This document shows positions 1 to 64,000 of a stretch of 64,000 bases of DNA, piece by piece. A program made the translations under genes and the position numbers. The stretch's first letter is position 1; each line of letters begins with the position of its first letter. This DNA is from Octopus vulgaris (taxonomy: Eukaryota): the NCBI GenBank assembly GCA_951406725.2, contig OX597838.1, positions 39,308,001 through 39,372,000 of the forward strand, written 5' to 3'. The notes beneath the pieces were generated by a model that was not told where the DNA came from, did no database searches, and saw only the letters and a list, made by a program, of their open reading frames with translations.

Positions 1-74
1 GAACAGTTTACATACCTTCATCCCCCAGAGGAAAACTAAAAATGCAGTTTATACGGAAGTTTTGTAGACTTGCC

Positions 75-1320
75 GTACTGGCGCCATATTCCAGTATTAT
101 TATTATTATAGTGCAGCAATTCCTCCTTTCGTCACCCCTCCGCCATCCTCGATCTATCTCTCTTGGCTGTTTTTTTAATTATTTTTTCTTTTGGTCTCGG
201 ATCGCTCTGCTTTTGCTGGTTCGAGCCTTCCATTTTCCTTTTGTTTGTTATTTTTCTTTCAGTTTCTCTCTCTCTTTCTTCCTCCTCACCGTCTGATTCT
301 TCTTCATCTTCTTTACAATATTTTTAATGTGACCCAGTTGGCCACACTGGAAACATCGAGGCTTACGCCCCTCAACAAAAATATTTAGAACCTCCTCCCC
401 TATTTCTACGATTTCTGGGAGCTGTTGTAAAATATTTTGGTCAGCTTGCAGTATGAGGTTGAGCGTTTGACCAGTCTAATACGTATTCTCTGTGACGGTA
501 GCCTGCAGGAGGTTAATATTATCTTCTCCGTTTGTCAGGACTGCCGCCATCAAGCACATAGGGTTTAATCCAGGTGGAATTCTTTGTGTTCTCACCTTTG
601 ATGTTCTCATTCCCATGTAAATTGGGATTAACTTTGTGTCTTCCGACTCTAAAGATTTTACAGAGTGTTGTTGTGCCGTTTCTGCGTTCTTGAACCTCAC
701 CACGATATTTCCAAACTTCTTCCCTCTGGCTAGATATGTAATGTCCTGCCAGATGGGTTTTAAACATTTTTCAATTTTTTTTACTCACATATCTTGTAAA
801 TTCTACGAGCTTTTATGCAGAATGTCTTAAAAAATAATAATTTTTCTGTTTTTCCTCCGTTAATTCTTCTCCTGGTATTTCCACTTTTACCACTCCATCT
901 CATTCTGTTATCATTTCCTTGTATTTTGATAATTCTTTTTTGTCAGTTGACAGCTGTCGCGTTCCACTACCAGCTGCTGACGTAAAACTTTTTCTTTCTT
1001 CATTTTCAATGGTCTTTGCTTCTATATTTCTTTTGGTATCCGTAACTTTTGTTAGTGCAGGGAATTCATTTTCCGAAACATCAGAAATGTTACCACAAAT
1101 TAAACTTGCTATCTTCCTTGCTCCCCGCTCGGTCGATGAATCTTCACCCGAAGAAGACACACTTTAGGCATCTTGCCGGCAATTTATGTATTCCTCTACA
1201 GGGAAAAACCACAGATAGCTTTCGAAAGAAAATTATAATACAATTTTTAAACAATAAGTCCAACAATAGGCACAACAAGAGAGACAACAATTAACAGAAA
1301 CTTACGAACACACTCCACCA
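75..1320 (-). mobile_element. Degenerate gag-like ORF1 of a non-LTR retrotransposon (L1/Tx1-like)
   Basis: Frameshifted ORF with RRM-like region and zinc-knuckle remnant RCFQCGQLGHIK. Confidence 0.6.
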
Positions 1321-1594
1321 ATAAATTTTCGATAAAAGACAGACGAAATGCCGCAAAGCATTTCGTTCGGCGTGCTAAAGTATCTGCCAGCTTGCCGCCT
1401 TACGATATAATAATGATAATAAAACATGACATCCTCCTTCCTCTTAACTCTCTCTTCATGCTCTCACCCTATCTCTCCTCCTCACACTTTCACTTTCCCT
1501 ATTCCTGTCTCTCTCTCTCTCCCTCTCTCGCTCTCTCTCTCTCTCTCTCTCTTACTATTTCCCATGCACGATTCAAATCAGAAGTTTGACCTAC

Positions 1595-1752
1595 CACTTC
1601 AGTCAATTTATTTACTCTTTCGTTGATTTTCACACAATGAGCACGCGATTGACCCCTTTGCACACCGTGTCCACAGGGAAATCTTTCTTCTAAGCATTCA
1701 TAGAACCTGCAGTCCAAATCCTTACTGTATTGCAGGCATTCCTTAGTGACAG
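1595..1752 (-). CDS. STC: STC-like copy A exon 2 (exons 3-4 expected left of the window)
   Basis: AVTKECLQYSKDLDCRFYECLEERFPCGHGVQRGQSRAHCVKINERVNKLTEV with the same splice sites as copy B. Confidence 0.87.
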
Positions 1753-1844
1753 CTGAAAAATGGAGAAAAGAAAAAAGTAGGATGTTGTTATTGTTGTTAT
1801 TGTTGTATTAGAGGTTACTTCTAAAGCGGCGCTGATCAAACAGA

Positions 1845-2580
1845 CAGGGTGTTCGGGGTAAATTTGACAATTTTTATGTCTTCTGTTTTCCATGAACAAC
1901 TTAATGTAGCAGTGAACAGTCAACGGTGTTGGTGAGCATGTTGAGAAAAAGTTTACTGATATGGAGGACTGGAAGCCATTTGAACATTAGAGAAGAGTTC
2001 CCTGTATATTGACGACTCGTGCCGGGTGTCAGAATACTGACATCATGACCTCTGCTCAATGCTCTGTGAACATTATAAAGGCTGAAAGAAGTGACGGACA
2101 ACTGCAACGGAGATACAAAGACGTGGACGACACAACAAGCGTTCTAACTGCGCCAGCACGCCAGAACAGGGCCTTAGGCTCAATTCAGACGGTTATATGA
2201 AGCTGCTGGAAACTGTGGTTGAAAATCTGTCTGGGGAGGGTTCTACTGAAATGCCATATGTGTGGCCCACAGAATGCGATTCCTTGCCACACCTCCGGAA
2301 AGTCTGAAATTGGAGAATCCTTACAACTTTACGACTTCACCAGACCAAATTTCTGGACTTCTAATTCCCTCAATTTTAATACCATGGATTATTATGTGTG
2401 GGGTGCGGTTGAAAAAGATATCATCTGCACCGCTTGCAGCACCATGGCCGAGCTAGTGACCAAGTTAAAGAAAGTGCTTGAAGATCTTCCCACGGACTCA
2501 GTGAGTTGACGCATGCGCTAGGCTTTGGAGTCGTCTTGAGGCCGTGGTGGAAAGTGAGGGCGACTACTTTGAATAAACCA
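1845..2580 (+). mobile_element. Tc1/mariner-superfamily transposase remnant
   Basis: FWTSNSLNFNTMDYYVWGAVEK matches WPPNSPDLNPxDYxVWG; duplicate at about 36560-37255. Confidence 0.7.
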
Positions 2581-2718
2581 TTATTTCATAGCTAAGGCAA
2601 CAAAACTATGTAGCATATAGAAGCGAAGACCCAAACTTCTGAATGGTGTTGGGTGGTGTGCGACAAACACACACAAACACACGCACACACACACACATAC
2701 ACATACACATACATAAAC

Positions 2719-2784
<66 letters not shown>

Positions 2785-2792
2785 ATCATATA

Positions 2793-2873
<81 letters not shown>

Positions 2874-3041
2874 CGGGTAGCTTTATGAAAATAAACAAAA
2901 GACGAAGGCAGGTGGAATACAAACAAACAATTGTATTAGTATGGCGCTCAGGAGTATAAATAAAACAAGTCTTTAACGTTTCGAGCCTACGCTCTTCAAC
3001 AGAAAGATACACAGAGAAGAAACACAGAAAGAAGGAGAGAA

Positions 3042-3093
<52 letters not shown>

Positions 3094-3548
3094 AATAAAG
3101 ATAATATCGATATTTGAATATCGATATTATCAATTGAAAAAATACCGTACAAAGGTAATAATTTTTTTACAAATAAAAATAAGGGTGTCTGAGAGACACC
3201 ACCATGCCGAAATAGCAGTCAAAACCCTGACTTTAAAAACGTGCATATATATGTGTGTATGGACGTTCGTATATGTAAGTATAACGTTTGTTCTGCATAT
3301 ATATATCTGTATTTATGAACTTCTGATATATTCATCCGATGACGGTAAAGCTTATTTAAAGCAAAACCAGAAATCCTGGATCTTGAATTATTCAATAATA
3401 TTTTTTGCTAGTCTATTTTGTCCCTCTGTCTTATCTCATGGTACGATATGAACATTTAACGTGGTTTTTAAAGTCAGGGTTTTGACTGCTATTTCGGCAT
3501 GGTCGTGTCTCTCAGGCACCCTTATTTTTAGTTGTATATGTATCCTGA

Positions 3549-3795
3549 GGTTCTATCCTGTTGCTAATGAAGTTTTGAGCTTTAGCTCTTTCAGCGACAT
3601 GATGGAGGAAGTAGTTCCTACATGCTGCACCAAAATGCAGCATATGTGCAGCGGCATGGCTGTGTGGTCTGAAACTTGCTTTCCAATCACGTGGTTCATG
3701 GTTTAGTCTCACTGTATGGCACGTTTGGCAAGTGTTTTCTACTTAGCTTCGGCCCGATCAAAGCTGTGGTAGACGGAAACTTAAAGAAGCCCGTC

Positions 3796-3838
<43 letters not shown>

Positions 3839-4187
3839 GGTTAAACAACAAGTTGCTTCACCACATTACAAAAATTTAGAAATAGCAGCCAGAAGACTGC
3901 TCATTTCTTTTTACTACTTACATGACTCCACAGATAACAATATTTGTAACTCACATAGGCAAAAAGAAGAAAAATAACGAAATCAAACAGTCTTCGATTG
4001 ATTATGAACGCACGTGCCATACAGTGAGACTAAACCATGAACCACGTGATTGGAAAGCAAGTTTCAGACCACACAGCCATGCCGCTGCACATATGCTGCA
4101 TTTTGGTGCAGCATGTAGGAACTACTTCCTCCATCATGTCGCTGAAAGAGCTAAAGCTCAAAACTTCATTAGCAACAGGATAGAACC
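3549..4187. repeat. 176-bp inverted repeat (3549-3724 / 4012-4187), apparently perfect
   Basis: Arms read as exact reverse complements; mirrored ORFs 3512-/3922+. Confidence 0.9.
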
Positions 4188-4449
4188 AGTGCGATCCAAT
4201 TCCTTGACGTTTCAAAGTTGTGATTGATGTCAAACATCAATTAACTCCGAATTCAATAACAAACCTCCATTTAGTAAGGTATTTCCATTTTGTTGAATCG
4301 CTGTATGTATGCATGCATGTATGTATGTATGCATGTAGGTATGTATGTATGAATGTATGTTTATATGTACATACATACGTGTATGTATATATGTGTGTGT
4401 ATGTATTCATATATGTCTATGTATGTGTATGTATGTGTACATGTATGTA

Positions 4450-4479
<30 letters not shown>

Positions 4480-4480
<1 letters not shown>

Positions 4481-4707
4481 TTCTTTACTGGCCACAAGGG
4501 GCTAGACATAGAGGGGACAAACAAGGACAGACAAAGGGATTAAGTCGATTACATCGACCCCAGTGCGTAACTGGTACTTTATTTATCGACCACGAAAGGA
4601 TGAAAGTCAAAATCGACCTCGGCGGAATTTGAACTCAGAACGTAACGGCAGACGAAATACGGCTACGCATTTCGCCCGGCGTGCTAACGTTTCTGCCAGC
4701 TCACCGC

Positions 4708-4709
<2 letters not shown>
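4480..4709 (-). mobile_element. tRNA-derived SINE, family 2 (other copies about 20620-20790, 23930-24220, 32190-32375, 33110-33245, 50600-50770)
   Basis: Head GCGGTGAGCTGGCAGAAACG..GAGTTCAAATTCC (A/B-box like), multiple dispersed copies. Confidence 0.75.
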
Positions 4710-4784
<75 letters not shown>

Positions 4785-4789
4785 CATAT

Positions 4790-4837
<48 letters not shown>

Positions 4838-4844
4838 GTATACG

Positions 4845-5430
4845 TGAAATTGATTAATAATTAATTAATTTTACCCTCAATTGTTGAAATTATAATTAAT
4901 CTCCCTCTAATTAATGCTTCGGATTTTACCGAAATAAGCATAGTGTTTGATGATTTTAACCCACGCTGGTGGAAAGGGGAGAACAGAAATTCTTCGCTTG
5001 CTTATTTGAGTTTGTTGGCACTGTTAGTTACGAGCAGATCTTCGAAAGGGTATGTTCTTACTTTCAGTGTTTTCAAATCCAAACTAAGGAGTTTCTGAGC
5101 TGATGATAGAAGTGTCGTTTTGACTAATCTTGAAACGTACGTTCTCAAATAACCTTTGCATTTGATTTTTTGATGTCCTTACCCCCAAACTTTTGTGAGT
5201 TGAGTCAAGCAAACACTATATGAGAGAGATTTTCTTTAAGTATTAGAAATAGTTTAAAAAAAATTTTTTTAGCTGCTATTTCTAATGAGTTCAGTATGTG
5301 GCAAAGTAATTTATTTTACTAAGCCCTTTTATATAATGTAATAATTTGAATTCGCCTTGAATGGTCCCTTTGCATACTGAACACTTGGTGAAATTGATTA
5401 ATAATTAATTAATTTTACCCTCAATTGTTG

Positions 5431-5437
<7 letters not shown>
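4845..5437 (+). mobile_element. Non-autonomous PLE pLTR-like element in (TA)n with about 50-bp terminal direct repeat and hammerhead
   Basis: TGAAATTGATTAATAATT..GAAATTATA at both ends; hammerhead core at 5096-5147. Confidence 0.6.
5096..5147 (+). ncRNA. Minimal type I hammerhead ribozyme
   Basis: UGAG-CUGAUGA-stem II-GAAAC-GUAC-GUU-CUCA. Confidence 0.65.
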
Positions 5438-5496
<59 letters not shown>

Positions 5497-5519
5497 CATA
5501 TAGCCACATATATATATAA

Positions 5520-6470
5520 AATGTAAAACAGATAAATTAAGAAATGGCGTCAAACGCAGGTGTTATTCAAACCATTTATACTTCCAACATATGTTTCGAA
5601 GAAAGCATTGAGATTATGCCAGAGGGAATAAAAATGATGTATAACAATGCAGTCATCTCGTCATCGAAAAGAAGAGAAAAAAGCCGTTAATAGATTTAAC
5701 GTCAAAGGTAATTTAGAGAAGGAGAAGAAAGAAAGATATTAACAGAAAATTAACAGTGGAGAAATATGGTACGGTATATGAATGAGAATAAATCTTAAAA
5801 GTGTGGAAATAGTTATATGTAGTGGAAAATAAATGTAAGAAGACAGTTAAAGGTTGAATGTAATAAATTGGTAGAAATTACTCATAGGAACTAAAGGTAT
5901 GTTTTTACCAATGTTTACAACGATAAACGTGTTCTTTAAACGTGTTTAAAAGAGTTTTCTCCGAGAAAAGGATGAGAAATTGTTCTTCGTTACAGTGAGG
6001 ACAAAAAGATTTGCCTTTGTCATATGGGAAGGATCTAGATAGAATTTTTCATTCCAAATGGAATTCTCTATTATATTCTTTTAGAGAGTAAATTAATTGA
6101 CTAAGCCCAGTATTGTTGCATTTTTTGATATATGTAAATGTAGAGTAATGCTTAGATATTCTTTTCGACGACCGAGATGAAGAACTACATGTGTAAAAGT
6201 AGACAGCAGAACCGGAAGTGATTTTACATTGATAAGCAGTGTTTCCAGTCTTAGAATTTCTGAGAAGGAAACGAATACGATTCGAATTTATATCAGAAAT
6301 ACTAATATTGTTGTTATTATTGTTCAAAGAATGGTTAGTGTTAATAATATCAATGCTATTATCTTTATTACTTAACAACTTATTGTTATGCGAAGAGATG
6401 ATTTGTGAATGGGTTTTGATATAACAAAGGTAAAATTTTGTATATTCGAAATCTACATGATATATCACAT
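5520..6470 (-). mobile_element. Penelope-like element 3' fragment (GIY-YIG remnant plus pLTR)
   Basis: ORF 6049..6468 homologous to the C-terminus of the 45781..48027 PLE; degenerate hammerhead near 5580-5672. Confidence 0.7.
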
Positions 6471-6499
6471 ATTCGTAGAAAATTTCATTAAAAAATATC

Positions 6500-8614
6500 C
6501 TGTTTTCTGAAAGTTATGATCATCCAATGTCTGATGGGGTTAGAAATCTGTAGTTATGCCAAATTGTCTACAATATCAAGGTCAGCGAAAAGAATGTCTC
6601 TGCCGAGGAAAAAAAGAGATAGCGGCAGAAACTGAAGCGTGCCAAGAAATGAACAGACTGTGCACTACAAAAGTCAGCGCATCTCAAAGTAATTAACAGT
6701 GGTATGCACGACTAACAACGAATAGGATCTCCTCGGCAGAACGAAGAGGAGTTGCAACAGCTCCGAGGAGCAACATCTATGAAGCAGCTTTCAATTATGA
6801 TCCAGCCGTTCATTATGCATATGACACTAGAGTTTCCATTGGTGCAATGACAACTGAATGCATACATTGTAAAGCAAAGAAGTAGTCTGGAGAGACACCT
6901 GCACTGGGCTGCAGTGGTGGAAAGGTTAAACTCCCTGCAATCCCCCAACCTCCAAAGCTATTGAAGAAACTGTTGTCATCAACTGACCAAGATCTCAAGC
7001 ACTTCCAAAACGAAAGTAGACAGTGCAGTGCTGCACTACAGATGACATCATTTAGATCCACAAGCGATATAACTGAGCCAGGATTCTTGCAAACTTGCAA
7101 ACTTTCTCTACTACCTCTGTCAAATGAATCACCATAATTCCTTCAAATATATTTTTATGGGTGATTCTCAACAAGAAGGGTAAGAGAGGTGTAAGAACAT
7201 TTCCGGAATCAGGATGAACATTGTAGTGTCTCTGCAGAAGCTGTTGCATAACAACAACAACAACAACCTGATCAGAAGCTTGAAAACTGCACTTGAAACA
7301 ATTCCACCTGACTCCATGGATTACAAGGTAGATATCAGATCAGACAAGAAACCATCTGGTCAGCATGGAGGGAGGTTTAATGTACCAACAGCAAATGAAA
7401 TAGCTGTGCTTCTGATAGGGCAAGAACATGACAAGCGTGACATTGTCCTCCATCTCAGAGACAGCACACTGACGGACACAGTCCAACTAAAAATGGCAGT
7501 TCCCAAAAATACCACACTCACATCATTCTTCAAGCTCTGTCAAGATGATTAATTTGCTACAAGACGGCTATACAATGAAGTTCTACAGTTCTATACCTGG
7601 TACCGAAGCAAATGTGCTCCTGGTGCACCCATACATCATCTGGGAATCAAGAAATCAGACATACTTGGCAGGGTCTATGTTGTCCATCCCAACTACTCAG
7701 AGTGCTACTATCTAAGGCTTCTGTTACACCATGTCAAGGGACCCACATAATTTACAGCCTTACATATGGTTGATAACACAGTACGTCAAACATAGCGCCG
7801 GGCTCACCATCTCAGAGGTCTTCTGGAAGATGATGCACAATGGGAAGTTACTGTGACAGAGGTACAAATGTGCAAGTCTCCTATGCAGTTGAGAAACCTC
7901 TCCTCCATCATGGCAACATGGAATGTCTTCATTCCAATGACACCTGTCATCTCAAATGATCTCCACTTTCAGTTCAGGAGACTGCAGTTTCCTGTCAAAC
8001 TAAGCTTTGCAATGTCTATCAACAAAGCTCAAGGTCAATCTCAAAAGGTGGTGGGACTTAACTTCCTTCAAACTTGCTTCTCATGTGGTCAGCTGTATGT
8101 TGGATGTTCTGGGGATGGAAATTGAAAAGAACCTTTGCATTCTCAGTGATAAACATGACAGAACAGAAAGACACAGTATATGAAGACTTACGTACATGAA
8201 TTGGTCATATACAGAAATGTAAGAACACCATTGAGTGTTAAATTATTACATTTTCACTTTTCGACTGACATGCGTCAATGTATATCTGTGCGTATAAAAG
8301 TGAAACAATAACGTGATATATTCGTTGTGTGTGTGTGTGTGTACTCTACGCACGGCTTTTCGTTGTGTATAATCTGTAACTGATTCTGGTTGCGCAATAA
8401 GTTAGACGAAATTGTATTTACTTTACATACATACATGAGTTGAAAACTTTCTTTTCACATTTCACTTCACGTCTATTATTCCATGCTGGCATGGGTTGCA
8501 GAGTTGTAGGAAGCTGGTATCTCAGCTACCAGCTGTTGAGACCTGCGTAATCTAGACGCATTTTAAAATTTTATTGTTTTCTTTAACCCGGACAACGCCG
8601 AGTATTTCTGCTAG
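6500..8614 (+). mobile_element. Degenerate Helitron (RepHel/PIF1 fragments)
   Basis: GRFNVPTANEIAVL..RDIVLH; FRRLQFPVKLSFAMSINKAQGQS; 3' hairpin plus CTAG at 8611-8614. Confidence 0.85.
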
Positions 8615-8712
8615 TGTGTGTGTGTGTGTGTGTGTGTGCATCGTTCAGTTGTTCATAAGTGAGGAAAAAGTCACACTCTAAACATTTTTTCAGCAGTAAT
8701 ATTTTATGTTAT

Positions 8713-9178
8713 GTAGTCATCGTTTATGACCGGTCAGAAAGATACCATTGGATTCTTGTCTATTATTTCTTATCAATATAGACGACACATCAGAGGTGCT
8801 GGTCGGAGGTACATAACTTTATTACTTGTGGAGCTAAGAATAGTGTCTGGGTCAGCCAGTTGTAAAAGAGATATAAAATTCCCCGCTCGTTGATTAGTAA
8901 ACGGAAATCGTATATCAGCTGAATCTTTTGTGACACAACTGGAACCGATCAAAGGAAGATACCTCCATCTTGTCTGGAAGGAGTTTTCGCTACTAAGTCT
9001 TTAGTTTCAGGTGGTTTTGTTGTTTTTCTTTTCTTTGACTGACTAGCCAAAACTCTAATTCTAGTTTCATTAGGAAAAGGGGCTATGTGCCTTGGGCCCA
9101 AAGGTCGTCTTTATTGCTTAGAACGATAATAAACCCGAAATCAATGATAACTTTTTGACCGGCCATAGCAATGACTAC
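8713..9178. mobile_element. MITE-like element with about 75-bp imperfect terminal inverted repeats
   Basis: GTAGTCATCGTTTATGACCGGTCAGAAAG.. versus ..CTTTTTGACCGGCCATAGCAATGACTAC. Confidence 0.6.
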
Positions 9179-9336
9179 GTTAAATAAATATATATATATA
9201 CGTATATTTTTATAAATTTTGTTGTGTCTTGGGAGAGTCATACTGCCTTAATATCTGACACACGCCCCCGGTTTTAATTTCCATTCATCTATCATATATA
9301 TATTTTTAAATTGCCTTTGCTTTTGCAACCTTGTTG

Positions 9337-9443
<107 letters not shown>

Positions 9444-9955
9444 AAAGGATGTGTTGTAATACTATTCTACATATACAAAATCAGCCATACCAACAGTCCA
9501 ACATACCTCCATTATCAGCTGCCCCTCGAATATCATTATAGTTACATGTGCATATACATATATGTATACATATACACACAATCACGCTTATATACATAAA
9601 TATATATTCATATACCTACGCATACTTACATACATATATACTTATATGTATAGAACAAACAGCTATATTAGTATAACGCTCAGAAATAGAAAAGTCTTTT
9701 ACATTGCGAGCCTACGCTCTTCTACAGAGAGGGACACAAAAAAAGGGAGAGAAACCCGGGGAGAAAAATTGTGTGTAGTGGCTAACGATCTATCATGGCG
9801 TCTATATATATATATATATGTTTTTTCTGCTGTGATTTTTGCTACCCAGGTATCGGTTAAACTTTTGAATAATCCGTAACAAGATAATTCATCTTTCCAT
9901 TTCAACAAACATATATATATATATATAACATACGGTCATACTGCAATACACTAAC

Positions 9956-10061
9956 CTGCTTGGGGTTTTTCCTCTGCTTCCCAATCGAGTTCAGTCCGAA
10001 AATAAAATCCTTGAGAGGTTAATGCCCATTGCAGTAAAATAATTGAGAAAAGCTTCCACAT
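9956..10061 (-). CDS. STC: STC-like copy A exon 1
   Basis: [35 protein letters not shown] + G|GTTAGT; 106 nt like copy B. Confidence 0.85.
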
Positions 10062-10195
10062 ACTTCGTATTTCTTTCTCTTCGCTTAGATACAATGTCTT
10101 CTGTTGCTAAGATCGTGATCTTCTCTCTTCAAGTTCCTTTCTCCAAGTCTATCGATGATGTCAGCTGTCAGTGGTTTCGTTTAGCTCTCTCCTGC

Positions 10196-10234
<39 letters not shown>

Positions 10235-10432
10235 CGTGTGTGTGTATAGGCATATAGATATATAGACATAAATATATATACATGTTTATGCATTTATGTA
10301 AATACATAGACGTATATATATACATATATGTACATACATATATGTATATATATATTTGCCAATGGATATGTGGATATGTATGAATATGCATATATGTGTG
10401 TATCATAGATAGATAGCTAGATAGGTAGATAC

Positions 10433-10489
<57 letters not shown>

Positions 10490-10813
10490 CAGACATGACA
10501 AGCTGTTAGTCTATATTATATTAATTGATGTAATATATAGATGATAAGCGTAACTCATGTTCCTTGGAGGAACACTTTGAAAGGAGAGAGTGGGAGACCC
10601 ATCCATCAGCTGTATTCAGGAGTCAAGCAGGGATATTTACGAACCTGTGTATTCATTGAGTTGCTTTCCATCATTTGGTGTCATTAGATAAACTGTTGCA
10701 TCGGATGTATAGGAAAAATATGTAAGTTCTGCATTTATTCAATCACAATGCAATAATTTCAGTTCAAAACATTACTAATAAAAGTGGCTGCTATCTATTT
10801 TCTAGGGAAGTGG

Positions 10814-10873
<60 letters not shown>

Positions 10874-10956
10874 AAGATCGACAGATAGATAGATAAATAG
10901 ATAGATAGATAGATAGACAGAGAGTCAGATAGATAGATAGTTAGATAGATAGATAG

Positions 10957-11067
<111 letters not shown>

Positions 11068-11189
11068 CAGACAAACAAGATGTGTGAGATTTCTGAGGAC
11101 TTATTTGGAGGTTTAATAAAAAACAATCTCTAATCTAGCAAAGAAAGAATATATTTTAAGATAATTTGCGCAGATGTTCTTGATAAGCT

Positions 11190-11550
11190 TTCTTATGAGA
11201 TTATTTTATAAATCCGCCTTCAGCTTCGACGATTTCTTTAATGCACGAACACAATCGTTCACTTGCCTGCCTAAAATGGTTATTCATTTCGAGCATCATC
11301 CGGGTATTGGTGAAATTCAGCCAAGCTGTGGAAATTGAGTCGATTGGTTTCGATCTCAACAATACTCCAATCCTAGTAGTCCATTGAATTAAAACCTCAT
11401 GATTCTTGGAGTTTTGGTGTTCTATGATCGTAATTATTATCTCACAATCATTCTTGAGCTACGTTATCTTTATAAAGATACTGTCTTGGCCTTCAGTTGT
11501 GTACTTCATTCATCCAGGCCTTAAGAACCGTATTAATTCCGAGACGCTGT
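11190..11550 (-). mobile_element. Tc1/mariner C-terminal remnant
   Basis: Translates FNSMDY*DWSIVE and EIVEAEGGFIK*. Confidence 0.5.
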
Positions 11551-11630
11551 GGAAATAGGTGACGTGACATGACAGGACTTTTGTTACTAAGTTCGTCATA
11601 GCTGCTTGGAAACTTGTGTGCATCCCTCTG

Positions 11631-12080
11631 TTAAAAGTGGACGTTGTGTTAGGACACAAAATACTGCGAGAGTTATCATGAGAGAAACTCTCATATTGAT
11701 TTTCGGTGCGTAAAATCACTCTTCTTTATATCGCGAGCGAGGAGCTAAATCACTCGCCCTCGACACCGCTAAGGCTACCAGATCGCGGGATTTTGGCAAT
11801 CCCTGGATTTGTGGATGGTAGACGCTCCAACCCTGGAGATTACAGCGATATCTCTGCAAACGATATACATAGAATCACGGTATCTAACCAGGCATTGGCG
11901 TTGAGAATAGCCAGTGGGCTTATTAAGAAATAATTACTATTTTGAAAAGCAGTATTAATATCGAAAGGTAATATTTATTCCTACTTAAAAGTGGATGTTG
12001 TTTCAGAACACAAAATACTACGAAAGTCACAATAATTACCATGAGACAACCTTTCATATGGGCTTTTGATGAGTATATAA
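11631..12080 (+). ncRNA. Candidate structured-RNA tandem repeat, subtype 1 (one 354-nt unit plus a partial unit)
   Basis: TTAAAAGTGGA(C/T)GTTG recurs at 11631 and 11985. Hairpins at 11644-11659, 11678-11694, 11737-11757, 11787-11803, 11825-11838 and 11893-11916 are largely maintained in diverged copies. Confidence 0.45.
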
Positions 12081-13180
12081 ATGTGTGTGTGTATGTGTGT
12101 GTGCGTGTGTGTGTGCGTGTTGTGAAAACCACAAGTCTTGTGAAATACAGCTACTCAGGGAAAAATGACCAACAAAGATATTAGTGGTAACGATGTGTCA
12201 GGTGGCTTGTTTTTAAATTTTTGAATTTGGCTAAGATGTATTTCTTAAAATGCAGATATAACGAATAAAATTTGTTCCGGAAATTACGTAAACTTTGGAG
12301 GACCTTAAGTTCTTTCAGAGATATAGTTTCACGAGAGATCATATAGAAGAGATTTGTTTAAATAATTAATATAGGGTCTGGTTTTCAAAATGATTTTCCA
12401 TTTGATGTCGTAGCTGGTTCCCTCGTCTTTAAGATTCCAGATTTATAACAAAGCCGTTTAGATTTAAATGAGCCTTATCACTCATAATCAGGTTGTGAAT
12501 AAAATCACCTTCTTGCTTTGCTAATTGTTGTTTCTGGGCAGCATACACAAATCGCATCTGATAATCTGCTGGGTTTAGTTCCTGAACCAGCTGCACTTTA
12601 TAAATTTAGTATCCTTTGACTCCCCTGTGGTGAACTTCGCGATACACCAAGCTACTGGGAACCGCCATTGGGCTGGTGGTGAAAGCTTTTCTTCTATGCT
12701 CAACCGTACACGTTGAATGTTGTTCTGAGACTTCCCTGAGCCCAGCCTTTCCGTTCGTGGTAATCCTGTTACAGCCCTCTATGGTTTAAACCGTCAGAAT
12801 AAACTGAGAATCGCTTCTTCTTTGATGGTCAATGTCAGAATCCAAAATGGCGAATGTATATCCTTTGGGTTAACACAATTGATTGTTGATATTCTTGATA
12901 AAATTCGATTATTTTTACTCGTTGCTTTATCGTAACTTTCTCTACGATTATTTTCCAAGAAGTACAGGTCAATAATCTGAAACAAAATAACTGAAAAATC
13001 AATTGTAAATGAGTTATTATATTTAAAATGGACTTGTTCCTTTTGGACTACGCTGTGTGTGTGTGGGTGTTTGTGTATGCATGTGTGCGCGCGTGAGCCT
13101 GTGTCTGTCTCTTTGTGTCTTTGTCTGTGTCTGTTCCTCTGTGTGTGTCTGCGTCTGTGTGTGTGTCTATGTGTCTGTGT

Positions 13181-13412
13181 ATACTCTTTACTCTTTTACT
13201 TGTTGCAGTCATGTGACTGTGGCCATGCTGGAGCACCGCCTTTAGTCGATCAAATCGACCCCGGGACTTATTCTTTGTAAGCCTAAGCCTAGAACTTATT
13301 TTATCGATCTCGTTTTTGCCGAACCGCTAAGTTACGGGGACGTAAACACACCAGCATCAGTTGTCAAGCGATGCTGGGGGGACAAACACAGACACACAAA
13401 CAAGCACATATA

Positions 13413-13443
<31 letters not shown>

Positions 13444-13612
13444 CATATACGAGGGGCTTCTTTCAGTTTCCGTCTACCAAATCCACTCACAAGGCTTTGG
13501 TCGGCCTGAGGCTATAGTAGAAGACACCTACCCAAGGTGCCACGCAGTGGGACTGAACTCGGAACCATGTGGTTCGTAAGCAAGCTACTTACCATACTGC
13601 CACTCCTACGCC
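13181..13612 (-). mobile_element. tRNA-derived SINE, family 1 (octopus-type; copies or fragments at 14889-15100, 17975-18270, 23340-23450, 23700-23930, 30419-30826, 37740-37950, 45367-45781)
   Basis: Head GGCGTAGGAGTGGCAGTATGGTAAG..GAGTTCAGTCC, internal microsatellite, (GTAAAAGA)n tail. Confidence 0.8.
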
Positions 13613-13820
13613 TATGTAATATTTTACCTTTTACGTGTTTCAGTCACTGGACTACGACCCTACTGAACGGTTTGGTCGAACAAATTGACCCCAGTTTTTT
13701 TTTGAGCCTGGTACTTATTATATTGGACTTGGGGGCTTAGACAACCTAACACCAGTTGTGAAGTGTGGCGAGAGGCAAACACAAATGCAACACACCCATA
13801 CACACGTAACTGTATATAAA

Positions 13821-14888
13821 TATTAGTTTGTCCGGAAAGTCTTGAGCATTTTTAAACTAAGTCTTTCCACGTTTCATTGACCACACCTGATACGTAACGC
13901 AGTTAAAACTTTGGCGTCGCTTTTCGTTTTTTTAAAAAAGGGGAAATGCTTCATAGACTTGCAAAAGTGTTTGCGAAGTTTATGGTGATGATGCTGTTGG
14001 TGAATCAACTGTTCGAAGCTGGAGAGTTTAGCTTGTAAGATGACATTTGCAGTGGAAGACCTTCAAAACTGGATGAAGATGATTTGGATGCAAAAATCGA
14101 AGAAAGCTCAAATACCACTACTAGAGAACTTACAGAGGATTTGGAAGTTTCTAAAAGTACGGCCCATGAAAACCTAGTGAAGCTAGGATACATTCCTTGC
14201 TGTAATGTATGGGTTCCTCACAACCTCTCAGAATAGAATTGCTTGGGCCGGTATTCCGTTTGTGATATGCTTTTGAAACGGAATAAAAGCATGCCTTTTT
14301 GAAACAACTTGTGACGGGAGATGAAAAATGGATTGTGCACGAAAACTTAGTGCGGAAAAGATCCTGGAGTTTGTGTAACGATCGCCCAAAACAGCAGCCA
14401 GAGACAAATATTCATTCCAAAAAATCTATGCCTTGTATTTGGTGGGCTCATAAAAGCATTATATATTATGATCTTCTACCACAAAACCAGACCCTTAATT
14501 CTGATGGGTACTGTCGTCAGCTGGCTAATTTCAATCACAAAATATCAAAGAATTGAGGCCGGAGATTACCAACAGGAAAGGGTAGTGTTCAAACAATACA
14601 ATGCCCGATCACTTGTGTCTTTGACTGATCGAACAAATTTACATGAACTTGGCTGGAATCTTTTACCCAATCCACCATATTCTCATGATATTGCACCACC
14701 CGACTACCATCTGTTTTTCTCGCTACATAACTCATTGGAAAGAAAAACATCTAACGATTTGAGATGGTGTCGAAAGGTATCTGGATAACATTTTTTCTAC
14801 AAAACCAATCAAATTTTATGCTGATGGAATATTTAAATTGCCTGAAAGATGGTTAAAAATATATTAATAATGATGGAAATTATTTCAT
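13821..14888 (+). mobile_element. Degenerate mariner transposon
   Basis: WVPH, LVTGDEKW and PPYSHDIAPPDYHLF motifs across frameshifts. Confidence 0.9.
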
Positions 14889-15150
14889 TACTCTTTTACT
14901 CTTTTACTTGTTTCAGTCATCTGAGAGTGGCCATGCTGGAGCACCGCCTTTAGTCAAGCAAATCGACCCCAGGACTTATTCTTTGGAAGCCTAGTACTTA
15001 TTCTATAGGTCTCTTTTTGCCGAACCGCTAGGTTACGCGGACGTAAACACAACAGCATCAGTTGTCAAGCGATGTTGGGGGGACAAACACAGACACAAAG
15101 ATATACACAGACACATACATATATATGCACATATACGTATATATATTATA

Positions 15151-15193
<43 letters not shown>

Positions 15194-15203
15194 ATATATA
15201 TAA

Positions 15204-15267
<64 letters not shown>

Positions 15268-15269
15268 GT

Positions 15270-17975
15270 AGAAATATGTTTTGAAAAAAATATAAAATCC
15301 ACGTGGAAATGTAAGGGTAAAAAATGAAGAATCAACGAAAATGCATATTATAGATATAAAAAGGCTATTTATGACAGGTAGTGACAAATATATACATTTA
15401 AAGTATTATTCGTCGAAAAGGTCATTATTATTGATGATTATAAGAAGTTAATAATAGTAATAATAATAATGTAAGAGACTGAAACGAACCAATTGGTTTT
15501 CGTGTTAGCTATTCATCGTTTGAACAACACCGGTTAGTAAACGGTGTCAGGTCTAATAGTTCCTGAGAAAAGTGCTTATTTGTAAGGGAGGTAAGTAGTT
15601 CTGGATTATATGTATAAGGGAGGTAAGTAGTTCAGGAATTAGAAATGTGAGTGATGTAGAAAGTGTATAGGGTTTAGTGGTTTAAATTGAAGAGTTAGTG
15701 GTGTTCTGTATTGAGTTGTGTGTTCACATTCAGTTGGGAGAGAAATTTGTTGATGAAAAATGACTCTTTATTCAACCTTTGTTGCATTGTGGTGTTCTGT
15801 GAGCATTGGTAAAAGGGAAATATTTGGAAATTGGGATTAAGATTCCTGGCACATCTTTCTATGTGTTCACTCACCTTTAACTGTCTGTATTGTGGGTGGC
15901 GGATTTGCTCTCTGTGAATGGTGATTCTTTGACGGAGCGAAATTCCTGTTTGTCCAATATAGAGTTTACCGTATCCTATGCATGTCATGACATAGATTAC
16001 ATTTACCGAGGCGCAGGTGAAATTTGATTTGATCTTAAATACTTCTCCTTGTTTGAAATGGAATTCTGAACCCTCCAGAAGGTGGGGGCATGTTCCACAG
16101 TTAGAACGTCCACATTTTGTCACTTTTGGCTCAGTAGTTAGTGGGTAAAGTCTAGAGCTGGTTAATATTCTTTTCAGTGACTTTGGTTGCTTTTTGCTTT
16201 TTATAATTTTATATGAGCTTAAAATTCCGTTCATTGTTTTGTCTGCTGTGAGGATGGGAAGGTTTGGGGTGATGCTGTTGAAGGCTTCGTTGTTTCTGGG
16301 GTTATGTGTGGAGATGTACGGGAGAATTTTTAAGTCTTATTTAGTATTACGGCTAGTTTTCCTTAATCTTTGTATATCTATTCACTTAGCTCTTTTGATG
16401 CCTTCATTTACTAATGAGATTGGGTAGTGTCTTTTAGTTAGTGTAGATCTAATTTCAAGGAGTCTATGTTCACGAGTGTATGTATCGGAAACTATGGTGC
16501 AGATTCTTTTTGCTAGGTTAAAGGGTATGTTGATTTTTATGTGTTTGGGGTGGCAAGAGTTAAATAATAGGTATTGTTTAGAGTCTGTGGGTTTATAAAA
16601 GATGTCTGTTTCTATGTGGTTGTTAACTATTCTAATTAAGATGTCTAGAAAAGGTAGTTGCTTACTGTTGTGTTCCATAGTGAATTGAATATTGCTGTGT
16701 ATGTTGTTGAGCATTCTTTTAAAATCAAGGAGTTGATCCATGCTATCTTGCCAAAGTATGAAGCAATCATCTAAATATCTCTTCCAGTTCTCCTTTAAGT
16801 AGTAATTGAAAGAGGCGCCATATTTTTCTAGTGATGATTGGTATAACTTAAGTTCGTGGTAACCCATTACGAGGTTTGCAATAACTGGAGCGGCTCTGGT
16901 CCCCGTTGCAATTCCGCATTTCTGTCGATAGTAATTAGTATCGAACAAGAAATGATTGTTCCCCAGGACGAATTTAAGTGCTTCAATTATAAAATTGTGG
17001 TTAATTCGTCCTGGGATCTCTTCTGGGTGCCTTTCTAGCCTAAATGTGATTGCTTCTATACCATAGTCGTGTGGGATATTAGTGTATAGATTCACCACAT
17101 CGAAAGACACCAGTAGAGTTCCGTCCTTTACTGTCTTCGGGAGGTGGTTCAGCATGTCTAGGTCATCCCCGATGTAGCTTTTCACATATTTTAAAAGAGG
17201 TTTGAGTAGTATGTCAAGAAAGTTACTCAAACGGTGGGTTTCGCAGGAAGGGTCAGCTATGATGGGTCTGAGTTTGAGGTCAGTAGGTGGAGGGACATTA
17301 ATGCATAGGCTTGTAGAGGACTTTGTCAATTTCACGTGTTGTAAGACCCTTTCCATGAGTTTGGAGTAGGGAGGATAAATTTTTCAGTGTCTTCTGTGGG
17401 TTGTAATATGTTAGTTTTTCATAGTAAGCATTATTTTCCAACATGGAAAGTATTAAATTTTTGTAGTACTCTGTATCCATCAATACTACCGTACTTCCTT
17501 TGTCAGCTTCTTTAATAGTGAGGTTTATGTCATTCTTTTAGCTCGACAAAGTCTTTCCATTCGTTTAAATTAAGGTTGGATTTGATATGTTGTTTTGGAA
17601 TGGTATTGTAAGGAAAACAAGTGAAGTGATCACAGAAAACATCAAGTGCTTTATTTCTACCTTTTGTAGGATGGTTCTCACTTTTGGTTTTCACTATTGA
17701 GTCATCTTCACTGGTATAGTTGTAAAGAACTTCTGTGAGGCGTAATTTTCGGCAGAAGTCCAAAGTATTGTCCTTAATTTCATTTGGGTTCGGTATATTT
17801 TAGACCTCTTGCTAGGATTTTTATTTGTGTAGAACTCAGGATTTTCTTTGACAGGTTGATTATTTTCGGTTGGACTTGTTTATTTGTTTCCATTTCACAT
17901 ATCTGTTTCTCTGGTTTGCGTCTAAAAATGGTTGTAGTACATGGATTGTCGTGGAGGGTCTGTATTTTGGTTGGT
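15270..17975 (-). mobile_element. Penelope-like retroelement, frameshifted (RT plus Cys linker plus GIY-YIG)
   Basis: RPIIA, SFDVVNLYTNIP, YLDDCF, KCGRSNCGTC, VIYVMTC..YIGQT. Confidence 0.93.
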
Positions 17976-18362
17976 TTGCTGAGTGGATTTGGTAGACGGA
18001 AACTGAAAGAAGCCCGTCGTATATATATGTGTATATGTATGTGTGTGTGTGTTTATGTGTTTTGTGTTTGTCCCCCAAACATCGCCTGACAACCGATGGT
18101 GGTGTGTTTGCGTCTCTGTAACTTAGCGGATCGGTAAAATAGACCGGTAGAATAAGTACTAGGCTTACAAAGAATAAGTCCTGGGGTGGATTTGCTCGAC
18201 TAAAGGTGGTGCTCCAGCATGGCCACAGTCAAATGACTGAAACAAGTAAATGAGTAAAGAGAGTAAAAGAGTACTACAAGTATGAAAACGACAACAGCGA
18301 TACTCCTTTCTACCATAGACACAAGGTCTGGATCTTGTGGGGTGGGTCACAGGCGATCACAT

Positions 18363-18990
18363 TAGTAACATATAGCAGGGTTTATAGATATACATAAATT
18401 AGCTAAACTTATTATATAAGTAATTAACCTATGTCTATATTTAATATTTCTCCCATCTTGGGAATTATCAATTTTTTATTATTAGATAGTAATATCTCCA
18501 TAAATTCATTTGCTCATAATAAACAAACATTATGACCCATTCGATAAGATGTAGTTTTACAAATTATCTCCCAATTTAAATTATACCTAATTCTTTTAGA
18601 TTTCAATTCCCATATATATTTGCTAAGGCCAATAAAATTAATCAATGTTTTATTCTTATATGGATGCATGTGTTGAGCCACCTTTAAATATAATTTTATT
18701 AGAAGTTGATCCCAGGTAAATCGCATTTAAATTATAATTAATCCTATTAATATTATCATCAATCAAACTCACTACACGTTTACATATTACATCATCCAAA
18801 TAAAATTTATTCATAAATTAACATTTTGTCTTATCTCTGCATGTACAATTAATTATATTCTGGTCTCTATTATTAATGGAATAATTTTTTAATTTGTTAA
18901 TAGGCATTATTATCATAATACCTATTATTAAAACCCATTCTATTATTAATATATAGGGAATGAAAAAGAAAAACATTTACACTGTATTTC
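18363..18990 (-). mobile_element. PLE GIY-YIG remnant
   Basis: LSKYIWELKSK..YNLNWEII..CLL. Confidence 0.65.
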
Positions 18991-19039
18991 CTGTACCATG
19001 CATGGTTTCAGGCAATCTTTATATACATATATATATATA

Positions 19040-20060
19040 TCTTTATATATATAAATCTGAGAATGTGTGTCTGTCTGTGTGTTTCCCTATAACTTAAGAA
19101 CTACACAACCAATTTCTTTCAAATTTTACACATGCCTCACTTAGGGTCCAGTAATTTCATGGGCAAAAAAATGTTAACTTCTTGCCTAGAGCGAGCCAAT
19201 AGCAATATCATATATTCTCCACTATTTCAGTTTTACGTGTTAAAAGTGAAACAAAAATATTTCTCTATTTTATTTCAGATGCTTTCACTTTAACAATAAC
19301 AAAAAAAAAATAATTGAATTATATGTAGTAAGTAATAATTAAAATCATACTAAAGTTTAATATAATCGTGTCATAACAAAAGTAAAAATAGCAATTGGTA
19401 TAAAATTGCATCAATGATTTGAACTTGAATAAGTGGTTTCACATGAATGGGAATAAATTAAAAAATAAAATTAGCGTGCAGAAAAGGAATAGTCCAGATG
19501 GATAATAAAAAATTAAATTAAAGAAAAGACTATTGTCTTTAAAGTATACAATGTAGAGAAAAAAGAAGATTTGAACATATGGAGGAAAGCACCTTTGAAA
19601 AGTGTCTTGGTGCGACTATGAAAGATATCTAATCAGAGGCGGTAAATTTTCCACAATAGAAGCAAGTTTCGAGTCAACGGAGCGTGCAAGGGAGTACTCG
19701 ACTCGAACGTGCAAAGTGGAAATATATTTTATTTTTACCTTTATATCTGGGACGTAGGACATCCAGGAAAAAATTTTAAATGCCCCCCTCCGAAGTAGAG
19801 GTAGGCTGGATTGTAGCCACACTTCTATACAAAAGGGAGGACAAGATACAATTGATCGAAATTACAAGAGACGGGCTAATTCCAGTCTGTTATATATTTT
19901 GAGTATTGTTATCACTAGCGATATCAAGATATAACTTTGTATTTTGCATTTTATGTGTAGATGTATATATATAGATGTACATGTAATATGTACACATATA
20001 TATACACATATAAACATGCACTAGCACTACGGCCCGGCAACGACGGGTCTTTAATGCTAG
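19040..20060 (+). mobile_element. Non-autonomous Helitron
   Basis: 5' A|TCTTTATATATATAAA; 3' GGCCCGGCAACGACGGGTC hairpin plus CTAG|T. Confidence 0.75.
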
Positions 20061-20082
20061 TATATATATATATATATATATA

Positions 20083-22030
20083 CGTAAACCAACGAATACA
20101 ATTACTTATTTTGCATTGCCTTTGGCTATATTTACAGCGTGTGTCGAAATATTTCTTATTTATTTCTAAAGTGCACTGTAATAAAAAACAAACTTACGCA
20201 AAACAGGAATCACTTCTCTGTGTGATTATTGTTGCGTAGCTCATGTCAGCCTATCCAAAATGTGGGTCCAAGAAGTTTTAAATTTGGCAGAGGATAACCC
20301 TTTTCAGTTCTAAACATCAGTTTAAGCCATTTTCGTCTCTAGAATAAGCAGAGGGAAGAGAGAAAAATGCACTCCATGACTGAATTTGCATGTTATTTAT
20401 CGACCCCCATTATAATAAAAAGGGAATGGTTGAGCTTGGCAGGATTTGACCTGAAAGTGGAGGGAACAGAAACGAATTTTGTGAATTATTCAACTCGATG
20501 CTTTATCAATTCTGTCGGTCCTCTACCTTATGGAAGACGTATCCGCTGTCGAAAATAAGTGCGTAAGCCAGACATTTATACAAGTCTCAAATTTTGATTC
20601 GAAAGCAGCTATTTTGGTGGGTGGGGGCCAGTCGATTACATCCAACCCCAGTATCCAACTGGTACTTATTTTATCGACTTCGAAAAGATGAAAGGCTAAG
20701 TTGACCCCGGTGGAATTTGAACTGAGAACATAAAGAGCTGTGAAATACTGCTAGACATTATGTCTGGCGGTGCTGACAATTCTGTCAGGTAACGGGATTA
20801 AGGTACATTTATACTAAAATATGATTTAAGCTTTAAATAAATATATAATTTGAGCACTGATTGAAGAATAATAGCTTTATTTTACTCAAAATTAGTCATT
20901 AGAACCATCTCTGCTAGGGACATACATAGAATCACAGTGTCGGAAATAGCCAGTAGGCTTTTAAGATCATTATTAGCGACAGAAGCAGTATGAATAGCAA
21001 AGAAGGAATATTGATCCTTATTTAAAAGTGGATGTTGTGTTAAAACAAAAATTACTGCGATAGTTACAATGAGAGAACTCTGATATTGGCTTTTAGTGTA
21101 TAAAAGCACTCTTCTTTTTATTGCGAGCGGGGAGATAACTCACCTGCCATCACCACCACCGAAACTTCAAAGATAACGGGATTTCGGTCTTCACTGACTT
21201 TGTTAATTATAGAAGCTCCACTGCTGGAGTCAGCAGCGATATCTCTGCTAGTGATACTCATAGAATCATAGTGCGTAAACCGGCACTATAGTTACACACA
21301 CACAAACAAACAAACACGCACACACACACAAACATATTCACACAAACACACACACACATACACACACACACGCACACACACACACTAACATAAATTCATA
21401 TACAAACACACAGAGAACGGGATTTCGGACTTCACTGACTTTGTTAATTATAGAAGCTCCACTGCTGGAGTCAGCAGCGATATCTCTGCTAGTGATACTC
21501 ATAGAATCATAGTGCGTAAACAGGCACTATACTTACACATATACACATATATACACTCACACACATACACACGCATACACACACACATACAAACACACAT
21601 TCATTCCCAAACATACTCATATTTAATTCACAATATACGCATGTATATAATTCGGTGGTAATCACAAAAAATCCCCTTTAGTGGACCGGACCACAAACTA
21701 CATAGGAAACCAATACGTAGGAGTGTAATGTAGCGTCTTATGCAGTTGTAATGCAGTCAACCTAATGAAGGAGGATGATTTCAGGAAGAGTATGTAGACT
21801 CTAAAGAAAGTCAGGAGGTACGAGATGAATATATTTATCGCACCACTTGATATCCATAGGATAACATTCATCTCGCAGTCAACATCATGTAGAAATGATT
21901 TATTTTAGTGTATAATATATTACTTTACATGCCTGCAATCGTTTGGATGCTATAAAAGAACTATTGTACATTTTATAAACAAACCAATGCAGATATAGAA
22001 GTCTAGCTCAACAGATCAACAAATTATAAG
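20083..22030. repeat. Segment duplicated in inverted orientation at about 49535-51350
   Basis: Paired ORFs 20367+/50835- and 20882-/50266+; sequence matches as reverse complement. Confidence 0.9.
20905..21535 (+). ncRNA. Candidate structured-RNA tandem repeat, subtype 2 (plus local duplication 21416-21535)
   Basis: Diverged homologue of the 11631 unit (TTAAAAGTGGATG at 21022; CTCCA-ctgc-TGGAG; GCGATATCTCTGC; CATAGAATCA twice). Confidence 0.42.
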
Positions 22031-22640
22031 ATGGGAGAAATACTAAATGTAGACATATGTTAAATTACTGAAATAATAAGTTTAGCTAATTTGTGTATAT
22101 CTATAAACCCTGATTTATGTTACTAATTTATGTAGTTATAATTCGTAATGAGTATAAATCAGCCGTAGATTATGTAGTGCATGAACCTAACTAGAATAAG
22201 ATTAAACCAAGGTGTTTATAAAATGAATAAATAAATTGATGAATATATATTAATTTATCGAAATTTAGTTTATTTTATGTATTTTACGTATAATGTTTTA
22301 GTTTTAAATTATTGAGAATTTAGAATTTTTCCCAGTAATTGGTATATTAAATCTAGTTTATTTGTTATTTTCACCGCTGAATACATATTTCCATTTATTT
22401 ATTCTATAGTTATTATTTACGTCATCTTTTCACCTGATAAATTTCTTAGCAACGCTAGGTTCTAACTTTAACGTTTAAAATTTCAGTTAACTGGTATTCT
22501 TCAATGAAATAAGTTATGATTTTATTTTTCATTAATATTGTTACATTTTATTTGATTATTTATTGTTACGATACATATATTTCTATATTTATTTGTTAAT
22601 TATTATAGGTTAAGATACATACATTTATTTTATTAATTTA

Positions 22641-22734
22641 GACCTGAAGAGTTGCTGTATTTTTAAATCGAATTTTAATATTATCGATTTTATTATTATC
22701 GTTATAAATATATTGTCACGAAACGCGCGTAGTC
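22641..22734 (+). ncRNA. Minimal type I hammerhead ribozyme in a PLE 3' tail (about 21950-22800)
   Basis: GAC-CUGAAGA-long stem II-GAAAC-GCGC-GUA-GUC. Confidence 0.7.
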
Positions 22735-24685
22735 AGTTTAATATCTATTTCATTTAGTGATTTTTAGAATGATATTTATTATAATATATTTTAAGTTTTT
22801 CTATATGATTTAATATAGATAGTCAACACATTTGATTTTGTTCTGTTACAGCTATTAGCATCACAAAACACCTAATTTGCTGTCTAATATTGAAACAGAC
22901 GTCATTCTGGATTTGGTGCTAAGGTGATTTGGTGATTAGTTATACTTGTCCATGTTCTAATGAAAGATTTCTTCACCAAAGAAGACACAGTTTATAAGTT
23001 TAATGATCGCTATAGTTATGCTTTTATATATGTTTTATATATCACAGCATCGCGGTAACGACCAGATTATCGGATGTTATTGTACACCGCTGGTCACAAT
23101 GCGCTTCACACGGCTCTAGCTTTTGAAAGATACTGTCTCACTGGTTTGACAGGCAAGCCAACATTCCCCTCGAACGGAACGCTAGTCCATATCAGGGTTA
23201 TTCATTTAGAGTTAAGTGGAACAACGTGAAACGGATTGTTTTACTTAAGAACACAACGTACGCTGGGAATGGAAACCACAATCTCGCAATTGTGAGTGCA
23301 ATACTCTCACTACTAGACCACAAACCTTCACACTATATAGCTGCGTGGTAAGAAGCTTCTTTCCCAACCACATGGTTGTGCGTTCATTCCCAGGGCGTGG
23401 TACTTTGGGCAAATGTCTTCTTCTATAGTCTCGAATCCATCAAAGAAAGATGGAAAAGACAGTGCTAAGAGTGATGAATTAGAGGTAGCAGAGAAAGAGT
23501 ATTATGTGAGAGACAGTGACGGGACAGTGAATGAATGATGGAGGTAACCCGATATTTCGTTGCTATTTTTGATAGGGTCTCTGCTTTGAGATGCAACATT
23601 CCAAAAAAAAAAAATTATGATTTTCTATAAACATAAACAGTACTTAAATATATGCTATTATTAGTTTTATGCTTTGAAAATCCAATAAGCCAAAACCTTG
23701 TGAGGGGATTTAGTAGACGAAAACTGAAAGAATTTCGATGTGTGGGTTTGTAGGTGTGTGATGTACCTGTTTGCCTCCCACTATCACTTGAAATCCGATG
23801 TAGTTGTGACTAAGCGCCCGTATCTTAGCGGTTCGGCGTAACTTAGTGGTTCGGCAAAATGGACCGTTGGAAGAAATACGAAGCTTTAAAAATAAGTACT
23901 GGAATCGATTCGTTCGACTAAAGTTCTTCAATTTTCGGGGTCGATAAATTAAGTACCAGTTACGCACTAGAGTCGATATGATCGACTTAATCCGTTTGTC
24001 TATCCTTGTTTGTCCCTTCTGTATTTAGCCCCATGTGGGTTGTAAACAAAGAAGTATTTCGTCTGTCACTACGTTCTGAGTTCAAATCCCGCCGAGGTCG
24101 ACTTTGCCTTTCATCTATTCCGTGTCGATAAATTAAGTACCAGTTGTTTACTGTGGTCTATGTGATCGCCTGTGACCCTCCCCACAAAATCCAGACCTTG
24201 TGCCTATGGTAGAAAGGAGTATCGCTGTTGTCGTTTTCATATTTGTAGTACTCTTTTACTCTTTTTACTCATTTACTATTATGTTCATAGTATTTTTGTT
24301 GATTCAAATGATTGTCCTCTCTTTGTGTTATTCAAATAAACCATTTCGAAATGAATATGGACGAATTTCGAAATCAACTAATATTTGTTAAATTTGAGAA
24401 AATCTATTTAAAGACAAAACATTTCCTGATGCTTACAGTTGAAACGTCAGTTTACACTGTTTAGAGGCTACCCTGGGGTTAAACAAGGAAACACAAACAA
24501 TAATAACAGTAAAAATAGCAATGATCTAGCAGAAGTGGCATCAAACTTTATTTCTCATAATCATTAATTGGTTAGTTTTTATTCTACAGATAGTTAAAGT
24601 ACTTTCCATATGTGCATGTTCCTCCTTGCTTGGATATACCAATATACATGCATGCATACATATATATATGTAAGTGTATGTATGT

Positions 24686-24735
<50 letters not shown>

Positions 24736-24752
24736 TATATATATATGCACAT

Positions 24753-24830
<78 letters not shown>

Positions 24831-24970
24831 CATATATGTATGTATGTATGTACGTATGTATGTATGAATAATATAGGAGATATAACTATATGGAAGCTAG
24901 TTTTGTTTGTGCAATGTACACAATTACAAGTATATACTGCACTAATGAAACAGTCCCCATTTATTATTAA

Positions 24971-25058
<88 letters not shown>

Positions 25059-25134
25059 GATAGCTGTACTAAGTAACCAAGTCCAAAATCCGACAAGCCA
25101 GTAAATCTTGAATTCTTCCCAGTAACTAGGTACC

Positions 25135-41267
<16,133 letters not shown>

Positions 41268-41431
41268 ACTTCGTACTTCTTTCTCTTCACTTAGATTTAA
41301 TGTCCTCTGTTGCTAACGACGTGATGTTGCTATCCTTTCTCCAAGTCTATTGATGGTGTCGTCTGTCAGTGATTCCGTTTAGCTCTCTCCCGCTATCATG
41401 CAGTCATATATAGATATGCAAGAGTTTGTCC

Positions 41432-41507
<76 letters not shown>

Positions 41508-41633
41508 GTATATATATTTATACACATATATATATACCTATATGTATGTATATATATATATGCATATATATATATATACATTTACCTATGGAAGTGTATA
41601 TATGTATAAATATGCATGTATATGTGTATGCAT

Positions 41634-41712
<79 letters not shown>

Positions 41713-42065
41713 GCATGTTTACGCAGTTATATATTCAAAGGTGGTACTTCTCGGCCAAGCTGTCAAACTATCATATATTAATTGATGTAATTTACAGATA
41801 AATGTAACTCATGTTTCATAGAGGAAAAATGCGAAAAGAGAGAGGGGAAGACCCATCCATCAACTGTCTTCAATATTATTCAGCATTCACGCAGGGATAT
41901 TCAGGAACCTGTGTATTCATAGAGTTGCTTTCCATCATTTGGTGTCATTGCATCTGTTGTTTAGAAAAAATATGGAAGTGCTGCGTTTACTTAAGCACAA
42001 TGCGATAAATACAATTCAAAGCAACACTGACAAAATCGGCTGCTATCTATTTTCTATGTAAGTGG

Positions 42066-42116
<51 letters not shown>

Positions 42117-42190
42117 GTAGGTAGATAGATAACTTTCATTATTGGCTACACAGGGCTGAATACAGAGGGGACAAATACAAATGTAGAGAC
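41268..42190 (-). promoter_or_regulatory. Probable 5'UTR/promoter region of STC-like B, also retained upstream of copies A (about 10062-10830) and C (about 52820-53975)
   Basis: Non-microsatellite blocks (41268-41400, 41755-42070) align to the upstream regions of the other two copies; no functional site proven. Confidence 0.4.
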
Positions 42191-42257
42191 GTGACAGGAC
42201 AGGACTATTGTTACTAAGTTTGTCTTAGCTGCTTGGAAACTTGTGTGCATCACTCTG

Positions 42258-42707
42258 TTAAAAGTGGACGTTGTGTTAGGACACAAAATACTGCGAGAGT
42301 TATCATGAGAGAAATTCTCATATTGATTTTCGGTGCGTAAATTCACTCTTCTTTATAACGCGAGCGAGGAGTTAAATCACTCGCCCTCGACACCGCTAAG
42401 ACTACCAGATCGCGGGATTTTGGCTATCCCTGGTTTTGTGGATGGTAGACGCTCCTACCCTGGAGATTACAGCGATATCTCTGCAAACGATATACATAGA
42501 ATCACAGTACCTAACCAGGCATTGGCGTTGAGAATAGCCAGTGGGCTTATTAAGAATTAATTACTATTTTGAAAAGCAGTATTAATATCGAAAGGTAATA
42601 TTTATTCCTACTTAAAAGTGGATGTTGTTTCAGAACACAAAATACTACGAAAGTCACAATAATTACCATAAGACAACCTTTCATATGGGCTTTTGATGAG
42701 TATATAA
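42258..42707 (+). ncRNA. Candidate structured-RNA tandem repeat, subtype 1, duplicate
   Basis: Near-identical to 11631-12080; unit starts at 42258 and 42612 (period 354). Confidence 0.45.
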
Positions 42708-42716
42708 ATGTGTGAG

Positions 42717-42758
<42 letters not shown>

Positions 42759-42857
42759 CATAGATAGACAGACAGACAGATACAGATGGATAGATAGATA
42801 GATTAAATATGTTTATTATCTTTGTTATACCCACACATGCATATAGTATAATATATA

Positions 42858-43640
42858 CGGAGGGCGTTCATTATAGATTTCTCCCGACCCACATCTCAAA
42901 GACTGGGATAAACGAAACTTGGCATAATTATTAGCCTTTCTCTACATGGCCACCACCTATGGAATCACACCTCTCACATCACTTTATGCAGCTGTGAAAA
43001 CGTCGTCTGTAGAAGTTGGTAGGTTGCGTCTGGAACTAAGACTTTACCTCGGAAATAAGTTCATCATCCGAAAAATGCTTCCCCTTCAAAAAAGATTTCT
43101 TGATTGGAAAGAGGTGGAAGTCCGATGGTGCGAGGTCGGGAGAATAAGGGGGTGAGGAAGGACTTCATAGCTGCAGGAGTTTGCTTTTATCTGAACAACA
43201 TGCACATTGTGAACAAGGCATTGTCTTACAGGAGGCAGGATATTTTGGTCAGCATGCCACGCCTCTGCTTCGATGCTGTCCCGCAATTTCTGCAGCAGAA
43301 AAGCATAATATGCCCAGTTAATTGTGGTTCCCATTCCCTCGACTGGACTTTAGTCTCAGAATCATAGTGATGGACCCATGTTTCATCCTGTGTGATAAGT
43401 CTACTGCAAAAGTCCTCCTCGTTTTCTTGACATTGTCAAAAGAGCATGGGCGCAATTGCCTCGTTCCTGCTTCTGAAAGACGTGATCATCCGGTGATCCA
43501 TCGTGCAGACAACTCCCGCATGTGCAAATGGTCATGAATGACTTTTTCCACGGACTCTGCTCTTATCTTCATTTCTTGGGCTAGTTGCCGAATTGTTATG
43601 CGGTGATCCTACAAAATGCTGGCTACCATTTTATGGATAG
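42858..43640 (-). mobile_element. Degenerate mariner transposon
   Basis: GTTINWAYYAFLLQKLRDSI and a PHP..DLxPxDFHLF-like segment. Confidence 0.75.
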
Positions 43641-44709
43641 TGCAGAAGTTCATTGGGAGCATGAAATCGCATGTCTGAAGTAATTCAGAAAAGTGGTGGT
43701 CAAGCACATTATTTTTGAGGCACTGTAAGAGAATATCATTGAAATATATCATAATTTCCCAGTTTTGCATCATTTTTGCAACATTATCTAATCAGACATT
43801 ATAGTTTTGAAAGGGGCAGGTTCTGGAACTGTATGATTTTTCTTAATTATTATCCAATTTATTTTTGGATTTCAATAAATTTGAATATTGCAATGCCTTC
43901 TTTAATTCCATTTCCTAACTAGAGGTGAGTGTCATGATTTTGGGGAGTATAGTACGCCAGAAAAAAAATAGTGCCCTTGCTTAATAGTTTTGAAGAGTAA
44001 TTTATGTGTATGTACATTTTTATAAACACACGAAATTATTTTGACAAAAAAATTAAATTTAAATGTTGAAGTGAAGCTAACGGTTTTTGTGTGTTCTTAA
44101 ATGTCTTATAAACTTCTTCCAGGCTGCAATTGTCTTTGTTTCAGTACACGACCTCAGATCAAGTCACTTGCTATGCAAGTACATCTCCGTAAATTGTATG
44201 TATATACATACATACATACATATATACATTGATGTATACATACATACATATATACATATATATATATAAACACACACACACTTGTGTGAATGGATGGATG
44301 TATAAGAGCGTATATATGTACGTTTTGCATGCTGTGATTCTGTTGAGTGCGGGTCTCTCATCTGTAAATCTCTTATATTCTGAGCCTTACACAATTCTGT
44401 GCAGTAAATACAAGGGACGGAGCAGCAGAAGCGACCTCTGAATTACTGAAAATCTAAATCTCCTAACATCATCAGTGAATGTTTTAAATATTAGTGACAA
44501 AACTTAATCCCCTCGCAAAGCAACAATTCATACTTCGAAATTTCAAGCATGACTCCATCCCACTTTGCCATCCCTCCAATCTGGATAAGTTTTTATCTGG
44601 AATTTATAAAACCATTGACCAATGAATCTAGCTTGGCGTCAAAATAATTGTAATTCCACAAGTATATGCATATATCCAAATACGAACAAAACGTATAAAG
44701 CATACATAC

Positions 44710-44811
<102 letters not shown>

Positions 44812-45009
44812 AATAGATGAGTGTATTTTTACCTTGTTAACGATTAACACGGAAAAAATAAATAAATAGTTACCAGGGCAGCAAAAATCTCACAAGTAAG
44901 TGTGTTGTAACTTCTTGTTTATAAAGGTAGAAACTTCGTGTTTACGTTGAATATTTTGAATAATATGAATAAAAAAATGGAGTTAACGCAGGTGTAATCA
45001 AACATTTTT

Positions 45010-45096
45010 ACTTTCGACACATGTTTCGAAAATTCCACTGATACTATTCAAAAGAATAAATGGTATAAACAATGCAATCTTCTCCTCAGGAAAGTG
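45010..45096 (-). ncRNA. Type I hammerhead ribozyme in PLE pLTR
   Basis: ACUUUC-CUGAGGA-GAAGAUU..AAUUUUC-GAAAC-AUGU-GUC-GAAAGU. Confidence 0.75.
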
Positions 45097-45780
45097 AAAA
45101 AAACGAAACTCGTCAATAAGACATTTTAGCAAAAAATGATGGATTTGTATAGCGATAGACAGAACGCTATTAATTTTGTTTAAAAAAACGTTATATGATA
45201 TAACGTCATAAGTAGCTAACAGAAAGAGTAGGGATATTAATAGTGAATGTTAAATATAAAGGAAATTAAAGTTTAAATTATATATAATGATAGAGACTAC
45301 TTATATGCACTAAATGTATGTTTCTGCCAATGCTTACATCTGTATGCTCGCTCTATAAACGTGTTTACTACTCTTTTACTCTTTTACTCTTTTACCTGTT
45401 TCAGTCATTTGACTGCGGCCATGCTGGAGCACCGCCTTTAGTCGAGCAAATCGACCCCGGGACTTATTCTTTGTAAGCCCAGTACTTATTCTATCGATTT
45501 CTTTTGCCGAACCGCTAAGTGACGGGGACGTAAACACACCAGCATCGGTTGTCAAGCAATGCTAGGGGGACAAACACAGACACACAATCACACACACACA
45601 CACACATATATATATACATATATACGACAGGCTTCTTTCAGTTTCCGTCTACCAAATCCACTCACAAGGCATTGGTCAGCCCGCGGCTATAGCAGAAGAC
45701 ACTTGCCCAAGATGCCACGCAGTGGGACTGAACCCGGAACCATGTGGCTGGTTAGCAAGCTACTTACCACACAGCCACTC

Positions 45781-48027
45781 CTAGAGTATTTTTAGAAAAA
45801 ATAGCTCAGAATTGCAGAGAAGACAGAATTTCTTGCCTTTGTCATATGGTATCGAAATTGAGAGAATCAACCATTCTAAATGAAATTGTTCATTGTCGTC
45901 TTTTAAATCCCAAATCAGTTTGATGAGACTGGTACTATTCCGTTTATTTCTATCCCTAAATGTTGAGTAATTGATAGAAATTCTTTTAGATAACTCTAAC
46001 GATGTGCTTCCAATGTAAAATCGTACTTTATTACGAGTACTGATTAACAACTGGTATATATAATTTTTAACCTTAGAGTTACTTGACATAAATTTAATTC
46101 TATTGGAATTGACCTCAGATACAATGACCTTGTTATTAATATTTCTAGAGGGTTGGATAGTATTAGCTAAATTAATGTTAGTATTAGTAAATGTATTAAT
46201 ATTTAACAGTTTGTTATTATGAGAAGAGATAATTTGCAAGAGATTTTTTGTGTTTGAAAAACCTATCCTGACCTTATGTGAATTGATTATAGAGTAATAT
46301 CTAGAATTGTTTGGAAAATTCCTAGCAATGGCTTGACGAAACAGCAGTGGGAGATTAGATTTAATTTGTCTCCCGTAAGGAAATATTAACCAAATACTTT
46401 TACTAGTATTCATAGCGTAATTACTTTTGAAGATGTTATATTTACTTTTAGATCGATAATAGGGGATTAAATAAGGGTTATCTGCCTTCATTCGCTTTGT
46501 ATCGGTGCGTAAGTTATGTTTGTTATCAATAGTTCTTTTACGACTAGAAATCTTATCTACATTATTGAATTTACAATTAGACTGAGCAGAATCTATGTAG
46601 AAAATTTTCTCTGTATAACCTGCTTTGATTAAGGCAGAGTTATAGAATTCAGCGTTATTATTGAAAATATCAACATTAGCAGATAATTTAGATAATCTAA
46701 ATGAACTATTCTTAACTAAGTTCTTAGTAATCGCTCCAGGATGATTACTAAATTTGCTAATGTACTTAAGATTGGTCAACGGTTTACGATATGGGAGGTA
46801 AGAGTCACTGTGTAAATTAAGCGTAATATATAAAAAGTTGGCCTTCGTCATATCGTCATCAAAAACGATTTTTAAGCCCATTCTACTGAAAAAATTAACT
46901 AAACTATTCTTAACTTTTTGTACCTTTTGGTTGGAAACATTTTGTAGGTAAAGTAAACAATCATCACGATATAGACCTTCATAAATGTTAGGGAACTCTT
47001 CAGCCATTTCAAAAAGAATATATATACAGACCAAATCAGCTATCTGTGCTGAATCAGAACTTTCCATTGGTATATCGAAACTATCTGGTGTGTCTTTACG
47101 GACCCACAACTTATCATCAAATTTAATAATAGATCTTCTGGCTGCCAGCACAACATTAATTTCTTCTCGGGTGAGACCAGCTTTGTTATGAGCAAGCCAA
47201 AGTGCCTTATTAAGTACTATTGGATTGATAGATGAATAAAAATTGGAAATATCAAACTGGATAAACTTAGTACTCACCTTATTGTTAATAGAACTAAACC
47301 AGTCAACTAATTCAAACGAATTAGTCCATAAACTAAGTTTTAATGTTTTGATTAAATTAGGAATATATATATCTAGTATATTTTTACTAAGGATACCGAT
47401 GTCAGAGCTAGAAGGGCATATAAGCCTTAATGATGGGTTAGTAAAAAAAATTGGTTTGTGATCCTTCAAAATGAACCGAGGTTGCTTAGGAACAAGTGGT
47501 TCTGTCTTCATTTGTAGGTTATATTTCTCCATCATTTTCATAGCCTCAATGTTGGCTTTCTTAAGTATTCTTTTATCAGCAATTTTATACTTTTTCTGAA
47601 TTTCTTTTTTAAGTAATTCCAAATAATAGTCTTTATAAAATTTGTACAGCTTTCCAGTCTTATCAGATTGAACCAACATAGTATCCATAGAATTGATTTC
47701 TTTGGTGATGTTGCGAAGATACCTCAGATGTTTATTTCTTAGTGGTAATCGTTGAAATTTTATATTTCTCACAATGGACCAGAGATCATCTTCAAATTGC
47801 TTCAATCTTGGGTTAGGCGGCGGACTATTTTTAGATTTAAATAACTTGTTGAACTCAGATGTTTTATCATTAGTGTGTTGTTGAGTGTCATTTTTGTCAA
47901 AGAAAAAGGTAAGCCATCTTATTCGGTTGATGAATGAATTTATCTTATTGACAAGTTGTTTAAGGAAAACATTCTTAGGTGGAATAGGAATGTCCTTAAG
48001 AGATGCGTTAATATTCAATAACTCCAT
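45781..48027 (-). CDS. PLE reverse transcriptase / GIY-YIG endonuclease (C-terminus cut by SINE)
   Basis: QFDISNFYSSI, LYRDDCL, YIYQL..FYIGST, CLLCNSE. Confidence 0.85.
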   Translation of the reverse strand: MELLNINASLKDIPIPPKNVFLKQLVNKINSFINRIRWLTFFFDKNDTQQHTNDKTSEFNKLFKSKNSPPPNPRLKQFEDDLWSIVRNIKFQRLPLRNKHLRYLRNITKEINSMDTMLVQSDKTGKLYKFYKDYYLELLKKEIQKKYKIADKRILKKANIEAMKMMEKYNLQMKTEPLVPKQPRFILKDHKPIFFTNPSLRLICPSSSDIGILSKNILDIYIPNLIKTLKLSLWTNSFELVDWFSSINNKVSTKFIQFDISNFYSSINPIVLNKALWLAHNKAGLTREEINVVLAARRSIIKFDDKLWVRKDTPDSFDIPMESSDSAQIADLVCIYILFEMAEEFPNIYEGLYRDDCLLYLQNVSNQKVQKVKNSLVNFFSRMGLKIVFDDDMTKANFLYITLNLHSDSYLPYRKPLTNLKYISKFSNHPGAITKNLVKNSSFRLSKLSANVDIFNNNAEFYNSALIKAGYTEKIFYIDSAQSNCKFNNVDKISSRKRTIDNKHNLRTDTKRMKADNPYLIPYYRSKSKYNIFKSNYAMNTSKSIWLIFPYGRQIKSNLPLLFRQAIARNFPNNSRYYSIINSHKVRIGFSNTKNLLQIISSHNNKLLNINTFTNTNINLANTIQPSRNINNKVIVSEVNSNRIKFMSSNSKVKNYIYQLLISTRNKVRFYIGSTSLELSKRISINYSTFRDRNKRNSTSLIKLIWDLKDDNEQFHLEWLILSISIPYDKGKKFCLLCNSELFFLKIL

Positions 48028-48399
48028 ATGCTGTAACTATTCAGTTAGCAGGTTATAATAAACCTGATTAAAGCATTATAAATAGATGAGTGTATTTTTA
48101 CTTTGTTAACAATTAACACGGAAAAAAAAAATAAATAGTTACCAGGGCAGCAAAAATCTCACAAGTAAGGGTGTTGTAACTCCTTGTTTATAAAGGTAGA
48201 AACTTCGTGTTTACGTTGAATATTTTGAATAATATGAATAAAAAATGGAGTTAACGTATGTGATTCTATGTATTTCCCTAGCAGAGATGGTTCTAATGAC
48301 TAAATTTAAGTAAAATAAAATAGTATTAGTGGAATTTTCGAAACATGTGTCGAAAGTAAAAATAACTGATTACACCTGCGCTAACTCAATTTTTTAAAT

Positions 48400-49230
48400 T
48401 CAAAATTTGAGCTGATGCATTTTGGAAGAAATTCCTCACTAAAACAACCATACTCTCTTCCTTCACAACCTCTAACAATATCAGAGACCTGGGTGTAATT
48501 GTTGATGACGATCTCAGTTGGAGTGCACACATCAACAAGAAGGTCGATATAGCTCGTAGGATGAGTTCCTGGATCTTAAGAACTTTCCGGTCCAGAGAAC
48601 AAGGTGTCATCATACCACTTTTTTCCTCCTTTGTACGGCCACACCTTGAATACTGCTGCCCACTGTGGTCTCCTCACACAAGACAAAACATCTCCAGAAT
48701 TGAGTCACCCCAGAGGGCACTCACTAAACGAGTTGAAGGCATGGCTGCTCTCGATTATTGGGATCGCCTTAAAGCCTTGAAACTTTACTCCCTCCAGCGT
48801 CGCCGTGAGCGGTACATCATTTGTACGATGTGGAAAATATACCGCCAATTTTGCCCAAACGACCTAAACATTAGCTTCAAGGTTCATCCAAGACTTGGAC
48901 CACGGGCTATACGTCCCCTGCCCAATTCAAGATCACAACATACATGTACACTGCAACATAATTTCTTTTCCTCAACAGGCCCTGCCCTATTTAACATTGT
49001 CCCGAGGGAGATCAAAGAGGAAAAGGATCCCATCAACTTTAAACGGAGTCTGGATAGATTCCTTCAAAGAATACCAGATAAGCCACCCATAATTGGATAC
49101 AACTCACCCAACAAGAACTCACTACTTGAACAAAACTGGATACAACTCACCCAACAAGAACTCACTACTTGAACAAAACTTGACTTAAACAAAACTTGAC
49201 TTAAACAGGATTCGAATAATCCTATCAGGT
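48400..49230 (+). mobile_element. CR1/L2-like LINE 3' end
   Basis: VRPHLEYCCPLWSP, LKLYSLQRRRER; short tandem repeats in tail. Confidence 0.85.
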
Positions 49231-49964
49231 GGTGCTGAAGAAAGACATTAGGCAATTTCTCGCCTCCGATCTAGAAACATGTTCACCATTAACAGTAAGA
49301 GATTGTTTTCGTTTATTTACTCCTCCTGTTTTGCGTATGTGAATTGCAGGGTTATGTCGTATATGGAGCCCCCACTTGTAGAAAGTGGAAATAAACAGTC
49401 TGTGACTGCTATTTCTAATTCTTTCGCTATGCGGCAGACCAACCTGTTGCCTGCCCTTTTACTTATATACTATATATATATATATATATATATATATTCT
49501 TATATAAGCAGGAATTTAAAAATTTGATTAACCATGATAATTTGTTGATCTGTTGAGCTAGACTTCTATATCTGTATTAGTTTGTTTATAAAATGTACAA
49601 TAGTTCTTTTATAGCATCCAAACGATTGCAGGCATGTAAAGTAATATATTATACACTAAAATAAATCATTTCTACATGATGTTGACTGCGAGATGAATGT
49701 TATCCTAAGGATATCAAGTGGTGCGATAAATATATTCATCTCGTACCTCCTGACTTTCTTTAGAGTCTACATACTCTTCCTGAAATCATCCTCCTTCATT
49801 AGGTTGACTGCATTACAACTGCATAAGACTCTACATTACACTCCTACGTATTGGTTTCCTATGTAGTTTGTGGTCCGGTCCACTAAAGGGGATTTTTTTG
49901 TGATTACCACCGAATTATATACATGCGTATATTGTGAATTAAATATGTGTGTGTTTGGGAATGA

Positions 49965-50002
<38 letters not shown>

Positions 50003-50084
50003 GCGTGTGTGTGTGTATGTGTGTGTGTTTGTGTGAATATGTTTGTGTGTGTGTGCGTTTGTTTGTTTGTGTGTGTGTGTGTAA

Positions 50085-50495
50085 GTATAGTGCCTGTTTA
50101 CGCACTATGATTCTATGAGTATCACTAGCAGAGATATCGCTGCTGACTCCAGCAGTGGAGCTTCTATAATTAACAAAGTCAGTGAAGACCGAAATCCCGT
50201 TATCTGGAAGTTTCGGTGGTGGTGATGGCAGGTGAGTTATCTCCCCGCTCGCAATATAAAGAAGAGTGCTTTTATACACTAAAAGCCAATATCAGAGTTC
50301 TCTCATGGTAACTATCGCAGTAATTTTTGTTTTAACACAACATCCACTTTTAAATAAGGATCAATATTCCTTCTTTGCTATTCATACTGCTTCTGTCGCT
50401 AATAATGATCTTAAAAGCCTACTGGCTATTTCCGACACCAGTGCTTGTTTAGACACTGTGATTCTATGTATGTCCCTAGCAGAGATGGTTCTAAT
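50085..50495 (-). ncRNA. Candidate structured-RNA tandem repeat, subtype 2, inverted duplicate
   Basis: Reverse complement of 20905-21290; internal period about 351 nt (GATTCTATG near 50109 and 50460). Confidence 0.42.
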
Positions 50496-51351
50496 GACTA
50501 AATTTGAGTAAAATAAAACTATTATTCTTCAATCAGTGCTCAAATTATATATTTATTTAAAGCTTAAATCATATTTTAGTATAAATGTACCTTAAGCCCG
50601 TTACCTGACAGAATTGTCAGCACCGCCAGACATAATGTCTAGCAGTATTTCACAGCTCTTTATGTTCTCAGTTCAAATTCCACCGGGGTCAACTTAGCCT
50701 TTCATCTTTTCGAAGTCGATAAAATAAGTACCAGTTGGATGCTGGGGCTGGATGTAATCGACTGGCCCCCACCCACCAAAATAGCTGCTTTCGAATCAAA
50801 ATTTGAGACTTGTACAAATGTCTGGCTTGCGCCCTTATTTTCGACAACGGATACGTCTTCCATAAGGTAGAGGACCGGCAGAATTGATAAAGCATCGAGT
50901 TGAATGATTCACAAAATTCTTTTCAGCTCCCTCCACTTTCAGGTCAAATCCTGCCAAGCTCAACCATTCCCTTTTTATTATAATGGGGGTCGATAAATAA
51001 CATGCAAATTCAGTCATGGTGTGCATTTTCTCTCTTCCCTCTGCTTATTCTAGAGACGAAAATGGCTTAAACTGATGTTTAGAACTGAAAAGGGTTATCC
51101 TCTGCCAAATTTAAAACTTCTTGGACCCACATTTTGGATAGGCTGACATGAGCTACGCAACAATAATCACACAGAGAAGTGGTTCCTCTTTTTCGTAAGT
51201 TTGTTTTTAATTACAGTGCACTTTAGAAATAAATAAGAAATATTTCGACACACGCTGTAAATATAGCCAAAGGCAATGCAAAATAAGTAATTGTAAGTTT
51301 CGTGTTTGTATTAATATATATGAATTTTTCAGTTACTATACGTTGGTTTAC

Positions 51352-51390
<39 letters not shown>

Positions 51391-51594
51391 TAAATAGGTG
51401 AATGAATTATCCTATGTTTATCGTCAGCATGGAAAATTCGTTGAACCGATACCAGGGTAGCAAATTCACGTCAGAAACACGGTTGAAGCGACCTGTCCAA
51501 GGGTAGAAACTCCGGGTTCATGTGCAGAAATTTGTGTGTTGTATATGAATAAATGAAAGAATGGAGTCGAACGAAGATGTTAACAAAATTCCTT

Positions 51595-51678
51595 TACTCT
51601 CGACATATGTTTCGAAGACAACATGGTATCATTCCAAAGGAATAAAGGGTGCATTATGAAATCTTCTCATCAGGAAAG
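51595..51678 (-). ncRNA. Type I hammerhead ribozyme in a solo PLE pLTR (about 51380-51850)
   Basis: CUUUC-CUGAUGA-GAAGA..UCUUC-GAAAC-AUAU-GUC-GAGAG. Confidence 0.78.
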
Positions 51679-52164
51679 AAAGGGAGCTTCTCTCAACAAC
51701 AAGACAAACAAAAATTTCGATGACTGCCTACATGGTAAACAAAGCTTGTATGATGGGTTGGAATTAGCAAGATTAGTGTCGAGAGTAAAGGAATTTTGTT
51801 AACATCTTCGTTCGACTACATTCTTTCATTTATTCATATACAACACACAAATATATACATATATATATATATATATATATTGGAAGGTTTGGAGATGATG
51901 TACAGGTATTTTATATTAGAAGAAATGAGGTACTCAGAAATTCGGATGGTTTTATATTTACAGATATTTATTTGTATATTACATGTTTTTATACATCATA
52001 TAACTTAGATCATGTATTAGCGCTTTCTCCCATTCTAGTGGGGTTTTCAAATCGAACTAAGTTCCTGTGAAAAAAGTTTTGACCATTTTATAGTGTTATT
52101 GAGGGTGTAGTGGTGGGGAGGGATATAAGACAGTACAAAAGGGTGATGGATGGGGAGAAAGTGT

Positions 52165-52205
<41 letters not shown>

Positions 52206-52259
52206 AATGTGTGTGTGTTTTTGTATTTCTGTTAAAGAAAAAGAGGGGAACGGAGACAG

Positions 52260-52462
52260 AAAAAGAAGAAAAAAAGTGTTTTGCTGGACAGGATGTTTAC
52301 TCCAAGGAGGGGGGGTCTAAGATCTTGGAGAAAAAAGAACTTAATTTTTGACCATTTTATAGTGTTATTGAGTGTATGGTCAAAACTTAAATTCTTTTTT
52401 CCCCAAGATCTTAGTTCCTTGGAGTAAACATCCTGTCCAACAGAACAATTTTTTCTTCTTTT
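52260..52462. repeat. Imperfect inverted repeat / fold-back
   Basis: GGACAGGATGTTTACTCCAAGGA..CTAAGATCTTGG versus CCAAGATCTTAG..TCCTTGGAGTAAACATCCTGTCC. Confidence 0.75.
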
Positions 52463-52559
52463 TCTCTCTCCCTTCCCCAGCAGCTATGACGAACTTAGTA
52501 ACAATAGTCCTGTCATGTCACGTCTCGTGACCTATTTACACTTTGAGCATGATCCGGTA

Positions 52560-52612
<53 letters not shown>

Positions 52613-52884
52613 TTTGCTCTCATGTGTTTATTCCCGCCCTGCCTGAAGTTACCGTGGTCTTTTCCACAGGATAAACCTAATCTTGCTTCTTACATTAAAA
52701 AAAATTCTTCTGGGATACGATCCCTTTTGATCGCCTTTTGTTTTCTTTCCCCGACCTTTTTCATCGGAACTTTACTTTTTTTTTTTGTTTTTTTCCCTTT
52801 TTCATTTTCATTTGCGACAAGAAAAGTTCTACATTTGTATTTGTCCCCTCTGTATTCAGCACTGTGTGGCCAATAAAGAAAGTC

Positions 52885-52964
<80 letters not shown>

Positions 52965-53366
52965 GTCTATCTATCTATCTATCTATCTGTCTATCTATCT
53001 ATCTATCTATCTACCACTTACATAGAAAATAGATAGCAGCCAATTTTGTCAGTGTTGCTTTGAATTGAATTTATGGCATCATGCTTAAATAAACGCAGCA
53101 CTTCCATAATTTTTCCATACATCAGATGCAATGACATCAAATGATGGAAAGCAATGCTATGAATACACAGGTTCCTGAATATCCCTGCGTGAATGCTGAA
53201 TAATATTGAAGACAGTTGATGGATGGGTCTTCCCCTCTCTCTTTTCGCATTTTTCCTCTATGAAACATGAGTTACATTTATCTGTAAATTACATCAATTA
53301 ATATATGATAGTTTGACAGCTTGGCCGAGAAGTACCACCTTTGAATATATAACTGCGTAAACATGC

Positions 53367-53485
<119 letters not shown>

Positions 53486-53726
53486 ATGCATACACACAAA
53501 CATACATATTTATACACATACACACTTCCATATGGAAATATATATATATATATATATGCATATATATACGTACATATAAGTATATATATATGTATATATA
53601 TGAATATATATCTATATTTATCTATATATTTGGCTATAAATGTATATATGTATATGTATATACATATATATATGTAATTATATATGTGTGTGAGTCTTTA
53701 TGTATATGAATATGTATATGTATATG

Positions 53727-53811
<85 letters not shown>

Positions 53812-53975
53812 GGACAAACTCACACATATCTGTATATGACTGCATGATAGCGGGAGAGAGCTAAACGGAACCACTGACAGCCGACACCATCAATAGACTT
53901 GGAGAAAGGATAGCAACATCACGTCGTTAGCAACAGAAGACATTAGATCTAAGTGAAGAGAAAGAAATACGAAGT

Positions 53976-54081
53976 ATGTTGAAGCTTTTCTCAATTATTT
54001 TACTGCAATGGGCATTAACCTCTCAAGGATTTTATTTTCGGACTGAACTCGATTGGGAAGCAGAGCAAAAGCCCCAAAAAG
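53976..54081 (+). CDS. STC: STC-like copy C exon 1 (downstream exons not found in window)
   Basis: [35 protein letters not shown] + G|GTTAGT; inverted copy of the B exon 1 region. Confidence 0.75.
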
Positions 54082-54103
54082 GTTAGTGTATTGCAGTATG
54101 ACC

Positions 54104-54197
<94 letters not shown>

Positions 54198-54198
54198 T

Positions 54199-56312
<2,114 letters not shown>

Positions 56313-56688
56313 TATATATATATATATGCATATATATAAATTTATATAAATAAGGATAAGATCGTTATTTAAATATCGATCTATCAAGTGGCCAGCATGG
56401 GAATAAAAACCTTCAAAGGTAATAATTATTATTAAAATTATAATTTAGGGCATGTAAGAGATACCACCACGTTGGAAATAGCAGCCAAAACTTGACTCTA
56501 AAGCCATATTAAATGTTCATACAGCATCAGACGAGAAGGCAAAAAGACAAAAATAAACTAGCAAAAAATTTATTTATTTTGTCTTTTTGTTTTCTCTCCT
56601 GGTGCTGTATGAATATTTAATGTGGTTTTAGAATGAAGTTTTAGCTGTTGTTTCCAATGTCATGGTATCTCTTAGATACCCTAAATTA

Positions 56689-56756
<68 letters not shown>

Positions 56757-56991
56757 CAGACACGCACACATACACCCACACACATACATACATGCATATA
56801 TATATATATATAGCTGAAATTTACGGAAAACAACACACAAAGACAGGCGTATTAACAACAATCAAGTGTATTAGTTTGATGCTCGGGAAATTGAGAAAGT
56901 CTTTTACGTTTCGTGCCTACGCTCCTCAACGAAAACGAACACGAAGAAATAAACAGAGAAAATAAAATGAAAGAAAATAAAAAATGAGAGA

Positions 56992-57029
<38 letters not shown>

Positions 57030-57166
57030 GCAAGTACGTACGTATGTATGTATGTATGCATGTACGATAGATACATTTTACGTAGTTATACACTCAAAGC
57101 GGTACTTCTCGGCCAAGCCGTCAGACTATAATGTATAAATTGATATAATATACATATATACATACA

Positions 57167-57204
<38 letters not shown>

Positions 57205-57210
<6 letters not shown>

Positions 57211-60152
57211 TAAAAACGGTAAGATAACAAAAGAAAGCGACCTCAATATTATGTAAATAGAGGAAATTTATCTATAAATTAATATGTTACATTTACTCAA
57301 TAGTCAAGATAAAACTCTGAGTTTCAGATGCCGAAGTGGAAATCCACAACACAATCTCTTCGGTTATCTGGCCATCTGAAAAACGCTATGAAAAAATACC
57401 GTTATATAAAGGGAAATTACTGTATTATAATTCTGCTCACGAACCCACGTGCGTACTTATACGTCACTATGAAAACGTACACATCTTCACTCGCATTTTT
57501 CGCCAAATATATACGCATATATATACAAACTCATACACAAACACATGCACACCGTAAAAGTTCATACATACGTCTATATACGCACAGGCACAAGAAAAAC
57601 AATGGTTAAAGATGACAGAAAAAAACATAAGGAAGTATACAAAGCATAAAAACCACGTTCATATACGGACATGCCCCTATGCACTCATACACACACACGC
57701 CCATATATGTACATACCCGCACATATTTATATACGCATACATACACACGCATATAAAAAAAATGAATATAGATATGTCCCCCCCACAAAAAAAAATGGAA
57801 AAATACTATGTATAAACGTCTATATATATATGTGCATTCTTATGCCCGCACACACGCACACATCTAAACCTGCCCACTCATACATATTCACACACGTGTA
57901 CAAATGAATCTATATACATGTCTATATAGGCACAGGAAAAATGCAGGATAGAAAAGTATAGAAAAAATTATGTGTGAAAATATAAAAATATATGAAATAA
58001 TAAAAGGTATAATGAGATAAAAAAACTTTTTGGGACATAATATAGAAAGCAAGTTCTATCTGTTTTCTTTAGGGGACCAAAAACGTAACAAAAATTTAGT
58101 CACATGTGGGCATAATCCGAAAAGTTCTGTCCTTGAGTTTAGACATGTAGTAGGGTCTAAGCTGCTTTTCCAGATAAGCCATCTCTCCATGTCGCATAGA
58201 CCGCACCTTCCGCTGCCGTTGGTGTAGGGCTTACATTTGGCCAAAATCTTCCAATGGATGTTATAATCGACACCTTTATATTTTAAAGACCAAATATGAT
58301 TAGATAATTTTGTCGCTTTTCTTTTGTTCCAGTGCCTAAAACTCAAGGTGTGGTTATTGAACCTGGCCTTGAAATTACCCTCTGTAAGGCCCACGTATTT
58401 CTTCGTCGAAACGGTGTCTTTAGTGGTTATAGAGTCCACGGTAGCTTCATAGATGATGGTCTCGGACATGCAAGCTCCATTTAGCGGGCACAATTTTTTA
58501 TTCCTGCATGAACAGCTGTTTTCTTGTGGTTTTTGAGTGTTATGTGTGATTATATTTTAAAATTGGTAGTAGAACTAAAACTAATTTTTAAATTGTGTTT
58601 ATTGAAGAGTTTCCTATAAGTATGGTTAACTGGAAAATGTCTATCTATCAGTGTTAAGAAATATTTACCTATATTGAAGGTCACCTCGGGTGAGTAAGGG
58701 GGTGTAAACCAGATGATCTTCCTATTTCTATTTTTCCTCTTCTTTACTGTTGGGCTAGTAACAGGTACATATTTTATTTTTTCGCTCAAACCACTATCTT
58801 TTAAAGCCTTATTATAAACTGGGACAACGCTATTAAAAATGTCCTTATCGGAGGAGAGGCTAGAAATTCTCTTATTAATATTTTAAACTAAATTTTTGAA
58901 TACTATAGGGGGATGGCATGAACCTACATTAATATAACTAAGTCTATCATTGGGCTTCCTATAAGGCTTATAAATATTCTTATTTAGATCTAAGGAAACG
59001 TCTAGGAAATTGACAACCGTCAGGTTAGTATCTATAGTTATACTAAGTCCGAAGTATTTCATTAATTGGATAATATCCTCCCTAAAACGATCCTGTGCTG
59101 GTCCATTTGTATTAGCGGTTAAAGCGAGGGCATCATCTTTGCAGATGGGGAAATATACGTCAGGAAATGTCTTACCTAAAGTATCTAGGTGAAAAAATCC
59201 AATAAGATCGCAAATGCCTGCTCCATCATATGACTCCATGCTCACATCGAAAGCACCCTCTGTGTCGGTATTTTTGACCCACTTTGCGTTCTCACTGAAA
59301 AGTAAGGTCTTTCTAGCATGGAAGATTATGTCCTTATCATTTGTACTGATTTCTATGAAATCACTAGCGAAGAAGAGGGCTTTATCTAGCAGTTCTTTAG
59401 AGATAGAGGCATAAAAATCAACAATATCGAATTGTGTAAACCTCGATTTTTTCTTATTCTTAATGGCTTTAAACCAGTCTACGACTTCTATACTATTGGA
59501 CCATTGTACCAGCCTAGTAGCGGTCTTAATTTTCGCATTTATTTTATCTAAAATTTCTTTACTAATAATCCCAAGTTCTGACTTAGCTGGGTTGATAAGC
59601 CTACATTTAGGGTTGGAAAGGAAGTTCTCTTTGTGGTCTTTAATTGTATTAAAGGCCTCTTTTTGGGGAAGGACTTCTATTTTTTTTATCTAATTTAAGT
59701 TTAGCGGCGATAATGCTAGCTTCTTTATTAATTTCATTATATGTCTGTGGCCTAGCCTTAGTGTAATTATTAATGATGCTGTTGTGTAAGAGTTGTGTAT
59801 ATATGCTGTTATGTATCAGGTATAAGTTCTTGGTTTTATCCGAAAAAGTGCTTTTTTCTTGGAGCTTTTTATATGTTTTATATCTTTTTTTCAATTTATG
59901 TTGGAAATTGTTAAAAGACTTACGAAATTTTATTTTATTCATAATTTTCAGTAGGTCCGCTTCAAAATCTTCCAAGCCTTTAATCTTGGGAGGGATTTTT
60001 TTGATTTTATACGATAGAAAGTATTTTCCATGGTGTCCACTTCTGTATTAAAAAAGAAAGCTTTCCATCTCATGCGCATAATTAGATCAGTAATTTTGTC
60101 TAAAAGTTTCTTTGAATAAAGTTCCCTTGATGGGATTGGTATATTTTTCATA
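57205..60152 (-). mobile_element. Degenerate Penelope-like element
   Basis: MKNIPIP..RMRWKAFF, KDDAL, IIWFTPPYS, CPLNGAC..IIYEA..YVGLTE; hammerhead variant (CCGAAGA..GAAACUC-A-GAGUU) about 57305-57368. Confidence 0.9.
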
Positions 60153-60162
60153 GAATATACAT

Positions 60163-60213
<51 letters not shown>

Positions 60214-60327
60214 TATATATACATATGTGTATGTATAAATATATCTATATGTATGTATGTATATATATATGTGTTATTTATTATATAATAGATTATATAT
60301 ATATGTATACATACATACATGCATGCA

Positions 60328-60407
<80 letters not shown>

Positions 60408-60434
60408 AATATATATATATATTTTTTTTTTCTC

Positions 60435-62490
60435 TAGTTTCAGCTCAGGGCTGCGGCCATGCTGATGCACCGCCGTCTTGCGTCACACTGTTATTACGAA
60501 GAACCTTGTCTAACATGTGGCACCTGGTGAAGAATGGAGTTTGATATAGCTACTCTCATTTGCACCTCTTGCCGTGAGGTAGGTTCATCTGGGACTCTCG
60601 ACAGGAAGATCTCCAGCTTTGATTTAAAAACCGCTACATCTACTTTGTGCAAGTTCCTCAGACTCTTTGGGAGACTATTAAAAAGCTGTGGGCCCTTGAA
60701 ACCTAGGCTATTGCAGAAGCTGGTCCTAAATCGTGATGGTATTGCTGGGATCTGACACTATGCAGTGTCGTCCCGTTCTAGCATTGGTGTAGCTTACAAT
60801 GCCAAAATTTGGCACAATTCCTTCCAGGATCTTCCAGACATATATTACTGCATACCTCTCCCGTCTTCTCCCCAGGGAGTAGAGTCTTAGCTGTTTCAAC
60901 TTTTCCCAGTGGCTGAGCTGTTGCAAAGAGACGATCTTCTTTGTGAATCTTCTCTGGATTGCTTCAAGGTCCGCTGTTAATTTTACACTGGTGGGTGACC
61001 ATAGCTGTGAGCAGTAATCCAGGCGGCTGAGGACGGATGTCCGCCAGAGGACCATCATGGTTTCCTTATCTCTGGTTCTGAATGTTCTTAGGCTCCAGCC
61101 AGCCAGTCGTCTGCACTTTGTTGCCATCCTGGTAATGTGCACTTGGAAAGAGGTATCATCACTCATGTCGATACCCAGGTCACTCACAGACTTAGGCTCT
61201 GGGATTGAAATTCCCTGTGGACCGGTGTATCCTGTAAGTTTAATATTCAGTTTTGGATGCTGGTAGCGCAGGGCCTGGAATTTTTCAGCATTAAACTGCA
61301 TATTATTATCCTCAGCCCATCTTTAGATTGAGTCCAACTCCTGCTGCAGGTATGCAACATCGCTGGGGTTCTGTATTTTCTGCGAGACTTTCGTATCGTC
61401 TGCATAGGTGGCCAGAGTGGCTATCCGGGCATTTGAGGGCACATCTGAGAGGGCCACTATAAAAAGCAGTGGTCCCAAGACAGTGCCCTGTGGAACACCG
61501 CTCACTATTTGTGTGTTCATAGAGGTGGCTCCATTAACCACTACTGCCTGACTCCTATCTTTCAGGAAGTCATGCAACCACACTCCAAGTTTTCCAGCTA
61601 TGCCGAGGTCATGCAGTTTGTGGCATATCATACCATGATCCACCTTGTCAAAAGCTTTTGAAAAATCAAGGTAGATGACGTCCACATTTGATTTGTTGAG
61701 TAACTGCCTCACCACCCAGTCATAATGTTGTAAGAGCTGGGTCAGGCAGCTCCTACCTGGTCGAAAATCATGCTGGGTATCACTCAGCAAGTTATTTTCC
61801 TCAAGGAATGCGATTAGTTTCTTTCTAACTATCCGTTCTATGACTTTGCTGATGTGTGAAGTCAGAGAGATAGGCCTATAGTTTTTGGCATCTGCTCTAC
61901 TTCCCCCTTTATGTATTGGGCATATTACTCCCTCCTTCAGCTTGCTTGGCAGTTTGCTATTCGCAAGAAAGCTCTGGAAGAGAATCTTGAGGGGTTTTGC
62001 CAGGGCATGCTTACACGCTTTGAGGAGGATGGCTGGGAAACCATCTGGACCAGCAGCTGAGTTTGTGTCCCCTTCATCTCTGGCTAGTAGGACATCATTT
62101 TCGCTAATGTCAATACATTCTATTGTAACCGCCTCGCTGGTTATAGGTGAGGCGGCAAAGAAGTCCACTAGTTCGTTCACTTGTCTGTGTTCCAACGGGG
62201 TGGTAAAGACACTTTTGAAATGGTCATTCAGCATCTCACTGATCTTAGTTGAACTGTCTGTGAGGGAGACATCCTTTTGGAGGAGGGGTCCTGTCTTGTA
62301 GTGCACTGAGACTGTTTCTTTCGCGTAATGAAAGAAGGCCTTTGGGTTTGATTTAATGTTTTTTTTATAACCCAGGCTTCTTTGTCTGCTTTCTCCTTCA
62401 CATAGGATTGTTGCAGCCTTTTTTCGATCTCCATCAGTGTTGTTTTTAGGCGGGACGTTTCGCTACTTTTGGGATGTTGGTTGAGACGAT
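60435..62490 (-). mobile_element. CR1/L2-like LINE (RT and C-terminus), degenerate
   Basis: GPDG, NYRPISLTS, YLDFSKAFDKV, SGVPQGTVLGP, YADD, LDYCSQLWSP. Confidence 0.93.
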
Positions 62491-62493
62491 TTG

Positions 62494-62564
<71 letters not shown>

Positions 62565-62618
62565 GTATAAATTGATATAATATACATATATATATATATT
62601 TAATGTATAAATTGATAT

Positions 62619-62710
<92 letters not shown>

Positions 62711-62830
62711 CATATATACATATATATATTTACATACATATGGGTATGTATAGATATATCTATATGTATGTATATATATGTGTTATTTATTATATTATAT
62801 TATTTATTATATAATAGATTATATATATGT

Positions 62831-62897
<67 letters not shown>

Positions 62898-63083
62898 AAT
62901 TTAATAGTGTTCACTTCCGGACTCTCCCACTCTGTGAGTGCCTCAGTTCAAATCGCACGTGTCTTGAATGGGCTGGAGTATTTCTATTTTGGATTTATTT
63001 GGGCTACTTAGTTGTGCTCATGACTTAGTGTTTACGTCTTCCATGGCTATGAGTAAGTATCTCATTTACTTCTTTGCCACATA

Positions 63084-63142
63084 TATCACTGACGAAGGGA
63101 GGGTTCTTTTTTAACTAACCCTGAAATCGGTCCGATATGGTA
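63084..63142 (+). ncRNA. Minimal type I hammerhead ribozyme in a PLE pLTR (about 62900-63290)
   Basis: UAUCA-CUGACGA-AGGG..CCCU-GAAAUCGG-U-CCGAUA-UGGUA. Confidence 0.78.
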
Positions 63143-63294
63143 ATAATGGAATTTTTTTAGAGATTTCTGTCGACCTTTTTTCGAGTAACGTGCATACTAG
63201 GAAAAAATTATATGGTAAATGGACATTATGTCCAATTTTCGGCATATTTGGCATTAGAAATTTTTTTCGTTTGCCCTTATTTATAAGTTGTGTG

Positions 63295-63335
<41 letters not shown>

Positions 63336-63511
63336 TATTTATTTTACATCTGTTTCGCAACTGACTGACCCAGACACTATTCTTAGCTCCACAAGTAATA
63401 AAGTTATGTACTTCTGACCACCACTTCTGACGTGTCGAATATATTGATAAGAAATAATAGACACGAATCCAATGCTATCTTTCTGGGCGGTCATAAACAA
63501 CGACTACATAC

Positions 63512-63559
<48 letters not shown>

Positions 63560-64000
63560 CATGCACACAAGGTGGCGGGGTGGATCTGAAAGGTTCCTGG
63601 CTTGGGGTAAAACAAAATGCAGACGTATCAGTGAATTATGATTTTATTCACCGTATTCCCCTTTCAGGGCCGGTCCTTAAGTATATATATATTTCTAACT
63701 TCTGTAAAAGAACTCAGAAAGTTGGGCCTCCAACCAAGCCTTTCGTGACCTCCTTAAAACCAAGAAGTTTTCAGTACCGCCTCGTATATATTTTAAGCAA
63801 TATGGAGACTGGCACATTATCAATATTTTTACAGTTGGTCACACAGTATAATTATTTGGACATTTGGTCATTGTAACCAGATAACTGCTGTATGACTAAC
63901 TGTAAAATTGAAAGAAAAAAAATTGATGATGTACCTGTCACCTTATTCCTTTTAATCTCTTGAAATCTACAATCCTCGTATTATTCATGAACCAGGGAAA

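Follow-up and report, generated by a model that had tools for sequence, protein, structure and literature searches.

The repeat at 11631..12077 of the window, by which we mean the whole 64,000-nt stretch of Octopus vulgaris DNA analysed here, is in our reading, to which we give a probability of about 0.87, a decayed copy of a dispersed non-coding family whose units of about 350 nt have, on the minus strand, the motif of a type I hammerhead; most likely this was a non-LTR retrozyme, now extinct, that the enzymes of Penelope-like retrotransposons copied. An earlier note, made from the letters of the window, had described the repeat as non-coding, structured, head-to-tail and of retrozyme size, and in this it was right. 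The full unit spans 11631-11984 and a partial second unit lies 354 nt on with 72.5% identity over 91 columns, just as the tandem unit had been claimed; the related copies placed at 42258, 21022 and about 50.1-50.5 kb on the minus strand were also recovered (at 42258, 21022 and minus 50353). The copies in the window and their parts are as follows.

11631..12077, minus strand, read from 12077 to 11631: focal insertion, about 1.25 units of the putative retrozyme family, subfamily A, by profile search
11985..12077, minus strand: incomplete unit at the 5' end, joined head-to-tail to the full unit with 72.5% identity, starting beside a (CA)n tract
11773..11823, minus strand: decayed type I hammerhead of the focal copy
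11821-11816 with 11780-11775, minus strand: helix I of the focal hammerhead
11815-11809, 11808-11795 and 11790-11783, minus strand: core, helix II and helix III of the focal hammerhead, respectively
between 11781 and 11780, minus strand: predicted cut of the focal hammerhead
12082..12124, no strand: (TG)n microsatellite bordering the focal insertion on its 5' side
20907..21297, minus strand: second insertion ("subtype 2" of the earlier note), about 1.1 units
near 21163-21215, minus strand: decayed hammerhead of the second insertion, core position 5 altered
21417..21528, minus strand: local duplicate of part of the second insertion
42258..42704, minus strand: duplicate of the focal insertion, with 96.7% identity over 521 nt
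42400-42450, minus strand: decayed hammerhead of the 42.3-kb duplicate
50089..50486, plus strand: duplicate of the second insertion, within a 1.2-kb block 96% alike to 20097-21293
50162-50212, plus strand: decayed hammerhead of the 50-kb duplicate

To speak of an array here is too much, as each site in the window holds only 1.1-1.25 units. Nor do the copies fall into two subtypes. In fact the 42.3-kb copy has the same 5' truncation point as the focal insertion and 70 nt of flank in common with it, about 560 nt of flank to the left and about 800 nt to the right of the 11.6-kb copy recur at a locus of another contig, and a 1.2-kb block with 96% identity is common to the copies at 21 and 50 kb. 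Judging from these alignments, the four copies are two old insertions, each duplicated later along with its flanks, and with flanks and blocks shared in this way the differences between the supposed subtypes are mostly to be put down to separate decay. The figure given for these differences, about 49 of 177 aligned nt, is close to our count of 47 in the first 177 nt and 55 in 209, while the stated lack of indels has to be amended by a single 1-nt gap; between the copies at 11631 and 50.1 kb, 32 of the 55 are transitions. The 47 are spread evenly over codon positions (18/16/13), as had been observed. Across 24 sampled rows the identity to the family majority is 75-87%, the lowest rows taking in flank outside the family. 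Several segmental duplications are seen in this region, such as the 2.6-kb one of 1-2650 and 34735-37322 with about 94% identity. At 52250-52476 there is a long near-perfect inverted repeat with arms of about 100 nt, possibly a MITE, and it borders on a fragment of the repeat that is also found beside the focal insertion, at 11549-11612. A PIF1-like helicase fragment at 39455-39904 (minus strand) is presumably a Helitron remnant.

In the better-kept copies, the strand corresponding to the minus strand of the window begins with helix I, which is followed by a core of seven letters, helix II closed by a loop of six, GAAA, helix III in palindromic form, UC and helix I again, where helix I is the canonical one of 6 bp with an internal loop and helix II has 4 bp. 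A strict type I descriptor matched 12 of 52 subfamily-A copies on this strand, compared with 0 of 52 on the opposite strand and 0 of 5200 dinucleotide shuffles. Among 53 copies, counted after five flank-sharing duplicate loci were dropped, the core letters are kept as follows: U4 in 50, G5 in 42, A6 in 51, A9 in 48, G12 in 44, A13 and A14 in 50 each, A15.1 in 49 and U16.1 in 42. By the descriptor counts the hammerhead layout of the family is far beyond chance. The Rfam models agree with this below their cut-off: in eight short loci, six of them picked for good cores and two being window copies, Hammerhead_HH9 was the top match over its full length in three (E 0.017, 0.023 and 0.47), although all matches stayed under the gathering score (at most 21.4 bits vs a cut-off of 52). 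The Rfam comparison proposed in the earlier note thus gave nothing at gathering score, either for the window or for 20 family loci, and a hammerhead below it for those three loci, none of them a window copy; at E 5 no ribozyme is found among the matches listed (150 of 194), and the focal copy has no Rfam ribozyme match.

The hammerhead is degraded in all four window copies. The focal copy has lost core positions 4, 5 and 12 together with three of the four helix II pairs, and in the 21-kb and 50-kb copies core position 5 has changed, from which we consider these hammerheads very likely dead. It is because of such losses of catalytic letters that no hammerhead core was seen when only the window was read, and the suggestion built on this, a possibly new ribozyme, has to be given up, since a type I core is present in the family, on the minus strand. 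A relaxed core scan of the window gave a single match, at 29569-29625 (plus strand), which is an intact-looking minimal hammerhead of the Penelope type with a canonical core and no clear helix III. Moreover, a broken Penelope-type element lies at 15695-17356 (minus strand), where RT and GIY-YIG Pfam matches are found in adjacent ORFs; similar-looking ORFs at 26905-28140, 45781-48027, 54472-55620 and 58056-59239 have no Pfam match.

The pairing of the motif can be followed across subfamilies. In an alignment of 22 copies of subfamilies A, B and C, hand-picked for well-kept copies, 88% of the hammerhead cells are paired and 11 of the 19 pairs change on both sides; the covariation score is 0.404 vs 0.247 in shuffled alignments, a control which is inflated by the kinship among copies, and 0.06-0.15 in slid ones, where 26-44% are paired. 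The compensatory changes that had been proposed therefore do exist in the hammerhead between subfamilies, but not between the two so-called subtypes of the window. Core pair 3-8 is U-A in 28 of 42 copies of A and C-G in 26 of 30 copies of B and 24 of 27 of C, and the inner helix II pairs change along with it. In a set of 53 A copies, positions 3 and 8 are U-A in 35, C-A in 9 and C-G in 3, while in subfamily D (L184-L213) they are U-A in 30, U-G in 9 and C-A in 5 of 46 units. The U-G units of D (9/46) and the C-A copies of A (9/53) are possibly intermediates of a swap of the core pair; the U-G and C-A units seen in D could also be partly CpG decay. For subfamily A, the idea that U3-A8 itself is an artefact of CpG decay was rejected, as positions 7-8 are CA in 40, CG in 2 and TG in 1 of 53 copies, in contrast to the CpG in helix III of A, which shows CG 23, TG 13 and CA 8. 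The rejection is less clear for D, with CA in 32, TG in 8 and CG in 2 of 46. U3-A8 is described as a natural variant with activity reported in vitro in PMC3088659 and PMC4209133, the former also documenting its natural covariation.

Outside the hammerhead the picture is weaker. The unit folds better than its shuffles, as had been expected (z -2.8 on the plus and -3.9 on the minus strand), and single A copies have a mean z of -2.5 on the non-hammerhead strand vs -1.8 on the hammerhead strand (10 copies, 8 shuffles each); that the former folds at least equally well may reflect the near-symmetry of the stems. RNAalifold on whole units gave almost no consensus structure, and covariation could not be shown outside the hammerhead. 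All the stem strings quoted for subtype 1 are present in the window. Their persistence was followed in 42 A copies, the stem columns of subfamily B being unreliable at 50% identity: four of the stems (a, c, f and g) largely persist, a having a mismatch at its centre and f two possible partners, but b, d and e do not. The inner pair of b is paired in 5 of 39, while d and e, which are unpaired in most copies, are chance pairings on top of the hammerhead of the opposite strand. The unit probably folded into several hairpins, as predicted for retrozyme circles.

Searches of the octopus's own 2.8-Gb genome gave 1199-1903 first-look candidates per window-group query, the best 40 of which were scored each time, and the first searches yielded at least 55 non-redundant loci on about 20 contigs from these best 40. 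The sister subfamilies B and C were reached by a search with the Rfam hammerhead model and the fourth, D, by a divergent-copy query. Mean identity is 0.71-0.79 within subfamilies and 0.48-0.62 between A, B and C; the head-to-tail period is mostly 343-356 nt with up to about three units per locus (L204, L207), and the GC content is 38-41%. Multimers outside the window are decayed among the best 40 candidates per search, and in the same set no young copy was seen, the best matches outside flank-sharing duplicates being 73-81% alike to the query. Without a young copy, activity is unreadable from the genome. An exact 35-letter hammerhead pattern has one match in the genome, an old copy, and a metagenome scan by pattern gave two matches unrelated to the family. 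The focal locus with its flank also occurs in DNA contigs from three runs that carry three different organism labels, while contigs of four presumed-RNA runs hold short pieces, mostly less than 90% alike and running into unrelated sequence, and one 194-nt piece of the focal copy was found in one run; neither kind of piece is informative on monomers or circles. Other hammerhead repeat families are also present in the genome (L102/L110, L103/L111 and L114/L117), which a profile search shows to be unrelated, L102 and L110 having a far longer helix II region.

The ends of the insertions give a hint of how the family may have spread. As many as 121 of 147 segments have their 3' end 150-225 nt after the predicted cut, vs 42 of 147 for 5' ends, and this stretch is A/T-rich; the clustering of 3' ends has p 5e-55 against a uniform distribution, where the segment ends are those of local alignments of old copies in A/T-rich DNA, taken from the best 40 candidates per search. 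At 10 nt or less from the cut, ends are rare (1 of the 147 3' ends and 3 of the 147 5' ends), and 72 of the 147 segments span more than a single unit. Since the copying of a cleaved linear monomer should leave ends at the cut and nothing beyond unit length, a circular or multimeric template is likely. In 18 of the 97 loci there are inverted pieces, which in every case lie on the 5' side; tail-to-tail pairs were not reported among the segments scored. Judged by eye, the ends of the two arms are separated by 22-38 nt in 8 of the 11 pairs from subfamily A; with a second profile the arm offset is 23-32 nt in 8 of 22 pairs over three subfamilies, with 0 of 6 in B. Such features are known from endonuclease-bearing Penelope-like elements, for which Craig et al. 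2021 (PMC8557442) describe 5' truncation, partial tandems, an inverted 5' arm and an optional 30-40 bp tail; the insertions of the octopus family share the first three and the A/T-rich or microsatellite context, and their arm offset resembles the tail at one end of those elements, whereas the footprint here is on a 350-nt non-coding unit.

In the scenario that we favour, a multimeric transcript would have cut itself once per unit, as the conserved motif suggests, and the monomer would probably have been circularised by a host ligase, by analogy with published work on coral, mussel and axolotl. A Penelope-type endonuclease and reverse transcriptase may then have nicked DNA rich in A and T, with priming in the A/U-rich stretch that follows 150-225 nt downstream from the cut, and copying would have run beyond the cut site and beyond one unit before a random stop, often from both DNA strands, which would give the head-to-head arms in the observed end pattern. 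The copies presumably decayed afterwards, and the two insertions of the window would later have been duplicated with their flanks, their catalytic letters being lost.

The same observations may be read in other ways. The most serious, though unlikely, is that the units come from an autonomous Penelope-like element, as its terminal repeats (pLTRs) in truncated form, and no free retrozyme existed. The ribozyme type, the palindromic helix III, U3-A8 and the shape of the insertions are indeed like those of Penelope-like elements as far as PMC4209133 and PMC8557442 describe them, and Xenopus retrozymes are said to resemble pLTRs in 10.64898/2026.07.22.740005. However, what lies upstream of a unit is another unit and not an ORF, 72 of the 147 segments exceeding one unit and some loci (L204, L207) having about three, and the hammerhead, whose canonical helix I of 6 bp has an internal loop and whose helix II has 4 bp, is not the minimal form. 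Among 97 loci, no RT or GIY-YIG ORF adjoins a unit, and the Penelope-like protein hits in three of them do not abut one either, so that no autonomous partner with shared sequence was found. At the other extreme, it is scarcely credible that the family is no more than a dispersed satellite or a repeat of the SINE type, its hairpins due to chance and without any role as a ribozyme: the decay of the window copies and the weak consensus folding of whole units would suit it, but not a hammerhead layout so far beyond chance whose pairs change in step across subfamilies.

A circle with functions in both polarities, viroid-like or zeta-virus-like, in which one strand would carry a hammerhead and the opposite one a permuted twister, perhaps along with an endless reading frame, is also very improbable. 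It would fit the good folding of the plus strand and the 11 of 22 A unit lengths that are multiples of three, yet such multiples make up just 3 of 18 lengths in B and 5 of 15 in C, and none of 80 copies has a stop-free frame on either strand, though the decay of old copies could hide a former frame. As for the twister, by eye the A plus strand at 11632-11720 is like a permuted layout, which partly follows PMC8501958; however, the letter at the place of the catalytic adenine varies among A copies, the motif is not kept in subfamily B, and no twister match was found in 20 loci at gathering score nor in the focal copy at E 10, all of which sets the family apart from twister type P5. A genome search with Twister-P5 had no match, but neither had the control. 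We would therefore give hardly any weight to the thought that subfamily A once carried a second, twister-like ribozyme on the opposite strand, as a paired-ribozyme circular RNA which copied itself from RNA to RNA and whose fossils were pasted by Penelope-type enzymes. Zeta viruses, as characterised in 10.64898/2026.09.16.752053, have lengths that are multiples of three, stop-free frames on both strands and paired ribozymes, from which the octopus family differs in its 0 of 80 stop-free copies and in the few B and C units of such length. A coding repeat of 118 codons was likewise rejected, there being no stop-free frame. The STC-like genes mentioned in the earlier note could not be found either: over the window units there are three short ORFs of 32, 44 and 68 aa with no Pfam family match, and a signal-peptide exon of a secreted-protein family was rejected as the ORFs are short, vary in frame from copy to copy and lack a Pfam match.

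Returning to the retrozyme reading, the likeness to retrozymes suggested before is borne out at the family level when measured against PMC7229834 and 10.64898/2026.07.22.740005, where one type I hammerhead per unit with a conserved core and three helices, head-to-tail units within about 150-450 bp, GC below 45%, no ORF, no LTRs and dispersed copies are found. Metazoan non-LTR retrozymes, as presented in Cervera and de la Pena 2020 (PMC7229834), have units of 350-390 bp in mussel and 330/350 bp in axolotl, and share with the octopus family the head-to-tail units of about 350 nt, the single type I hammerhead in each, the low GC and the lack of ORF and LTRs; unlike them, the copies seen here are all old and mostly of 1-2 units, with a U3-A8 core in subfamily A. 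The hammerheads of Penelope-like elements, among them Schistosoma Cercyon with U3-A8, resemble it in the account given by PMC4209133 in being type I, in the palindromic helix III, in G10.1-C11.1 and in U3-A8, while they differ from the canonical helix I with internal loop, the absence of an extra base between 9 and 10.1 and the absence of an attached ORF seen here. Searches of the literature on octopus hammerhead and twister ribozymes and on cephalopod retrozymes found no such family, although the supplements of PMC7229834, Repbase or Dfam may list it. By its sequence features, the repeat most likely belongs to a known kind, the animal non-LTR retrozymes, and is no new ribozyme.

What the finding adds is an old, probably extinct retrozyme lineage of multiple subfamilies, and its importance is modest. 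The insertion ends lend support to a proposal, as yet unproven, by which retrozyme RNA in circular or multimeric form is copied by Penelope-like enzymes that start at fixed priming sites. Moreover, the sister subfamilies provide a natural series for the swap of a core pair, which is C-G in B and C and U-A in A and D.
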